From: Chthoniobacteraceae bacterium | GTDB lineage: Bacteria; Verrucomicrobiota; Verrucomicrobiia; Chthoniobacterales; Chthoniobacteraceae | Assembly (NCBI GenBank): GCA_031409335.1 | Contig: JANNWY010000196.1 | Span: 32,001 to 96,000 of the forward strand | Reading direction: 5' to 3' | DNA: 64,000 nt | In this document: positions 1 through 64,000 of the stretch, piece by piece | Position numbering within the stretch: position 1 is the stretch's first letter | How the letters are laid out: each line of letters begins with the position of its first letter | The notes under the pieces: model-generated | The model's input: the letters and a program-made list of their open reading frames with translations, nothing else | Told to the model about the DNA's origin: nothing | Database searches by the model: none | Translations under genes and position numbers: made by a program

Positions 1-1
1 G

Positions 2-397
2 CAGGCGCTAAATTGGAACGTGTTTCAAAATGAAGCGCGCGCCATCGGGCAAATCTCCGAACTCACCGGCGACGTTTTCGATTTCCTGGACGCCCTCCGC
101 AAAAATGAAGCGCCGCGCATTGCCACCGCCACACTGCGGCGTCCGGCAGAGACATGGCTCGCCGCCATCGCCCGCAATCGCATCAGCGAAGCCGACCGCG
201 AGCAGGCGACGCGCAGTTTCCTCGGCTCATTGCGCTCGCTCGTGCGCTCCGATGTCGCCGCGGCCGAGGGGAAATTTCGCTACGCGTACTTTCAGGAAAC
301 GCTGCGCCAGGAGCGCGAAGTGCGCGACAGGCTGTACAAAGCCTTCGACGACCAGGCGATGAAGATGTCCACGCCGCAGATGGGGCGGGCGCGCTAG
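2..397 (+). CDS. Hypothetical protein, C-terminal part (5' end outside window)
   Basis: Open frame from the window edge (QALNWNVFQNEARAIG...) to TAG at 395-397, convergent with mfd. No recognisable motif. Confidence 0.6.
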   Translation, partial: QALNWNVFQNEARAIGQISELTGDVFDFLDALRKNEAPRIATATLRRPAETWLAAIARNRISEADREQATRSFLGSLRSLVRSDVAAAEGKFRYAYFQETLRQEREVRDRLYKAFDDQAMKMSTPQMGRAR

Positions 398-409
398 AAA
401 ATCCGCGCG

Positions 410-3781
<3,372 letters not shown>

Positions 3782-3881
3782 CGAGCGGCGCATCCTCTCG
3801 CGCAAAGCGCCGCGCCGCGCAAGCAGCTCCGGTTTTCGCGTCGCGTTCCACCGCGAATCCTGTCAAAGCCGCCCCGTTCCC

Positions 3882-4340
3882 ATGCTGCTCACGCTCTCCA
3901 CCACGCACCACCCTGCGACCGGTCTTGGCTTCCTCCTGCGAAAGAACCGCGCGCGTGTTCGACTCCGCGCTCGCGGGCCGCGCGAAAGAGCGGCCCGACC
4001 TCGTCGACACACCGCTGCCGTTGTGCACCACGATTTCCGCGCTGCCACGCGAACGCCTCACGCTCCTCCACGCCTCGCCGCCTTCGAGCGCGTCCTTTTT
4101 GAGTGCGCCCGCCCCGCGAACATCATCTTCACAACACCGAACCGCGACTACAACACCCTCTTCCCCACGCTCGCCGCCGGCACCCTGCGCCACCGCGACC
4201 ACCGCTTCGAGTGGACCCGCGCTGAATTCGCCGCCTGGTGCGAAACCATCCACACGCGCTTTGGCTACAGTTTCCAAATCCTCCCGATCGGTCCCGAGGA
4301 CGCGACGCATGGTGCGCCGAGTCAGATGGGGATGTTTTAG
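3882..4340 (+). pseudogene. hen1: Internally deleted Hen1 RNA 3'-terminal ribose 2'-O-methyltransferase
   Basis: Hen1 N-terminus MLLTLSTTHHPATGLGFLLRKN, a short internal piece in another frame (ARVFDSALAGRAKERPDLVDTPLPL), then the Hen1 C-terminus (TTPNRDYN...RHRDHRFEWTRAEF...GAPSQMGMF). About 150 codons versus roughly 460 for intact bacterial Hen1; the SAM-binding motif is absent. Confidence 0.85.
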
Positions 4341-4377
4341 CAGGAAAACAAAAAGCTGAGTGTCTAACCATGACATC

Positions 4378-4412
4378 CTTGAAAATCGTTTGCTGATCGC
4401 TCGATTTTCAAG
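4378..4412. promoter_or_regulatory. Perfect 11-bp inverted repeat upstream of the DUF4143 ATPase (putative operator)
   Basis: cttgaaaatcg (4378-4388) and cgattttcaag (4402-4412) with a 13-nt spacer, ending 13 nt before GTG 4426. Confidence 0.45.
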
Positions 4413-4425
4413 AATCCTCTCCTTC

Positions 4426-5592
4426 GTGCTCGATAGAATTCATTACCGTGACCTGATTCGCCGCCGCCTCGCGGCCAATCCCGTCGTCTCCCTGCTCGGC
4501 CCGCGACAGGTCGGCAAGAGCACGCTGGCCAAGTTCATTACAGGAGAACATCCAGGCGCGCATTATTTCGACCTGGAAAATCCCGTGGATGTCTCGCGCC
4601 TCGCCGAACCGCAGACGGCGCTGGAGCCGCTCACGGGATTGGTGGTGATCGACGAAGTGCAGCGGCAGCCGGAGCTATTCAGTCTGCTGCGCGTGCTGGC
4701 CGATCGAGAACCGCTTCCCGCGCGCTTTCTCTTGCTCGGCAGCGCTTCGCCGACGCTTATTCGCGGCGTGTCCGAATCGCTCGCCGGGCGGCTCGGTTTT
4801 GTGGATCTGCATGGCTTCGATCTCACCGAAGTCGGCGCAGAAAAGTGGCGTGAACTCTGGTGGCGCGGCGGCTACCCACGCTCCTTCCTCGCGGCGGATG
4901 ATGGCACGGCGCGCGACTGGCAGGACGCGCTCATCCGCACCTTGCTGGAACGCGACTTGCCCGAGGCCGGAATTACGATTCCGGCGGCGACGTTGCGGCG
5001 CTTTTGGAGCATGGTCGCGCACTTTCACGGACAGACGTGGAACGCGGCGGAATTCGCGCGCTCCCTCGGCAGTGCGGAGACCACGGCGCGGCGCTATCTC
5101 GATATTCTCACGTCCATGTTTCTCGTCCGCCAGTTGCCGCCTTGGTTTGAAAATCTCGGCAAGCGGCAGGTGAAAGCGCCGAAGATTTATGTGCGCGACG
5201 CGGGCCTGCTGCACGCGCTACTCGGTGTGCCCACGGCGGGCGCACTCGGGGGGCATCCAAAGCTCGGTGCGTCGTGGGAGGGCTTCGTCGTCGAGCAAGT
5301 GGCGGCGCGGCTGGGCGAGCGAAATTTGTGGTTTTGGGGCACGCACGCTGGCGCGGAACTCGACATTTTTGCGCAAATCGCCGGAGAGCGGATCGGCATT
5401 GAGGTGAAACACGCCGACGCGCCGACGCTCACGAAATCCATGCACATTGCGCGGGCGGATTTGAAACTGGACCGACTGCTCATTGTCACGCCCGGCAGCC
5501 GTTCCTATCCCGTGTCCGACTGGGCGGAAGTCGTGGGCATTCCCGATTTGATGTTGCGCTTGGGGCAAATCAACCCGGAGCCGAAACGATGA
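4426..5592 (+). CDS. AAA_14 family ATPase with DUF4143 / PD-(D/E)xK-like C-terminus
   Basis: Walker A GPRQVGKS, Walker B VIDEVQ, LLGSAS, ESLAGR, GGYP, KIYVRDAGLLH and ELDIF...IGIEVK. Start at GTG 4426 is uncertain. Confidence 0.9.
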   Translation: MLDRIHYRDLIRRRLAANPVVSLLGPRQVGKSTLAKFITGEHPGAHYFDLENPVDVSRLAEPQTALEPLTGLVVIDEVQRQPELFSLLRVLADREPLPARFLLLGSASPTLIRGVSESLAGRLGFVDLHGFDLTEVGAEKWRELWWRGGYPRSFLAADDGTARDWQDALIRTLLERDLPEAGITIPAATLRRFWSMVAHFHGQTWNAAEFARSLGSAETTARRYLDILTSMFLVRQLPPWFENLGKRQVKAPKIYVRDAGLLHALLGVPTAGALGGHPKLGASWEGFVVEQVAARLGERNLWFWGTHAGAELDIFAQIAGERIGIEVKHADAPTLTKSMHIARADLKLDRLLIVTPGSRSYPVSDWAEVVGIPDLMLRLGQINPEPKR

Positions 5593-5870
5593 GTCTCACC
5601 ATCCCCGAACTTTCGCTCGTCGTCCTCGTCGGTGTCTCCGGCTCGGGAAAGAGTACGTTTGCGCGGCGGCATTTTTTGGCGACGGAGGTTTTGTCGAGCG
5701 ATGCGTGCCGCGGGCGGGTGAGCGACGAACGTGCAACCGGAAGCGCGCCGACCGCTGGTGGCGCTGGCGCGGGAATATCACTGCCTGCCGGTGGCTATCG
5801 TGCTCGATGTGCCGGAGCGCGTGGCGCACGATCGCAATGCGGTGCGCGCGCTCTCCGACCGTCCGCCGCA
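5589..5870 (+). pseudogene. pnkp: Truncated, frameshifted Pnkp (polynucleotide kinase-phosphatase) N-terminal fragment
   Basis: MSLTIPELSLVVLVGVSGSGKSTFARRHF...SSDACRGRVSDE, then in another frame ATNVQPEARRPLVALAREYHCLPVAIVLDVPE. This matches the Pnkp kinase module with an internal deletion; phosphatase and ligase domains are missing. It follows hen1, as in the canonical operon. Confidence 0.85.
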
Positions 5871-5874
5871 TCCG

Positions 5875-6078
5875 CTACGCGGCTTTACGCTCGGAGCGAG
5901 TGAGTGCAGTGCGCCGCGCGGCGCGTTCGCGGCGGCGTGGGCCGGCGTGTTTGGCGAGCAGGCGCGCGTTTTCCAGCGAGAGGCGCTCCATCGTTTCGCC
6001 CATCGTCGCGAGTTCCCTCCGCTCGGCGGCGGTGATGGTTCCCTCATTGTTTTTCGCCATCAAAACTTCGAGCCGCAC
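5875..6078 (-). CDS. Small hypothetical protein, possibly a 5'-truncated remnant
   Basis: Helical, protein-like sequence RLEVLMAKNNEGTITAAERRELATMGETMERLSLENARLL. Start is unclear; it is in frame just after the DUF2752 stop. Confidence 0.35.
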   Translation of the reverse strand: MRLEVLMAKNNEGTITAAERRELATMGETMERLSLENARLLAKHAGPRRRERAARRTALTRSERKAA

Positions 6079-6144
6079 GTGCGTTTTGGCATCAATCTTG
6101 TGCAGCTTCGGCGCAGGGCGTTCCCAGACGAGCAGGTCGCCGCG

Positions 6145-6552
6145 TCACACCCGCGCGCACAGCAGCCAGAGCCAGTTCGCGAGCAGCAGGCTCACGCAGC
6201 CGGCCCGCAGCAGCGTGGCGGCGCGGGCGGGCGGTTTTTCCGGTCGCCAGCGTGGCAGCCGGAGCACCAGCACGGTCGCCGCGTAGAGGTCGAAAATCAC
6301 GATCCCGGCCAGCGTCACGAGCATCAGCGGATTCACGAGAAAGGCGGCGTGAAACGCGCCCCGCAGCGCATACCGCACGCAGCGCGTCGCCCCGCAGCCG
6401 GGGCAGGCCCAGCCCGTCACTTCATGGAAAACGCACGCCGGACTCGCGAGCCCGAGCCGCACCCAGACCCACGCAAACGCGAGCGCCGCGAGCGACACGC
6501 CGAGCCACAGCGTTTCGTGATCCAGCTCGCCGCGCCGCAGGGGACGCCACAT
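6145..6552 (-). CDS. DUF2752 family membrane protein
   Basis: CVFHEVTGWACPGCGATR motif followed by hydrophobic helices. Confidence 0.88.
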   Translation of the reverse strand: MWRPLRRGELDHETLWLGVSLAALAFAWVWVRLGLASPACVFHEVTGWACPGCGATRCVRYALRGAFHAAFLVNPLMLVTLAGIVIFDLYAATVLVLRLPRWRPEKPPARAATLLRAGCVSLLLANWLWLLCARV

Positions 6553-6558
6553 GCGCGG

Positions 6559-7566
6559 TCACTGTCCCGTGCCCTGCGCCGCGACCAGCGCCGCGGCGAT
6601 CGCTCCGCCGAGGACGAGTACCCCGAGGCAGCAGACGATCGTCGGCAGCAACACCGCGAGCACGGCCTTGCCGACGCTGATTTCCTGCGTCTTCGAGAGC
6701 CCGATGCACAGGCAGACGAGCGCCCAGATGCCGCTCACCATCGCGCCGCAAATCGGCACGAGCTGCAGGATTCCCGCCGAACCCTGCACGTAGCAGTAAG
6801 TCCGAAACGTCGTCTCGAACGGCTGCTTTGCTCCGCCGCAAATCATCAACGCGAGCTGCAGGATGCCCGCGCCGATGAATGTGCCGAGCGCGATGAACGC
6901 GGGCATCAGGATCGCGAGAACCAGCATCATTCCGCCACTGAGCCCGGCAAAGATCGCGGGATTGAATCCCGGCGTTTGCTGTGAAGCCTGCGCCGCCACC
7001 GCGGTCGTACCGAGATTCATCAGGAACTGATACAACAGCCCCGCGATGCTGCCAATCGACCCGAAAATCACCGCGAACAGCAGCGGCCCGCCGATCCCGC
7101 CCTCGCGCTTCATCGTCTGGAATGCATCGCTCGGCTTCAGCAGCACGGCCTTGATCGTCTCCCAGCCTGCTTTCACGATCCCAGTCTGCTCGCGCTGCTC
7201 CCACGCCGGTCCGTCGCGAGCCGTATCGAAACCCACGGGCACCACGCCACTCTGCATCACGCCTTGCAATACCGCCGGTTTCGCCCCCGCCGAGTAGGGC
7301 TTGCCATCGATGTAAACGATCTCGGATGGCGGAAAATATCTCCCCGTCGCCGTGCATTTGATGAAGCCCTCCGGCGGCACCTCGCCCGGCGCGGCAGCTT
7401 GTCCGCTGCCAGTCGGACGTGCCTGCCCGAGCGGTGTCCAATTTGCCATGCCCTCGCTCCACACGAGGGTGGCCGCGGTGATTTCGCCGCTCGCAAGCAG
7501 GCGGTCGAGTTCACTCTCGGGGATCGGTCCCTGACGTTGTCCGGCTTTCTCGTAATACCAATTCAT
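6559..7566 (-). CDS. GYF_2 (DUF4339) domain plus Yip1-like membrane domain protein
   Basis: MNWYYEKAGQRQGP...TLVWSEGMANWTPL (GYF_2). The C-terminal half has about five TM helices following VLLKPSDAF (Yip1-like). Confidence 0.85.
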   Translation of the reverse strand: MNWYYEKAGQRQGPIPESELDRLLASGEITAATLVWSEGMANWTPLGQARPTGSGQAAAPGEVPPEGFIKCTATGRYFPPSEIVYIDGKPYSAGAKPAVLQGVMQSGVVPVGFDTARDGPAWEQREQTGIVKAGWETIKAVLLKPSDAFQTMKREGGIGGPLLFAVIFGSIGSIAGLLYQFLMNLGTTAVAAQASQQTPGFNPAIFAGLSGGMMLVLAILMPAFIALGTFIGAGILQLALMICGGAKQPFETTFRTYCYVQGSAGILQLVPICGAMVSGIWALVCLCIGLSKTQEISVGKAVLAVLLPTIVCCLGVLVLGGAIAAALVAAQGTGQ

Positions 7567-7665
7567 GTTGTTCCTTGTTCTGAGGTTTTGGGTCTTCTAG
7601 CTTCCGCCGCGCGGCGTAAAAGCCGCAGTGAAGATGAACCGCCTCAGCGAGTAAAACCAAAACGC

Positions 7666-8277
7666 ATGTCCGCCGCAACCGCCTCGATCCCGGCCCTCGC
7701 CTGCCCGCAATGCGGCACCGCGCTCACGCCGGACGCGCTCAGCGGCGGGCGGGCCTCGACCTGTCCGCGCTGCCGCTCCGAGTTGCATGGCACAGTGTTT
7801 CCGGCGTTTTGGAAAATCCCCGCGGATCTTTCCGGTCGCGCGCAGCAGGCGGGCGAAGGCGAGGCCGTCTGCTTTTTCCACCCGGAAAATCGGGCGGCGG
7901 TGAGCTGCGAAAAGTGCGGACGTTTCGTCTGCTCGGTGTGCGAATGCACCGTCGGCACGCGCCATCTTTGCCCATCCTGCCTCAGCAGCGGGCTCGCCGG
8001 CGAAAAACTTCCCGAGCTGATCCCGTGGCGTTTTGTCTGGGCCGACGCCGCGCTTTTCACGGGCATCATGCCGCTCGTGCTCGGCATTTTCATGTGGCCA
8101 TTCCTCATCTTCTCCGGCGCGGCGGCAATCTTCCTCGCGCTCTTTGGCTGGAAACGCCCCGGCAGTCTACCGCGCGGACGCCGCCGCTGGGCCGCCATCG
8201 TCGGCATCATCGGCGGTGTGCTGCAAATCGCCATCTGGCTCACCGTTGCCATCTTCCTCTACACGTCGCGGACCTGA
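7666..8277 (+). CDS. Zinc-ribbon / B-box-like membrane protein
   Basis: CPQC...CPRC ribbon, then CFFHPENRAAVSCEKCGRFVCSVC...LCPSC and C-terminal TM helices. TGA overlaps the next ATG. Confidence 0.8.
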   Translation: MSAATASIPALACPQCGTALTPDALSGGRASTCPRCRSELHGTVFPAFWKIPADLSGRAQQAGEGEAVCFFHPENRAAVSCEKCGRFVCSVCECTVGTRHLCPSCLSSGLAGEKLPELIPWRFVWADAALFTGIMPLVLGIFMWPFLIFSGAAAIFLALFGWKRPGSLPRGRRRWAAIVGIIGGVLQIAIWLTVAIFLYTSRT

Positions 8278-8786
8278 TGAGCGCCCCGCCCCTTCACTAC
8301 ACCAAACTCCCCGGCCCCGGCGCTGGCTGGTCCGGTCGCACACGTCTCTGGCTGGCGGAAGATCACCTCCTCGAAGTGAACTCGACGCTGTTCACCGAGC
8401 GCTACCATCGCTTCTTTCTGCACGACATCCGCAGTGTCATCGCCCAGCGCACCAAGGTCGGCTTCTACTGGAACATCGCGCTCGGCATCCTTATCGCCAT
8501 CGGCTTCGCCCTCGCGGGTGCTTCCTATTGGGGTGGGACAAAGGTCGCTGACAACGACGGACGGGTCGCCCTTTGGGTTTTCGCAGGGATGCTCGGCGGC
8601 GCGGCGCTCATCCTCCTCGTCGCCCTCATCATCAATGCCCTGCTCGGCCCGACCTGCCGCTTTTACATCCAGACCACGGCGGGCATGCGCCTCATCGCCG
8701 CGCCCACGCGCCTGCGCCGCGCCGATCGCCTCCTCGCAAAACTCGTCCCGCACATCGAGTCCGTGCAATCCCTCCCGCCACCGTGA
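8277..8786 (+). CDS. Hypothetical membrane protein (2 TM)
   Basis: MSAPPLHYTKLPG...LWLAEDHLLEV; translationally coupled (TGATG) on both sides. Confidence 0.8.
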   Translation: MSAPPLHYTKLPGPGAGWSGRTRLWLAEDHLLEVNSTLFTERYHRFFLHDIRSVIAQRTKVGFYWNIALGILIAIGFALAGASYWGGTKVADNDGRVALWVFAGMLGGAALILLVALIINALLGPTCRFYIQTTAGMRLIAAPTRLRRADRLLAKLVPHIESVQSLPPP

Positions 8787-9124
8787 TGGCCACGCTTGCC
8801 CTTCAGCGCTGCCTGCATCACGGCGAACGCGAAGCCATCGCCCGCTGCCCCGAGTGCGGCAGTTTCTTCTGCCGCGAATGCATCACCGAGCACGACGAGC
8901 GCATCATCTGCGCATCGTGCCTCGCAAAGCTCACGCGTCCGGCGGAGGCGAAAGCGCGTCGCTTTCGGCTTGCCGCGCTGCGTCCGTGGGTCGGGGCATT
9001 TTCCGGCATCGTCGTCGCGTGGCTTTGCTTCTATTTTATCGGGCGAATGCTCGTCGCCATCCCGTCCGATTTTCATGCGGACTCCATCTGGAGCGGCAGG
9101 CTCTTTGAATCGTCAGAAGAATGA
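8786..9124 (+). CDS. B-box-like zinc-finger protein with C-terminal TM helix
   Basis: CLHHGEREAIARCPECGSFFCRECITEHDERIICASC followed by one TM helix. Confidence 0.82.
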   Translation: MATLALQRCLHHGEREAIARCPECGSFFCRECITEHDERIICASCLAKLTRPAEAKARRFRLAALRPWVGAFSGIVVAWLCFYFIGRMLVAIPSDFHADSIWSGRLFESSEE

Positions 9125-9200
9125 AGACGGCAAGATCGCTCCAAGCACGAAAGGCCGCTGCCGCAGGCACCCCCCTCAACCCTCGCCCCATCCCCGCAAA

Positions 9201-10826
9201 GTGAACGCCGACCGCCGCCAGCTCCACCGCGCAGGACGCCCCGCCGACGCCCTCATCGAAGAAGCCATCGCCCTCCTCCGCACCGCGCCCGGCTCGCTCG
9301 TCAGCTACTTCACCGGCGCGATTCCGTTTTGGCTCGCCCTGCTATATTTCCTCTCCGACATGAGCCACAGCGCGGATGCCGAAGCGCATCTTGCGCCCGC
9401 ATCGCTCGGCGTCGCCCTCCTTTTCATTTGGATGAAATGCTGGCAAACCGTCTTCGCCAGCCGGCTCCGCACCGTGCTCCTCGATGAAACCGACGTGCCG
9501 TGGACCGCCGCCCGCATCACCCGCATGGCGCTCCACCAGACCGGCCCGCAAACCTGGAGCCTGCCCGTCCGCTTCGTTGCCCTTCTCGTCGGCATCCCGT
9601 TCGCGTGGGTGTCATCGTTTTGCCAGAACGTCAGCATCCTCGGCGATGGCCGCTCGAGCGCGACGCCGGACGCGCCCACCGTCTTCCAACGCAGCGTGGC
9701 GCAGGCGCGACTGTGGCCGGGCCAGATGCACAAGCTCATCCTCCAGCTCTCACTGCTCGGCTTCTTCATCTGGGTGAATGTCATCGTCCTCCTCATCTTC
9801 GTGCCGTCGCTGCTGAAGACTTTCTTTGGCATCGAAACCATTTTTTCGCGCAGCATCGGCGCGTTCCTCAACACCACCTTTTTCACCGCCACCTTCGCGC
9901 TCACCATGCTCTGCCTCGATCCGCTCTGGCGCGCCGTTTATGTGCTGTGCTGCTTTTACGGCGAATCGCTCCGCACCGGCCGCGACCTCGCCTTGCGCCT
10001 CCGCCGCGTCCGCCATACCGCGTTGATCCTCGCCCTCGCGGCCCTGTGCGGATTCGGAGGAATCGCCGCGCCACTCCGCGCCGCCGAGCCCGCGCCGATC
10101 GCTGACACCACGGAACTCAACCGCCGCATCGACGAAGTACTCGAGCGCCGCGAATACACCTGGCGCACCCCGCGCGAAAAAATCCCGCGCACGAAAGGCT
10201 GGTTCGGCGAATGGATCGAAAAGGTCGGCGAAATGATTCGCGACTGGGTGAAATCTGTGGCGAAAAGACTTGAACGCCTGATGAAATGGATTGCCGAGAA
10301 ATGGTATGGCGATCCAGCCAGCCTCGACGGCGCATCGAAGCCGTGGGGCGCCGGCACCCGGCTCGCGCTATGGGCCGCGCTCGCGTTGAGCCTCGCGATC
10401 ATTGTCTGGGCCTTGCTTCGCGCGCTGCGCGAAAAACGCGCCCCCGTCGTCGCGGCGGAAGCGATCACCGCCGTGCCCGATCTCACCGCCGACGATGTCG
10501 CCGCCGACGAACTCCCCGAGGACGGCTGGCTCGCGCTCGCCCGCGATCACGCCGCGCGCGGCGACTTTGCCCTCGCCATGCGCGCCATGTGGCTCGCCTG
10601 TCTCGCGCATCTCGGCCACCGCGAACTGCTCCGCATCGCCCGCCACAAATCCAATCGCGACTACGATCTCGAACTCCGCCGCCGCGCCCGCGCCCGCGAG
10701 GAATTGCTCGCCGCCTTCCGCGAAAATCTGAACGCCTTCGAGTCCTCCTGGTACGGCCGCCATCAAGTCACCGCCGAAATCTTCGCCCGCTTCTCCGGCA
10801 ATCTGGAAAGGATTCGCGCATGTTGA
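9201..10826 (+). CDS. Multi-TM membrane protein with C-terminal DUF4129 domain
   Basis: Several TM helices; C-terminus GDFALAMRAMWLACL...KSNRDY...FESSWYG is typical of DUF4129. GTG start at 9201 is inferred. Confidence 0.8.
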   Translation: MNADRRQLHRAGRPADALIEEAIALLRTAPGSLVSYFTGAIPFWLALLYFLSDMSHSADAEAHLAPASLGVALLFIWMKCWQTVFASRLRTVLLDETDVPWTAARITRMALHQTGPQTWSLPVRFVALLVGIPFAWVSSFCQNVSILGDGRSSATPDAPTVFQRSVAQARLWPGQMHKLILQLSLLGFFIWVNVIVLLIFVPSLLKTFFGIETIFSRSIGAFLNTTFFTATFALTMLCLDPLWRAVYVLCCFYGESLRTGRDLALRLRRVRHTALILALAALCGFGGIAAPLRAAEPAPIADTTELNRRIDEVLERREYTWRTPREKIPRTKGWFGEWIEKVGEMIRDWVKSVAKRLERLMKWIAEKWYGDPASLDGASKPWGAGTRLALWAALALSLAIIVWALLRALREKRAPVVAAEAITAVPDLTADDVAADELPEDGWLALARDHAARGDFALAMRAMWLACLAHLGHRELLRIARHKSNRDYDLELRRRARAREELLAAFRENLNAFESSWYGRHQVTAEIFARFSGNLERIRAC

Positions 10827-10829
10827 ATC

Positions 10830-10894
10830 AATGTGACACGGGCTTTCCAGCCCGTGATCCCCACCCGCACGGGCTGGAAAGCCCGTGTCACATT
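10830..10894. repeat. Intergenic REP-doublet-like palindrome
   Basis: Perfect 27-bp inverted repeat aatgtgacacgggctttccagcccgtg (10830-10856 / 10868-10894). Each arm is itself a hairpin (cacgggct-ttcc-agcccgtg). Confidence 0.9.
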
Positions 10895-10902
10895 TCGACG
10901 CG

Positions 10903-12159
10903 ATGAAACGCCCCGCTTTCGCCGCACTCCTCGCGCTTCTACTTGCCGCCGCGCTCGTTTATGGCGTCGCCCAACTTTTCACTCTGCGCCTCGAACAGGG
11001 CGACGTTTACCCGCCCTACTCCACCCTGCGCGCCGATCCGCTCGGCACGAAAGCGCTCTACGAAGCACTCGACGAACTCCCCGGTTACGAAGTGCGCCGT
11101 AACTTTCGCCCCCTCGTCCGACTCCATCCCGCAAAGCCCGTGACGCTCATCTACGCCGGCGTGGAACGCAGGTCGAAGTGGGGCGAGGAAGAGTTCAAGG
11201 AATTCCAAAACCTCGTCGCCAGCGGCACTCGCGTCGTCTTCGCCTTCGCGCCGGAAGAGGCAGTCGAGACTGACAGCGAGCCGCCAAAGCTCCCGGAGAA
11301 AACCGAGCCAGTCCCAGTCGATGAAGCGAAAGACTCGGCACCTCCCGCTGAGGACAAAAAAAACGACGCCAACGAAAGGAAAGCCAAGTCGGACTCAAAA
11401 AAGGCGGACGGGGAAACATCGACCGCGCTCGTGTTTCACGAAGTCGCCGAGCGGCTCGGCTTTCGCTTCCAGCGGCTCACCGTAAAAGACGACGATGGGG
11501 AACGCCGACCCGCGCTGCTCGCCGATGCCAGCCTCCCGCTCGAACCGCAACTCTCGTGGCACAGCGCGACCTTTTTTAGCGATCTCAAACCCGCCTGGCG
11601 CACGCTCTACACCAGCGATGGCAAGGTCGTCATCGCCGAGCGCACTTTCGGCGACGGCTCCATCGTGCTCGCGGGCGACAGCTATTTTCTCAGCAACGAA
11701 GCGCTCCGCCGCGAACGCAGCCCGCGCCTCCTCGCGTGGCTCGCCGGGCCGCCGCGCGAGATGATTTTCGACGAGGAACATCACGGCATCGTCGAACAGG
11801 CGAACATCGCCGGACTCGCCCGCAAATACCGCCTGCACGGCCTCGTCGCAGGCGCGCTGCTGGCCGTCGCGCTCTTCCTCTGGCAAAGCTCCGCGCCCTT
11901 TCTCCCACCCGCCGCCTCCCGCCGCCCGGACCCCGGACTCGTCACTGGAAAAAGCGCCGGAGAAGGTTTCATCAATCTCATCCGCCGCGCGCTCACGCCG
12001 AAGGAATTGCTCGCCACTTGCGCCGCGGAATGGCGCAAGGCCTTCGATCCCGAAGGCAAATCCGACAAAGCCGCGCACCTCGAACGCGTCCTCGCCACCG
12101 ACCGCAATCCCGTGACCGCCTACCAGACGATCAGCCAAGTGCTTTCCCAGAAAAAATGA
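10903..12159 (+). CDS. DUF4350 domain membrane-anchored protein
   Basis: N-terminal TM helix, YSTLRADPLGTKALYEAL, GDGSIVLAGDSYFLSNEAL, IFDEEHHG and a second TM helix. Overlaps the moxR start (ATGA). Confidence 0.82.
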   Translation: MKRPAFAALLALLLAAALVYGVAQLFTLRLEQGDVYPPYSTLRADPLGTKALYEALDELPGYEVRRNFRPLVRLHPAKPVTLIYAGVERRSKWGEEEFKEFQNLVASGTRVVFAFAPEEAVETDSEPPKLPEKTEPVPVDEAKDSAPPAEDKKNDANERKAKSDSKKADGETSTALVFHEVAERLGFRFQRLTVKDDDGERRPALLADASLPLEPQLSWHSATFFSDLKPAWRTLYTSDGKVVIAERTFGDGSIVLAGDSYFLSNEALRRERSPRLLAWLAGPPREMIFDEEHHGIVEQANIAGLARKYRLHGLVAGALLAVALFLWQSSAPFLPPAASRRPDPGLVTGKSAGEGFINLIRRALTPKELLATCAAEWRKAFDPEGKSDKAAHLERVLATDRNPVTAYQTISQVLSQKK

Positions 12160-13121
12160 ACACCGCCACCGACCAAATCAAAGACGTCCTCCAGCGCGCC
12201 CGCACCGAAGTCAGCAAAGTCATCATCGGCCAGGAGGACGTCGTGGACAAAGCGCTCATCGCCATCTTCACCGGCCACCACGCGCTCATCGAAGGCGTGC
12301 CCGGCGTCGCAAAGACGCTGCTCGTCCGCACCCTCGCGCGCGTGCTCGGCTGCGAGTTCAACCGCATCCAATTCACGCCCGACCTGATGCCCGCCGACAT
12401 CACCGGCACGAGCGTTTTCAACATGCAGAAGAACGAATTCACGCTCATCAAGGGTCCGGTCTTCACCACGTTTTTGCTCGCCGATGAAATCAATCGCGCC
12501 CCTGCGAAAACGCAGTCCGCCTTGCTGCAAGCGATGCAGGAACGCCGCGTGACCATCGACCGCGAAACGCACGCGCTCTCGCCGAACTTCACCGTCTTCG
12601 CCACGCAAAACCCGATCGAATACGAAGGCACCTATCCGCTGCCCGAAGCGCAGAAAGACCGCTTCATGCTGAAAATCCCGATGACCGTCCCCGACCGCGA
12701 AGGCGAACTCGAACTCGCCCGCCGGATGCTGGGAACCGATTCGCCCGAGCAAGCCCTCGCCGCCGGCACCGTGCAGGCCGTCGTCTCCGCGGACGACCTC
12801 GTGACGCTTCGCACCGCGATGGAAGCGATCACCGTCCGCGAAGAACTCGTCGCCTACGTCGTCGATGTCATCCGCGCCACGCGCACGACCGAAAGCGTGC
12901 TCGTCGGCGCCGGCCCGCGCGCCACGCAGGCGCTCCTGCTCGCCGCCCGCGCCAATGCCGCGCTGAACGGGCGCGACTTCGTCACCCCGGATGATGTGAA
13001 ACAACTCACCGAACCCGTGATCGGCCACCGCCTCGTCCTGCGCCCCGAATACGAAATTGAAGGCGTCAACATTGGCGAAGTCGTGAGCAAAATTCTCGAA
13101 CAAGTGGCGGTGCCGCGCTGA
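12156..13121 (+). CDS. moxR: MoxR family AAA+ ATPase
   Basis: LIEGVPGVAKT, RIQFTPDLMPADITG, LLADEINRAPAKTQSALL, ATQNPIEYEGTYPLPEAQKDRF. Confidence 0.96.
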   Translation: MNTATDQIKDVLQRARTEVSKVIIGQEDVVDKALIAIFTGHHALIEGVPGVAKTLLVRTLARVLGCEFNRIQFTPDLMPADITGTSVFNMQKNEFTLIKGPVFTTFLLADEINRAPAKTQSALLQAMQERRVTIDRETHALSPNFTVFATQNPIEYEGTYPLPEAQKDRFMLKIPMTVPDREGELELARRMLGTDSPEQALAAGTVQAVVSADDLVTLRTAMEAITVREELVAYVVDVIRATRTTESVLVGAGPRATQALLLAARANAALNGRDFVTPDDVKQLTEPVIGHRLVLRPEYEIEGVNIGEVVSKILEQVAVPR

Positions 13122-13161
13122 ACCGCTTGCCCGTCGCCAACCTGCATGGAACACTCCGGAC

Positions 13162-13767
13162 ATGGTCATCGAACTCCTCGCTGAGAAACGCGCCGAACCC
13201 GAGAAACGGGCCGTTCTCCGCGGCGTGTCTTGGGAGGGTTACCTCGCGATTGATGAGTCGCTCGGCCACGACTGCCCAGGCCCCCGAATCTACTATTTCG
13301 ACGAACATCTCGAAATCATGACGACCTCCTTGGGGCATGAGGAGTTCAAGAAGTGGATTGGGGATTTCATCGGTGACTTTTTGTTCGAGCGGGATGTCAC
13401 TGCGTTTCCTCGCGGCTCGGCGACGATGCGAATTGTCGGGGAAGTCTGTGCCGAGCCGGACGGGGCATGGTGTATCGGTGAGGAGACGGAGTTTCCCCAT
13501 CTGGTTATCGAAGTTGCGCAGACCAGCGGCGGCATTCCCAAGCTCGACCTCTACCGCCGTTTTGAAATCCCCGAAGTATGGATGTATCGCAAAGAAAAGC
13601 TCGAAGTCTGGACGCGGCGACGCGACCGGACCGGCTACGATCTGTCGGAAAAAAGCCGACTTCTCCCCGATTTCGATTTTCCCCTGCTCGCCCGCTGCCT
13701 CGCCATGATCCCAAATTGGAACGCTGCCCGCCGCGCCTTCCGGGACGGTCTGCGCTCGCAGACGTGA
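13162..13767 (+). CDS. Uma2 (DUF820) family putative endonuclease
   Basis: VLRGVSWEGY...LEIM, AEPDGAWCIG, PHLVIEVA, KLDLYRRFEIPEVW. Confidence 0.9.
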   Translation: MVIELLAEKRAEPEKRAVLRGVSWEGYLAIDESLGHDCPGPRIYYFDEHLEIMTTSLGHEEFKKWIGDFIGDFLFERDVTAFPRGSATMRIVGEVCAEPDGAWCIGEETEFPHLVIEVAQTSGGIPKLDLYRRFEIPEVWMYRKEKLEVWTRRRDRTGYDLSEKSRLLPDFDFPLLARCLAMIPNWNAARRAFRDGLRSQT

Positions 13768-13785
13768 TCGGCGCGCGCACGAAGC

Positions 13786-13951
13786 TTCCCGGTAGCACGT
13801 CCGTCCCGGGCGTTGGTTTCGGCGTCCCGCCGAAACGAACTTTCCAAGACGCTCGATCCCGATTGCGCGCGCATTTACCAAGTCGCGCTTCAAAAAGTTC
13901 GTCTCCGCGAGACGCGAAGACCAACGCTCGGGACGAGCGTGCTACCCGGAA
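13786..13951. repeat. GTAG-headed REPIN/MITE-like palindromic element, copy 1
   Basis: Imperfect ~58-bp terminal inverted arms (ggtagcacg...cgaacttt / aaagttcg...cgtgctaccc). The left arm is nearly identical to that of 18025-18192. Confidence 0.85.
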
Positions 13952-13960
13952 CCCCCGCGC

Positions 13961-15298
13961 ATGATCGTCCCCCGCACACGCCTCATCCTTTGGGTAGCGC
14001 TCATCGTGCTCCCCTTTGCCGCGCTGGCGGGCACGATGCCTTCGGCGATTGGCGTGTGCGCGTTTGCGATCGGCGCTCTCTGCACTCTCGTCCTCGCGGA
14101 TGCCTTCCTCGCCGGCTCGCGCGTCGCTGGGATTCGCGTCGAATTGCCGGAACTCGTCCGCCTTCAAAAAGATCACCCCGGCACTTTCGACGTGCGCGTT
14201 TACAACGATTCGCAAACCGCCCGCGCCATCCGCATCGGCCTCACTTTCCCGGACGAAATCTCCGTCGCCGATGAAACGCAGACCACCGCGCTGCCCGCCG
14301 GCTCGACGCTTTCGCGCCTCGACTGGACCTGCACGCCGCGCAAACGCGGCCAGTATTTTCTCGAACGCGCGTATCTCGAAGCCGCGTCCCCGCTCGGCTT
14401 CTGGTCCGCGCGCGCGAGTCATCCGCTCCGCTCCGAACTGCGCGTGTATCCCAATCTTTTCGACGAGCGGAAAAATGTTGCCGCCCTTTTCCTGAAGCGC
14501 GGCAACCTCGGCATCCACGCGCAGCGGCAGGCCGGCCAGGGTCGCTCGTTTGAAAAGCTGCGCACCTACATTCCCGGCGACAGCGTGAATGAAATCCACT
14601 GGAAGGCCTCCGCGAAACGCGGGCATCCCGTGACGAAAGTTTTCCAGATCGAGCGCACGCAGGAAGTGTATGTCATCCTCGACGCGTCGCGCCTCACCGC
14701 GCGACCGGTGAAGCTCGACGCCGGCGCGGAGACCAATGTGCTGGAGCGCTTCGTCACCGCCGCGCTCATCCTCGGCCTCGCGGCGGAGCAAAAGGGCGAC
14801 CAGTTCGGCCTCATCACTTTCAGCGACCGCGTGCTTAGTTTCGTCCGCGCGAAAAGCGGCCAGGCGCACTACGACGCCTGCCGCGACCGCCTATACACGC
14901 TGCACCCGCAGATCGTCACGCCGGACTTCGATGAACTCGCCACCTTCATCCGCCTCCGCCTGCGCAAACGCGCGCTCCTCATTTTCCTCACCGCGCTCGA
15001 CGATCCGATGCTCGCGGAGAGCTTTGTGAAAAGCATGGACCTCGTCTGCCGCCAGCATCTAATCCTCGTCGATATGCTCCAGCCCGCCGGGGCCGTCCAC
15101 GTCTTCAGCGATCCGAATGTCAGCGAAATCGACGACGTTTACCGCCAGCTCGGCGGCCACTGGCAATGGCACAAACTGCGCGAACTCGAAAAAGTCCTGC
15201 AACGCCGCGGCGTCCGCTTCAACCAGCTCGACCCCGCGCGTCTGCCCGCGCAGCTCGTCGCGCAACACGCGGATGTGAAAGCGCGGCAGCTCGTATGA
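13961..15298 (+). CDS. DUF58 family protein with vWA-like C-terminus (MoxR partner)
   Basis: N-terminal TM helices, PRKRGQY, LRVYPN, FEKLRTYIPGDSVNEIHWKASAK, ILDASR. Confidence 0.92.
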   Translation: MIVPRTRLILWVALIVLPFAALAGTMPSAIGVCAFAIGALCTLVLADAFLAGSRVAGIRVELPELVRLQKDHPGTFDVRVYNDSQTARAIRIGLTFPDEISVADETQTTALPAGSTLSRLDWTCTPRKRGQYFLERAYLEAASPLGFWSARASHPLRSELRVYPNLFDERKNVAALFLKRGNLGIHAQRQAGQGRSFEKLRTYIPGDSVNEIHWKASAKRGHPVTKVFQIERTQEVYVILDASRLTARPVKLDAGAETNVLERFVTAALILGLAAEQKGDQFGLITFSDRVLSFVRAKSGQAHYDACRDRLYTLHPQIVTPDFDELATFIRLRLRKRALLIFLTALDDPMLAESFVKSMDLVCRQHLILVDMLQPAGAVHVFSDPNVSEIDDVYRQLGGHWQWHKLRELEKVLQRRGVRFNQLDPARLPAQLVAQHADVKARQLV

Positions 15299-16305
15299 TC
15301 ATCGACCTCCCACGCTTCATCACCGTCGAGCGCCCGGCGTGGACGGAACTCGAAAAAATCCTCGATCGCCTCGATGCGGAGATCGATCACCGGTTCACGA
15401 TCGACGAGGCGCACCGCTTTCACTTCCTTTACCAGAAAGCCTCCGCGGACCTCGCGCGGCTCGCGACGTTTGCCTCGGAGCCGGAGTTGCGGCGCTATTT
15501 GGAAACGCTCGTCGGTCGCGCTTACGGCGAGATTCACGCGACGCGCGAACGCGGCACCCGCTGGCAGCCGGTGCGCTGGTTCCTCCGGGAATTTCCCGCC
15601 GCCTTCCGCCGCCAAAGCACCGCGGCGATTCTTTCGCTCGCCATCACGCTCGTCGGCTGTCTCTTCGGCGGATTCGCCGTCGCGCTCGATGACGAGGCAA
15701 AGAGCGCAATCATGCCCGCGCAATTCGCGCCGCATCTCGGCAAACCTTCCGACCGCGTGAAGCGCGAGGAGACGACCAAGGAAAATCGTCTTGCGGGCAA
15801 CCACTCGACGTTTGCCGGGCAGCTCATGGTGAACAACATCGGCGTCTCCATCAAAGCGATGGCACTCGGGATGACGTGGGGCATCGGCACGCTCATCATC
15901 CTCTTTTACAATGGAGTGATCCTCGGCCTGGTCGCAGTCGATTACATCATCGACGGCCAGACCGTGTTCCTCCTCGGCTGGCTGCTGCCGCATGGCATCA
16001 TCGAGATCCCCGCCATCCTCATCGGCGGCCAGGCCGGGCTCGTGCTCGGGCGCGCGCTCATCGGCCACGGCGATCGCCGCGCGATGGGCGCACGTTTGCG
16101 CGCCGTCGCGCCCGATGCGGCGACGCTCATCGGCGGCGTCGCGGTGATGCTCGTGTGGGCGGGCATCGTCGAGAGTTTCATCTCGCAGCATCACCAGCCG
16201 GTGCTGCCGTATTGGTTGAAAATTTCATTCGGTATCGGCGAGGGCATCCTGCTCATCGCGCTGCTCAACCACGGCCGCGGAAAGAAAATGACCAATAACC
16301 AATGA
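15295..16305 (+). CDS. SpoIIM-like (DUF95) membrane protein
   Basis: YQKASADLA, LMVNNIGVS, LFYNGVILG, LLPHGIIEIPAI, AGIVESFIS. Confidence 0.9.
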   Translation: MIIDLPRFITVERPAWTELEKILDRLDAEIDHRFTIDEAHRFHFLYQKASADLARLATFASEPELRRYLETLVGRAYGEIHATRERGTRWQPVRWFLREFPAAFRRQSTAAILSLAITLVGCLFGGFAVALDDEAKSAIMPAQFAPHLGKPSDRVKREETTKENRLAGNHSTFAGQLMVNNIGVSIKAMALGMTWGIGTLIILFYNGVILGLVAVDYIIDGQTVFLLGWLLPHGIIEIPAILIGGQAGLVLGRALIGHGDRRAMGARLRAVAPDAATLIGGVAVMLVWAGIVESFISQHHQPVLPYWLKISFGIGEGILLIALLNHGRGKKMTNNQ

Positions 16306-16399
16306 CCAATGACCAATGACCAAACTCCCCGGCGCCTAACGAGAGCCCGATTCACGGTATTCGGCGCGCTGGTCATTGGTCATTGGTCACTGGTCATTT
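16287..16399. repeat. Inverted heptamer arrays (AATGACC)x5 ... (TGGTCAT)x4
   Basis: Five units at 16287-16321 (one variant) and four complementary units at 16370-16397. The array supplies the spoIIM-like stop codon (MTNNQ*). Confidence 0.92.
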
Positions 16400-16403
16400 C
16401 CCC

Positions 16404-17168
16404 ATGAACGCCGCCGAACTCCGCATCCGCACGCCGGAAGGCATCGTCTTCGCCCATCGTCTCGCCGGACCGCTGCCGCGCGCCTTCGCATGGCTCATCG
16501 ACATCACCGTCGTCCTCATCATTTCAAGTGGACTCGCCAAAGGACTCGGCCGGTCCAACGTGATGGACGGAGATCTCGCGCGTGGCATCTTCGTCGTCGG
16601 CTACTTCGTCGTCTCGACCGGATACCACATCGCGCTGGAATGGTTCTGGCGCGGGCAAACGCTCGGCAAACGGCTCTGCAAATTGCGCGTCACCGACGCC
16701 GAGGGATTGCGCCTCGGCTTTTACCAAGTCGTGATCCGCAACCTCGTGCGCTTCGTCGATCAGCTCCCGCTTTTCTACCTCGTCGGCGGCGCCGCGTGTC
16801 TGGTGAACCGGCACGCGCAGCGGCTCGGCGACATCGCGGCGGGCACCGTCGTCGTGCATTTGCCAAAACACGCCGAGCCCGATCTCGATCAGTTGCTCGC
16901 GGGAAAATTCAACTCGCTCCGCGCGCACCCGCACCTCGAAGCGCGGCTGCGCCAGCGCGTGTCGCCAGACGAAGCGCGCCTTGCCCTGCAAGCCCTCGTG
17001 CGCCGCGATGAACTCGAACCCGCCGCGCGCGTCGGCCTCTTCGCCGATCTCGCGAGCCACTTCAAAACGCTCGTCTCGTTTCCCGCGGAAGACACCGACG
17101 CGATGCCCGACGAGCAATACATCCGCAACGTCGTGGACATCCTCTTCCGCACGCGCGCCGGCGGCTGA
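16404..17168 (+). CDS. RDD family membrane protein
   Basis: IRTPEGI...LAGPLPRAFAWLID, GQTLGKR, RNLVRFVD, QRLGDIAAGTVVV. Confidence 0.93.
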   Translation: MNAAELRIRTPEGIVFAHRLAGPLPRAFAWLIDITVVLIISSGLAKGLGRSNVMDGDLARGIFVVGYFVVSTGYHIALEWFWRGQTLGKRLCKLRVTDAEGLRLGFYQVVIRNLVRFVDQLPLFYLVGGAACLVNRHAQRLGDIAAGTVVVHLPKHAEPDLDQLLAGKFNSLRAHPHLEARLRQRVSPDEARLALQALVRRDELEPAARVGLFADLASHFKTLVSFPAEDTDAMPDEQYIRNVVDILFRTRAGG

Positions 17169-17172
17169 TGCA

Positions 17173-17241
17173 CTCCTGATCTTGCTCCTGCTCTTGATCT
17201 TGATCCTCTGTTTCGAGAGCCGGGAAGATCAGGATCAAGAG
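17173..17241. repeat. Degenerate inverted hexamer arrays between convergent genes
   Basis: ctcctg atcttg ctcctg ctcttg atcttg atcctc ... aagatc aggatc aagag. Confidence 0.7.
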
Positions 17242-18017
17242 TCCGAGCGTGCCGCGAGTTCCGCGGCGAGTTGCGGGCTGGTGAATCGACGACCGAGCGG
17301 ACGGCCTTCGAGCGTTGCGACGGGCATGATGCCGATCCAGCTATTCGTCAGGAAAATCTCGTCCGCGCCGAGCACATCCTCGCGCTTCAGCCTGCGCTCC
17401 TCGACTTTGCGCCGCGCGCAAACCCATTCCCGGATGACGCCCACGCGGCAGCCGCTCGATCGCGCGGGCGTGGAAATGCGGTCGTCGTGGATGAGGAAGA
17501 CATTCGCCATGCAGGCCGAGACGAGTTCGCCGAAGTCGTTGAAGAAAAGCGCCTCGTCGAAGCCGCGGCGTCGCGCGAGCGCGAAGGCGTCGGCGTTGAA
17601 CCAGTAGTTCGCCGTCTTGAGTCCGCCGAATGCGGGCCGGTGGGTTTCGTCGTGGAACGTGAGTTCCCATGCATCGTCGGGATCGGGCGGCGTGCGCTCT
17701 TCGATGAAAACAAACAGCCGCGGATGATCGCTCGGCGAGGATGGCGCGCCGTCGCCCGCGGTGACGTAAATCCGCGCGAACCCGCTGCGGCTTTCAAACA
17801 GAGCAGCAGCCGCGCGGACGGCCTCTTCCGCGATCGGAAATTCCCGCTCCGCGCACGCGCTCAACAGCCGCGCGACGTGTTGCTCGAAAAACTCCGGCTC
17901 ACCGCGTGTGACGCGCACACTTTCAAAAACGGACATGCCGTAACGAAAACCGCGATCCGTGAGCGGCACGGAGTCGCGCGGCTCGAAACGTTCGTCGGTC
18001 CAGAGCCACGCGGTCAT
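17235..18017 (-). CDS. Class IV PLP-dependent aminotransferase (PabC / IlvE-like)
   Basis: DRGFRYGMSVFES, GLKTANY (PLP lysine), DEALFFN, ADEIFLTNSWIGIMPV. Confidence 0.9.
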   Translation of the reverse strand: MTAWLWTDERFEPRDSVPLTDRGFRYGMSVFESVRVTRGEPEFFEQHVARLLSACAEREFPIAEEAVRAAAALFESRSGFARIYVTAGDGAPSSPSDHPRLFVFIEERTPPDPDDAWELTFHDETHRPAFGGLKTANYWFNADAFALARRRGFDEALFFNDFGELVSACMANVFLIHDDRISTPARSSGCRVGVIREWVCARRKVEERRLKREDVLGADEIFLTNSWIGIMPVATLEGRPLGRRFTSPQLAAELAARSDS

Positions 18018-18024
18018 GGGGAAC

Positions 18025-18192
18025 TCCGGGTAGCACGCTCGTCCCGAGCGTCGGTTTCGGCGTCCCGCCGAAACGAACTTTCCACAGCGTCCGTCCAAGG
18101 GAAAATCGGCGCGCGCTCTAAATCGTCCGCTCTTAAAAGTCCACGAAGGCGGGACGCCTTCGCCAACACGCGAGACGCGTGTGCTACCCGGA
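18025..18192. repeat. GTAG-headed REPIN/MITE-like palindromic element, copy 2
   Basis: tccgggtagcacgctcgtcccgagcgtcggtttcggcgtcccgccgaaacgaactttcca ... gtgctacccgga; same family as 13786-13951. Confidence 0.85.
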
Positions 18193-18209
18193 ACTCCGAG
18201 GCGCACATC

Positions 18210-19643
18210 TTACGTAATGGTCAGTTCCTTCGTGATCGCGAAACGCTCGATGCGCTTCCGCAGCGTCGCGCGCGTGATGCCGAGGAGCTTGGCGGCGCGG
18301 ACTTGATTGCCCTTCGTGTGCTTCATCGCGTGGAGGGTGAACTCGCGTTCGAGCCACGGGAGGAGCTGCACGTTTGGATCGGCGGACGCGGCTTTGAGCA
18401 GCACCTCGATGGCGTCGTCCGTCGTCACCGGTCCGCTCACGCCGCCAGCGGTGGTGATCGTCACCTCGGCGGCGGCACCGAATGGCAGATCCTTTGGGAG
18501 CAACAGTTCCGAAGTGGCCAGGACACATGCGCGCTGGAGCGTGTTCTCGAGTTCGCGGACGTTGCCCGGCCACGCGTAACCTTCGAGCGCGCGGACGGCT
18601 TCCTCGCTGAGTTGCATGCGTGGCAGGAGTTTTTTCGTGGCGACTTTTTGCAGGAAATATTCGGAGAGCAGCCGCACGTCCTCGATCCGCTGGCGCAGCG
18701 GCGGGAGTTGGATGCGCACCACGTTCAGCCGGTAGAAAAGATCCTCGCGGAAAGTACGATTCGTCACCTCCTGTTCGAGGTTCTTGTTCGTCGCGGCGAT
18801 GATCCGCACATCGGATTTCAGGATCTCGTTGCCACCGACGCGCGAGAATTCCCCACCCTGCAGGACGCGCAGGATTTTTCCCTGCAAGGCCAGCGGCATG
18901 TCGCCGATTTCATCGAGGAAAAGCGTGCCGCCGTGACCCTGCTCGAAGCGCCCGAGCCGCTGCCCGGTCGCGCCGGTGAACGAGCCTTTTTCGTGGCCGA
19001 ACAATTCGCTCTCCAGCAATTGCTCGGGAATCGCCGCGCAATTGATCGCGACGAAACTTTTCGCGCTACGCGACGAATAATGATGGATCGCGCGCGCCAC
19101 CAGCTCCTTGCCCGTGCCGCTTTCCCCCGTGATCATCACCGGCGCATCGCTGTGGGAAACGCGCCCGATCATCTTGAAGACCTGCTGCATCGCGGCGGAT
19201 TTTCCGACGATGGAATCCTGATGCTCCTCGACGGTCAGCGTCGGCTTGAACGTGGTCGCCGCCCGCAACTCGGCCTGCGCTTTCAGCGCGGCGTCCACGA
19301 CGATCTTCCGATTGAAGGGCAGCGTCTCCTTCCGGATGAAATCGAACGCGCCAAGTTTCATCGACTCGATGACCGACTGCGTGGTGCCAAACTGGGTGGT
19401 GAGAATGACGATTGCGTGCGGATGCCGCTGCCGAACTTTTACCAAAAGCTCGAGCCCGCTGAACGGCGCGAGGTGCGTCTCACTAATCAGCAGATCGGGA
19501 TCTTCGCGGCAAAAAACCTTGTAGCCTTCATCCGCCGTCGTGGCCGTGAGGACGCGGGTCGTGCCGGTCTGCAACTGGTGCTGCGCCCATTCGAGAAAGT
19601 CCGTCTCGGGATCGACGATGAGGATGGTTTGGCCTGTTTCCAT
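18210..19643 (-). CDS. Sigma-54-dependent NtrC-family activator with atypical receiver domain
   Basis: Receiver fold, GESGTGKE, ESELFGHEKGSFTGA, LFLDEIGD, FREDLFYRLNV, WPGNVREL and a Fis-type HTH. Confidence 0.95.
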   Translation of the reverse strand: METGQTILIVDPETDFLEWAQHQLQTGTTRVLTATTADEGYKVFCREDPDLLISETHLAPFSGLELLVKVRQRHPHAIVILTTQFGTTQSVIESMKLGAFDFIRKETLPFNRKIVVDAALKAQAELRAATTFKPTLTVEEHQDSIVGKSAAMQQVFKMIGRVSHSDAPVMITGESGTGKELVARAIHHYSSRSAKSFVAINCAAIPEQLLESELFGHEKGSFTGATGQRLGRFEQGHGGTLFLDEIGDMPLALQGKILRVLQGGEFSRVGGNEILKSDVRIIAATNKNLEQEVTNRTFREDLFYRLNVVRIQLPPLRQRIEDVRLLSEYFLQKVATKKLLPRMQLSEEAVRALEGYAWPGNVRELENTLQRACVLATSELLLPKDLPFGAAAEVTITTAGGVSGPVTTDDAIEVLLKAASADPNVQLLPWLEREFTLHAMKHTKGNQVRAAKLLGITRATLRKRIERFAITKELTIT

Positions 19644-19733
19644 TGAAGTTGAATGACCGCCAATGCGGCTCTTTGGTTTCTTGGACGCACTCCACACCGA
19701 GCGCAAGCCCCGCGTGCGGGCTTTTCCGACGCC

Positions 19734-21098
19734 TCAGTGCCGCAGTTTCGCCACGCCGGACTCGATGATCTTGCCGACGAAACTCGTGTCGTATTTGCCA
19801 CGCACGAAATCCGGGTCGCGCATGATCGCCTCCTGAAAGGGGATCGTCGTCTTGACGCCACGGATGATGTATTCGCCGAGCGCGCGGCGCATGCGGTCGA
19901 GCGCGTTCTGGCGCGAGGTGCCGATGGCGATGACTTTGGCGATCATCGAGTCGTAGTGCGGCGGAACGGTGTAGCCGGTGTAAGCGTGGGAATCGATGCG
20001 GACGCCACGGCCACCCGGCGCGTAGTAGAGTTCGATGCGGCCAGGGCTGGGCTGGAAATTGTTAAACGGGTCCTCGGCGTTCACCCGGCATTCGATGGCG
20101 TGGTATTTCAGCACGGCCTTGCGGACGTAATCGGAAAGTTTGTGCCCGGCGGCGACTTTGATCTGCTCTTTCACGAGGTCGATGCCATACGCCTCTTCGG
20201 TGATGCAGTGCTCGACCTGGATGCGCGTGTTCATCTCCATGAAGTAATAGTTCCCGCTGTCATCGACGAGATACTCGATCGTGCCCGCGCCAATGTAGCC
20301 GACCGATTTCGCGAGCTTCACGGAGGCGTCCCCCATTTTTGATCGCAGCCTTTCCGTCATCAGCGGCGACGGACATTCCTCGATGATTTTTTGATTCCGC
20401 CGCTGCATCGAGCAATCGCGCTCGCCAATGTGAACCACGGAGCCGTGCGAGTCGGCCATGATCTGGAATTCGATGTGGTGCGGGTTCTCGATCAGTTTCT
20501 CGACATAGACGCCCGCGTTGCCGAATGCCTTCTCCGCCTCCATTCGAGCGCTGTGGAATCCCTGCACGAGCGACACGTCGTTGTGCGCCGGGCGCATCCC
20601 TTTTCCGCCGCCGCCGGCGACGGCTTTGATCATCACGGGATAGCCGATTTTTTTCGCGACTTTCAGCGCTTCCTGCTCGGTCTCGACGAGTCCATCGGAG
20701 CCGGGCGTGACCGGAATGCCGACTTTTCGCGCGGTCGCGCGGGCGATATTTTTGTCGCCCATCGAGCGGATCGCCGAGGCCGGCGGCCCGATGAATTTGA
20801 TATTGCAGCTCGCGCACACGTCCGCGAAATGCGCGTTCTCCGCGAGGAATCCGTAGCCGGGATGGATCGCATCGACGTCGCCAATCTCGGCGGCGGAAAT
20901 GATGCGGTCGATTTTCAAATACGACTGCGCACTCGGCGGCGGCCCGATGCAGATGGCCTCGTCGGCGAGCTGGACGTGGAGCGAATCGATGTCGGCTTCG
21001 GAATAGACGGCGAGCGTCTTGATGCCGAGTTCCTTGCACGCGCGGATGACGCGCAGGGCGATTTCGCCGCGGTTGGCGATCAGGACCTTTTTGAACAT
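19734..21098 (-). CDS. accC: Acetyl-CoA carboxylase biotin carboxylase subunit
   Basis: [46 protein letters not shown]. Confidence 0.97.
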
Positions 21099-21184
21099 TT
21101 CAGATTGATGATTTCAGATTTCAGATTGGAAGGAAGGCGCGCAGATTGGATTTCAATCTGAAATCTGAAATCGGAGATCTGAAA
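21097..21184. repeat. Inverted heptamer arrays (ATTTCAG)n ... (CTGAAAT)n filling the accB-accC spacer
   Basis: atttcag attgatg atttcag atttcag attg ... caat ctgaaat ctgaaat cggagat ctgaaa. Confidence 0.88.
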
Positions 21185-21637
21185 CTATTTCAGCCGGTAG
21201 AGCACCTGCCCGAACTGCACGGGCTTGCCATTTTCCGCGACGATCTCGGCGACGACCCCGCGGACTTCGGCCTTGATTTCATTCATCACTTTCATCGCCT
21301 CGATGAGGCAGACGACAGTCTCTTCCGAAACGTCCTGCCCGATCGTGACGTAGGCTGGCGAGTCTGGCGATGGCGCGGAGTAAAATGTGCCGACCATCGG
21401 CGAGGTGATCTCGATGAAGCTGCTGATTTCCTTCGGAGCCGGCGCAGCAGCCGCAGCCGAAACCGGCACCGCTGCCGCGGGAGCCGCCAGGGCGAACGGC
21501 GCGGCAGTGGTGATCACTGGCTGGAAGTCGGTCCCCTTCTTCAGCGTGATTTTGAAGCCTTCTTTCTCCATTTTGAAAACGGAGAGATCATTCTTCCTCA
21601 TCAACGCGATGAGTTCTTTGATGTCTTTTAAGTCCAA
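21185..21637 (-). CDS. accB: Biotin carboxyl carrier protein
   Basis: DLKDIKELI, Ala/Pro linker, SPMVGTFY, EAMKVMNEI biotinylation motif. TTG start inferred. Confidence 0.96.
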   Translation of the reverse strand: MDLKDIKELIALMRKNDLSVFKMEKEGFKITLKKGTDFQPVITTAAPFALAAPAAAVPVSAAAAAPAPKEISSFIEITSPMVGTFYSAPSPDSPAYVTIGQDVSEETVVCLIEAMKVMNEIKAEVRGVVAEIVAENGKPVQFGQVLYRLK

Positions 21638-21751
21638 TGTAATGAGGCTTTGCGAGCGAGGGGCGGATGCTACGCGCCGGGTTTTCAATCGGTCAAGCCC
21701 TCGAACTCAAGTGCTCGCGCCGCGGGCAATGCCGCCCGGAAACATTGCCGC

Positions 21752-23263
21752 TTACTTCTTCTTCACTTTCGGAAGGACTTTGCGTTCGAGTTTTTCGAGC
21801 GGGTCGCGGAAGGATTCGGAATAAACGGTGTCGGTCGCGGTCGCGCGGTCGAACTCGGCGAGCGCGGTGTTGTAGTCGCCGCGGGATTGCAATTCCGTGC
21901 TGCGGGCTTTCGTGAGCGCGGTGCGCGCGTCGAGCACTTCGAGCTGCGTGCCCGCGCCCGCGGAAAAGCGTTCATTGGCGAGGCGGAGCGATTCGGCGGC
22001 TTGCTCGACGTTCTTTTGCTGGCTGCGGATCGTCTCGCGGGCGGTTTGGAGATTCGCGTAGGCGGTCTGCACTTCGAGGTCCACTTTTTGCACCGAGTCG
22101 TCGTAGTTGATGCGGGCGCTTTCGAGTGCGGCGCGGGCCTGCTTTACCCGGCCAAACGTGGCGAGGCCGTCGAAGATATTCCACTTTCCCGTCACTCCGA
22201 AAAACCATCCGTCCACCGTCTTGTCGAGATCCTCGCTGAGCCGGGAATTGCGGACTTCATAGCCGGCATTCGCATCGAGGCGCGGCTTGTATCCGGCCAG
22301 GGCGACTTTGATTTGCTCGGTCTGCTGGAGGATTTGCTGGCGCTGCACTTTGAGGAAAGGGCGGCGCGCCCGGGCGAGATCGAGCGCCGCCTGCAGTCCG
22401 AGTTGCCGCTCCGTGATTGCGAGGGCGCCGACGGTTTTGAAGGTCGGTTTGCCCTTGGGCCCGGGATCGAGCCCGAGCGTTTTCGCGAGTGCGATTTCCG
22501 CGAGCAAGTGGTTGTTCCGCGCGCGGATCAGATCGGGCTGCACGTTCGCGAGCTCCACCTCGGCGCGGAGCACGTTGAACCGCGGGACCGTCCCGGCTTC
22601 AAAGCGGTTCTTCTGATCGCGAAGCTGGTCCTCCTGAAGCCTCACGGTTTCCTCGGCGACGTTGATCAGCGCACGATTCGTCAGCACGGTGGTAAATTGC
22701 GTCCGCACTGTGGCGATGACCTGATCGACCACGTCGCGCAGTGCGAAATATGCGGCGTCCTCCGCAAACTTTGCGATCTTGATTGCCGAGCGGACCTGCC
22801 CGCCGGCGTAAAGCACCTGCTGCACCTGCATCGTCACCTGCCATGATTTGTTTTGAATCGGACGCGAACCGCTGCTCGACGAGCCGAGCGCCCGCAGGAT
22901 GTCCTGAATCACCGGGTCGATTTCCGTCGATGTATCGAAGCCGCCGCTGCCGCTCGATCCGGTGCCCTGCTCGAACAGCTCCTTTGCGCGCTGATCGTAA
23001 CTGGCCGCCATCGTGAGATGCGGCAGCGCCTCCGCGCGCACTTCGATGATCTGGCCGCGCGTCCGCTCGATTTCCTGAAGTTGCTTGAGAAGATCCGGAT
23101 TCTGACGGAGCGCGATTCCCACAGCGGCATTGAGCGTCAGATCGCCCGAAACCGAGCGCACCAGTTCCCCGACGGCGACGGGTCTACCTTTGGCGCCGGT
23201 TGCGGGTGGAAAAAAAAGTAGCGCGGTGGCGCAGGCGGCAAGACAGGAGCGGGCTAGGAACAT
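21752..23263 (-). CDS. TolC-family outer membrane efflux protein
   Basis: Signal peptide, LTLNAAVGIALRQNPDL, and two OEP repeats (RFEAGTVPRFNVLRAEV; RFSAGAGTQLEVLDART). Confidence 0.9.
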   Translation of the reverse strand: MFLARSCLAACATALLFFPPATGAKGRPVAVGELVRSVSGDLTLNAAVGIALRQNPDLLKQLQEIERTRGQIIEVRAEALPHLTMAASYDQRAKELFEQGTGSSGSGGFDTSTEIDPVIQDILRALGSSSSGSRPIQNKSWQVTMQVQQVLYAGGQVRSAIKIAKFAEDAAYFALRDVVDQVIATVRTQFTTVLTNRALINVAEETVRLQEDQLRDQKNRFEAGTVPRFNVLRAEVELANVQPDLIRARNNHLLAEIALAKTLGLDPGPKGKPTFKTVGALAITERQLGLQAALDLARARRPFLKVQRQQILQQTEQIKVALAGYKPRLDANAGYEVRNSRLSEDLDKTVDGWFFGVTGKWNIFDGLATFGRVKQARAALESARINYDDSVQKVDLEVQTAYANLQTARETIRSQQKNVEQAAESLRLANERFSAGAGTQLEVLDARTALTKARSTELQSRGDYNTALAEFDRATATDTVYSESFRDPLEKLERKVLPKVKKK

Positions 23264-23706
23264 TCGCAGTAGGTGATTATTTTCTCGTAGATTTTGACCC
23301 AGCTTCGCTGCTCGTCGGCATCCAGGCACGCCATCATCTTGAGCAGATTCTCCACCATGTCGTCATGCACTTCGCCGACGATCGTTTCACCGGATGGCGT
23401 GATTTTGACAAGCACCTTCCTGCGATCGGTCGTCGCGTGGCAGCGCGCCACGTGGCCAAGTTTCTCCAGCCGGTCCACCAGCCCGGTCGCCGCCGCGGTG
23501 GTGTGGCCCATCTGTTTTGCGATCTCCGTCATCGTCAGCTCGCCCTTCAACGCGAGAAATCCGAGCAGGAAATACTGTGGGAAGGAGACGTTGCCCCGCT
23601 GCAGTTCCTTTGAAACCGTGAGCATGAATCGGCGCTGAAGGATGGTGCAAATATCCGCCAGCCGCTCGGCATCGCGGCGCATCCGGTCTTCGTCTGGAGT
23701 GGGCAT
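23254..23706 (-). CDS. MarR family transcriptional regulator
   Basis: VSFPQYFLL, LTMTEIAKQM, TGLVDRLEKLGHVAR, DRRKVLVKITPSG. Confidence 0.92.
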   Translation of the reverse strand: MPTPDEDRMRRDAERLADICTILQRRFMLTVSKELQRGNVSFPQYFLLGFLALKGELTMTEIAKQMGHTTAAATGLVDRLEKLGHVARCHATTDRRKVLVKITPSGETIVGEVHDDMVENLLKMMACLDADEQRSWVKIYEKIITYCECS

Positions 23707-23824
23707 ACGCTTAATGTGGGTTGACGTTAAATGCGATAAACTATCGGTCAACCGCTCTTCTTTCCATTCGCGATCCGTCGTCTTCCTTGCCAAGTCCCGC
23801 GCCGAAACGCTACCCTCCGCATCC

Positions 23825-24307
23825 ATGGACATCGAACTTCTCCGCACCGTCTCCATCATGCGGAATCTCAGCGAACAGGAGCTGGCCGAAGTGGCTGCGC
23901 TCTTCACCCGGCGTGACGTCAAGAACAAGGAGCGAATCCTTCAGGAAGGGTATCCGGTGAAACACCTTTATATCGTGTGCGACGGCGTGGCGCACGTCCG
24001 GCGGCTCGCGCAAAAGCGCGAAATGCTGCTGGGCACGATCACCAAGGGAAAGTTTTTCGGGGAGATCAATCTCTTCGACCCTGGCGTTTCCACGGCGTCG
24101 ATTTACGCGATGAAAGATTTGAAACTCGCCCTGGTCGATTACGAATCGCTGCGTGACTACATGTCCGCAAATCCCGCGACCGGCTACAAAATCGCGACCG
24201 GGATGATGAGCGAAATGGCCCGCCGCCTGCGCAGCACCAGCGCGCGCCTGGCGAATTCGATCTACTGGACGGCTGCGGAAACGCTCCAGCCTGAAGGCCC
24301 GATGTAG
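23825..24307 (+). CDS. Stand-alone cyclic nucleotide-binding (cNMP) domain protein
   Basis: LSEQELAEV, ILQEG...LYIVCDG, GKFFGEINLFD. About 160 aa with no Crp HTH. Confidence 0.85.
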   Translation: MDIELLRTVSIMRNLSEQELAEVAALFTRRDVKNKERILQEGYPVKHLYIVCDGVAHVRRLAQKREMLLGTITKGKFFGEINLFDPGVSTASIYAMKDLKLALVDYESLRDYMSANPATGYKIATGMMSEMARRLRSTSARLANSIYWTAAETLQPEGPM

Positions 24308-24359
24308 CGGCGAGAAAAGGCTCGCCGCCCGCATCCGCATTTCCTGAGATGAACGCTCC

Positions 24360-25940
24360 ATGTCGTCCACCGAATCCAGCGCGGCGTCTCCCGCAAAGCG
24401 GGGCCTGACCGCCCTCGCACTCCTCGCGCTTTTTGCCGCCGCCACCGTCCATTTTTCGCGGGATAATCGCTACCCATTTTTCTACCACCCGGACGAATTC
24501 GGCAAAGCCAAGCAGGTCGTGGACGGCACGAAGAGCTTCAACTTCAACCACCCGCTGCTCCTCCTGAACGCCGCGAAGCCGCTCAGGAAAATCGAAGGCA
24601 AAAGCGCGAACGACACGAAGCCCGACAAACTCCAAAAAGCCACCGTCGGTGGCCGCACCGCATCCGCGATTTTCGCCGCGCTCACCGTCGTCGCGCTCGC
24701 GGTCGCGGCGTATTTGCTGGCCGGTCCGGGCGGCGCAGTCGGCGCGGCGATCGTCGCGCTGTTCCACCCGATGCTTTTCGAGCACGCGCACATTTTCAAG
24801 GAAGACACCGCGCTCACCATGGGCCTCGCTCTCACAGTCATGGCCGCCGCGTTTTTCTGGAATAATCCGGCTTGTGGACGACGTGCGATCCTCCTCGGCA
24901 TCGCGGTCGCGCTCGCTGTCTCGGGGAAATACGTCGGCCTCACCGCGCTCGCCATCGCGCTGCCCGTCGTCGTCTTCGCCCCCGGTGAAAAACGCGGGCG
25001 GCGCATCGGCCTTTTCGCCGCCGGATTCGTCGCCGCGTTCGCGCTGTGCAACTACCAGGTTTTCACGCACCTCGGCCTGTGGCGCGAGAGTTTCAACCGC
25101 GAAGTCGGCTACTCGCTCAAGGGCCACCGCGGCCTGCTCGCGCAGGATTCCGTCACTTATTACAAGCGCTGGTTCAGCGGCACCGTCTCCGCCGTCGCCG
25201 TGATTTTCCTCGCGCTGAACGCGCTCCATCTCGCCACCGCGACCACCCGCCGCCGCTCGCTCGCCGAATGGCTGATTTTCCTCTTCCCGTTTGCGTTCAC
25301 CGCCATGCTCATGGCCTCGCCGCGCGTCTCGGACCGCTACTTTTTGCCCGCCGCAGTCCTGTTCAATTTCAACGCGCTCGTCGGCGTGGGCGTCGGCGCG
25401 GAATGGTTCACGCGCGCCTTCGGAAAATTCCGCTTCGCCGGCCAGATCGGGTTTGCCGCGCTCGCGCTGCTCATCGGTTGGAGCGGCCAGTTCGACAAAT
25501 TCGGGAAGACCCGCGCGCAATTCAAAGCCGACGATCGCCAGGAACTCGAAGCGTGGATGAACGACAACCTCCCCGCCGGCAGCAGCGTCGTGCAGGATTA
25601 CACGATCCACCTGCCCGACCCCGGCGATCACAAGCAGGAAGGCATCAAGCGCGCATTCAAACACACCGTGCGCGGCCACGAATTCGTCGCCGAACTCGGC
25701 ACCCTCGCCGAACTCCGCGCGCAAGGCGTCCGCTACGTCGTCACCTCGCCGAAAAAAAGCCAGCGCTACACCGATGGCGGCATGGCGCCGAGCGATGCGG
25801 TGAAGGAGGAATTCGAGCGCCGCAAATCTTTCTACAGCGCGCTGCCGCTGGAGGCGAAGCTGCTCAAAAAATGGGACATGGCGGAGATCGACACGCTGCA
25901 TCCGGGAATCGAACTCTACGACCTTCAGCAGAGGCCGTGA
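24360..25940 (+). CDS. GT-C fold (ArnT/PMT-like, GT39) membrane glycosyltransferase
   Basis: YHPDE after TM1, HPLL, GRTASAIF, HIFKED, SGKY, DRYFLP and many TM helices. Confidence 0.8.
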   Translation: MSSTESSAASPAKRGLTALALLALFAAATVHFSRDNRYPFFYHPDEFGKAKQVVDGTKSFNFNHPLLLLNAAKPLRKIEGKSANDTKPDKLQKATVGGRTASAIFAALTVVALAVAAYLLAGPGGAVGAAIVALFHPMLFEHAHIFKEDTALTMGLALTVMAAAFFWNNPACGRRAILLGIAVALAVSGKYVGLTALAIALPVVVFAPGEKRGRRIGLFAAGFVAAFALCNYQVFTHLGLWRESFNREVGYSLKGHRGLLAQDSVTYYKRWFSGTVSAVAVIFLALNALHLATATTRRRSLAEWLIFLFPFAFTAMLMASPRVSDRYFLPAAVLFNFNALVGVGVGAEWFTRAFGKFRFAGQIGFAALALLIGWSGQFDKFGKTRAQFKADDRQELEAWMNDNLPAGSSVVQDYTIHLPDPGDHKQEGIKRAFKHTVRGHEFVAELGTLAELRAQGVRYVVTSPKKSQRYTDGGMAPSDAVKEEFERRKSFYSALPLEAKLLKKWDMAEIDTLHPGIELYDLQQRP

Positions 25941-27493
25941 AATTGCGGATTGCGGATTGCGGATTGCGGATTTTTTTCGCGCGGGCGCGCGGCAAAGAGG
26001 GCGCGCTTTCAATCCGCAATCTCCTCCTCTGGTGCCTGCCCGCGCTGCTCGTCGGCGCATGGTTGCGCATCGAGCTGCTGAACGGCTGGCGCGGCGGACT
26101 CTACTTCGGCCCGGACTCCGGCTCGTATTGGGAAACCGCCTTCCGTTTCGCGCACGGCGGCGGTTTCGACGTGAGCGGGAAACGTCCGTGGCTGTATCCC
26201 GCGATCGTCTGGCTCGCGGGCCACGGGCCGGTAAGTCCGGCATTCAGCGTCGCGCTTTTACAGCAATTCGCCGCGTGGCTTTCCATCGCCGCACTCGGCG
26301 CGCTCGTGCGGCTCATCGTGCCGCGGTGGAAATGGTTCATCATTCCCGCGACCACGCTCTACGCGGGCCAGCCGGAGATTCTCTATTGGGGCCATGTCCT
26401 CATCGCTGATTCGCTCTTCATTTCCACCACCCTCGCCGTCGCGCTCGGGGCGACGATCTACTGGCTGAAACCCTCGTGGCGCTGGCTCGCGACCACCGCC
26501 GCGCTCGTCTTCATCGCCATGGCGCTGCGCCCGGTCGGACGCACACTCTGGCTGCCGCTCATCCCGCTCGCGCTGCTCGTGCCGAATGTCGCCTGGCGGC
26601 AAAAACTTCTCCACGCCGCCACGCTCACGATTCTCTATTTCCCCGCTTCGAAAGCCACGCGCGTCAGCCAGGGCGAAGACCTGCTCTTCGCGTCCACCTT
26701 TCCGCTCATGCGCCTCGACACCCCGCTCCACGCCGACTTCAAAGCCGAGCTGCGCCCGCAGGTCGAAGCTGCCCGCGCCGATCTGTGGAAATACGTCACC
26801 ATCGGCCAGCGCGAAGTCTGGGGCGATCTCATCGACGACACGCCGGACGATCCAAATTCCGTCCTGCAAAAACTCCGTGCCGACAAAAAGCGCTATGGCC
26901 AGGTCCGCCGCGAAATCAGCCGCGAAGCCCTCCGCGGCGATCCACTGAGTTACGCCGGGATGGTCGCGATGAAGATTTATTCCGTCTTCGCGATCAACCA
27001 CAACCACGAGCGCCTCGATCCCGCACGCTGGAGCGGCGGATCGGAAAAATTTCTCGGAAACACTTTCAAAAAGATCGACCCGCGATTTCCCGCTTACGTT
27101 CTCCGCGATGAAAAGATCGCCGACACCGAAACGCTGCACGCCGCGATGGGCGCGACACTTTCCGGCTCCGCCAGCCAGGCGCGTGTGCTCCGCGCGCTCA
27201 CTTTTTTCGACCGAATCTGCACGCCGTTTTCGCTCAACGGAAAGCAACCCGACCGCTGGTGGTGGATCATCCCCGTCGCGCTCGGCGTCCTCGCTTTCCC
27301 CTGGACCCGCGAAGGCCGCCGCCTGGTGCCCGTGCTGATCCTGGTCGCCGGTTATCTCGCCATGACCTATGTCGTCGGCCGCGCCGTCGGCCGCTACCGC
27401 CTGCCCGTCGAGTTCGCGCTTTACCTCACCGCCGCCGCCGGCCTCGCCACGATCCCGCGCGCCCTCCGCGCCAGATCGCTTGGTGTTCGTTGA
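25937..27493 (+). CDS. Polytopic membrane protein, probable second GT-C glycosyltransferase
   Basis: GPDSGSY, KRPWLYP, LIADSLF, LRP and C-terminal RYRLPVE. The GTG start overlaps the upstream stop but is uncertain. Confidence 0.7.
   Translation: MKLRIADCGLRIFFARARGKEGALSIRNLLLWCLPALLVGAWLRIELLNGWRGGLYFGPDSGSYWETAFRFAHGGGFDVSGKRPWLYPAIVWLAGHGPVSPAFSVALLQQFAAWLSIAALGALVRLIVPRWKWFIIPATTLYAGQPEILYWGHVLIADSLFISTTLAVALGATIYWLKPSWRWLATTAALVFIAMALRPVGRTLWLPLIPLALLVPNVAWRQKLLHAATLTILYFPASKATRVSQGEDLLFASTFPLMRLDTPLHADFKAELRPQVEAARADLWKYVTIGQREVWGDLIDDTPDDPNSVLQKLRADKKRYGQVRREISREALRGDPLSYAGMVAMKIYSVFAINHNHERLDPARWSGGSEKFLGNTFKKIDPRFPAYVLRDEKIADTETLHAAMGATLSGSASQARVLRALTFFDRICTPFSLNGKQPDRWWWIIPVALGVLAFPWTREGRRLVPVLILVAGYLAMTYVVGRAVGRYRLPVEFALYLTAAAGLATIPRALRARSLGVR
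25943..26021. repeat. Heptamer array (TTGCGGA)x4 with a short inverted arm
   Basis: Four perfect units at 25943-25970; complementary caatccgcaatc at 26010-26021. Confidence 0.88.
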
Positions 27494-27538
27494 CGGACTT
27501 GCTATTTCTCTAGTCATGACCGCAAACCCACCCATCCG

Positions 27539-28372
27539 ATGAGCACTCCGATCCTTTGTGGCACTGATTTTTCCGCGAACGCAGCACACGCCGCCGACGC
27601 CGCAGCGGCGCTCGCGATGAAGCTCGGCACCAAGCTGATCCTCGCGCACAGCCTCGATGAGCGCGGGGAAATCCCCGATTATCTCCGTCCGCAACTTCGC
27701 TACACTCTGGAGCCGCGGCTCGCCACCGAAGCGGCGCGCGTGCGAGCTTTGGGCGCGGAGGTCGAGGAACACCTGATCCGCGGCGTGCCCGACGACGGCT
27801 TGCTCGCGCTCGCGGCGAATTGCGGCGCGCGTTTCATCGTGCTCGCCGCCTCCGGCACTGGCGCGCTCGGGCGCTGGATGCTCGGCAGTGTGGCGGAAAA
27901 AACCGCCGAGTCCGCGCCGCTCCCGACCCTCGTGATCCGCGCCGCGCAGCCGCTGGTGGAATGGGCGCGCGGCTCGCGACCGCTCCGTATTTTGGCAGGC
28001 GTCGATTTCACCGCGAACTCCGAGGCCGCGCTGCACTGGATCGCGAGCATCCGCGAAATCGGACCGTGCGAAATCACGCTGGGATTCATTGATGACGGCC
28101 AGGATGAAACGCCCGATGCGGCGCTGCGGGAGCGGGCGCAAAAAATCTTTGGTGACGAGTCGGCGATCATCGTAGAACGCGCCAGCTCCGCACGGATCGA
28201 CGCGCATCTTTTGAAAATAGCCGACGACATCGCCGCGGACCTGATCGTGGTCGGCACGCACCAATGGCACGGCGTGCAGCGGCTGCGGCACGCATCCGTC
28301 TCGCGCCGACTGCTGCGCGATGCGCCAGTGAGCGTCGTGTGCGTTCCCGACCCCAGCGCACTGCCGCGCTAG
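27539..28372 (+). CDS. Universal stress protein (tandem USP domains)
   Basis: ILCGTDFS, LGSVAEK...PTLVI, ILAGVDFT, DLIVVGTH, SVSRRLL. Confidence 0.92.
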   Translation: MSTPILCGTDFSANAAHAADAAAALAMKLGTKLILAHSLDERGEIPDYLRPQLRYTLEPRLATEAARVRALGAEVEEHLIRGVPDDGLLALAANCGARFIVLAASGTGALGRWMLGSVAEKTAESAPLPTLVIRAAQPLVEWARGSRPLRILAGVDFTANSEAALHWIASIREIGPCEITLGFIDDGQDETPDAALRERAQKIFGDESAIIVERASSARIDAHLLKIADDIAADLIVVGTHQWHGVQRLRHASVSRRLLRDAPVSVVCVPDPSALPR

Positions 28373-28464
28373 GCTTGCATTTTTTAACCCGCGCCAATCC
28401 TGAGTTTGTTTCCGCCAACTGAGGGCTGGCGAGGCTGGGCGACCTCGTCTTTAGTGGCGCTCCC

Positions 28465-29586
28465 ATGTCCATCGAGCACACCGACCCGATCAATTCGCAA
28501 ATCCTCGCCGTCTCCGAGGACCAGATTCAGGGCTTCGTCCGTGAGCCATTCGTCGAGATCGCCGAAAAATGCGGGCTGCCGCTGGCGACCGTGCTCGATC
28601 GCATCAAGACGATGCTCGCCGCTGGCACGATCCGCCGCGTGCGGCAGACGCTCGTCGCGAGCAATCTCGCCGAAGGCGCGCTGGTCGCGTGGACCGTGCC
28701 GGAGGATCGGCTGAATGGGGCGTTCGACTTCATGTTTCAAAAGGATCCGTTCAGCGGCCACGTCGTCGTGCGCTCGACGGATCAGCAGACGACCGGCTCC
28801 GAGTTCCGGCTGTGGACCACGCTGAAAGTGCCGGTCGGTCAATCGATGGAGGAACATTGCCGCGTGCTCATGCGCCACACCGGCTGCGAAAAATTCAAGC
28901 TGATGCCCGCGCGCGGCATTTTCGCGCTCGGGGTCGGTCATGTGCGGCGGAAAACGATCGAGCCGGGTGACAAAGTGGAGAGTCCCGCGCAGATGATCAA
29001 AGTGGGCGTCGTCCAGCTCAACGATCTCGAATGGGAAATCCTCCTCGCCTTGAAACGAGAACTCACGCTCGACGAAATCCGCACCGGCCTCTGGGCGACG
29101 CGCGCCGCCGAGGCTGGCGTTGATTTGGAAACATTCTGCCGCGTCGCCGAAGATTTGAATGCGCGCAAAGTCATCGGGCGTTTTTCCACTTTTCTGGAGC
29201 ACGTGAAGCCGAGCGCCACCGGCCAGCGCGTCACGCGTTTCAATGCGCTCTTTCACTGGCGCGTGCCCGCCGGGCGCGAAGTGGAAGCCGGCAGCCAGGT
29301 CGGACGCCACGAAATTTTGACGCACTGCTACTGGCGCGAAGGCGGTCCGGATTTTAACAACGTGAACATCATGGCGGTCTGCCACGGCACCGAGAAAGAG
29401 CGCGTCTTCGCGCACAAAGCCGCAATCAACGCGCACCTCGCCAGCATCGGCATTCCGGTCACCTACACGAACGTCTTCTGGGGTGGCCGCAGCGAAATCA
29501 AGCCGAGCGAAATCTCGCCGAAAGTGCATCGCGAATGGCTCGCCAAGATGGATGCGGGCGAGCCCGCCGTCGTGTCGGCGGAATGA
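28465..29586 (+). CDS. Fused Lrp/AsnC-like siroheme decarboxylase (AhbA/AhbB, NirDL-like)
   Basis: Two tandem modules (EPFVEIAEKCGL...GTIRRV...LVAWTVP; KVIGRF...NALFHWRVP...THCYWR...NIMAVCHG). The second module carries the HCYxR motif. Confidence 0.75.
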   Translation: MSIEHTDPINSQILAVSEDQIQGFVREPFVEIAEKCGLPLATVLDRIKTMLAAGTIRRVRQTLVASNLAEGALVAWTVPEDRLNGAFDFMFQKDPFSGHVVVRSTDQQTTGSEFRLWTTLKVPVGQSMEEHCRVLMRHTGCEKFKLMPARGIFALGVGHVRRKTIEPGDKVESPAQMIKVGVVQLNDLEWEILLALKRELTLDEIRTGLWATRAAEAGVDLETFCRVAEDLNARKVIGRFSTFLEHVKPSATGQRVTRFNALFHWRVPAGREVEAGSQVGRHEILTHCYWREGGPDFNNVNIMAVCHGTEKERVFAHKAAINAHLASIGIPVTYTNVFWGGRSEIKPSEISPKVHREWLAKMDAGEPAVVSAE

Positions 29587-29658
29587 TTGCGCCTTCGATT
29601 TTCACTGAAAGGTGGTAGCTATTGGCACAGCGATTTTCACTCAAACGCCGTCCCACCT

Positions 29659-30999
29659 ATGCTGAACCAACCCATCTCTCGTCGCACCGTCCTTCGCGGA
29701 CTCGGCACCATGATCGCGCTGCCGTGGCTGGAAGGAATGGGGAACGTCAGCGCGTGGGCTGCGGGTGCCGCGCAGGGAAAGACCGCGCCGAATCGCATGG
29801 CATTCGTCTATGTGCCAAATGGCAAGGACATGGCGCAATGGACGCCCAAGCTCGCGGGCGATAAATTCGAGATGCCCGAGCTTTTGCAGCCGCTCGCGCC
29901 TTTCCAAAAAGACCTGCTCGTGCTCACCGGCCTCGCCGCCGACAAAGCGCGACCGCACAGCGACGGCGCGGGCGATCACGCGCGGGCGATGGCCGCATTC
30001 CTCACCGGCGCGCAGCCGCGCAAGACCGATGGCGCCGACATTCGCTGCGGGACTTCGGTGGATCAGCTCGCCGCCGCGCGCGTGGCGGATCAGACGCATT
30101 TGGATTCGCTCGAGCTGGGTTGCGAGGGCGGGAATATGGCGGGCGGCTGCGACAGTGGCTATTCGTGCGTGTATTCGAGCACCGTCTCGTGGCGCTCGGC
30201 GACGCAGCCGATTCCGAAGGAGACGAATCCGAAGCTGGTTTTTGAGCGGCTCTTTGGCAGTCAGGATAATGTCGAGCGCGTCCGCCGGGCGGCGTCGCGC
30301 AAGAGCGTGCTGGATTACATCCGCGAGGACGCGAAGACGTTTAACACGAAGCTCGGACGCGCCGATCAGCAGAAGATGGACGAGTATTTCACGAGCATCC
30401 GCGACATCGAGCAGCGCATCGCCCGGAATGCCGCGCTCGCGCCGATCCAGCCACCCGCGAGTTTCCCCGTGCCGAAAGGCATCCCGGATAACTACGAGGC
30501 GCACATCCGCCTCATGTGCGATCTGATGGCGCTCGCATTCCAGATCGACGCCACGCGGGTCTGCACGCTGGTTTTTGCGAATGAAGGCAGCAACAAAGCC
30601 TACCCGTGGATCGGCGTGAACGAGGGTCACCACGAGCTTTCGCATCACGGCAATGACGCGGGGAAAATCGCGAAAATCCGCTCGATCAATTTGTTTCACA
30701 CGAAGCAGTTCGCCTATCTGCTGGAGAAGCTGAAGAGCGTGCGCGAGGGCAACGGCACGCTGCTCGATCACAGCATGATCGTGTACGGCAGCGGCAATTC
30801 CGATGGCAACCGCCACAATCACGACGACCTCCCCGTGCTCCTCGCCGGACGCGGCGGCGGCACGATCAAGACCGGACGGCATGTGAAGCTGAATGGCGAA
30901 ACGCCGATCTCGAATCTGTGGGTCTCCATGCTCGAACGCATCGACGTGCGCGCCCCGGTCGGCGACAGCACCGGGCCGCTTTCGGTGCTGAACGGGTAA
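29659..30999 (+). CDS. DUF1552 (HXXSHH) family protein with Tat-like signal
   Basis: ISRRTVLRGLG, FVYVPNG, CDSGYSCVY, NPKLVFERLFG, HHELSHH, GTLLDHS. Confidence 0.92.
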   Translation: MLNQPISRRTVLRGLGTMIALPWLEGMGNVSAWAAGAAQGKTAPNRMAFVYVPNGKDMAQWTPKLAGDKFEMPELLQPLAPFQKDLLVLTGLAADKARPHSDGAGDHARAMAAFLTGAQPRKTDGADIRCGTSVDQLAAARVADQTHLDSLELGCEGGNMAGGCDSGYSCVYSSTVSWRSATQPIPKETNPKLVFERLFGSQDNVERVRRAASRKSVLDYIREDAKTFNTKLGRADQQKMDEYFTSIRDIEQRIARNAALAPIQPPASFPVPKGIPDNYEAHIRLMCDLMALAFQIDATRVCTLVFANEGSNKAYPWIGVNEGHHELSHHGNDAGKIAKIRSINLFHTKQFAYLLEKLKSVREGNGTLLDHSMIVYGSGNSDGNRHNHDDLPVLLAGRGGGTIKTGRHVKLNGETPISNLWVSMLERIDVRAPVGDSTGPLSVLNG

Positions 31000-31139
31000 G
31001 GTGGGGAGCGAGCCGCGGGACTCCGCTCTGTTGCGCAAGGCTGGCCAGTTCCGTGGCGACTCGCATAATAGTGCTCCCTCACGTCTGGTTGTCACCGAGC
31101 GCGTGACATTTTACGGGCCACCGGCCAAGACTCAGCGGA

Positions 31140-32408
31140 ATGAAAGTTCTCGTGATCGGCAGCGGCGGGCGTGAGCACGCGCTTGTCTGGAAACTGAAAA
31201 AGTCGCCGCGCGTTTCCGCGATTTTTTGTGCGCCGGGAAATGCGGGGATCGCGCGGATTGCGACGTGCGTGTCGGTCAAAGTGACCGATCACGACGGGTT
31301 GCTGAAATTCGCGCGCGATGAGGAAATCGGGCTCACGGTGGTCGGGCCGGATGATGTGCTCGCGGCGGGGATCGTCGATCTTTTCGAGGCGAATGGGCTG
31401 CGCATTTTCGGGCCGACGAAAGCGGCGGCGCGGCTCGAATCGTCGAAGGTTTTTGCGAAGGAATTTATGCAGCGGCATGGGTTGCCGACGGCGCGCTCGG
31501 GGAATTTTTCGGACAGCGACGAGGCGCGGAAATTTGTGCGCGGGATGGCGTTTCCCGTTGTGGTGAAGGCGGACGGCCTGGCGCTGGGGAAGGGCGTGAT
31601 CATCGCGCAGGATTTGGCGGAGGCCGACGCGGCGATCGGCGACATCATGGATGCGCGGAAGTTTGGCGACGCGGGTGCGCGCGTGGTGATCGAGGAATTT
31701 CTCTCGGGCGAAGAGTGCTCGATCCATGCGCTGGTCGATGGCGCGAGTTACCTGCTTTTCCCCGGCGCGCAGGATCACAAACGCGCGCTCGACGGCGATC
31801 TCGGGCCGAACACCGGCGGGATGGGCACGTTCAGTCCGCCCGCGAAATTGCTCACGCCGGAAATGGAAACGCGGGTGCGGCGCGAGATTCTCGATCCGTT
31901 TATCGCCGGGCTCGCGAAGGATGGCATTCGTTATCACGGGATGCTTTTTCCCGGACTGATGATCGACGCGGAAGGGCCGAAGTTGCTCGAGTTCAACTGC
32001 CGCTTCGGCGACCCGGAAACGCAGGTGCTGCTACCACGACTCGAAAGCGATTTGGTGGATTTGTTTGATGCGACCATCGACGGGCGGCTCGCGGAGATGG
32101 AGGCGAAATGGTCGGCGCAATCCGCTGTTTGCGTGGTGATGGCGTCGGGCGGGTATCCGGGCGACTACGAGAAGGGCAAGGTGATCGACGGGCTCGATGC
32201 GGCTGGCGAAACGACGACCGTTTTCCACGCGGGGACGCGGCTCGAAAATGGGCGCGTCGTGACGGCGGGGGGACGCGTGCTTGGCGTCACTGCGCTGGCC
32301 GGCGATCTCGCGGCGGCGCGGACGCGGGCCTACGATGCAGTCGCGCAAATTCATTTCGAGGGAGCGCAGTTTCGCCGCGATATTGCCGCGAAAGGTCTCG
32401 GGCTTTAA
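31140..32408 (+). CDS. purD: Phosphoribosylamine--glycine ligase
   Basis: MKVLVIGSGGREHAL, VKADGLALGKGV, QDHKR, GPNTGGMG, EFNCRFGDPETQ. Confidence 0.98.
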   Translation: MKVLVIGSGGREHALVWKLKKSPRVSAIFCAPGNAGIARIATCVSVKVTDHDGLLKFARDEEIGLTVVGPDDVLAAGIVDLFEANGLRIFGPTKAAARLESSKVFAKEFMQRHGLPTARSGNFSDSDEARKFVRGMAFPVVVKADGLALGKGVIIAQDLAEADAAIGDIMDARKFGDAGARVVIEEFLSGEECSIHALVDGASYLLFPGAQDHKRALDGDLGPNTGGMGTFSPPAKLLTPEMETRVRREILDPFIAGLAKDGIRYHGMLFPGLMIDAEGPKLLEFNCRFGDPETQVLLPRLESDLVDLFDATIDGRLAEMEAKWSAQSAVCVVMASGGYPGDYEKGKVIDGLDAAGETTTVFHAGTRLENGRVVTAGGRVLGVTALAGDLAAARTRAYDAVAQIHFEGAQFRRDIAAKGLGL

Positions 32409-32451
32409 TGGGAAGTGGCTTTCCGCCGCGCTCCGCGCTATCCACCAGACG

Positions 32452-33294
32452 ATGCCGGGACTGAGCACAAAACAAAAGATCGCCATCGCGACCTGCACCA
32501 GCCGCGTCGTCCGCGGCGGGCGACGCTTGTTCGGAATGCCAAGCAGCGGCGTCTTCGCGCGGCACGGAATCCGATGGGAACTGAATCTGACGGAAGGAAT
32601 CGATTTCGCGATCTGGCTTTTCGGACACTTTGAACCGGACGCCTACGCCGCGTATCGCAAACGGCTGAAGCCCGGCGACGTCGTGCTGGATATCGGCGCG
32701 AACATCGGCGCGCACGCGCTGCCGCTCGCGCAATGCGTGGCGCCGACTGGCCGGGTGCTGGCTTTCGAGCCCACGGTTTATGCGTTCACGAAACTCCAGC
32801 GCCATCGCGAGTTGAATCCGGAGCTCGGCAGGATCATCGACGCCCGGCAATTGCTGCTGATGGATTCGCCCGCTGCCGCGGTGCCTGCCACCATCGCCAG
32901 CGCCTGGCCGCTGGAGCAAACGGACGGGCTGCATCCCGACCACTTGGGCCGGCCGGAAAGCACGGCGGGCGCGCGCGCGGCGATGCTCGATGAAATCCTC
33001 CGCGACGAGCCACGCATCGACTTCATCAAGCTCGATGTCGATGGCCACGAACTCGCCGTGCTGCGCGGCGCGCGCGCGACGCTGGCCCGCTGCAAGCCGC
33101 CGATCCTGATCGAGCTGTGCCCGCAGGTTTGCGTCGAGCATCATCACACCTTCGCGGAACTCGTCGGCGAATTGACCGGCGCGGGCTATCGCTTTGAGCG
33201 CTTCGACGGGCGTGCGCTGCCGTCGGACCCGGGCGCACTCGAACGGCTCATCCCACCGCAAGGCGGGCTCAACGCAATGGCGCTTCCGGCCTAG
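32452..33294 (+). CDS. FkbM family SAM-dependent methyltransferase
   Basis: VLDIGANIGAH, VLAFEP, IDFIKLDVDGHELAVLRGA. Confidence 0.9.
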   Translation: MPGLSTKQKIAIATCTSRVVRGGRRLFGMPSSGVFARHGIRWELNLTEGIDFAIWLFGHFEPDAYAAYRKRLKPGDVVLDIGANIGAHALPLAQCVAPTGRVLAFEPTVYAFTKLQRHRELNPELGRIIDARQLLLMDSPAAAVPATIASAWPLEQTDGLHPDHLGRPESTAGARAAMLDEILRDEPRIDFIKLDVDGHELAVLRGARATLARCKPPILIELCPQVCVEHHHTFAELVGELTGAGYRFERFDGRALPSDPGALERLIPPQGGLNAMALPA

Positions 33295-33304
33295 TTTTTT
33301 TTGC

Positions 33305-34354
33305 ATGAAACCGATCCTCCTCGCTGCCCTCGCGATGCTCCCGATGCTGCTCCATGCCGAGGAAGCGCGTCCGCCATCGCTGCGCGAAACCGTCGATTCG
33401 CTGAGCGACGAAGACCTGAAGGACTTCATGCGCACACTCCGCGAAAACTTTGTGAAGCCGGACTTACTTTCCGAGGCGGAAGTTTCGCGCGCCACCATCC
33501 AGGGTTTGATCGAACGGCTCGCGCCTGGCGCATCGCTGCAACCGGCGGCGGGCGAAAGCGGGAGCGGGGTGAGCGTTTTCAAATCCGAAATCATTGCCGG
33601 GAGCGCGGGCTATCTGCGGATTGGTTCGCTGAACGCGGAGAATCTCGCGGCGCTCGATGCGGCGTTGCAGGACATCGCCGCGAAGAAGATCGGCGCGGTG
33701 ATTCTCGACTTGCGCGCGACGCCGGCAGGCAGCGAATTCGCGCAGGCGGCGGAGGTCTGCAAACGCTTTTGTCCGAAGGGAAAGGTGCTTTTCACGGTGA
33801 AAAAACCGACCGTGCGCGCGGAGCAGGTGCTGACTTCAAAGGAGGATCCGAAATTCACGCGACTGCTCGTGGCGCTGGTCGATGGGGACACGGCTGGAGC
33901 GGCGGAGATCATCGCGGCGGTGCTGCGGACGCACGCGAAGGCGATGATCTTCGGGCAGCGCACGCGCGGCGAGGCGGTGGAGTTTTCCGACATCGCGCTG
34001 CCGAGCGGAAAGCTGCTGCGCGTCGCCGTGGCGGAAGCGGCGCTGCCGGATGCGACGCCGGTATTTCCCGGCGGGGTCAAGCCCGACATCGTGGTGGACG
34101 TCTCGCAGGAGACGACGCAGAGCGTGCTAAAACAGGGGCTCGAAAGTGGCGTCACTTCGCTCGTGGAGGAAACTGAGCGGCAGAAGATGAACGAGGCCGC
34201 GCTGGTCGCGAAACGAAACCCTGAACTCGACGCGATGCAGGCCGCGCAGGCGAACAAAGGCGAAAAGCCAAAGGCGCCGCTGCGCGATGTCGCGCTCCAG
34301 CGCGCGCTGGATTTCATCACGACGATCGGGCTTTACGAAAAGAAGGCGAAGTAG
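33305..34354 (+). CDS. S41-peptidase-fold protein, probably catalytically inactive
   Basis: Signal peptide, GYLRI, VILDLR, LVDGDTAGAAEIIA, GQRTRGEA, GVKPDI. No PDZ domain. Confidence 0.8.
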   Translation: MKPILLAALAMLPMLLHAEEARPPSLRETVDSLSDEDLKDFMRTLRENFVKPDLLSEAEVSRATIQGLIERLAPGASLQPAAGESGSGVSVFKSEIIAGSAGYLRIGSLNAENLAALDAALQDIAAKKIGAVILDLRATPAGSEFAQAAEVCKRFCPKGKVLFTVKKPTVRAEQVLTSKEDPKFTRLLVALVDGDTAGAAEIIAAVLRTHAKAMIFGQRTRGEAVEFSDIALPSGKLLRVAVAEAALPDATPVFPGGVKPDIVVDVSQETTQSVLKQGLESGVTSLVEETERQKMNEAALVAKRNPELDAMQAAQANKGEKPKAPLRDVALQRALDFITTIGLYEKKAK

Positions 34355-34385
34355 CGGATGGCTCGCGTCTAGCTTCCCGTCCCGC

Positions 34386-35690
34386 ATGTCCCGCTCCATT
34401 TCTCTCGTCGCACTTTCACTGCTGGCCGGGGCGGCTTTGGGTGCGGGGGCGATGTGGAAGTTTGAGCGCGCGAACTCGCTCGATCTCGCACGGCAGGCGA
34501 AACGGGCGGCGATGCTCACCGAGGAAAACGCGCGGCTGCACGGGCTCGTCGCGGCGAGCGAGCGGGCGAAGACGCTGGCGGCGAACAAGACGCAGCGCGA
34601 GGAAATCGAGCGGCAGGTGGTGGCGATTCGCGGGCTCGAGTTCAAGACGCCGGTCGATTACAACGTGCTCACGCGGAAACAAATCAAGGAGACGATTTCC
34701 GGGAAGCTGGCGGAGGTTTTTTCGGAGCAGGAATTTGTGGACATGACTGCGGCGCTCGCGGTGCTGGGGCTGCTGCCGGAGGGTTTTCCACTTCGCCAAA
34801 AATACATCGACCTGCTCGGCGAACAGGTCGCGGCGTTTTACGATCAGCATCAGCACAAGCTCTTCATGTACGAGGATGCGTCGCTGGAAAATTCGCAGAA
34901 CCGCGTGGTGCTGGCGCATGAGTTGACGCACGCGCTGCAGGATCAGCATTTCGGTTTGAAAAAACTGCCGCTGGAGATCAAGACGAACGACGACATGGCA
35001 TTCGCGGCGAGTGCGCTGGTGGAGGGCGAAGCGACGCTGGTGATGAGCGAATACATGATGAAAAATCTGTCGCTCAAGGCGCTGAAGGACAACGTGGCGG
35101 CAACGATCACGCAGAACATGAGCGAGCTGGCGAGCGCGCCGCGTTACCTGCGCGAGATGCTGGTTTTCCCGTACCTGCGCGGGCAGGAATTTTGCAGTTC
35201 GCTGTATGGCGGGAGTGGATACGCGGCGGTGAGCGCGGCTTACGAGAAGCCGCCGACTTCGACTTCGCAGATTCTGCATCCCGAGAAATTCTTCCGCGAA
35301 CCGCGCGAGGAGCCGATCCCGATCGAGTGGCCGGATGTGATGGTGAACGGGAAAAAACCGACCGTGGACAATGTGCTGGGCGAAATGGGAATGCGGATTC
35401 AGATCGCGCAATACACGGACGATCGCACCGGCGAGGACGCGGCGAATGGCTGGCGCGGGGATCGTTACGTTTGCTATGAAAGTGGACGCGGGTTTGCGTG
35501 GAAAAGCGTGTGGGCCAGCGAGGCGGACGCGGCGGAATTTGCGGCGGCGCAGACGAAAGTGATCGCCGCGCGGAAAGATCGCGTGGCCCGGCGGGTGGAG
35601 GTGAAGCAGGCTGGGACGACGGTGCTGCTCATCGACGCCGCGGACGAAGCGTGGCAGCAGGCGCTCGCGGAAAAGTTCTCAGCGGAGTGA
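34386..35690 (+). CDS. Membrane-anchored or exported putative zinc metallopeptidase (HExxH)
   Basis: N-terminal hydrophobic helix, AAFYD, LAHELTHALQDQHF, LVEGEAT, FPYLRG, PPTSTSQILHPEK, AANGWRGD. Confidence 0.75.
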   Translation: MSRSISLVALSLLAGAALGAGAMWKFERANSLDLARQAKRAAMLTEENARLHGLVAASERAKTLAANKTQREEIERQVVAIRGLEFKTPVDYNVLTRKQIKETISGKLAEVFSEQEFVDMTAALAVLGLLPEGFPLRQKYIDLLGEQVAAFYDQHQHKLFMYEDASLENSQNRVVLAHELTHALQDQHFGLKKLPLEIKTNDDMAFAASALVEGEATLVMSEYMMKNLSLKALKDNVAATITQNMSELASAPRYLREMLVFPYLRGQEFCSSLYGGSGYAAVSAAYEKPPTSTSQILHPEKFFREPREEPIPIEWPDVMVNGKKPTVDNVLGEMGMRIQIAQYTDDRTGEDAANGWRGDRYVCYESGRGFAWKSVWASEADAAEFAAAQTKVIAARKDRVARRVEVKQAGTTVLLIDAADEAWQQALAEKFSAE

Positions 35691-35698
35691 GCCGCTGA

Positions 35699-36976
35699 TC
35701 ACTCGATTTTCCAAAGCTGCTTTTCGGTGCGGATGAAGATCGCACCGTCCGCGACAGCGTAGGAAGCGAGGCTGGCTTCGCCGAGATCGTTGGTCGCGAG
35801 CAATTCGTATTTGGTGGCGGCTTTCACGACGTAGCCGACACCGGTTTCGTTTTGAAAATAGATGCGCCCTTCGGCGGCAACAGGGGATGCGGAGAAGCCG
35901 CCGCCGAGGCGTTCGCTCCAATGGACCTTGCCGGTTTTCGCATCCGCGCAGGTCGCGATGCCGGCATCGGAGACGAAATAAACTTCGTCGCCAACGACGA
36001 TTGGCGACGCGGTGTGCGGCGCGGCTTTGCGACTCGTCCACGCGACATTCGTCGCGGTGACATCGCCCGATGCAGCCTCCGGGCGGATGGCGTGAAAGAC
36101 TGCCGCGTCGAAGCTGGAGCTGACGAACACCAACCCATGCGCAAAGACAGGGCGCGGCACCACGGAATAGCCTTCGCCGTAGCCGACGCGCCAGATTTCA
36201 CGGCCATCCTTCACATCATACGCGCCGACGAAACCGGGACCGGGACTGACCACTTGCGTCGCGCCGCCGACGGTGATGGCGAGTGGTGTGGAAAATGCGA
36301 ACTGCTTTTTCGCCGGGGAGTTCCGCGGCGTTTTCCACCGGATCGCACCGGTCGCGGCATCGAGCGCGATGACGAACGGATCGCGCTCACCGTCGCAACT
36401 GAACACGAGCGCGTCGTCCGTCAAAATCGGCGAACCGCCCGCGCCGTGGACTGGCGGATATTTCAGTTCCGTCTGCCGCCACACGACCTTGCCGGAAAGA
36501 TCCAGCGCAGCGGTGCCCATGTGGCCGAAGTGAACGTAAAGGCGTTCACCTGCGACGATCGGCGTGCTGCTCGCCGGGGAATTTTTCCGGTGCATCGCCT
36601 TTGCGGCGGCCGCGTCCGGTTGGAAGACCTCGGTGTCCCAAAGGATTCGTCCGTTCGCTGCGTCGACGCAGAGTGCGTGGAGATTCAATGCCGCACCAGC
36701 ATCACCGGCGGCAGTGGTGAGATACAGCCGGCCTTTTGCAAGAACGGGCGAGGACCATCCTCGTCCAGGGATGGCGACCTGCCACGCGATGTGCGTCGTC
36801 GCATTCCACTCGGTCGGCACTTTCACGGCTGCGGAAACGCCCTGTCCCGTCGGCCCGCGAAACTGCGGCCACTCCGTTTCCGCGCCATGCAATGGCGCGA
36901 CTCCGATCGCCCCGATCACGGCGGCGAGAGCCAGCTGAAAAAGAATGGTTCGAAGCAAATTGAACTGAAAACTCAA
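35699..36976 (-). CDS. PQQ-binding-like beta-propeller protein (BamB-like, PVC-expanded family)
   Basis: Signal peptide, WPQFRGPTGQG, GWSSPV, ASSTP, repeated DxxxGxxxW blades, FSASPV. Confidence 0.9.
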   Translation of the reverse strand: MSFQFNLLRTILFQLALAAVIGAIGVAPLHGAETEWPQFRGPTGQGVSAAVKVPTEWNATTHIAWQVAIPGRGWSSPVLAKGRLYLTTAAGDAGAALNLHALCVDAANGRILWDTEVFQPDAAAAKAMHRKNSPASSTPIVAGERLYVHFGHMGTAALDLSGKVVWRQTELKYPPVHGAGGSPILTDDALVFSCDGERDPFVIALDAATGAIRWKTPRNSPAKKQFAFSTPLAITVGGATQVVSPGPGFVGAYDVKDGREIWRVGYGEGYSVVPRPVFAHGLVFVSSSFDAAVFHAIRPEAASGDVTATNVAWTSRKAAPHTASPIVVGDEVYFVSDAGIATCADAKTGKVHWSERLGGGFSASPVAAEGRIYFQNETGVGYVVKAATKYELLATNDLGEASLASYAVADGAIFIRTEKQLWKIE

Positions 36977-37017
36977 GGCAGTGACACCAAGTTTTGGGAA
37001 AGGAAAAACATGTTGAA

Positions 37018-37078
37018 GCTAATTCGGGGCGCGAATGATCACCGTGATACGGTTTTCAATTCGCGCCCCGAAAATAGC
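37018..37078. other. Long intergenic hairpin (possible terminator or processing site)
   Basis: ttcggggcgcgaat (37023-37036) / attcgcgccccgaa (37059-37072) with an inner accgt-gat-acggt stem. Confidence 0.5.
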
Positions 37079-37205
37079 GGAAGGGGAAGATCCCCGTCCG
37101 TGAGCGAACTAAGTTTTGGGGAGGTTTCGGCGCGACCAGTTCTCTAAACCCAACAACGAATGTGCCGGGGAGATCGACCGCGGAAAGCTCCTTCCTTGAA
37201 ATCGA

Positions 37206-37502
37206 TTAGACGATATGTCCCGAGACGAGCTTCGTCATCTCGAACATGCTGACCTGCTTCTTGCCATTGAACACGGCCTTCATCGCGTCATCCGCATTGA
37301 TCAGGGTCCTTTTCTTCGCGTCCTGCAGTTTGTTTTTCTTGATGTAATCCCAGAGCTTCTTCGTGAGTTCGCTGCGCGGGAGTGGCTTCGATCCGACGAT
37401 CGCAGCGAGCTTGTCGTCCGGCTGGACGGGCTTCATGAAAGCTGCGTTTGGTTTGCGTTTCGTTGCTGGCTTGGCGGATTTTGTTGGTTTGGTTGTGGGC
37501 AT
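37206..37502 (-). CDS. SWIB/MDM2 domain protein
   Basis: NAAFMKP, LAAIVG, LPRSELTKKLWDYIKKNKLQD, VSMFEMTKLVSGH, plus a Lys-rich N-terminal tail. Confidence 0.93.
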   Translation of the reverse strand: MPTTKPTKSAKPATKRKPNAAFMKPVQPDDKLAAIVGSKPLPRSELTKKLWDYIKKNKLQDAKKRTLINADDAMKAVFNGKKQVSMFEMTKLVSGHIV

Positions 37503-37783
37503 GACGAGGCTTTTACAAGAACTTCACCGAGGGAAACAATACTAAATATTCCGAAATTACGCGGCTTGGCTGAGAGGCGCGCGCCCCGCGAATCGCGCGG
37601 ACGCAAATAACATTTCCAAAGCATCCTGCGATTGCCGCTTGCAGGCGGTCGCAGCCGCATCCAATTTCGGTGACCGTGTGGGCCGCACCGACGACGTTGT
37701 CGGACCCCCCTGACTAGGCGGGCTGATTTCCCGATTCCCGGAGAACACTCGCGCCAGCACCCTTCGGCACCCTTCCCTTGCAC

Positions 37784-39535
37784 ATGCCCGACTCACGAAA
37801 ATCAAGACGCTCATCATCATCGCGGACGAGAAGCGAAGACACGTCCTCGCGGCGGGACCGCAAAATTCGCCGCTACATTTTTCGGGGGATCATCGGCGTG
37901 GCCGTCTTCGCGCTTCTCGGCTTTGGGAGCTGGTATGGATACCGACTCGTCGGCAAGCAGCGCGCGATGGCAGCGGCGCGTGAATTCGCGGAAAAGAAGG
38001 ACTTTCAACAGGCCGCGATCTCCGCCAAGCGCGCGCTGAGGATGGATCCGAAGGATCTTTCGGCAACTCGGCTGATGGCTGAAATGGCGGAGGCTGTGAA
38101 AATCAGGGAAGCGATCATGTGGCGAAAAACGGTCGCGGAGATGCAGCCGGGCATCGCCCAGAACTATCTCGACTGGGCGGCTGCCGCATTGCGTTTCACC
38201 GATGCGGACAGCGCGCAGGAGGCGCTTTCAAAAGTCGATGCCGCCGGGCAAAACACCGCGGCCTACCACGACATGGCGGCAAAGCTGGCGGTGCGGACCG
38301 GGAAGACTTCGGAAATCTACGGACACGTGGCGGCGGCGGCCCAACTCGAACCGCACAATGACACCTACCAACTGCAGCTCGCGGCCGTGCAGTTGGGGTC
38401 GCCGCTTCCCGAAGTCCGCAAGGCGGCCACTGCGCGAGCCGAGCAATTGACTGAATCGCCAACGGTGCGCCGTGAAGCACTCCGCACCCTCATTCAGGCC
38501 GGACTGGCCGAGGGCAATGGCGGGCGTGCTGTGCGATTTGCCCACGAAATGATGATCGGTCCCGGCGCGGGGTTTGAAGACCGGATGTTTTTCCTCTCAC
38601 TGCTCGGCAATTTGAAGCGCGTCGAATACTGGTGGTTCCTCGCGCAGTTGGGCACGGACTTGCCACTGGACGACGAAAATCTCGTCACGCTCCTTTCATG
38701 GATGAACAACAACGGACTCGCCCGCCTCACGCTGAAGTGGGCGAAGAATCTCGCCGCCGAGCGAGGCGAGCGCGTGCCGGTTTGCGTCGTGATCGCGGAG
38801 GCGCACGCGCTGGCGGGGGATTGGAACAGTCTCAAGTATATTCTGCGTTTCCAAAAATGGGGTGATCTCGCGTACCAACACGAGGCGCTCACCGCGCGCG
38901 TCGCGCGCGAAGAGGGCGACGAAAATGGGGCGCGCAGTCATTGGAATGCGGCCGTCACGATGGCGTCAGATCGCAACGAATCGCTTGCCGCCATGGGACG
39001 CTTTGCCGTGAGGTGGGGGTGGGACAAGGAATACATCGACCTGCTGTGGTTGATCGCCAACCGGCCGGATCAGCCGGAAGATGCACTCCGGCAGCTCTTG
39101 AAAAAATACACGGATGAAGGCCAGACGCGCGACCTGCTGCGCGTGTTCAACCGCCTGCTCGAGATCAATCCAAAAAACTTCGAGGCCAAGAACAACGTCG
39201 CCTATGCCCTGTTGCTGCTCGGCTTGGAAACCGAACGCGCACAAACGCTCGCCTTCGAAGCATGGAAATCTGATCGCACGAATCCCGATTTCTGCTCCAC
39301 CTACGCACTTTCGCTGCACACCAAAGGCAAGACGGATGACGGCCTCAAGATCCTCCAGGAGCTTCCCGAAAAGAACCGAAACACGGCGACTGCGGCGCTC
39401 TGTTTCGGCGTGCTGTCCGGCGCGAAGGGGATGAAAATCGAAGCGATCGCGTTCCTCGACGCCGCCGAAAAAGGCAACCTCCTCCCCGAGGAAAAAGCTC
39501 TCGCGATGCGGACGCGGGAGAAAATATCGCGGTGA
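37784..39535 (+). CDS. Membrane-anchored TPR-like repeat protein
   Basis: Basic N-terminus, one TM helix, then helical repeats (ALRMDPKD; LLEINPKNFEAKNNVAYALL). Confidence 0.8.
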   Translation: MPDSRKSRRSSSSRTRSEDTSSRRDRKIRRYIFRGIIGVAVFALLGFGSWYGYRLVGKQRAMAAAREFAEKKDFQQAAISAKRALRMDPKDLSATRLMAEMAEAVKIREAIMWRKTVAEMQPGIAQNYLDWAAAALRFTDADSAQEALSKVDAAGQNTAAYHDMAAKLAVRTGKTSEIYGHVAAAAQLEPHNDTYQLQLAAVQLGSPLPEVRKAATARAEQLTESPTVRREALRTLIQAGLAEGNGGRAVRFAHEMMIGPGAGFEDRMFFLSLLGNLKRVEYWWFLAQLGTDLPLDDENLVTLLSWMNNNGLARLTLKWAKNLAAERGERVPVCVVIAEAHALAGDWNSLKYILRFQKWGDLAYQHEALTARVAREEGDENGARSHWNAAVTMASDRNESLAAMGRFAVRWGWDKEYIDLLWLIANRPDQPEDALRQLLKKYTDEGQTRDLLRVFNRLLEINPKNFEAKNNVAYALLLLGLETERAQTLAFEAWKSDRTNPDFCSTYALSLHTKGKTDDGLKILQELPEKNRNTATAALCFGVLSGAKGMKIEAIAFLDAAEKGNLLPEEKALAMRTREKISR

Positions 39536-39549
39536 ACCGCAAACCGCGG

Positions 39550-41931
39550 CTACGGCGCGTCCGCCGCGCCCATCATCTTCGACAGATCGTTTTTGTACTC
39601 CGGTTTTCCCTCCGCGGCTGCGGTTAGCAGCGCGCGCGCTTCCTCGGTTTTCCCGGTCAAAACCCCAAACGCGCCCACCCACCATTGGCGATCGGATTTA
39701 TCGACCGCGCCGGGATTTCCCTGAATGAAATGGCGCCCCATATTCCACATCGTATCGGGGGAACATTCCGTCCATGAAAGTGGTGCCGCGCCATACGGCG
39801 TGCGGATTTCCAGCCCCGCATCGTTGGCCCGCGTCGCGACTCCCGCGACGACGCCGCCGGTCTTTTTCCGAATCGGCTGCGGATACGTCGCGGCGTTGAT
39901 ATCGGCGATGAGCTGGTTCTTGAATTTTGCCAGCGCATCCGCCCGTTTCAGCTCGGCCTGCTGTGTGCTCTTTGCTTGTTCTCCGCTCACAAAAGTAGCG
40001 TTCGCGACGGCGCGCGCCTCGTTGAATTTCAACTGCGCCAGCAGCCCCGTCATCTGCGTCCGCAGCGCCTCGATCGCCTTCGTATCGGCGGCCTCCTGCT
40101 TCGCCATCTTTTCCGAGTCCTCCTTTTCCGCGGTCAAAATTCCGTCCTCGATCGTCTGAATCGTCTCATCGAGACTCGCCGCGAGCTTTCCCTTCACCGA
40201 AATCTTTTCGCGCGCCTCCCGCGCCATCGCCACCGCCGCCCGTTTTTCCTCGACCGTATTCGCCGCGCGCAGTTTCGCTGAAACCTCGCGGTACTCCGCG
40301 AACGCTTCGATGTATTGCGTCGCGAATTCCTTGTAGTCCCCGATCCACTGATAGGGCGCGGCGGGCGCGCTCGAGTGGAACTGCCGGAACAGCGGCCCGG
40401 CTTCGTCGAATTTGCCCATCTGCCAGTCTTTCAAGGCAAACAAAAGCAGCGCGATCGACTGGTGATTCGACTTGTCGTAATTGCGCGCGATCGAAGCCTG
40501 AATCGTGAACGCTCCCGCCAACTGGTGCGCTGTATCCACGAAGAACGACGACATTTTTTCCTCCGCCGGATCCTGCGAATACGCACCGCGCTCCTCGAGT
40601 TTCGCGAAAATTTCGCGCGCTTGCGGCTCCTTCCCGATGAGCAAGCGGGAGAGCCCGCGATGCAGCGTGATCCAGTTCAGCAGCGGTTGCGGCACATTGG
40701 GCCGCGCCTCGAGTTCATCCAGCGCCACACCCGCCCGGTCGAACTTCCCCGCGATCAGCAATTCCCGGGCAGCCTTGAAATCCGGTTCGATGTTCGCATT
40801 CGCGATCCGCGCCGCCTCGATTCGCGGGTCCAGCTTCGAATCCGCTTTTCTAAAAGCGTCGCGCTTCGAGTAAAGATACACCCCGCCCGCGACGATCGCG
40901 CCGACCATCCCGAAAGTCATCCAGGTCATCGCCTTCGCGCTGCCCTCGTCCTCCAAAACCACGCGCGCCTTCACCGTCGGGCCGCGCTCCGCGGCAGCGA
41001 GCAATTGATTCCGCGCGTACTCCAAATGCTCGATGAATTCTCCGTAGCTTTGGTAACGATTTGCCGGCTCCTTTTCGAGCGCCTTGTTGATGACATACGC
41101 GGTCGCCCCCGACACATCCGGCGCGAACGCCTGGAGGCTCACCGCCTGACTTTTAATGTGCTTCAGCGCCACCATCGATGCCGTCTCCGCCTCGAAGGGC
41201 GGCCGACCGGCGAGCGCGTGAAAAAGCGTGCCGCCGAGCGAATAGAGATCGCTGCGGAAATCCTCCGGCTTGTTGTCGAGCTTCTCCGGCGCGACGTAAT
41301 ACGGCGTCCCCCACACCTCGCCCGCGACCGACGACGCCTGCTCCTGCAGCACCGCCAGCCCGAAGTCCACGATCTTCGCCGTGTGCGCATCCGCGAAGAG
41401 AATGTTCCCCGGTTTCACGTCGCGATGAATCAGCCCGCGTTGCAGCGCCGCGTTCAGCCCCTTCGCCGTCTGAATGCCGACCTCCAGCACCTGCGCCTCC
41501 GCCACGCGCCCCTGCAGATTCATCAAGTCATCGAGCGATCCCTTGTCCACGAGTTCCATCGCGATGTACACCAGCCCGTGGTCCTGCCCGGCCGAATACA
41601 CGCGCACCACATTGGGATGGTTGATCGACGCCGTGATCGCGGCCTCCTTTTCAAACTGCTTCACGAACTCCTGGTCGGCGCTGTATTCCTTGCGCAGCAG
41701 CTTCAGCGCGACGGGCCGGTTCAAGCTCGTGTCGAGCGCCCGATAGACCGCGCCCATGCCACCCGCGCCCAGCACTTCCTGCAATTCAAAGTGATCGAAC
41801 AACCGCCGCACACGCTGCGCCGCGCCGCACGCCGGGCAATGGACCAGCGCGAATGGCTCCTCGTCGGAAATGTCGATCAACGTCCCGCAGGCCGTGCAGG
41901 TTTGGATAACGGGGTCACTCGCGTCTGACAT
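39550..41931 (-). CDS. Hanks-type Ser/Thr protein kinase with N-terminal zinc ribbon, TM helix and large C-terminal domain
   Basis: CTAC...CPAC, LGAGGMGAVY, VALK, HRDVKPGNIL, DFGLA, GTPYYVAPE, SDLYSLG. Confidence 0.95.
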   Translation of the reverse strand: MSDASDPVIQTCTACGTLIDISDEEPFALVHCPACGAAQRVRRLFDHFELQEVLGAGGMGAVYRALDTSLNRPVALKLLRKEYSADQEFVKQFEKEAAITASINHPNVVRVYSAGQDHGLVYIAMELVDKGSLDDLMNLQGRVAEAQVLEVGIQTAKGLNAALQRGLIHRDVKPGNILFADAHTAKIVDFGLAVLQEQASSVAGEVWGTPYYVAPEKLDNKPEDFRSDLYSLGGTLFHALAGRPPFEAETASMVALKHIKSQAVSLQAFAPDVSGATAYVINKALEKEPANRYQSYGEFIEHLEYARNQLLAAAERGPTVKARVVLEDEGSAKAMTWMTFGMVGAIVAGGVYLYSKRDAFRKADSKLDPRIEAARIANANIEPDFKAARELLIAGKFDRAGVALDELEARPNVPQPLLNWITLHRGLSRLLIGKEPQAREIFAKLEERGAYSQDPAEEKMSSFFVDTAHQLAGAFTIQASIARNYDKSNHQSIALLLFALKDWQMGKFDEAGPLFRQFHSSAPAAPYQWIGDYKEFATQYIEAFAEYREVSAKLRAANTVEEKRAAVAMAREAREKISVKGKLAASLDETIQTIEDGILTAEKEDSEKMAKQEAADTKAIEALRTQMTGLLAQLKFNEARAVANATFVSGEQAKSTQQAELKRADALAKFKNQLIADINAATYPQPIRKKTGGVVAGVATRANDAGLEIRTPYGAAPLSWTECSPDTMWNMGRHFIQGNPGAVDKSDRQWWVGAFGVLTGKTEEARALLTAAAEGKPEYKNDLSKMMGAADAP

Positions 41932-42027
41932 GGATGTAGGACGCTATCACCCAGTTTTCGCGACGGCAAGGCGCGTGGCCCGCGATGTTGTCGCCGATGG
42001 TGGTTCATGTATCGTCCCGCAATTCCT

Positions 42028-43005
42028 ATGGCCCGCTACGAAACTTACCGCACGAACGCCGCCGAAGTACCGATCATGCGCAAGTGGATCTTCCGCGCGC
42101 TCGTGGTGTCGCTCACGATTCATGGTGGTCTGTTGTTTTTCTTTCAAACCAAGCAACTCGATAACTTTGGGATGCAAGCCACGGATATGCTCGTCCCTTC
42201 CCGCTTTGTGATGAAGAAAGTGACGATCGATCCGAAGACGCTGCAGGACCCGGAGGAAGTGAAAACCACGCTGAAGGACAAGCCAAAGGCCGTGCAGAAA
42301 ATCCTCGTGCCAGTCGAAAAAATTCAGCCGAGCGAAATCTCGGTCAAGCCGCAGAACCCCGAGATCGTTTCGCCGATCCTCAACGACAAGCCAATCATGA
42401 CGGCGGTGAACACCGACCTCATCGCCAGGATCGAGGCGACCAGCGCGGGGGCGCTGGACAAGGAACTCGGCTCGATCGCCAATTCGCTGCTCAAAGACAG
42501 TGTGAAAGCGCCGCGGCAGCCTGTGGTTTTCACGCTGCCGACCGGGGCGAAAGACGCGACTGGCGGCGTGGGCGAAAACGAGGGAATCCCCGGACTGCGC
42601 TCGCTCGACGATGCGCTCGGAGCGACCGGCCCGCTGGCGACCGGCGACCGGCTCGGCGTGCGCGGTGGTGCGCTTTTTGAATACGACAAGGCGGAGCTGT
42701 TGCAGCAGGCGATCGACGATTTGCAGAAGCTCGGCGAACTCATTCAGCGCAATCCGCGCGCGACTTTCACCATCGAAGGCCACACGGATTCCTTCGGCGA
42801 TCCGGCTTACAACGAGCTACTCAGCCAGCGCCGCGCGGACGCGGTGAAAGCGTGGCTCGTGACGAATATGACGATCGTGGCGGAGCGAATTCAGACGAAG
42901 GGATATGGCAGCACGAAGCTCATCGTTTCCCGCGATCACAACATCGAGGAGCAGGCTCCCAATCGGCGCGTCGAGATCGTCATCAAAACGAATCGCGAGA
43001 AGTAG
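42028..43005 (+). CDS. OmpA/MotB-like peptidoglycan-binding protein with N-terminal TM anchor
   Basis: TM helix, Pro/Lys-rich linker, LFEYDKAEL, IEGHTDSFG, LSQRRADAV, NRRVEI. Alternative start at 42007. Confidence 0.9.
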   Translation: MARYETYRTNAAEVPIMRKWIFRALVVSLTIHGGLLFFFQTKQLDNFGMQATDMLVPSRFVMKKVTIDPKTLQDPEEVKTTLKDKPKAVQKILVPVEKIQPSEISVKPQNPEIVSPILNDKPIMTAVNTDLIARIEATSAGALDKELGSIANSLLKDSVKAPRQPVVFTLPTGAKDATGGVGENEGIPGLRSLDDALGATGPLATGDRLGVRGGALFEYDKAELLQQAIDDLQKLGELIQRNPRATFTIEGHTDSFGDPAYNELLSQRRADAVKAWLVTNMTIVAERIQTKGYGSTKLIVSRDHNIEEQAPNRRVEIVIKTNREK

Positions 43006-44254
43006 GCGCTGCGCCGAGCACGAGCACCGCGTTGATCCCGCCGAAGCCAAACGCGTTGTTCATCGCGTGGCGCAGCGGCCGTTCGCGACCGTGGTTTGCG
43101 ACGATGTCGAGCGGGCACGCGGGGTCCGGCGCGCTGTGGTGCAGCGTCGGCGGGAGGTAGCCGCGGTCGAGCGCGAGCGCGCAGAGGATGGTTTCCATCG
43201 CGCCAGTCGCGCCGAGCGGGTGCGCGGTGAACGGTTTGGTGCCGCTGACGGCGAGACGATCGGCGTGTTCCCCGAAGACGGCGCGGATCGCGGCGCATTC
43301 GTTGGCGTCGTTGAGCTGCGTGCCGCTGGCGTGCGCGTTGATGTAGTCGATGTCCGTGGGCGCGAGGCAGGCGTCGGCGAGCGCGGCTTTCATGCAATCC
43401 ATCACCGCCTCGCCGCTCGGGAGCGGCGTCGTCATGTGATAAGCCTCGTTGTTCAGGCTGTAGCCGAGCACCTCCGCGTAGATGCGCGCGCCGCGGCGGA
43501 CGGCGTGTTCGTATTCCTCGACCACGAGCGACGCCGCGCCTTCGCCCATCACGAATCCATCGCGATTCAGATCGAACGGCTTGCAGGCAAACGGCGGGTC
43601 GCCGGCCCAGCGGCTCATCGTGCGGATGAAATCGAACGCGCCAAAAGTAAGCGGGCTGAGCGGCGCTTCGGAGCCGCCCGCGATCATCACGTCGGCCATG
43701 CCATCGCGGATGTAGCGCATCGCTTCGCCGACGGAAACGACGCCGCTCGCGCACGAATTCGAGTTCGTCGTCCCAGGACCGCGGAAGCCGTATTCGATCG
43801 CGATGTTCGAATGCGCGCTGCCGCCGAAGACTTGCAGCGCCAGCGTCTGGTTCACCCCGCGCTGCCCTTTTTTCAGGAAACGCTGGTGCTCCGATTCCGC
43901 GCCCGCGATGCCGCCGAGCGCGGTGCCGAAGCTGACGCCGACGCGCGCGTTCGGCTCCTCTTTCGACCACGGCAGCCCCGCGTCTTGGAGTGCGAGCAAC
44001 GCGCTGGCGACGCTGAATTGCGCGTAACGATCGAGCCGCTTCAAGCGATGCGGCGGAAAAAAAACGGTCGGGTCCCAATCGCGGATTTCGCCGCCGCAGT
44101 GCGCCTTCAGTTCGCTGGTATCGAAGCTCGTGATCCGCGAAATGCCGCTGCGCCCTGCGACGATGCTTTTCCAAAATGCCTCCACGCCGATGCCAGCGCA
44201 GGTGATCGGCCCGACGCCGGTGATGACGACCCGCCGCAAGTTTTCATTGCCCAT
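42983..44254 (-). CDS. Beta-ketoacyl-ACP synthase (FabF / type II KS-alpha-like)
   Basis: RRVVITG, catalytic SCASG, DGFVMGEGA, YINAHASGT, HPLGATG, FGFGG. Confidence 0.92.
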   Translation of the reverse strand: MGNENLRRVVITGVGPITCAGIGVEAFWKSIVAGRSGISRITSFDTSELKAHCGGEIRDWDPTVFFPPHRLKRLDRYAQFSVASALLALQDAGLPWSKEEPNARVGVSFGTALGGIAGAESEHQRFLKKGQRGVNQTLALQVFGGSAHSNIAIEYGFRGPGTTNSNSCASGVVSVGEAMRYIRDGMADVMIAGGSEAPLSPLTFGAFDFIRTMSRWAGDPPFACKPFDLNRDGFVMGEGAASLVVEEYEHAVRRGARIYAEVLGYSLNNEAYHMTTPLPSGEAVMDCMKAALADACLAPTDIDYINAHASGTQLNDANECAAIRAVFGEHADRLAVSGTKPFTAHPLGATGAMETILCALALDRGYLPPTLHHSAPDPACPLDIVANHGRERPLRHAMNNAFGFGGINAVLVLGAAPTSRDSF

Positions 44255-44684
44255 TTTCAAAATGCTCCTTGAAGCGCGCGAGCGTGCGTCCCGCGATGTG
44301 GCCGACAAAGAACTCGCCAATGATGGGCTCGGCCAGCCACGCGAGCGCGCGGACGCGAAATTTCAAATCGTGGACGATCTCCACCCGCGTGCCATCGCGC
44401 GTTGGCGTCAGCGTCCAGATGACTTTCATGCCCTTCGTCCATTTCCTCAGATGCGCGAAATGCAGTTCCAGTTGCTGTTCATCAGTCCAGTATTCGGATG
44501 TCCACGAAATCGGGATGCCAGTGCGTGTCGCGGCCATCTCGACGATGCGATGCTCGCTGGCCTGTCCCGTGAATCGCACCCAGCGATAGTGCGGCAAAAG
44601 TTCCGGCCACTTCGCCAGATCGCGCACGGTCTCGAAGATTCTTTCGCGTGGCGCCTGGATGAAGATCGATTGGCCGGTGTGCAT
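44244..44684 (-). CDS. SRPBCC / polyketide cyclase-like protein
   Basis: SIFIQAPRERIFETVRDLAKWPELLPHY, ISWTS, GMKVIWTL, GTRVEIVH. Overlaps the KS start by 11 nt. Confidence 0.85.
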   Translation of the reverse strand: MHTGQSIFIQAPRERIFETVRDLAKWPELLPHYRWVRFTGQASEHRIVEMAATRTGIPISWTSEYWTDEQQLELHFAHLRKWTKGMKVIWTLTPTRDGTRVEIVHDLKFRVRALAWLAEPIIGEFFVGHIAGRTLARFKEHFENGQ

Positions 44685-44750
44685 TGGGGCGCGAATGTCG
44701 AAGCGGACATTCGCGGTGTCGATTTACTTTTCGCGAAAGTGCGGCGCGCC

Positions 44751-45743
44751 TCAGCCAGGGCGCGTCGTGAGCTTCAGCCGGTAGTAGCGCGGCGCGGCGG
44801 TGAGCGGCACGGTCGCGGTGTGTTTTCCCGCGGCATCCACGATGGTGAGCGCGGCGGGCAGCCAGTTGACGAGATCGGTGCTGACTTCGATGAAACCCAT
44901 GTTTGCAGGGACGGCGGCAGGCCAGGAGAGTGTGAGTGTATTCCCGTTCCGGATCGCGGTGAGTTTGAAGACTTCGACGTAGATCGCTTCGACCCATTCC
45001 GGGCGATCGACGAACGGATTGCGATTTCGCTGATAGCCGAATGCACCCTCGGCGCGCGCGCGTTCGGCGGGGCTCACGGGATCGAGGAAATGCCAGATCA
45101 GCAGTGTGGAGAGGCAGCCCATGTTGGCGTTGCCGGTCGAAATCGTGGCGACGTTTTCCGTCAGCGTGAGGTTCGGTTCGCCGCCGCCTTCGTAGCGGAT
45201 GTCCATGTAAAACATGGAGCGCGCGAGGTCGCCCTTCACTTCATCCGGCGGCTCCCACGAATCGGAATCCTGGCTGCAAAGCGGTGAAGTCGAGCCACTC
45301 GGGATTTCGTAGCCCGCGGCTCCGACGGTGCTTTCGTCGTAGTAAAGATTGTCGCGATCGGAGTTCGAGATGGAGCCGCAGGCGCGGAGATTGAAGAGGT
45401 CGGAGTAGGCGGAAAGGGCGTCGTCGATGCCGAGGGAATTGGGCCAGCAATGTTCGCGGTTCCAGCCGCCATTGTTGCCGTTCACGAAGAAGCTCTTCGG
45501 CGATGATGCCCGTTCGTAGAGGAGGATCAGGTTCGCGGAATTCACCGGGTCTTGATCGATCACTTCGAGCGGCGTCCGCGTCGCGGTGTAGCCGATGACG
45601 GTGTGGCCTTTGATGATGCCGTGAAGCGCTGCCCGCAGCGCCGCTCCGGTGAGGCCGGATGCGGGATTGTAGTATCCCGGCGGCTCGGCAGCACCCGCCA
45701 GGCGGAGGCCGAGTCCGAGGAACAGACAAAGGATTTTCTTCAT
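44751..45743 (-). CDS. Secreted endonuclease I family nuclease (Bsn/EndA-like)
   Basis: Signal peptide, WNREHCWPNS, SDLFNL, WEPPDEVKGDLARSMFYMDIRY, QRNRNPFVDRPEW. Confidence 0.9.
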   Translation of the reverse strand: MKKILCLFLGLGLRLAGAAEPPGYYNPASGLTGAALRAALHGIIKGHTVIGYTATRTPLEVIDQDPVNSANLILLYERASSPKSFFVNGNNGGWNREHCWPNSLGIDDALSAYSDLFNLRACGSISNSDRDNLYYDESTVGAAGYEIPSGSTSPLCSQDSDSWEPPDEVKGDLARSMFYMDIRYEGGGEPNLTLTENVATISTGNANMGCLSTLLIWHFLDPVSPAERARAEGAFGYQRNRNPFVDRPEWVEAIYVEVFKLTAIRNGNTLTLSWPAAVPANMGFIEVSTDLVNWLPAALTIVDAAGKHTATVPLTAAPRYYRLKLTTRPG

Positions 45744-45785
45744 GAAAAAGGGGGGCTGACGGTGCGTCGCCAGTCCGCGCGCCCG

Positions 45786-47147
45786 TTACATGTGCGCGAT
45801 GATGTTGTCGCCGAACTCGGAGCACTTGATCTCCGTCGCGCCTTCCATCTGGCGGGCAAAATCGTACGTCACGCGCTTGCTGCCGATCGCGCCGTTCAAA
45901 CCTTTGAGGATCAGGTCCGCGGCCTCAATCCAGCCGACGTAACGCAGCATCATCTCGCCGCTGAGCACGACGCTGCCGGGGTTCACGACATCCTTCCCGG
46001 CATACTTCGGAGCGGTGCCGTGGGTGGCCTCGAAAATTGCGTGGCCGGTGACGTAGTTGATGTTGCCGCCGGGCGCGATGCCGATGCCGCCGACTTGCGC
46101 GGCGAGCGCGTCGGAGAGGTAGTCGCCGTTGAGATTCAGCGTCGCGATGACCTCGAAATCGGTCGGGCGCGTGAGCACTTGCTGGAGCACGATGTCGGCG
46201 ATCGCGTCCTTGATCAGCACGCGGCCCGCGGCGAGCGCCGCCTTCTGTTCCTCGTTCGCAGCGGCTTCGCCTTTGTCCATCTTGGTGCGCTCCCACTGCG
46301 CCCACGTATAGACTTTGTCGCCAAAAATCCGCTCCGCCGCCGAGTAGCTCCAGTCGCGGAACGCGCCTTCGGTGAACTTCATGATGTTGCCCTTGTGGAC
46401 GATCGTCACCGACTTCTTCCCCTGGTCGATCGCGTACTGTACGGCAGCTTTGAAAAGGCGGATCGTGCCGACTTGGGACACGGGCTTGATACCGATGCCG
46501 ACGGTCGGCGGATAGTTTTCCATCGAGTGATCGGGCGATGCGAGCTTCATGTAATCCACGACGGCCTGGCTGGTGCCAAAGCGGATTTTCTTAAAGTCTT
46601 TCGGGAATTCACTCTCGATGAATGCCAGCATCTTCGCGGCTTCCGGCGTGCCCCCGGCGTATTCGATGCCGGCGTAAATGTCCTCGGTGTTCTCGCGAAA
46701 AATCACCATGTCCACCAGCTCGGGACGCTTCACCGGACTTGGGACGCCGGTAAAATATTGCACCGGTCGCAGGCAGACGTAGAGATCGAGCATCTGCCGC
46801 AGCGCGACATTCAGCGAGCGGATGCCGCCACCGACGGGCGTGGTGAGCGGGCCTTTGATGCCGACGAGAAATTCACGGAACGCCTCGACCGTGTCGTCCG
46901 GCAGCCAGTTGTCGAATTTGTTCTTCGACGCCTCACCGGCGAACACTTCCATCCACGCGATCTGCTTCGCGCCGCCGTACGCCTTTTCCACCGCCGCATC
47001 GAGCACGCGCACGCTCGCAGCCCAGATGTCCGGCCCGGTGCCATCGCCGCGGATGAAGGGAACGATCGGGTGATTCGGAACGGATAGCTTGCCGCCAGTG
47101 ATGGTGATTTTTTCGCCAGCCGGGACGGCGCAGGTTTTGTAGGTCAT
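45786..47147 (-). CDS. icd: NADP-dependent isocitrate dehydrogenase (E. coli type)
   Basis: [75 protein letters not shown]. Confidence 0.97.
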
Positions 47148-47308
47148 AGGTGTTTCTCGGAAAAAGACGGGGCAGTAGAGCAGAGTCCCCGCATCTGGTC
47201 TAGCGATGCATCGCGTTGCACGATTGTTATTCGGCGGACAACTCCTACATTCGCACAGCGACCGCGCGGACCGAGTGAGCGCGGCGCTCAAATCAAACGA
47301 CCCAATTC

Positions 47309-47674
47309 ATGAATGACCAATCCAACGAGCGGACTTTGACCTCGATTCCGTTCGACATTTCCAGTGAGCCGGTGCCATCCGATCCCGGCGCGAATCCGTT
47401 CCGGCTCGTCGTCGATCCGGTGATGCGCCAGCGGCTGCGGCGGGCGCTGTTCGACATGATCGAAAGCCACGATGAAGAACTCGCGCGCTACGTGAGCGAC
47501 GGCTCGCTCGCGCTCGAAAGTTACAAGGAATACATCGAACTCTTCGCCCACAGCCTGAAGCAGACGATGGCCGACCGCGAAGGCGTCGCGTTCCTCATGG
47601 ATGCCTGTGGATTCAAGGTGGCGAAGGAAGACATCAACATCGCACCGGAGACGCGCTGGAAGGTGCAACGGTGA
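47309..47674 (+). CDS. Hypothetical protein
   Basis: 121-aa ORF with protein-like composition; its stop overlaps the sufT start. Confidence 0.7.
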   Translation: MNDQSNERTLTSIPFDISSEPVPSDPGANPFRLVVDPVMRQRLRRALFDMIESHDEELARYVSDGSLALESYKEYIELFAHSLKQTMADREGVAFLMDACGFKVAKEDINIAPETRWKVQR

Positions 47675-48213
47675 TGAGCGACGAAGGATTCATCCCGCTG
47701 TGCCGCGAAGTCGAGGCCGTCGAAATACCCAGCGGCAACAAAACCACGCTGCCCGCGGAAACGGCAGTCATCATCACCCAGGCGCTCGGCGGCAGCTTCA
47801 CCGTCCGCGTCGGCGACCGGGCCGGCCTTTTCCGCATCGCGGGAAAAGACGGCGACGCGCTCGGCCAGGCCGTGCTGGAAACTGGCACTGCCGCCGACGG
47901 ACCATTCGATATCGAGAAGGTGTGGGAGCAACTCCGCAACTGCTACGATCCGGAAATCCCCGTGAACATCGTGGACCTCGGTCTCATCTACAGCCTCGAC
48001 GTTTCCGATGAGGAAAAAGGCAAACGCGTGAGCGTGAAAATGACGCTCACCGCGCCCGGCTGCGGCATGGGCCCGTCGCTCGCGGCGGATGCCGAGCAGC
48101 GAATGCTGACGGTCGCGGGAGTCGCCCGCGCAAATGTGGAACTCGTGTGGGATCCGCCGTGGTCGCCCGAGCGGATTTCGCCCGCCGGTCGCGAGCGGCT
48201 CGGCATGGAATGA
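47674..48213 (+). CDS. sufT: Fe-S cluster assembly protein SufT (PaaD/DUF59)
   Basis: ITQALGGSFTV, LFRIAGKDGDALG, CYDPEIPVNIVDLGLIY, MTLTAPGCGMG, VWDPPW. Confidence 0.92.
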   Translation: MSDEGFIPLCREVEAVEIPSGNKTTLPAETAVIITQALGGSFTVRVGDRAGLFRIAGKDGDALGQAVLETGTAADGPFDIEKVWEQLRNCYDPEIPVNIVDLGLIYSLDVSDEEKGKRVSVKMTLTAPGCGMGPSLAADAEQRMLTVAGVARANVELVWDPPWSPERISPAGRERLGME

Positions 48214-49163
48214 TTCGCGTCGTTCGCACCGCATTCGTCCTCGGTGCCGGCCTCGGCACGCGGCTGCGTCCGCTCACGGCCCGCCGCCCGAAGCCGCTCA
48301 TCCCGGTCGTCAATCGCCCGCTCATCAAGCACACCTTCGACCGGTTGCTCGCGGAGAGCATCGAGACGCTCGTGGTGAATACGCACTGGGCCGCGAACGC
48401 TTACGCCACGGCCTTTCCCGACGGATCGTATCGCGGCGTGCCGCTCGCTTTTCGCGAGGAAAAACCCGAAGTGCTCGAGACAGCGGGCGGCATCAAGAAC
48501 GTCGCGGACTTGCTCGGCGACGAGCCGTTCATCGTACACAATGGCGACATCCTCACCGACCTCCCGCTGCGCCGCGCGCTCGGCTACCACGTCGCCAGCG
48601 GGAATGAAGTGACGTTCGTCCTGCGCAGCGGCGACGGCCCGCTCGAAATCGCGTTCGATGCATCCGCGGGCCGCATCACTGACATCGGCCGCCGGGTCGA
48701 TCCCGCGCGCGAGCCGCGTTTCCTTTTCACCGGCATCTATATCGTGCAGCCGGGATTCCTGCGGCGCATCCCGCCGGCCACAAAGCTCAGCGTCATCCCG
48801 ATCTTCTGCGACATGATCCGCACCGGCGCAAAGCTCGGCGGGATCCTCATCGACGAAGGCCACTGGTGGGACCTCGGCACGCGCGAGCAGTATCTCGCGG
48901 TGCATCAATGGATCGCGGAAAGCGGATCGGTGGATGCCGCGGATTGGATCGATGCCACCGCGAAGATTTCCCCGACCGCGGTGATCGCAGGCGCGACCGC
49001 GATCGGTGCGAAAGCGCGCATCGGCGACGGCGCGCAGTTGCGCGATTGCATCGTCTGGGAAAACGCCGAAGTCGCGCCGGGCGCGGTGCTGGAGCGCTGC
49101 ATCGTCACCGACGGCGCGCGCGCGGAAGGCACGCACACCGATCGCGATTTCGCGGCGGACTGA
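48210..49163 (+). CDS. Sugar-phosphate nucleotidyltransferase (MurU-like)
   Basis: LGAGLGTRLRPLT..RPKPLIPV, LETAGGI, HNGDIL, WWDLGT and a C-terminal hexapeptide repeat. Confidence 0.88.
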   Translation: MIRVVRTAFVLGAGLGTRLRPLTARRPKPLIPVVNRPLIKHTFDRLLAESIETLVVNTHWAANAYATAFPDGSYRGVPLAFREEKPEVLETAGGIKNVADLLGDEPFIVHNGDILTDLPLRRALGYHVASGNEVTFVLRSGDGPLEIAFDASAGRITDIGRRVDPAREPRFLFTGIYIVQPGFLRRIPPATKLSVIPIFCDMIRTGAKLGGILIDEGHWWDLGTREQYLAVHQWIAESGSVDAADWIDATAKISPTAVIAGATAIGAKARIGDGAQLRDCIVWENAEVAPGAVLERCIVTDGARAEGTHTDRDFAAD

Positions 49164-49165
49164 GT

Positions 49166-49969
49166 TTACGCGGAGCGGCGGCGCCGCGAAAACATCGCCA
49201 GACTTGAGACCACGAGCAGCATCACGCTGCCCGGTTCTGGAACCGCGACATTTGCATTTCCGGGTGAGATCGTCTCGGTGCCGGTCGTAACGAAGGTCGC
49301 TTGGCCCGGAGTCGGGTCCGCAGTGTAAGGACCGCCGGGGTTTGTGCCCACGACATCGGTGGCCTGCCACTGGTTCGTCGTTCCATCTCGAAAGAGCACG
49401 TCGGAGGTGAAGGTGAAGGTCGGCGAAGGCCCGCCAATATTCAGGAAGCCGAGTTCATCGGCATAGCCGACATTGGCGCCTCCATCATTTTCAAGAAGAC
49501 CAATTCCGTCGATGACGCTCGCCCATGGGAATGCGTCGAGCGTTCCATCGTTGTTCGTATCGAGATCCTGAGCCAGCGCACCCGTAAATCCCGAGACAAG
49601 CAGGTAAGTCTGGGAGCCATTTTCAATGTCGGGTATGAAGTCGGCGACGTTGACGACGGTCGCCGGGTTTGGTGCGGGGTTGATCACCGCAGCGCTGTCG
49701 CGCCAGAGGAAAAGCCCGTTCGTGCCCGTGCTGAATGCGCCAAGGTTTAACACGAAATCAATCGGCCCGGGAGTGGCACCGTCCCCTTCGATGCCGATCA
49801 AAGTGAGTCCGGTCAAACTTTCCGCTCCGCCTGTCGTGCTGTAGATTTCGATGAATTCCTGCCCATTGTCGGGGCCTGGCGGATTGATGAAGATTTCGTT
49901 CAGTTGAATCGCGGCGTGGCTCGTGGTGGCGGCGGCAATGGATGCGAGTGAGAAGATGATGTTTTTCAT
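49166..49969 (-). CDS. PEP-CTERM surface protein with lamin-tail-like domain
   Basis: Signal peptide, IQLNEIFINPPGPDNGQEFIEI, C-terminal VPEPGSVMLLVVSSLAMFSRRRR. Confidence 0.9.
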   Translation of the reverse strand: MKNIIFSLASIAAATTSHAAIQLNEIFINPPGPDNGQEFIEIYSTTGGAESLTGLTLIGIEGDGATPGPIDFVLNLGAFSTGTNGLFLWRDSAAVINPAPNPATVVNVADFIPDIENGSQTYLLVSGFTGALAQDLDTNNDGTLDAFPWASVIDGIGLLENDGGANVGYADELGFLNIGGPSPTFTFTSDVLFRDGTTNQWQATDVVGTNPGGPYTADPTPGQATFVTTGTETISPGNANVAVPEPGSVMLLVVSSLAMFSRRRRSA

Positions 49970-50142
49970 GTGATGGGTTGATGGTGAGTCTGGGAGCGGG
50001 CGTGAATTCAATTGAGCCGTGTGGCGTTTTCTGGACGCTGTTGAAAAGACCGCGCGCCAATCGTGTGACGGTTGGATGACAGCCAATTCCACCGCGACTC
50101 CGCGCTGGTCAGCGGATGTGAAAGGCGGAACACTTGGCGCTG

Positions 50143-51090
50143 ATGCACGCCGATCCGTTCCACAAAACTGTCTCCGTCGAGCCCATCGAGAAGGGCGGCT
50201 CGGGTCGCAAATTCTGGCGGCTGCACGCCGGCGGGCCTTCGCTCATCCTCGTGCGCTACGGCCCCGATCGGCCTGAAAACAAACACTACGTCGCGATCGG
50301 CCGCTTCCTCGCCGGAGTGGGCGTGCGCGTGCCGGCGGTTCATTTTCACGATGAAGCCGAGGGACTCATCCTGATGGAAGACGCGGGCGAGACGGACCTG
50401 TGGAGCTTTCGCGCCGCGCCGTGGCGCGAGAGGCGCGCGCTGTATCAGCGCGCGCTGGATCAGGCGCTCATCCTGCACACGCAGGCGCACGCCGATCCCG
50501 CCGCGGGCACTTTGCAAATCCTCCAGCCGGTCTTCGATTCCGCGCTGTATCGCTGGGAACAGGAATACTTTTTCGAGCACTGCCTCGGCCGCCATTTTGG
50601 AATCACGGAACACCCAAACCTCGCGCGCCTTCGCGAAATCGCCGATCAACTCGCCGCCGAGCCGCGCTGTCTCGTGCACCGCGATTTTCAAAGCCAGAAC
50701 GTGCTCGTGCGCGACGGCGAAGTCTGCCTGATCGACTTTCAGGGCCTGCGCCCTGGCCTCGCCGCGTACGATCTCGCGTCGCTGCTGCTCGATCCGTATG
50801 TCGATCTCACCGCCGAGGAACGCGAGGAGCTGCTCGCGCATTATCTGAGCGGATTGCACGGCCCCGGACGGCAGGACAATCCGCACTTCCGCGCGATCTA
50901 CGACTGCTGCGCGATGCAGCGGCTCATGCAGGCGCTCGGCGCGTATGGAAAGCTCGGGCACCTCGATGAACGCACGCATTTCCTCGAACACATCCCGGTG
51001 GCGCTTGCCCGTCTGCACGGCGTGGTCGCGCGGATCGACGGGCTCGATGAACTCGCGGCAATGCTCGCCTCGCTGCCGGCTAAAAAATAG
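50143..51090 (+). CDS. APH-superfamily phosphotransferase, AmgK-like (anomeric MurNAc/GlcNAc kinase)
   Basis: GGSGRKFWR, ILMEDAG, LVHRDFQSQNVL, LIDFQGLRPG..YDLASLLLDPY, QRLMQALGAYG. Start uncertain. Confidence 0.82.
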   Translation: MHADPFHKTVSVEPIEKGGSGRKFWRLHAGGPSLILVRYGPDRPENKHYVAIGRFLAGVGVRVPAVHFHDEAEGLILMEDAGETDLWSFRAAPWRERRALYQRALDQALILHTQAHADPAAGTLQILQPVFDSALYRWEQEYFFEHCLGRHFGITEHPNLARLREIADQLAAEPRCLVHRDFQSQNVLVRDGEVCLIDFQGLRPGLAAYDLASLLLDPYVDLTAEEREELLAHYLSGLHGPGRQDNPHFRAIYDCCAMQRLMQALGAYGKLGHLDERTHFLEHIPVALARLHGVVARIDGLDELAAMLASLPAKK

Positions 51091-51134
51091 CGCCTTTGCA
51101 GATGACGAGTCGTGGATTCCATTTGCCAGCCGCC

Positions 51135-54100
51135 ATGAGATTTTCCGCCGTCGCATTCGCCATCACCGCTTTTTCGATCCCTGCTTTGCGCGCGGCGGAC
51201 GCGCCGGATTTCAATCGCGAGGTGCGGCCGATCCTCTCGAACTATTGCTTCAAATGCCACGGCCCGGATGACAAGACGCGGAAGGCAAAACTGCGGCTCG
51301 ATGTGCGCGACGAGGCGCTGAAGCCCGCGAAGTCCGGCGACCACGCGATCGTGCCGGGGAACGTCAATGAGAGCGAACTGGTGACGCGCATTTTTTCCAA
51401 GGACGAGGACGAGCTGATGCCGCCGCCCGCGACGAAAAAGGAGATGACCGACCAGCAGCGCGATGTGCTGAAACGCTGGATCGCATCGGGCGCGAAGTAT
51501 GATGCGCACTGGGCATTCCTCGCGCCGAAGCAGGCCGTGGCGATTGCGGATTGCGGATTGCGGATTGCGGATTGGGAAAAGCGCAACGCCGCTCGCGGGG
51601 CGGAACTCAGGCGGCAGCAGGTGGCGCTGGAAAAATGGCCGGAGAATCCCATCGACGAGTTCGTGCTCGATCGACTCTTGAGAGAAGGACTCACCCCTTC
51701 GCCGGACGCTGATCCGCACACGCTTTGCCGCCGGCTTTACCTCGACCTCACCGGACTGCCGCCGACACCGGAGGAGGCGCAGGCCTTTGTGGATGGGTCC
51801 CATAGGTCGAATGGGTCCCATACGACCTATGAGCAACTCGTGGACAAGCTGCTCGCCTCGCCAAAGTACGGCGAACGCTGGGCCCGCCGCTGGCTCGATC
51901 TCGCGCGCTACGCCGACACGAATGGCTACGAAAAAGATCGCAACCGCAGCATCTGGCCGTGGCGCGATTGGGTGATCAAGGCGCTGAATGCGGACATGCC
52001 GTTCGATCAATTCACGATCGAACAACTCGCGGGTGATCTGCTGCCAAATGCGACGCCCGATCAGATCGTCGCGACCGGCTTTCACCGGAACACGATGTTG
52101 AATGAAGAAGGAGGCATCGATCCGCTGGAGTTTCGTTTTCACGCGATGACCGATCGGATGGCGACGACGGGCGTGACGTGGATGGGCCTCACGGTCGGCT
52201 GCGCGCAGTGCCACACGCACAAGTTCGATCCGATCCAGCACCGCGAGTATTACCAGATGATGGCGTTCCTGAATAACGCCGACGAGCCGGAGTTCGATTT
52301 ACCCGATCCGACGGCGGCCGAGCGTGCAAAGAAGAATGCAGAGCGCGTGACGAAGCTGCTCACAGAACTGCCCGACAAGTGGCCGGTGGATGCGGGCGAC
52401 GCGCGCTGGGAGTCGCCGCGTCCGGTGGAGGTAAAGACGGAGTCGGGCGAAGTGCCGAAGCTGCTCGACGATAGTTCCGCGCTCTTCGCCGCGCCGGGGC
52501 CTGCCGCGGATGTCTGCACGTTTGTTTTTGAAACGGAGACGACCGGCATCGACCGCGTGAGGCTCGAAGCGCTGACCGATGATTCGCTGCCTGCGAAAGG
52601 GCCGGGCCGGGTCTCCCACGGAAACTTCGTGCTGACCGAAATCGTGGTGATGGCTGCACCAAAGTCGGCGCCCGAGAAGATGGAGCGCATGGCGATCGTA
52701 AGCGGGACGGCGGATGCGGAGCAGGACACTTTCCCGATCGGGAATGCCTTCGACGGAAACGATGCGACGGGTTGGGCCGTGCATGCGCCGGGCAAACCGC
52801 TGAATGCGCCGAAGACCGCGGTCTTCACCTTGAAGCAGCCAGTTGGATTTCCTGGCGGCACCCGGATCGTCGTGCGGCTCGAACAAAAGCACGGAGCCGC
52901 GCACACGATCGGGCGTCCGCGATTGAGCTTTGGCGCGCCCGCGGGCGAGCTGAAGCCGGTGACCGAGCGGCGGGGCGAGATCGTCGAGAAAAAATTTGCC
53001 GAATGGCTGGCGCGGGAGCGCTCCCGGACAGTCGCGTGGACGGTGCTCCGCCCTGTGGAGGCGAAATCGAATATGCCGCTGCTCACGTTGCAGCCCGATG
53101 GGTCGATTTTTGGAAGCGGCGACATCACGAAGGCGGACACCTACGATTTGAAATTCACGAACGTCCCGCGCGGCATCACCGCGATCCGACTGGAGGCGCT
53201 GCCCGATGAACGCCTGCCGAATCATGGACCGGGGATGACCTATTACGAAGGACCGAAGGGCGACTTTTTTCTCGGTGAATTCCAACTCAGCGCGGGCGGG
53301 CAGTCGGTGAAGTTCAGCAAAGCCACCGAGACATTTTCCAAGAACGCGATGGGTGGCACTCCAGCGCCGGCGGCGCTCGCCATCGACGGCGATCCGCAGA
53401 CCGGCTGGTCCACCGGCGGGCGCGAGGGGCAGGAAAGCGATGCCGTGTTCCGGCTCGCGGCACCGCTCGGCGAGGCGCGCGAGCTTTCGCTGAAGATGAT
53501 GTTCGGGCGCCACTACGCTTGTTCGCTCGGGCGCTTTCGGATTTCCGTCACCAACGATCCGCGGGAGATCGAGGCCCGCGAGATTCCGGATGAAATCGAG
53601 CGTCTGCTCGTGATTCCCGAGACCACGCTGACGAATGCCCAGCGCCAGGAACTGCGACAGCATTTTCTTCTCACCGCGCCAGAACTCGCCGCCGCACGTG
53701 CGGAGATCGACAACTTGCGCAAGGCCCCGTCTGCCTTCGCGTCGACTCTCGTTCTCCGCGAGCGCCCGCCGGAAAATCCGCGCCCGACCTTCATCCACAA
53801 TCGCGGCGAATTCCTGCAGCCGACGGATCGCGTCGAGCCGGGCGTTTTTGGGTTCCTTCCTGCGTTGCCGGACAAGGCTAAACCCGATCGTCTGGCCTTC
53901 GCGCGCTGGCTCGTGTCGCCGGAGAATCCGCTGACCGCGCGCGTCACCGTGAACCGCCAGTGGGCGATCCTGTTTGGGCGCGGGCTGGTGCGAACCACGG
54001 AGGATTTCGGGTATCAGGGCGAGTCGCCTTCGCATCCGGAATTGCTCGACTGGCTCGCGGTCGAATTCGTGAAGCAAGGCTGGTCGCTGAAAAAGCTGCA

Positions 54101-54803
54101 CCGTCTGATCGTAACCAGCGCGACCTACCGGCAGTCCTCGCGCGTGACGCCGAAATTGCTGGCGAAAGACGCCGAGAATAAATGGCTCGCCCGCGGACCC
54201 CGCGGACGGCTGGACGCCGAAGTCATTCGCGATTCCACGCTGCGCGCCGCCGGATTGCTCTCCGGAAAAATCGGCGGTCCGAGCGTCCGCCCGCCACAAC
54301 AGGAAGGCGTGAGCGAAGTCGCCTACGGCGGCGGAAGATGGGACGCGAGCGCGGGCGAAGATCGCTACCGCCGCGGGCTCTACACCTTCATCAAGCGCAC
54401 CGCCCCCTACGCGATGCTCACGACCTTCGACGCCCCGACCGGCGAAGCCTGCATCGCCCGCCGCGACGTTTCCAATTCCCCGCTGCAAGCCCTCACGCTA
54501 CTCAACGACATCGTCTTCATCGAAGCCGCGCAGGCGCTCGGGAAGACGCTCGCGAGCCAGCCCGGCAGCATCGACGAGCGCATCGCATCGCTCTTTCGCC
54601 AAGTCCTCACGCGCCCGCCGACCGCGGATGAAACGGCGCTGCTCGCCAAGTTTTTCGTGACGCAAAAAGCGCGCTTCGTTTCAAACGAACTCGATGCCAA
54701 AGCCATCGCCGGCGAAGGCACCGGCGACGTGAATGAACGCGCCGCGTGGACGGCGCTGGCGCGGGCGATTTTCAATCTGGATGAAGCGGTGACAAAAGAC
54801 TGA
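51135..54803 (+). CDS. Planctomycete cytochrome c / DUF1549 / DUF1553 (PSD1) protein
   Basis: Signal peptide, CFKCH and CAQCH heme motifs, NPIDEF, RRLYLDLTGLPPT, YGERWARRWLDLARYADT, PSHPELLDWLA, PLQALTLLND. Confidence 0.95.
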   Translation: MRFSAVAFAITAFSIPALRAADAPDFNREVRPILSNYCFKCHGPDDKTRKAKLRLDVRDEALKPAKSGDHAIVPGNVNESELVTRIFSKDEDELMPPPATKKEMTDQQRDVLKRWIASGAKYDAHWAFLAPKQAVAIADCGLRIADWEKRNAARGAELRRQQVALEKWPENPIDEFVLDRLLREGLTPSPDADPHTLCRRLYLDLTGLPPTPEEAQAFVDGSHRSNGSHTTYEQLVDKLLASPKYGERWARRWLDLARYADTNGYEKDRNRSIWPWRDWVIKALNADMPFDQFTIEQLAGDLLPNATPDQIVATGFHRNTMLNEEGGIDPLEFRFHAMTDRMATTGVTWMGLTVGCAQCHTHKFDPIQHREYYQMMAFLNNADEPEFDLPDPTAAERAKKNAERVTKLLTELPDKWPVDAGDARWESPRPVEVKTESGEVPKLLDDSSALFAAPGPAADVCTFVFETETTGIDRVRLEALTDDSLPAKGPGRVSHGNFVLTEIVVMAAPKSAPEKMERMAIVSGTADAEQDTFPIGNAFDGNDATGWAVHAPGKPLNAPKTAVFTLKQPVGFPGGTRIVVRLEQKHGAAHTIGRPRLSFGAPAGELKPVTERRGEIVEKKFAEWLARERSRTVAWTVLRPVEAKSNMPLLTLQPDGSIFGSGDITKADTYDLKFTNVPRGITAIRLEALPDERLPNHGPGMTYYEGPKGDFFLGEFQLSAGGQSVKFSKATETFSKNAMGGTPAPAALAIDGDPQTGWSTGGREGQESDAVFRLAAPLGEARELSLKMMFGRHYACSLGRFRISVTNDPREIEAREIPDEIERLLVIPETTLTNAQRQELRQHFLLTAPELAAARAEIDNLRKAPSAFASTLVLRERPPENPRPTFIHNRGEFLQPTDRVEPGVFGFLPALPDKAKPDRLAFARWLVSPENPLTARVTVNRQWAILFGRGLVRTTEDFGYQGESPSHPELLDWLAVEFVKQGWSLKKLHRLIVTSATYRQSSRVTPKLLAKDAENKWLARGPRGRLDAEVIRDSTLRAAGLLSGKIGGPSVRPPQQEGVSEVAYGGGRWDASAGEDRYRRGLYTFIKRTAPYAMLTTFDAPTGEACIARRDVSNSPLQALTLLNDIVFIEAAQALGKTLASQPGSIDERIASLFRQVLTRPPTADETALLAKFFVTQKARFVSNELDAKAIAGEGTGDVNERAAWTALARAIFNLDEAVTKD
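51544..51574. repeat. Heptamer array (TTGCGGA)x4 in frame within the PSD1 gene
   Basis: Four perfect units encoding IADCGLRIADW; same unit as at 25943-25970. Confidence 0.92.
51793..51830. repeat. Short palindromic repeat in frame within the PSD1 gene
   Basis: atgggtcccataggtcgaatgggtcccatacgacctat; ataggtcg pairs with cgacctat. Encodes GSHRSNGSHTTY. Confidence 0.7.
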
Positions 54804-54837
54804 CGGCGGGTCCTCCGCGGCTTTCGGCACGATGTGA

Positions 54838-54864
54838 AAGCGGTGAAGGAATCACCGCAGTCCA
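54838..54864. repeat. Single REP-like hairpin after the PSD1 gene
   Basis: aagcggtga-aggaa-tcaccgcagtcca. Confidence 0.4.
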
Positions 54865-54935
54865 GAGCCTTCGGCGGCACCGATATTTCCCGTCGCGCGC
54901 GCCGGATTCAAGGAAAGCTGGAAGTCGCGGTTTGA

Positions 54936-57008
54936 ATGTTGGACCCTCGCCAAATGCACGTGATCCCCACCTTTCTCAGACGGTTCATCAGCGCGGGACT
55001 CGCGCTCGCTTTTCCCGCGACCGGCGACGCCGGCGGCTCGCTCCCGGCTGGCTTCAGCGAATCCGTCTTGGTCTCCGGCCTCACTCAGCCGGTGAGCATC
55101 GCGTGGGCGCCGGATGGCAGCCAGCGGCTCTTCGTCACCGAGAAAGCTGGCGGCATTCGCGTGATCCGAAATGGCGCGCCGCTCGCGACCCCGTTCGCCA
55201 TTTTTCCTCAGCTCTACACGCAGAGCGAATGCGGCGTCCTCGGGCTGTGCTTCGATCCAAATTACGTCGCGAACCGCCACGTGTATGTCTTCGTCACGAT
55301 CTCCGCTTCGGAGCAGCGCATCGTGCGTTTCACCGATGTCGGAAACCGCGGCACCGAGCGCACGAATATCCTGACGGGCTTGCCGACGCTCGGCGTGAAC
55401 CACAACGGCGGCGCGCTGGGCTTTGGCCACGATGGAAAACTGTACTGGGCAATCGGCGACAACGGCGCGAAGCGCGGGGTCGATGGCGATCTGGCGAGCC
55501 TCGCGGCGAAAGTGGGGCGCGCGAATGCGGACGGCAGCGTGCCTTTGGGCAATCCCTTCGCCGACGGCTCCGGGCCGAATAACGACTACATTTGGGCGAC
55601 GGGTTTTCGCAATCCGTTCACGATGACTTTCCAGCCGCGCTCAGGAAAACTCTGGCTGAATGTGGTCGGGTCGAATGCCGAGGGACAGACCGTTCCGAAC
55701 AGCGGCCCTGGCTACGAGCAGATCTTCGCGCTCAATGCGGGCGAAGACGGCGGCTACGATGACTACGAGGGAAACCAGCCGAATGGCAGCCGCTACAACA
55801 CGCCCTTCGCGCGGCCCTTTGCGCATCCGGCTTTGCAGTATAGAACGAGGCCGTTGACCGGCGGCGCGGTGGGCGTGCAGACGCCTGTTCAGGTGCTCGG
55901 GATTTCGCGCTCGACCGGCGTGGATGTCGTTCTGACCGCCACGCCCCATCCGTATTTCACGGGAAACGTCGTGCGGATCACCGGCACAACCGACGCGACT
56001 TTCGACCGCACGTTCGTGGTTCGATCGGTGCCGAGTGCGACGACGTTCACCGCGTTCGATGCCGGAGCCGATGGCAGCGCGAGCGGCGGACAGGCGGCGG
56101 CGCTCTCCTTTGGCAGCAGCATCACGGGCGGCACATTTTATGACAGCAGCGCTTTCCCGGCTGGATCCCGAGGCAACTTTTTCTTCGGCGATTTCACCAG
56201 CGGCCTGCTGATCCGCGCGAAAGTCAATGAAAGGGGCAAAACCTCCGATGTTTCAGTCTTCAGCACGGGCCAGGGCTCGCCCGTCGATCTCGCGGTCGGG
56301 CCGGATGGCGCGCTTTACGTTGCCGACTTCGCCGCGGGAGCCATCCGCCGGATCGCGTGGACGCAAGCGCCCGCCGACCTCCTCGTCACGCCCACCGTTT
56401 TCAAAATGCGCGAAGGCGGACAAGCAAACTTCGCCGTGCGGCTCGGCAGCGCGCCGATCGTCCCGGTCGTCGTGACGACGCACGGCGCGTCGCAAAATCA
56501 AAACGCGGTCGTCACCGCGGGTGAAATGCTCACCTTCAACGCGACGAACTGGAACGTCCCGCAGCCCGTCACGATCGCCGCCGCCACCGACGCGGACGAC
56601 GATGACGAAAGCAGCGAGTTCGTTCTCACCGCGCCGGGACTCGCGGCGGAGACGGTGAGCGTGAGCATCACGGACACGAGCGCTGAAGCGCCGCTGCTTT
56701 CGGTGAATACTTTGACCATCAATGAAGGCAGCGGCGGCAATGTTTTTGTGAGCCTGCCGCAGCGACCCGCGGGCAATGTGACGCTCAGCGTGCGGCGCAC
56801 TTTGGGAATCGCCGCGCGCGTCGTCCACGGTGGGGCGCTCGTGTTCACTCCGGCAAATTTTGCGACGCCTCAGCGCGTTACGATTTACGCGAATCAGGAC
56901 GTGAATACGCGGGATGCGGTCGTGCGTTTCATCATCGGCGGCCGCGGCTACACGGCGCGCGGGATCACCGTCAACGCGCTCGACAACGATCCGCTGCGCG
57001 CGCCTTGA
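54936..57008 (+). CDS. PQQ-dependent sugar dehydrogenase (GSDH-like) with two C-terminal Calx-beta-like repeats
   Basis: GLTQPVSIAWAPDG, ECGVLGLCFDP, NHNGGALGFGHDGKLY, IWATGFRNPF, GPDGALYV; repeats LTFNATNWNVPQPVTI and LVFTPANFATPQRVTI. Start may be 54954. Confidence 0.88.
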   Translation: MLDPRQMHVIPTFLRRFISAGLALAFPATGDAGGSLPAGFSESVLVSGLTQPVSIAWAPDGSQRLFVTEKAGGIRVIRNGAPLATPFAIFPQLYTQSECGVLGLCFDPNYVANRHVYVFVTISASEQRIVRFTDVGNRGTERTNILTGLPTLGVNHNGGALGFGHDGKLYWAIGDNGAKRGVDGDLASLAAKVGRANADGSVPLGNPFADGSGPNNDYIWATGFRNPFTMTFQPRSGKLWLNVVGSNAEGQTVPNSGPGYEQIFALNAGEDGGYDDYEGNQPNGSRYNTPFARPFAHPALQYRTRPLTGGAVGVQTPVQVLGISRSTGVDVVLTATPHPYFTGNVVRITGTTDATFDRTFVVRSVPSATTFTAFDAGADGSASGGQAAALSFGSSITGGTFYDSSAFPAGSRGNFFFGDFTSGLLIRAKVNERGKTSDVSVFSTGQGSPVDLAVGPDGALYVADFAAGAIRRIAWTQAPADLLVTPTVFKMREGGQANFAVRLGSAPIVPVVVTTHGASQNQNAVVTAGEMLTFNATNWNVPQPVTIAAATDADDDDESSEFVLTAPGLAAETVSVSITDTSAEAPLLSVNTLTINEGSGGNVFVSLPQRPAGNVTLSVRRTLGIAARVVHGGALVFTPANFATPQRVTIYANQDVNTRDAVVRFIIGGRGYTARGITVNALDNDPLRAP

Positions 57009-57080
57009 TTCCGCAAGATTGCGCTTGTCGGCCCGATGTCCGCCCCTACTCTCCGCCGCAGTTCTTTGCGAGTCATAGTC

Positions 57081-57332
57081 AGTGAATGGATGAAAGGAAT
57101 TCCGTGAGAATCGGAAACAGTTGCGCTGCTGTAACTGGATACGACTTCCCAATGCCAATCTCTTAAAACCGATTCGTCGGTCGCGGAGGTGAAGGCGGGA
57201 AGGAGGTGTGTGGAGACCGGGTGACCGGGCTTCGCCGAATGCCAGAAGTCAGAACATTTCCACCGTTCACTCTCATTCGTCCCCGCGTGTGCGGGCAGGC
57301 GAAAAACCTTCTTCGCAAGAAAGAAGAATGAG
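57081..57332 (+). promoter_or_regulatory. Cobalamin (B12) riboswitch
   Basis: Core aaaggaa-ttccg-tgagaat-cggaa-a-cag-ttgcg-ctg-ctgtaa; ctgg/ccag and cttccc/gggaag stems; B12-box-like gccagaagtcagaacatttcc; P1 agtgaatgg (57081-57089) / ccgttcact (57263-57271). Loop ttgcg (57121-57125) is complementary to cgcaa (57314-57318) in the loop of hairpin cttctt/aagaag, the L5-L13 kissing loop. Confidence 0.88.
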
Positions 57333-57408
57333 GGCACCACATCGCTCGCCGCGCGGCATTCGCCGTCGCGTCGTGGGTTGGTCTCTCCATCACAAACAAG
57401 AGACATCC

Positions 57409-58209
57409 ATGAAAATGAAATCCATCGCCGTCGCGGGCATCCTCGCGTCGGTTTCCATCGTCAACGCAACCGCCGCCGTCATCGACTTCGACGACCTCAC
57501 CGTGCCACTGAGTGGCTACGAAAACGGGGCGAATCTCGCGGGCGGCTTCACCAGCCGGGGCGCGGGCTTTAACAATTCCTACGAGAGCATGTTTGGCTCG
57601 TGGGACGGGTTTGCCTACTCGACCAACGGCAATACCACGACGGCCGGCTTCCTGAATCAATACAGCGTCTTCACTGGCGGCGGCAGCGATGCGAACGGCA
57701 GCGTCGTGGCGGGCAATGTGTTTGCGCTCGGCTTCGTGGGATTCACCGTGCCGGCGATCTCGCTCGCGGCGGATCAATCGCGCCCGCTTTCGCTGCGCGT
57801 GACGAATACGACCTACGCGGCGCTTTCCATGGCGAATGGCGACGCGTTTTCAAAAAAGTTCGGTGGCGTCAGCGGCAATGATCCCGACTTTTTCAAACTC
57901 ACCGTGACCGCGCTGGATGCGAGCGATGCGCTGATCGGGACGCTGGATGTCTTCCTCGCCGACTTCCGTTTTGCCGACAACTCGCAGGACTACATCCTGG
58001 ATACTTGGACGGCAGTGGACCTTTCGTCGTTCGGCAGCGGAGTGGGTGAATTGCAATTCACGCTCGCCTCTTCCGACAACGGCCTGTTTGGCATGAATAC
58101 ACCCGCGTATTTCGCGATCGATAACGTCGTCGCCGTGCCGGAGCCGGGCGCGGTCGCACTCTTGCTGACGGCCCTCGCCGCGATCGGTTCACGCCGTCGT
58201 TGGAGCTGA
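57409..58209 (+). CDS. DUF4465 (BtuJ-like) PEP-CTERM surface protein
   Basis: Signal peptide, IDFDDL, SWDGFAYS, NQYS, VTNTTYAALSMANGDAFSKKFGG, DFFKL, LADFR, WTAVDLS, SSDNGLFGMNTPAYFAIDN, VPEPG-TM-RRRW. Confidence 0.9.
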   Translation: MKMKSIAVAGILASVSIVNATAAVIDFDDLTVPLSGYENGANLAGGFTSRGAGFNNSYESMFGSWDGFAYSTNGNTTTAGFLNQYSVFTGGGSDANGSVVAGNVFALGFVGFTVPAISLAADQSRPLSLRVTNTTYAALSMANGDAFSKKFGGVSGNDPDFFKLTVTALDASDALIGTLDVFLADFRFADNSQDYILDTWTAVDLSSFGSGVGELQFTLASSDNGLFGMNTPAYFAIDNVVAVPEPGAVALLLTALAAIGSRRRWS

Positions 58210-58211
58210 AA

Positions 58212-59489
58212 ATGAAAGCCACCCCGCTCCATCTGCTGGCGCCCGCCGTGATGTTTTTTCACGGCGGGCTGCTCGCGGGTCCGTACTCCGCGGGCCTGAA
58301 CGATCCGGCGAACGCGAGTGATGCGCCGGTGCCGGGATTTGTGGGGCTCGACGGGATCGGCGGCGTGCCGTTTGAGGACGAATTTGGCGAGCCCATCAAT
58401 GCGCGAAACTATGTGAATCCGCTTTTTTTTGGCTGGGCGTCCTCGTTTTCCGGGTACTCGCGCCCGGCCGACGTAAGCCAATTTTGGGGCAATGCGGGAA
58501 AATCACTCGGGCCGGTGACGGGCAACAATATCCACATCGTTTCCCTCGGCGATCTGAGCGCCGCGCAGATCGGCGGCGGCGCGCTGCCGGGCTCGATCAC
58601 GCTGCATTTTGCGAATCCGATTCGCAATCTGACCGGCGCGGATTTTACCGTTTTTGAAAATGCGCTGATCGAGATCGGCAGCGGGATTTTCGGTGAACTC
58701 GGATACGTCGAGGCGTCGAGCGACGGCGTGAATTTCGTCCGCTTTCCCTCGGCCTCGCTCACCGCGGCCGCAGTCGGCGCGTATGGCACGTTTGATCCGA
58801 CGGATGTCTTCAATCTCGCTGGTAAACATGTGAACGGGGACGGCGATTCGTGGGGCACGCCGTTCGATCTCACGGCGGTCGGGCTCGCGAGCGCGAGTCA
58901 CATTCGCATCGTGGATATTCCGGGTAGCGGCGCGTTTCGCGACAGCGCGAACCGCCCGATTTACGATGCGTGGGTGACGTTCGGCTCGGGCGGCTTCGAT
59001 CTGGAAGCGGTCGGCGCGATTTCGCGCGCGATCGCGTTCGATCAATGGCAAACCGTGCGCGGACTCGTCGGCGCGCAGCGCGGTGCGGCCGTGGATTTGG
59101 ACCGGGACGGTGTTCCGAATTTCCTCGAATACGCCTTCGCGCGACTACCCGATCGCGTGGACGAAACTCCGACTCCCACGACCACGGAAATCGCCGCCGG
59201 GCGACTCGTGATCACCTTTACCCGCGATGAACGCGCGTCCGATCTCGTGTATGAAGTGCAGGCCGCGAACGATCTCGCCGCAAACGCGTGGACAACGATC
59301 GCGCAAAGCACGGCAGGCGCGCCGACCGTGGCTGCGGGCGCGTTCACGCCGGCGATCACCGAGACGAGTGCGAGCGCGATCGCGAGCGTCGGCGTGCTGC
59401 GCAAAGTGCGCGTCGCGGATGTGCAGACCGTGGCCGGAAATGCGCGTCGCTTTTTACGCATCAAAGTGACAAGCATCCCGGTGCCATGA
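58212..59489 (+). CDS. Exported cell-surface protein, BtuH-like domain plus verrucomicrobial C-terminal domain
   Basis: Signal-like N-terminus; IVSLGD...GSITLHFANPIRNLTGADFTVFENA...ELGYVEASSDG...GTPFDL...HIRIVDIPG...GFDLEAVG; then DLDRDGVPNFLEYAF...RRFLRIKVT. Confidence 0.75.
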   Translation: MKATPLHLLAPAVMFFHGGLLAGPYSAGLNDPANASDAPVPGFVGLDGIGGVPFEDEFGEPINARNYVNPLFFGWASSFSGYSRPADVSQFWGNAGKSLGPVTGNNIHIVSLGDLSAAQIGGGALPGSITLHFANPIRNLTGADFTVFENALIEIGSGIFGELGYVEASSDGVNFVRFPSASLTAAAVGAYGTFDPTDVFNLAGKHVNGDGDSWGTPFDLTAVGLASASHIRIVDIPGSGAFRDSANRPIYDAWVTFGSGGFDLEAVGAISRAIAFDQWQTVRGLVGAQRGAAVDLDRDGVPNFLEYAFARLPDRVDETPTPTTTEIAAGRLVITFTRDERASDLVYEVQAANDLAANAWTTIAQSTAGAPTVAAGAFTPAITETSASAIASVGVLRKVRVADVQTVAGNARRFLRIKVTSIPVP

Positions 59490-60310
59490 GCGCGCGCGCA
59501 CAACGGAGATCAGCACAGCCACGAATCGGTGCGTTCACGTTGGTCGAGTTGCTCGTGGTGATTGGTCTCATCGCGGTGCTGGCCGCGGTGCTCCTGCCTA
59601 TCCTTCATGCCGCAAAGGTGAGTTCGTACGCGGCGCGCAGCACGAACAGCCTGCGTCAACTCGTGGCCGCAAACATCACGTATTCCGCGGAGAAAGGCTT
59701 CTACGTTCCCGCGGACAACCGCCGGAACAATCGGCGCTGGCACGGTGGCCGCACTTCGCCGAAAGAGCCATTCGATCCGGCGCGGGGATTCCTCGCGGAG
59801 TATCTGGGAAAATCGCGCGCGGTCACGCCGGACCCCTTTTTCAGCGACATGCTGAAGGACGGAAAGACCTTCGAGGAAGGCACGGGTGGCTATGGCTACA
59901 ACGCGTCTTACGTCGGCGGCACTCCCGAGTGGGGGTGGAATCCGGACGGGACAAGGCAATCCGCCGTGCCCGCGGCGATCGAGCGTCCGGCGACGACGAT
60001 GATGTTTGCGACTTCCGCCTATGCGCGTGAAAACGGCGTGCAGGAGTATCCCTACGCCGAGCCGCCGTTCTGGGATTTCGGCGACGGCCCGGTCGCGCAT
60101 CGCCCGTCGCCGACAGTCCACTTTCGCTACAACGGGCGGGCGCTCGTCGGCTGGTGCGACGGCCATGTGAGTTCCGAAGAAAGAGTCGTGCGCGCGGACG
60201 GCGAAAATCCACACTCGGGAAATGCGGAGGCGCAGAATCTCGGGTGGTTCGGCTCGGACGAGGAGAACGGCTTTTGGAATCCGCGCCGAGTCGGCCCCAG
60301 GGGGCGCTGA
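59486..60310 (+). CDS. Type IV prepilin-like protein with N-methylation motif and H-X9-DG-type C-terminus (DUF1559-like)
   Basis: GAFTLVELLVVIGLIAVLAAVLLP, STNSLRQL, GYGYN, C-terminal HFRYNGRALVGWCDGHV. ATGA-coupled to the upstream gene. Confidence 0.9.
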   Translation: MSARAQRRSAQPRIGAFTLVELLVVIGLIAVLAAVLLPILHAAKVSSYAARSTNSLRQLVAANITYSAEKGFYVPADNRRNNRRWHGGRTSPKEPFDPARGFLAEYLGKSRAVTPDPFFSDMLKDGKTFEEGTGGYGYNASYVGGTPEWGWNPDGTRQSAVPAAIERPATTMMFATSAYARENGVQEYPYAEPPFWDFGDGPVAHRPSPTVHFRYNGRALVGWCDGHVSSEERVVRADGENPHSGNAEAQNLGWFGSDEENGFWNPRRVGPRGR

Positions 60311-60318
60311 TCGGGGCT

Positions 60319-61956
60319 TCAGGCTGCGACCGCCGACTGCGATTCCTCCGCGCCGGACGCCACCAGCACGGCGCGGCGCAACTCGGCGGCGCTGACGGGT
60401 TTTGCGACGATGAGGGCGATGCCCTCGGGCAAGGTTCCGCGCGCCTGCATTTCATCGCCAAATCCGGTCAGCAAAATCACCGGCGTGCCGGGGGCGGTGC
60501 CGTGGATGGCGCGCGCGAGTTGCTCGCCGCTCATTCCCGGCATGGATTGGTCAGTGACGACGAGATCGAATCGCGCGGGATTGAATTTCGCCATCGCATC
60601 GTTTCCGTCGCACGCGATTTCCACGGAGTGGCCGTCGGCGCGCAGATATTCGGCGATCAGTTCGCAGATGATTTCCTGATCGTCGGCGACGAGGATGCGG
60701 AGGTTCCGTGAAGTCCCGGTTTCCACCGATTCCACGCAGACGTGCGATTGCGGGGCGGCCAGCGGCAGGCTGATGTGAAAGGTCGTGCCGCGGCCGATCT
60801 CGCTCGTGATTTCGATCGTTCCGCCATGCCGCTGGATGATGCCATACACCACCGACAGGCCGAGCCCGGTTCCGCGTTCGCCCTTCGTCGTGAAGAACGG
60901 TTCGAGACAGCGCGCGCGATCTTCTTCGCTCATGCCCGTGCCGGAATCGGCCACCGCGACAGTCGCGAATTCCCCCTGCATTCCCGTGGTCGCGACGATC
61001 TTCCCGCCATTCGGCATCGCATCGACCGCGTTGAAAATCAGATTGGTCAAAACCTCGCGCAACTCCGCCGCATTCCCGGCGATCGGCGCGGATGCCTGCA
61101 GGTTCGTGAGCACTTCGATTTGCACGCCGTCCGAGCGCGCCTTGCCTTTCCATTTCGGCGCGGTGAGCGAGACGGCTTGGGTCACGGTCTCGTTGAGATC
61201 GACGGGCACGCGCACGTCGTTGCACGTCGCAGGCCGGTAAAATTCCCGCAGCCGGCTGACGACGTGCGTCGCATCCTGCGCGGCGGCGATCATGTGGCGC
61301 AGATACGCGATTTCGCGCTCCGGCCCGCTTTGCAGCATGTATGGGAGCAGCAGCTCGCCGTAGCCGAGCACCATCGTCAGCGCGTTGTTGAAATCGTGCG
61401 CGATGCCGCCGGCCATCATGCCGAGCGCGCTCAGGCGTTCCTGCTTCACCACATGCTCCTGCGTCGAGCGGAGTTCCGCGAGCAATTCCTCCAGCCGCGC
61501 CGTCCGTTCGCGGACCAACTCTTCCAGACCGAGGTTCTGCTTTTGCAATTCAAGATGCAGAAAGCGGTTTTCGAGCAGGTTGTTGATGCGCAGGACGACT
61601 TCAAAATTATCCAGCGGCTTGGTGACGAGATCCTTCGCGCCAGCGGCGAGCGCGCGGCGTTTGGTGTCGATCGTGACATCCGCGGTGAGCACGAGGATCG
61701 GCAGATAATCCTCGGGATCGACGGCGGCCTTCAATTGCTCGATCACCGCGAAACCATCGAGGTGCGGCATGTGCAGATCGAGCAGCACGAGGTCCGGGCG
61801 AAATTCAAAATACAGCGCCAGCGCCGTCCGCGAATCCGTCGTGCTTTTCACCGCCGCGCAGCCAAACATTTCCAGCACGCGTTCCAGCAACCGGATGTTC
61901 GACGGCTCATCATCGACGATGAGGACGCGGGCCTTGTTGAGCAATGGTTGAGGCAT
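60319..61956 (-). CDS. Cytoplasmic hybrid histidine kinase (REC-HisKA-HATPase-REC)
   Basis: LIVDDE..DLVLLDLHMP, GIAHDFNNAL, NLIFNAVDAM, DSGTGM, FFTTK..GTGLGL, LVADD..DLVVTDQSMP. Confidence 0.95.
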   Translation of the reverse strand: MPQPLLNKARVLIVDDEPSNIRLLERVLEMFGCAAVKSTTDSRTALALYFEFRPDLVLLDLHMPHLDGFAVIEQLKAAVDPEDYLPILVLTADVTIDTKRRALAAGAKDLVTKPLDNFEVVLRINNLLENRFLHLELQKQNLGLEELVRERTARLEELLAELRSTQEHVVKQERLSALGMMAGGIAHDFNNALTMVLGYGELLLPYMLQSGPEREIAYLRHMIAAAQDATHVVSRLREFYRPATCNDVRVPVDLNETVTQAVSLTAPKWKGKARSDGVQIEVLTNLQASAPIAGNAAELREVLTNLIFNAVDAMPNGGKIVATTGMQGEFATVAVADSGTGMSEEDRARCLEPFFTTKGERGTGLGLSVVYGIIQRHGGTIEITSEIGRGTTFHISLPLAAPQSHVCVESVETGTSRNLRILVADDQEIICELIAEYLRADGHSVEIACDGNDAMAKFNPARFDLVVTDQSMPGMSGEQLARAIHGTAPGTPVILLTGFGDEMQARGTLPEGIALIVAKPVSAAELRRAVLVASGAEESQSAVAA

Positions 61957-62069
61957 GTTTGGGACGGGCTTGCCCGGCTTCCCTCCGGGCGGAAAGTGGC
62001 GGCATTTGTTCCCCTCTGGAAAAGCATGTGGTATGCCTCCGCCGTGCTTGCAGCCGCTTCCAAACCTTC

Positions 62070-62756
62070 ATGACGGTCCCCATCGACCGCCAAAGTTCCC
62101 GTGTGCGCAGCATGTTTTCCGCGATTGCGCGACGCTACGATTTCGCCAATCACCTACTCAGCGGCGGCCTCGATTTCTTTTGGAGAAAGCGCGCCGCCAA
62201 TCTCGTCCGAGCGTGGAAACCATCGCGGATTCTCGATCTTGCGACCGGCAGCGGCGATCTCGCGCTCACGATCCGTGCCGCGTGCCCCGACGCCGTGATT
62301 GTCGGCGCCGATTTCTGCCATCCGATGCTCCGCGTCGCGCAGAAAAAGGGCCTCGCACTGCTCGTCGTCGCGGATGGCCTCCGACTCCCTTTCACCGACG
62401 CCACGTTCGATGTGCTCACGATCGCCTTCGGCCTCCGCAATATGGAATCGTGGTCCGCCGGCCTCCGCGAAATGCGGCGGGTACTGAGCCCCGGCGGGCA
62501 TCTGCTCGTGCTGGATTTCTCCATCCCACCACCGCCGCTGCGCTGGATTTACCGGCCCTATCTCCACCACGCCATGCCGCGCATCGCGTCCTTCGTGACC
62601 GGGCAAAAGTCCGCGTATGACTACCTCGGCGAATCGATCGAGCAATTTCCCCACGGCGAAGCCATGTGCGCGCTTCTCCGCGAAGCAGGATTTGCCGAAT
62701 CCACGTGCGAACCGCTCAGCGGCGGCATCGTTTCGCTCTATACGGCAGGGTGTTGA
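62070..62756 (+). CDS. ubiE: Ubiquinone/menaquinone biosynthesis C-methyltransferase (UbiE/MenG)
   Basis: VRSMFSAIARRYDFANHLLSGG, ILDLATGSGD, IAFGLRN, AYDYLGESI. Confidence 0.92.
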   Translation: MTVPIDRQSSRVRSMFSAIARRYDFANHLLSGGLDFFWRKRAANLVRAWKPSRILDLATGSGDLALTIRAACPDAVIVGADFCHPMLRVAQKKGLALLVVADGLRLPFTDATFDVLTIAFGLRNMESWSAGLREMRRVLSPGGHLLVLDFSIPPPPLRWIYRPYLHHAMPRIASFVTGQKSAYDYLGESIEQFPHGEAMCALLREAGFAESTCEPLSGGIVSLYTAGC

Positions 62757-63445
62757 ACGGGCCGTGCTTTCACCAGCAGGAAGACAATCAATCCGAGCGT
62801 GGCCGCGGATGAAATGAGGGAACTCGCGCTCTGCACGCGGAAAAATTCGCCGGCCAGTTGCGGCGATGTCTGGCGGAGGATGATCATCGGCGAGAGCGTG
62901 GTGCCGACTAAGGAAAGGCCGTTTGCGAGCAGGAGGAAACCGCCGGTCCACCATGGATTTTGTGCAGTCCAGTTCAACATCGCGCTCACCCGCGAATCGG
63001 GGCGAGCGACCGCGAGCAGCGTCCAGATGAAGAGCCCGAGCGAGAGCAGTTTCGTGGCGCTGACTATCGCTGCAAAGGCCGCCGGACTGGTGGTGAGGGA
63101 AGCGCCTGCCAGCGCGAGGAGGGAATCCAAAACACCGAGTGCGCTTCGCAATGTGGTCCATCCCGCAACGCCTAAAATGAGCCACCAAAGCGCGCGACGT
63201 GGCAGCAGCGTGGACTCCGCTTTTTCAAACTCAGCCTCGATCTCTGCCGGGCTGCCGAGACGCCGGGTGGCGATGAGGAACGCTTCCGCGTCATTGAGGC
63301 CACGCTGATGGAGATCGGCGATGCTGTCGCTCAGATGGCTTTCGAGTTCGGCGATTTTGCCGGGTTCGAGATTGCCGCGCGCGGCGAGGTGAGTGGTCCA
63401 GTGGGCGCGGGCGGATGTCAGATCGAAGCGGGAGTGGGATTCCAT
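62738..63445 (-). CDS. Permease-prefix (HAAS-type) membrane protein, PadR partner
   Basis: ELESHLSDSIADLHQRGLNDAEAFLIATRRLG followed by four TM helices. Confidence 0.85.
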   Translation of the reverse strand: MESHSRFDLTSARAHWTTHLAARGNLEPGKIAELESHLSDSIADLHQRGLNDAEAFLIATRRLGSPAEIEAEFEKAESTLLPRRALWWLILGVAGWTTLRSALGVLDSLLALAGASLTTSPAAFAAIVSATKLLSLGLFIWTLLAVARPDSRVSAMLNWTAQNPWWTGGFLLLANGLSLVGTTLSPMIILRQTSPQLAGEFFRVQSASSLISSAATLGLIVFLLVKARPVQHPAV

Positions 63446-63756
63446 AGGGTGTTGAGGGTTTGATGCACGGAGAGCCATTGCTGTTGCTCGGTCCTGAGCG
63501 CAGCGCCGCCAGGTTTGGTGAGGCGGTAGTATTTTCGCTTTCGACCCGTGTCAGAGTCCTTCCACTGCGCTTCGATGAGACCCTCGTCTTCGAGACGGTG
63601 GAGCACCGGGTAAAGCATTCCTTCGGTCCAATTCAGCTCACCGCCGGAGAGTTCCTTCACACGCTGGATGAGCGCGTAGCCGTAGCTTTCGCCATCGGAT
63701 AGGAGCGAAAGCAGGAGCGGTCGCGTGGAGGCGGCGACGAGTTCTCGATTGAGCAT
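63418..63756 (-). CDS. PadR family transcriptional regulator
   Basis: LLSDGESYGYALIQRV, EGMLYPVLHRLEDEGLI, RKRKYYRLT. Confidence 0.95.
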   Translation of the reverse strand: MLNRELVAASTRPLLLSLLSDGESYGYALIQRVKELSGGELNWTEGMLYPVLHRLEDEGLIEAQWKDSDTGRKRKYYRLTKPGGAALRTEQQQWLSVHQTLNTLWNPTPASI

Positions 63757-63763
63757 GGGGATA

Positions 63764-63792
63764 GAGATACATAGCTCAACGAGGTATGTCAA
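63764..63792 (-). promoter_or_regulatory. Putative sigma70 promoter with overlapping imperfect palindrome upstream of padR
   Basis: Minus strand TTGACA-17 nt-TATCTC, 7 nt before the ATG; atacatag/cgaggtat imperfect inverted repeat lies between and over the boxes. Confidence 0.5.
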
Positions 63793-63909
63793 CTCGTTGT
63801 GCGGAAGACATGGCCTGAGCACGGGAAACTGAAACCAGTTCGATGTCCTGATTTCCTCCCGAACCGCTGTGATGGTATGAAACCAAAAAACGAAATCCTC
63901 AAACTTCAC

Positions 63910-64000
63910 ATGAACATCACATCCCGCCTCCTCATCACTGCCCTCTGCACGTCCGCCTTGCTCCTTCCAACGCCACTTCTCGCCGCGAAAGGCGGGAAGA
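63910..64000 (+). CDS. Exported protein, N-terminus only (runs off window)
   Basis: MNITSRLLITALCTSALLLPTPLLAAKGGK, a classic signal peptide. Confidence 0.6.
   Translation, partial: MNITSRLLITALCTSALLLPTPLLAAKGGK

Follow-up and report, generated by a model that had tools for sequence, protein, structure and literature searches.

A prepilin in a cobalamin riboswitch operon of a Chthoniobacteraceae bacterium, a probable functional alternative to BtuB

In a Chthoniobacteraceae bacterium, a cobalamin riboswitch is followed by three tightly spaced genes for a DUF4465 protein, a protein modeled with the BtuH fold and a type IV prepilin-like protein. Across genomes the pilin exchanges with TonB receptors of the B12-linked type: related bacteria carry one or the other, seldom both. 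Judged from these sequence comparisons, the pilin very probably serves as a functional alternative to BtuB, which is, to our knowledge, the only described route for B12 across the outer membrane. About one-third of the sampled genomes of one phylum (97/301) have the pilin in BtuB's place. The alternation of pilin and receptor suggests a B12 import route not described before. What is new is the pilin step; the riboswitch and the two binders are known parts.

Results

The window, that is, the whole 64,000-nucleotide stretch of DNA that was analyzed, contains a single Rfam match. As proposed by an earlier sequence-only reading of this DNA, it is a cobalamin riboswitch, covering the full RF00174 model with 43.6 bits (gathering threshold, 31.5; E = 1.2e-7). 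The features of the operon are as follows.

57070..57281, plus strand: cobalamin riboswitch aptamer (RF00174), full-model Rfam match
57371..57412, plus strand: predicted hairpin covering the ribosome-binding region and the first ATG of gene 1
57409..58209, plus strand: gene 1, 266 aa, DUF4465 (BtuJ-family) protein with a signal-like N terminus and a PEP-CTERM tail
58212..59489, plus strand: gene 2, 425 aa, exported protein with a predicted BtuH-fold domain (residues ~22 to 274) and a C-terminal domain outside any named family
59486..60310, plus strand: gene 3, 274 aa, type IV prepilin-like protein of a B12-linked subfamily of H-X9-DG pilins

The layout given in the sequence-only reading was confirmed: a 2-nt gap separates genes 1 and 2, genes 2 and 3 overlap by ATGA, and a convergent sensor kinase/response regulator gene terminating at 60319 ends the operon, which holds no assembly genes. 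The hairpin (-19.5 kcal/mol, z = -2.29; equal stability in 1 of 200 shuffles) is a candidate for the translational expression platform of the riboswitch. Scans found no terminator-like site on the plus strand and no sigma-70 promoter. RF00174 matched once genome-wide, with 150 of 653 candidates scored, and an nhmmer profile search of the genome revealed no second riboswitch site; the genome is 98% complete, with about 2% missing.

Gene 1 matches DUF4465 with 168.7 bits (PF14717; cutoff, 25; E = 2e-49), and on sequence grounds its assignment to this B12-binding (BtuJ) family holds. Its best PDB match is 9HMU, a verrucomicrobial B12 complex (E = 3e-27). The crystallized protein, D5EK51, binds cyanocobalamin, and its HI-loop TPAYF motif is retained in gene 1 as NTPAYF (residues 230 to 235); NTTYA (residues 133 to 137) would supply the DE-helix Tyr, judging by the alignment to 9HMU. 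B12 binding by verrucomicrobial DUF4465 proteins has already been published (PMC13398666); the main text of that paper ties DUF4465 to TonB and ABC genes and contains neither "pilin" nor "PEP-CTERM." The PEP-CTERM tail of gene 1 scores above the cutoff of TIGR02595 (20.8 versus 16) and below that of Pfam PF07589 (17.3 versus 20.7). The suggestion that both binders are anchored by PEP-CTERM stood for gene 1 but not for gene 2, whose C-terminal domain is a different one that occurs in Verrucomicrobiota and has unnamed Atlas neighbors.

Gene 2 has no Pfam or NCBIfam match, and neither the single protein nor a 7-row profile matched a PDB sequence. A profile search matched 8BLW_B with E = 0.002 over just 72 positions and left 7BIZ unmatched; structural identity was 17 to 20%. 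The BtuH-like assignment was upheld by structure. With the final AF2 model (domain alone, 28-row alignment, pLDDT 91), VIA ranked two BtuH structures first and second of 48,161 chains (7BIZ, Z 13.2, rmsd 2.7, 157 aligned; 8BLW_B, Z 12.4), the next, unrelated chain having Z 10.4, and Foldseek ranked 8BLW_B first (E = 1.3e-4). An earlier model (7 rows, pLDDT 58) had given generic CBM32-like matches, BtuH sharing first place in VIA. On the final model, the predicted fold of the N-terminal part is that of the BtuH2 C-terminal domain.

Gene 3 is, by its sequence, a conserved prepilin of a B12-linked subfamily of H-X9-DG pilins, for which filament assembly is predicted. It has a class III signal (basic leader, Phe+1, Glu+5 and hydrophobic helix) with Ala, not Gly, at residue -1, and scores above the cutoff of N_methyl PF07963 (22.0 versus 21.2) and just below that of TIGR02532 (16.0 versus 16.3). 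Among the families named in the sequence-only reading, DUF4465, PEP-CTERM (gene 1) and N_methyl were matched, but DUF1559/SBP_bac_10 (PF07596) gave no Pfam match for gene 3 at E ≤ 1. Gene 3 also misses TIGR04294 because Tyr215 replaces His (Y215-X9-DG); a relative (L072) passes that model, and most rows of the subfamily alignment keep the His. PF07596 occurs in 10 to 20% of members among Atlas neighbors of gene 3 at 0.96. With the H-X9-DG/SBP_bac_10 (DUF1559) prepilins of PVC bacteria, as described in PMC8567305, the subfamily shares the N-methylation motif and the C-terminal X9-DG. Glu+5 is invariant across 96 rows, and 11 alignment columns hold an aromatic residue in 85% or more of 39 rows. 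The subfamily pilin is single copy in the host genome; its head has no PDB match and no structure in Atlas, and the pilin and BtuH profiles are unrelated to each other.

Among relatives, the pilin is the constant element of the cassette, while the binders are swapped or dropped. A BtuH-like gene lies near the pilin in 26 and a btuF-like gene in 8 of the 40 best-scoring loci. The pilin is often found directly 3' of the riboswitch and 5' of btuF(CD)-like genes, whose products resemble BtuF, BtuC and BtuD. Twenty pilins lay outside the set used to build the profile; a cobalamin-clan riboswitch precedes 17 of them on the same strand, scoring over gathering in 7, and 19 are accompanied by a riboswitch or btuF. 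Low-scoring pilins lacked B12 context in 6/20 cases, and searches upstream of the cassettes of five genomes (G297, G222, G099, G246 and G249) found no riboswitch. Chance adjacency of riboswitch and pilin was rejected. A trio fixed as three genes was rejected as well, gene 1 being frequently replaced or fused; of the proposed synteny, the tracking of the pilin with the riboswitch and with receptor absence survived, with the binders optional. Families f20 and f27 have the pilin under a riboswitch and a BtuH-like gene in 0/48 and 0/21 genomes, respectively.

In pilin-less genomes, the same two binders flank a TonB receptor: the order DUF4465-TonB receptor-BtuH-like occurs in 7 of 20 fetched loci, and receptor-BtuH-like in 4 further ones. 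The idea that the pilin occupies the transporter's slot is backed by comparative genomics as regards functional role but not position, since the receptor lies between the binders and the pilin after them. The E. coli-type system consists of riboswitch-btuB with BtuFCD, for which we take TIGR01779, PRK03379 and PRK03784 to be the models. The order riboswitch-pilin-btuF-btuC-btuD in three loci (L087, L088 and L092) parallels riboswitch-receptor-btuF-btuC in three others (L128, L242 and L267), but the first gene encodes a 260- to 280-aa prepilin rather than a 22-strand barrel.

We tallied pilins and receptors in 301 genomes of one phylum, many of the sampled genomes being incomplete MAGs. Counting the first receptor clade, 3 genomes had both, 94 the pilin only, 117 the receptor only and 87 neither; with the second clade added by hand tally, the numbers were 5, 92, 129 and 75. 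A B12-type receptor was present in 5/97 pilin genomes versus 129/204 others. Forty-seven genomes have a BtuH-like gene: 27 with the pilin, 16 with a binder-flanked receptor and none with both (hand tally). In the host's order (126 genomes), 15 have the pilin and 41 a receptor of the first clade, with no overlap (Fisher P = 0.0025, uncorrected for kinship); pilin and receptor genomes contrast within single genera (g158, g183) and families (f1, f7). Because genomes are kin, P values overstate, and the independent contrasts number about four to six. We built the receptor profiles ourselves, and no member reaches the TIGR01779 cutoff (best, 248 versus 599.7); a riboswitch was found upstream of 21 of 32 profile-matched receptors tested. 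Strict exclusion was rejected, as four to five genomes carry both parts: in G023, G099, G163 and G269 the pilin coexists with a receptor linked to a riboswitch or btuF, and in G077 with a related receptor. In two families with the pilin, neither receptor profile found a match. When pilin and receptor loci were paired within a genus, 0/5 pairs shared flanking genes; therefore, in-place replacement of the receptor by the pilin is not demonstrated.

The reported absence of BtuB and BtuFCD was corroborated: the operon has no TonB receptor, and the host genome has no PF01497 match for BtuF, no hit to btuF and btuC profiles and no B12-linked receptor. It encodes MetH and, outside the operon, 7 PilT-family genes over the cutoff, 7 secretin matches and 6 T2SSF genes, as well as 4 exosortases.

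Discussion

We propose a cobamide uptake route independent of TonB, with this operon as its outer half. Under B12 scarcity, the riboswitch would permit translation, and the DUF4465 protein, presumably exosortase-anchored, and the BtuH-fold protein would bind and enrich cobamide at the surface. After processing, the prepilin would join a shared type IV filament as a minor or tip subunit specific for B12. The cobamide would pass to the aromatic-rich head of this subunit, and PilT-driven retraction would pull it through a secretin into the periplasm. Passage to the cytoplasm, where the cobamide would be destined for MetH, would be mediated by BtuF-CD in many relatives and possibly, in the host, by a DUF6580 membrane protein (no PDB match). 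On balance, we lean towards a retractile filament as the mechanism. Pilin-type proteins take part in uptake in competence (DNA uptake) type IV pili and in the mucin-utilization pili of Akkermansia, from which secretin retraction is borrowed here by analogy. Unlike in those systems, the cargo would be a riboswitch-controlled 1.3-kDa cofactor, and the operon has no ComEA/ComEC-type partners.

There is a smaller but appreciable chance that the prepilin helix is merely an anchor and the pilin an inner-membrane-anchored periplasmic cobamide trap or relay, the outer membrane being crossed via another channel and the cobamide handed to BtuF or DUF6580. This would fit the frequent position of the pilin immediately 5' of btuF and an operon without assembly genes, would account for genomes with both pilin and receptor, and agrees with the detection, according to PMC8567305, of N_methyl plus SBP_bac_10 proteins in planctomycete membrane fractions. 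However, it gives no reason for the pilin to exclude the receptor of the outer membrane and not BtuF, and the invariance of Glu+5 speaks against it.

An improbable alternative casts the pilin as a pseudopilin dedicated to type II secretion, serving to export or display the B12 binders and having no B12 contact of its own. The close coupling with the BtuH-like gene in most Verrucomicrobiae loci, the lineage-specific terminal domain of gene 2, which could serve as a sorting signal, and the T2SS parts of the host genome would suit such a role, but f20 and f27 have riboswitch-linked pilins without the BtuH-like gene, and the same binders occur beside TonB receptors without a pilin.

Slightly less probable still is uptake by an unrecognized TonB receptor elsewhere, with the operon as a surface B12 reservoir and the pilin as an adhesin or passenger. 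BtuJ1 has been described as a reservoir, at least four relatives have both parts, part of the host genome is missing, and the host has seven PF00593 matches. These receptors, however, reach at most 159 bits on one B12-linked profile and 90 on the other and belong to neither B12-linked clade; their best matches are heme, zinc or siderophore models, no riboswitch lies near them, and a passenger would not track the riboswitch, btuF and receptor loss. That the pilin handles cobalt or contact with B12-related partners (attachment to B12 producers) is very unlikely: B12 riboswitches control cobalt uptake too, and a cbiM-like gene lies 3' of pilin-btuFCD in L087, but the pilin's neighbors encode cobamide binders and BtuFCD-like proteins, and the host, whose genome lacks CobS, would gain nothing from cobalt alone.

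Among the closest described counterparts of the route favored here, cobamide uptake through the pilin, is the Bacteroides Btu relay, given in PMC13616437 and PMC8941943 as BtuJ (DUF4465), BtuH, BtuG, BtuB and BtuFCD. Both have a cobalamin riboswitch and a locus that combines surface proteins of the DUF4465 and BtuH-fold types, and pilin-less Verrucomicrobiota are Bacteroides-like in flanking a TonB receptor with the same two binder genes. In the host, by contrast, the operon lacks a TonB receptor and the genome lacks any of the B12-linked type. PEP-CTERM or another C-terminal domain takes the place of lipoprotein anchors, and the constant partner is a prepilin. In main texts from mostly open-access literature, we found no publication that connects a riboswitch or cobalamin to a prepilin, DUF1559 or a pilin in PVC bacteria.

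More tentatively, the H-X9-DG/DUF1559 prepilins of PVC bacteria might be exchangeable subunits, each specific for a substrate, of a retractile filament for nutrient import via a secretin, as a pilus-based alternative to TonB receptors, with the B12 subfamily the first with a known ligand. The family is very large, with at least 41 genes per Planctomycetales genome according to PMC8567305, and B12 is a candidate first ligand for it, easy to assay because it is colored and growth-selectable. Unlike the family at large, which has no known function, the B12 subfamily, as its sequences suggest, is linked to one ligand, well conserved and mostly present in one to two copies.

Operon organization and candidate binding proteins

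The sequence-only reading described a well-formed cobalamin riboswitch with tightly coupled genes behind it, and the Rfam search bore this out. RF00174 (cobalamin riboswitch) matched with 43.6 bits against a threshold of 31.5, and no other cobalamin riboswitch was found in the 7.9-Mb host genome (98% complete). The layout was as follows:

57070-57281, +, riboswitch match
57371-57412, +, predicted hairpin occluding the operon's first start codon (z -2.29)
57409-58209, +, gene 1, DUF4465 protein
58212-59489, +, gene 2, BtuH-like protein
59486-60310, +, gene 3, prepilin

The 2-nt gap and ATGA overlap between the three genes 3' of the riboswitch were confirmed, as was the convergent (kinase) gene ending at 60319. 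Given the start-codon hairpin and a terminator search that found none on the + strand, riboswitch control is probably translational. Named relatives came from Chthoniobacterales and other Verrucomicrobiota. A Glucose/sorbosone dehydrogenase-family protein (window positions 54936-57008) ends 62 nt 5' of the aptamer; nothing seen suggests that it is part of the operon. A further PEP-CTERM protein is encoded at 49166-50092 (-), and by motif there are ~141 PEP-CTERM-like ORFs genome-wide.

The assignment of gene 1 held: it has the DUF4465 domain, a C-terminal PEP-CTERM tail, the conserved TPAYF loop, and 9HMU as its best PDB match. According to PMC13398666, 9HMU shows D5EK51, a Coraliomargarita protein, with B12 bound, and B12 binding has been demonstrated for distant DUF4465 family members, Haloferula among them; its main text mentions neither pilins nor PEP-CTERM. 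B12 binding by verrucomicrobial DUF4465 proteins is already known and not new here.

Family searches gave no match for gene 2. When its predicted structure (residues 22-274; pLDDT 91) was compared with 48,161 chains, BtuH2 (7BIZ; Z 13.2) ranked first, followed by 8BLW_B, the BtuH domain of BtuG1 (Z 12.4); the best of the remainder reached 10.4. A 28-row profile matched 8BLW_B (E 0.002). The model supports the proposed BtuH-like identity, and B12 binding is likely; PMC8941943 describes the fold as common to CBM32 domains.

A pilin subfamily in B12 context

Gene 3 is a prepilin, as proposed, and belongs to a conserved subfamily defined by the pilin head, whose profile (E<=1e-25) found matches in 97 of the 301 genomes sampled from the phylum. 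Of the 40 top-scoring loci in the initial search, 26 had a BtuH-like gene near the pilin and 8 a btuF-like gene; a riboswitch exceeded the Rfam threshold at 20 of the 37 scanned among them, and none was found 5' of the cassettes in five genomes. Within the host order, a BtuH-like gene adjoined the pilin at 10 of 11 loci (12 fetched; L259, a duplicate of a training locus, was left out). In families f20 and f27 no such gene was found (0/48 and 0/21 genomes); there the pilin lies directly 3' of the switch, often 5' of btuF-, btuC- and btuD-like genes.

The top 20 pilins outside the profile, like the weaker ones many of them kin of training rows, had an upstream cobalamin-clan match in 17 cases (7 over threshold, the others E<=0.35); two more were truncated by contig ends but had btuF, and one had nothing. 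Twenty weaker pilins comprised 10 with a switch, 4 with another B12-type neighbor and 6 with none.

Pilin and receptor across genomes

In pilin-less genomes, a TonB receptor heads the genes of the switch. TIGR01779 was the best model for six of eight such receptors, all far below its cut-off. We compared pilin occurrence in the same 301 genomes with A4, a profile of switch-led receptors (E<=1e-60), and with A8, a second B12-linked receptor profile. A switch lay 5' of the A4 match in 21 of 32 genomes checked.

Genomes with pilin and receptor; the statistics are inflated by relatedness among the genomes, the MAGs have gaps, and only a few candidates were scored per genome
Set (receptor): both, pilin only, receptor only, neither
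301 genomes (A4): 3, 94, 117, 87
f20 and f27 excluded (A4): 3, 40, 117, 72
301 genomes (A4 or A8; hand tally): 5, 92, 129, 75
47 genomes with a BtuH-like gene (A8; hand tally): 0, 27, 16, 4

The receptor keeps similar company: 7 of 20 fetched loci had a receptor gene flanked by DUF4465 in front and a BtuH-like gene behind, and a further 4 had the receptor adjoining the BtuH-like gene. The 126 genomes of the host order had 15 with the pilin, 41 with A4 and none with both; one overlap appeared at a looser 1e-50. Two genera (g158, g183) and two families (f1, f7) each include both types, and between sister genomes no flanks are common to the pilin locus and the receptor locus. Four genomes (G023, G099, G163, G269) have both routes, G077 may have both, and many have neither. 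The idea of a pilin in the transporter's place is supported by these gene distributions (94 against 3 of 301 with A4), and the pilin very probably acts as an alternative to the outer-membrane receptor.

B12 need and uptake in the host

The host seems, from its gene content, to need B12 and to be unable to complete its synthesis: MetH was found, and a search for CobS found none. The MetH match (contig C279:17981-20725) is confined to the C-terminal three quarters of the model, which suggests an enzyme divided between two genes. A short MetE-like protein was found as well, so the host may be able to do without B12.

The reported lack of BtuB/BtuFCD stood. The operon contains no receptor, and searches of the host genome found neither BtuF nor BtuC. 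Its seven PF00593 matches had heme, zinc or siderophore models as best hits and low A4 and A8 scores; the four placed in a tree fell outside both clades. A DUF6580 membrane protein is a candidate for the inner-membrane transport step, since its gene recurs beside the switch or within the cassette (L003, 4577-5158; L183, L256, L262, L265) and adjoins a receptor locus in L266. The single host copy (C37:58904-59488) is unlinked to the operon.

Proposed mechanism

DNA uptake pili offer an analogue for import by a retractile filament. By this analogy, the pilin would serve as a ligand-specific subunit within a type IV filament that retracts through a secretin. We modestly favor this reading, as it is the simplest by which a prepilin could replace a receptor. 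PilT, secretins and T2SSF are plentiful in the host genome, and exosortases for PEP-CTERM were found. The main rival, a membrane-anchored periplasmic trap with B12 entering by a separate channel, is rather unlikely.

Literature searches, which covered passages of PMC8567305, PMC6974653 and PMC13616437, turned up no link of this pilin family to B12. New here are the BtuH fold of gene 2 and the pilin-receptor swap beside the same binders. The operon departs from a BtuB system in its defining features; its mechanism is a proposal.

Variant cassettes

Of the expected arrangement of riboswitch, DUF4465 and prepilin, the switch-pilin pairing recurs; the first gene varies, encoding DUF4465 by itself or fused to a BtuH-like domain, a different PEP-CTERM protein, or DUF4430 (the last between riboswitch and pilin in L172, 921-1448). 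A PEP-CTERM protein of 320-360 aa replaces DUF4465 in L003 (5592-6590), L007 (5508-6542), L010 (5648-6622), L064, L065, L068, L248 and L260; its beta-propeller matches are weak at most, and it is possibly a further B12-binding family. Tandem B12-subfamily pilins (L088, L091, L146, L147, L148 and L173, the last with a riboswitch in between) are possibly paralogues serving different cobamides. In L094 (5707-8732), corrinoid methyltransferase and AcsV-like genes precede the pilin. Low-scoring sister pilins without B12 context (L164, L167, L168, L169, L174, L176) perhaps serve another ligand; a small exported gene and a membrane gene recur with some of these pilins. A CWC/DUF5522 cysteine-rich gene lies 3' of the pilin in some relatives (L007, 8531-9097); a similar host gene (C14:35754-36164) sits away from the operon, beside integrase-like genes.

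Follow-up and report, generated by a model that had tools for sequence, protein, structure and literature searches.

Gene 3 of a three-gene operon in a Chthoniobacteraceae bacterium encodes a prepilin-like protein that, from its profile match, tree position and gene neighborhood, is a member of a conserved, low-copy subfamily tied to vitamin B12 regulation. Judged by gene order, the pilin takes the position that BtuB would occupy in a riboswitch-led locus. By analogy with other pili, gene 3 may encode a minor pilin that captures B12 as part of a shared, retractile filament and is pulled in via a secretin, doing the job of BtuB, a reading that we regard as evenly poised between right and wrong. 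A role of some kind in B12 acquisition is very probable, a judgement drawn from the likelihoods given to all the readings discussed below.

The operon and its B12-binder-type genes

The window, the whole 64,000-nucleotide stretch that was analyzed, comes from a 7.9 Mb genome that is 98% complete (G000). The three genes form a tight plus-strand unit in which the start of gene 3 overlaps the stop of gene 2 (ATGA), and the gene after gene 3 lies on the opposite strand (Table 1). Neither a sigma-70 promoter nor a plus-strand terminator was detected at 56.9-60.5 kb. The cobalamin riboswitch that the sequence-only reading had placed ahead of the operon is borne out by an RF00174 match above the gathering score, 128 nt 5' of gene 1 on the same strand. 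It is the sole match in the window and in the genome, and a riboswitch core model (see below) gives only the same site at more than 14 bits. The putative expression platform as a whole spans 57307..57404 (+). The loop of its first hairpin may form a kissing-loop pairing with L5, read by eye; such a pairing was counted in 53 of 89 cases, a count without a control that is given no weight here. We infer that B12 represses the operon, which low B12 would likely turn on.

Table 1. Features of the operon and its leader, in window positions
Feature	Position	Strand	Basis or size
Cobalamin riboswitch aptamer, Rfam RF00174	57070-57281	+	43.6 bits vs gathering 31.5, E 1.2e-7
Hairpin, putative expression platform; loop side complementary to aptamer L5 loop (57121-57125)	57309-57328	+	sequence
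Hairpin over likely ribosome-binding site of gene 1, putative expression platform	57381-57404	+	MFE and centroid folds
Gene 1 (P0002): signal-like N-terminus, DUF4465/BtuJ domain with NTPAY motif, PEP-CTERM anchor	57409..58209	+	266 aa
Gene 2 (P0003): secreted, N-terminal domain predicted BtuH-like	58212..59489	+	425 aa
Gene 3 (P0001): prepilin of the B12-linked H-X9-DG subfamily	59486..60310	+	274 aa ORF
Class III signal: basic leader, predicted cleavage Ala16|Phe17, Glu+5, hydrophobic helix	59486..59602	+	sequence
His212-Phe-Arg-Tyr215...Asp-Gly-His227: subfamily-specific His212 and family motif, Tyr for His	60119..60166	+	alignment

Gene 1 matches PF14717 (DUF4465) with an E-value of 2e-49 (168.7 bits), and its PEP-CTERM tail matches TIGR02595 above the cut-off. 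It carries NTPAYF, that is, the HI-loop NTPAY motif with the B12-contacting tyrosine. The best PDB match is 9HMU (D5EK51; E 3e-27), which binds B12 according to the paper from which the motif is taken (PMC13398666). The accessible sections of that paper name TonB and ABC transporters as neighbors and leave pilins unmentioned.

Gene 2 matches nothing in Pfam or NCBIfam, and PDB sequence searches with P0003 and its alignment gave no meaningful match, its likeness to BtuH appearing only in the fold search. In the AlphaFold model (pLDDT 88.8), the N-terminal domain matches BtuH2 (7BIZ; Z 12.9, rmsd 2.7, 157 residues aligned) and then BtuG1 (8BLW_B, which carries a BtuH domain; Z 12.2). Carbohydrate-binding modules, a CBM32-like background, trail these matches by about 3 (Z at most 9.7). 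The domain is thus predicted to have the BtuH fold, and BtuH binds B12 directly (PMC8941943). The C-terminal domain (about 276-425) is present in at least 24 other ORFs of the genome, many of them large secreted proteins. Searches of the Atlas returned unnamed clusters only for both proteins queried.

The operon resembles the Btu loci of Bacteroides thetaiotaomicron (BtuB, the surface binders BtuG, BtuH and BtuJ, and BtuFCD), with which, as these are described in the accessible parts of their accounts (PMC8941943, PMC13398666), it shares the riboswitch leader, the DUF4465/BtuJ protein and the predicted BtuH-fold protein; BtuF is found in relatives. It differs in having a pilin-like gene instead of BtuB and BtuG, and Pfam and the ORF listing show no TonB receptor or propeller among its three genes. 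The binders here are anchored by PEP-CTERM or a Verrucomicrobial C-terminal domain, whereas those of Bacteroides have lipoprotein anchors. With a BtuJ-type gene 1 and a BtuH-like gene 2, the operon therefore looks like the Bacteroides Btu accessory kit without BtuB and BtuG, and with a pilin.

Linkage of the pilin subfamily to B12 regulation

A profile from 40 close homologues, searched against 401 genomes of the phylum, gave 148 matches in 111 genomes. The 110 positive genomes besides G000 were searched for RF00174, with about 35 candidates scored in each. With G000 included, 67 of the 101 RF00174 matches have a subfamily gene on the same strand at most 6 kb downstream, and 68 of the 148 subfamily genes have a match upstream. 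Ten named loci include one with RF00174 and three with an AdoCbl-II-like element, two of these just under the Rfam gathering level (L010, 35 bits; L006, 32.5 bits) and one recognized by sequence likeness (L007); the others are cut short. Since many real riboswitches went undetected at the Rfam gathering level (short variants of 23-31 bits and AdoCbl-II elements of 32.5 and 35 bits), a core model was trained on 52 Rfam hits plus the window and scanned over the DNA flanking the 104 higher-scoring of the 148 matches, in 90 genomes. It finds a riboswitch core upstream in 78 of these 104 loci, 20 of which are new and outside the training set, and gives no hits in shuffled DNA. None of the 20 control loci, which represent 24 other H-X9-DG pilins from G006 and G118, has a core; they have less upstream DNA (about 1-2.5 kb), the linked copies in the same two genomes lying within 210 nt of the riboswitch.

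At least one linked copy occurs in 74 of the 90 genomes. The 26 unlinked loci comprise five cut by contig ends, seven with a palindrome and 14 with no detectable regulator; the last have upstream DNA present, and several are second copies. In the tree, 113 subfamily rows fall on one side of a branch and 32 control pilins on the other, with moderate support (84 in FastTree, 145 rows; 87 in IQ-TREE, 44-row subset). The rows were picked by similarity, and the riboswitch link was no part of the choice. A phylogeny had been proposed as a check on whether this clade stands consistently behind B12 riboswitches, and the single branch side, with the 78 linked loci against none of the controls, supports that expectation.

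The seven palindrome loci belong to families f19, f12 and f10 and lack a riboswitch. All seven have TG[AG]CA-N6-TG[CT]CA just ahead of the first gene, as opposed to two of 97 other loci, where about 1.6 are expected by chance; part of the match is explained by the likeness of one half of the palindrome to a -35 box. Three of the seven have a divergent Fur-family gene, and G246 has a second site ahead of another BtuH-like gene. These elements suggest that a protein regulator may have replaced the riboswitch. The subfamily is linked through at least three regulator types.

Two gene architectures are found. The operon type (27 loci) has secreted proteins between the riboswitch and the pilin. Among the 40 loci L042-L081, 31 have a BtuH-like domain upstream of the pilin (14 of these were part of the profile), DUF4465 is present in 13 of the 40 loci, and in L042 CobT and CobS follow the pilin. 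In the pilin-first type, with 51 loci that come mostly from families f23 and f30, the riboswitch leads straight to the pilin; no BtuH-like gene was found in any of L102-L161. A BtuF-like PF01497 gene directly follows the pilin in 19 of 39 downstream ORFs scanned (58 called), and also in L081. Some homologues are longer 'fused' proteins with the prepilin signal behind PEP-CTERM or similar tails, and these are read as putative read-through of coupled genes.

Gene 3 comes last in this operon, 2.2 kb away from the riboswitch, as would be expected of a passenger gene trailing a B12 operon. The 51 loci in which the pilin comes first indicate that it is not one, and with the link running through at least three regulator types and the controls unlinked, this explanation has a negligible probability. 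The pilin might instead serve as a pseudopilin adaptor of type II secretion, exporting or displaying the neighboring B12 binders, with no part in import. Its translational coupling to gene 2, the BtuH-like gene upstream in the 31 loci and weak matches of gene 3 to GspG/GspH models fit such a role, but the pilin-first loci, with no BtuH-like gene in L102-L161, do not, nor do L215 and L244, which have BtuH-like genes and no pilin in the DNA examined. This arrangement seems quite improbable.

Signal, motif and predicted fold of gene 3

The class III signal claimed from the letters (GA|FTLVELLVVI) is present at residues 15-25, with a PF07963 match of 22.0 bits that is barely above the cut-off of 21.2. 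Glu+5 is kept in all 113 subfamily rows. The residue before Phe+1 is Gly or Ala in 41 of 42 operon-type rows. Among the 71 pilin-first rows, just 20 have Gly, Ala or Ser there and the other 51 have a non-standard residue, which makes standard cleavage doubtful in those lineages. Control paralogues have the same spread of residues at this position.

The family motif appears as RYNGRALVGWCDGHV at residues 214-228, with Asp225, Gly226 and His227 present within the C-terminal WCDGHV. Tyr was said to replace the usual His, and in the column of Tyr215 there is indeed a His for 93 of the 113 subfamily rows and 78% of the 32 control rows. Gene 3 has no match to TIGR04294 at the 19-bit threshold, the His ten residues before the Asp of the DG being absent (Tyr215), and none to DUF1559 (PF07596) at E 0.01; one relative scores 25.2 bits on TIGR04294. 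The H-X9-DG/DUF1559 prepilin-like family of PVC bacteria is of unknown function according to the accessible text of one study, which gives 68 paralogues in Planctopirus (PMC10632474). Gene 3 shares with this family the prepilin helix, the C-terminal Asp-Gly-His hairpin and common descent, and differs in lacking the His, in matching neither model and in belonging to a low-copy, B12-linked subfamily. That PVC genomes carry many such paralogues is true of G006 and G118 (26 and 15 TIGR04294 matches) but not of G000, where only two of 27 prepilin-motif ORFs have a DGH tail and two match TIGR04294, neither being gene 3.

Several residues are conserved in the subfamily and not in the controls: Asn63, Gly87, GGYGYN 134-139, Phe174, His212-Phe213-Arg214 and Gly253. 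His212 is found in 93% of subfamily rows and is not among the top residues of the controls, and Trp85 is conserved in both. All 20 rows without His215 also have Ser for Cys52 and no Asp176. Since these 20 rows form the branch that contains gene 3, the co-loss is probably one event, which suggests that Cys52, Asp176 and His215 form one site. Tyr215 was considered as a mark of B12 specificity and rejected, as the change is a single lineage-wide loss together with Cys52 and Asp176. B12 control persists in the His215-less branch, so the family His is an unlikely cobalt ligand and His212 appears the better candidate. The head had also been singled out as aromatic-rich, a feature that was dropped because F+W+Y (13.6%) is ordinary next to the subfamily (12.7%) and the control pilins (13.0%).

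The predicted model of gene 3 (pLDDT 81.9) has a 52-residue helix (19-70) packed on a loop-rich, beta-sheet head, the strands of which are 136-138, 172-176 and 218-233. Its 20 top structural matches are all pilins or pseudopilins, the best being modest (Z 6.1, rmsd 3.3, 122 aligned), and Foldseek with the pilin model gave no match at E 0.001. Structure searches matched the head to no known B12-binding fold.

The pilin fold is also what would be expected of a B12-repressed adhesin that binds B12-producing partners or particles, the vitamin then entering by another route. In the accessible part of its description, a type IV-like pilus (MUL2, for mucin utilization locus) is proposed for attachment in Akkermansiaceae (PMC13174399). 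MUL2 likewise connects pilin-like proteins with the acquisition of nutrients, in the same phylum; it differs in its pilin class, its glycan substrate and its own PilM-like assembly gene and, in those same sections, has no riboswitch (PMC13174399). Against adhesion, the pilin is tightly linked to BtuF and to the BtuB slot, and the head is conserved over gut, sediment and water lineages, which would be unusual for a partner-specific adhesin. Little probability attaches to this role.

Uptake routes and the proposed mechanism

TonB receptors (PF00593), sought in 80 positive genomes, were found in 32 of them and in none of the 37 from family f23. Among the 63 genomes with an Rfam-linked copy, 38 have no PF00593 receptor; near-complete genomes are among the receptor-less ones, which are close kin (37 from one family) and so amount to few independent events. 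Secretin matches number 11 in G006 and 14 in G274, two genomes without PF00593 that also have several PilT ATPases as well as B12-binding domains. The remaining 25 linked genomes, and G000, have other TonB receptors, which might act as B12 carriers.

The receptor-less genomes bear on a further possibility, that the protein is an inner-membrane-anchored periplasmic B12 handler, held by its pilin helix, which relays cobamide to BtuF and never enters a filament. The BtuF-like gene directly downstream in 19 of the 39 ORFs, the 51 of 71 pilin-first rows in which Phe+1 follows a non-standard residue and assembly genes not linked to the pilin all agree with this. Such a relay, however, leaves the outer-membrane step unexplained in the 38 genomes without a TonB receptor and does not fit the invariant Glu+5 or the Gly/Ala at -1 in 41 of 42 operon-type rows. 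It is unlikely.

Subfamily-negative genomes provide the comparison: 80 of 290 were checked, with only the best locus per genome read, and RF00174 was found in 40 of the 80. In 13 of the 30 best loci the riboswitch is followed first by a TonB receptor. One further locus, L215, has a PEP-CTERM protein, a TonB receptor and then a BtuH-like protein, with no pilin within 8 kb. Four others have a more distantly related pilin behind the riboswitch (it scores 50-70 bits with the subfamily profile, and controls at most 35), and the remaining loci lead to NrdD, NrdB, MetE, CobT, HlyD or a contig end. Kinship among the genomes is the reason that counts are given with no P-value. A strict exclusion between pilin and BtuB was rejected, since G269 and G359 each have the pilin operon plus a riboswitch-led TonB receptor.

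The source genome has seven PF00593 matches, all on contigs other than that of the operon. These TonB receptors come closest to models for heme, zinc or siderophores, and no riboswitch leads any of them; one of them could still carry B12. MetH, a short MetE-like protein and a DUF6580 gene are present, and tblastn gave no hit for CbiK, CobT, CobS or BtuF. The presence of MetH, together with no hit for CbiK, CobT or CobS, indicates that the organism needs imported B12.

These results also bear on capture of cobalt ions for B12 synthesis, a role in which His212 could bind the metal. Cobalamin riboswitches are also regulators of cobalt transporters. Some carriers have a riboswitch-led cobalt chelatase and synthesis genes (L089), and a Fur-family gene flanks three riboswitch-less loci. 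Cobalt capture is nonetheless very improbable, for the neighbors are of cobamide-binder types and G000 has no CbiK, CobT or CobS hit, so free cobalt would be unusable for B12 there.

As had been claimed, no pilus assembly genes are nearby: none was found in the 50-64 kb stretch, and a motif scan of the whole contig gave one other prepilin-like frame only, outside the window, and no assembly ATPase motif. Unlinked to the operon, G000 has seven secretins, seven PilT-family ATPases and a prepilin peptidase, and secretin, retraction ATPase and peptidase were all found in five of five genomes tested. The sequence-only reading had proposed interchangeable, substrate-specific subunits loaded on a shared type II/IV apparatus, a view that these genes support in part; it did not recognize the BtuJ and BtuH types of the neighbors or the pilin in the place of BtuB.

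ComP of Neisseria is a substrate-binding minor pilin of competence type IV pili. The model of gene 3 matches ComP (5HZ7) with a Z of 4.8, and its head is larger and loop-rich. With competence pili (Neisseria ComP, Vibrio) the system shares the class III signal, the pilin fold and a secretin plus PilT in the genome, and it would share a bind-retract-import logic. The proposed cargo is a small cofactor and not DNA, and control is by a metabolite riboswitch with no linked assembly genes. It is from this likeness that we infer retraction-driven import through a secretin (PMC7545093, PMC6370729).

In the proposed filament mechanism, low B12 would turn the operon on, and the two secreted proteins would likely concentrate cobamide at the surface, as expected from the function that the literature gives to other copies of their families. 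The prepilin peptidase of the genome would process the pilin, which would be built into a type IV filament encoded elsewhere; the machine parts are present in the genome, and their connection to the pilin is conjectural. The head would then take cobamide, directly or from the BtuH-like partner, via Asn63, Trp85, GGYGYN and His212-Phe-Arg, and filament retraction would carry it to the periplasm. BtuF/BtuCD or the DUF6580 protein would move it across the inner membrane, as suggested by the BtuF-like gene linked in relatives and the DUF6580 gene in G000.

The locus would be a variant of a B12-scavenging system, and the route of import that follows from it would be of a new kind. The open-access literature, supplements aside, gave no description of an H-X9-DG, DUF1559 or pilin protein paired with B12. 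A broader proposal, held tentatively and with chances somewhat short of even, is that a retractile type IV filament imports a small cofactor via a secretin, with the pilin as a B12-specific tip replacing TonB transport. The H-X9-DG/DUF1559 families would then be a library of substrate-specific tips, the PVC counterpart of SusC/D and TonB receptors, and a Fur-family protein would have replaced the riboswitch in one lineage.

Outer-membrane bacteria are thought to require BtuB and TonB for B12 uptake, and here are many such genomes with no TonB receptor and a pilin behind a B12 switch. What this locus contributes is the connection with two types of surface B12 binder, together with a possible protein regulator in place of the riboswitch. 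A family with dozens of copies in PVC genomes would gain a specific ligand, a set of conserved residues and a straightforward growth assay. If the mechanism is true, nutrients can be imported by a type IV filament, which would hint at how the receptor-less gut and environmental Verrucomicrobiota feed.

Riboswitch and palindrome leaders

The B12-linked H-X9-DG pilin subfamily, to which the gene at the end of the window operon belongs, is preceded by three forms of riboswitch leader: the long RF00174 cobalamin riboswitch, a short variant and an AdoCbl-II form. The short variant scores 23-31 bits and is missed at the Rfam cut-off. Members without a riboswitch (7/7) have a TG[AG]CA-N6-TG[CT]CA palindrome at the operon promoter, and three of these seven loci also carry a divergent Fur-family gene. 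G246, another genome of the phylum, has a second palindrome site 5' of a further BtuH-like gene. Loci L241 and L240 each have a single site in front of a gene, probably gcvH-like and purH-like, respectively; these sites are possibly chance matches.

Genes and domains around the pilin

Operons of secreted proteins led by a riboswitch also end in a more distant H-X9-DG pilin group, which scores 50-79 bits against the search profile of the subfamily. In one branch, an ORF of 133-145 aa directly 3' of the pilin occupies the place of BtuF; its N-terminus is hydrophobic, and it has no Pfam match. In several database proteins (P0129, P0141, P0144, P0165, P0169, P0170 and P0202), a PEP-CTERM, dockerin-like or TSP3 region stands ahead of the pilin; these proteins are probably read-through of coupled genes.

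The C-terminal domain of P0003, the product of the second gene in the window operon, also ends at least 24 other ORFs of the same genome (G000), most of them large. Some P0003 homologues have a PEP-CTERM where this domain would be; the domain may serve in sorting or anchoring.

Of the two genes upstream of the operon in the window, one encodes a Planctomycete-type cytochrome c protein (DUF1549/DUF1553) and the other a glucose/sorbosone dehydrogenase-like protein. Among the loci read, neither was found again adjoining the operon. No riboswitch was found at the G000 homologue of the DUF6580 membrane protein gene.

Positions of the features discussed
Feature	Location	Remark
Riboswitch-form loci	L006:1911-1984; L007 about 5300-5380; L010:5450-5523	
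Further riboswitch-form loci	L076, L081, other f23 loci	
Palindrome at operon promoter	L043, L044, L047, L048, L051, L052, L053	
Palindrome entry	L244:1501-1519	outside those seven promoters
Distant H-X9-DG pilin group	L212, L213, L214, L217, L219-L224	
Branch with 133-145 aa ORF after pilin	L138, L141, L143, L149, L152, L157, L159, L161	
P0003 C-terminal domain	window 59037-59489	residues 276-425
Two genes upstream of operon	window 51096-57008	
DUF6580 membrane protein gene	L003:4577-5158	divergent from riboswitch operon
DUF6580 homologue in G000	L235:3405-3989 (G000:C37)	away from operon

TonB receptors and secretins in family f23

No TonB-dependent receptor was found in any f23 genome searched (0/37, G006 and G274 among them). 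The two tested for secretins, G006 and G274, gave 11-14 matches, and G006 has 26 H-X9-DG matches. These counts are consistent with type IV filaments having generally taken over from TonB import.
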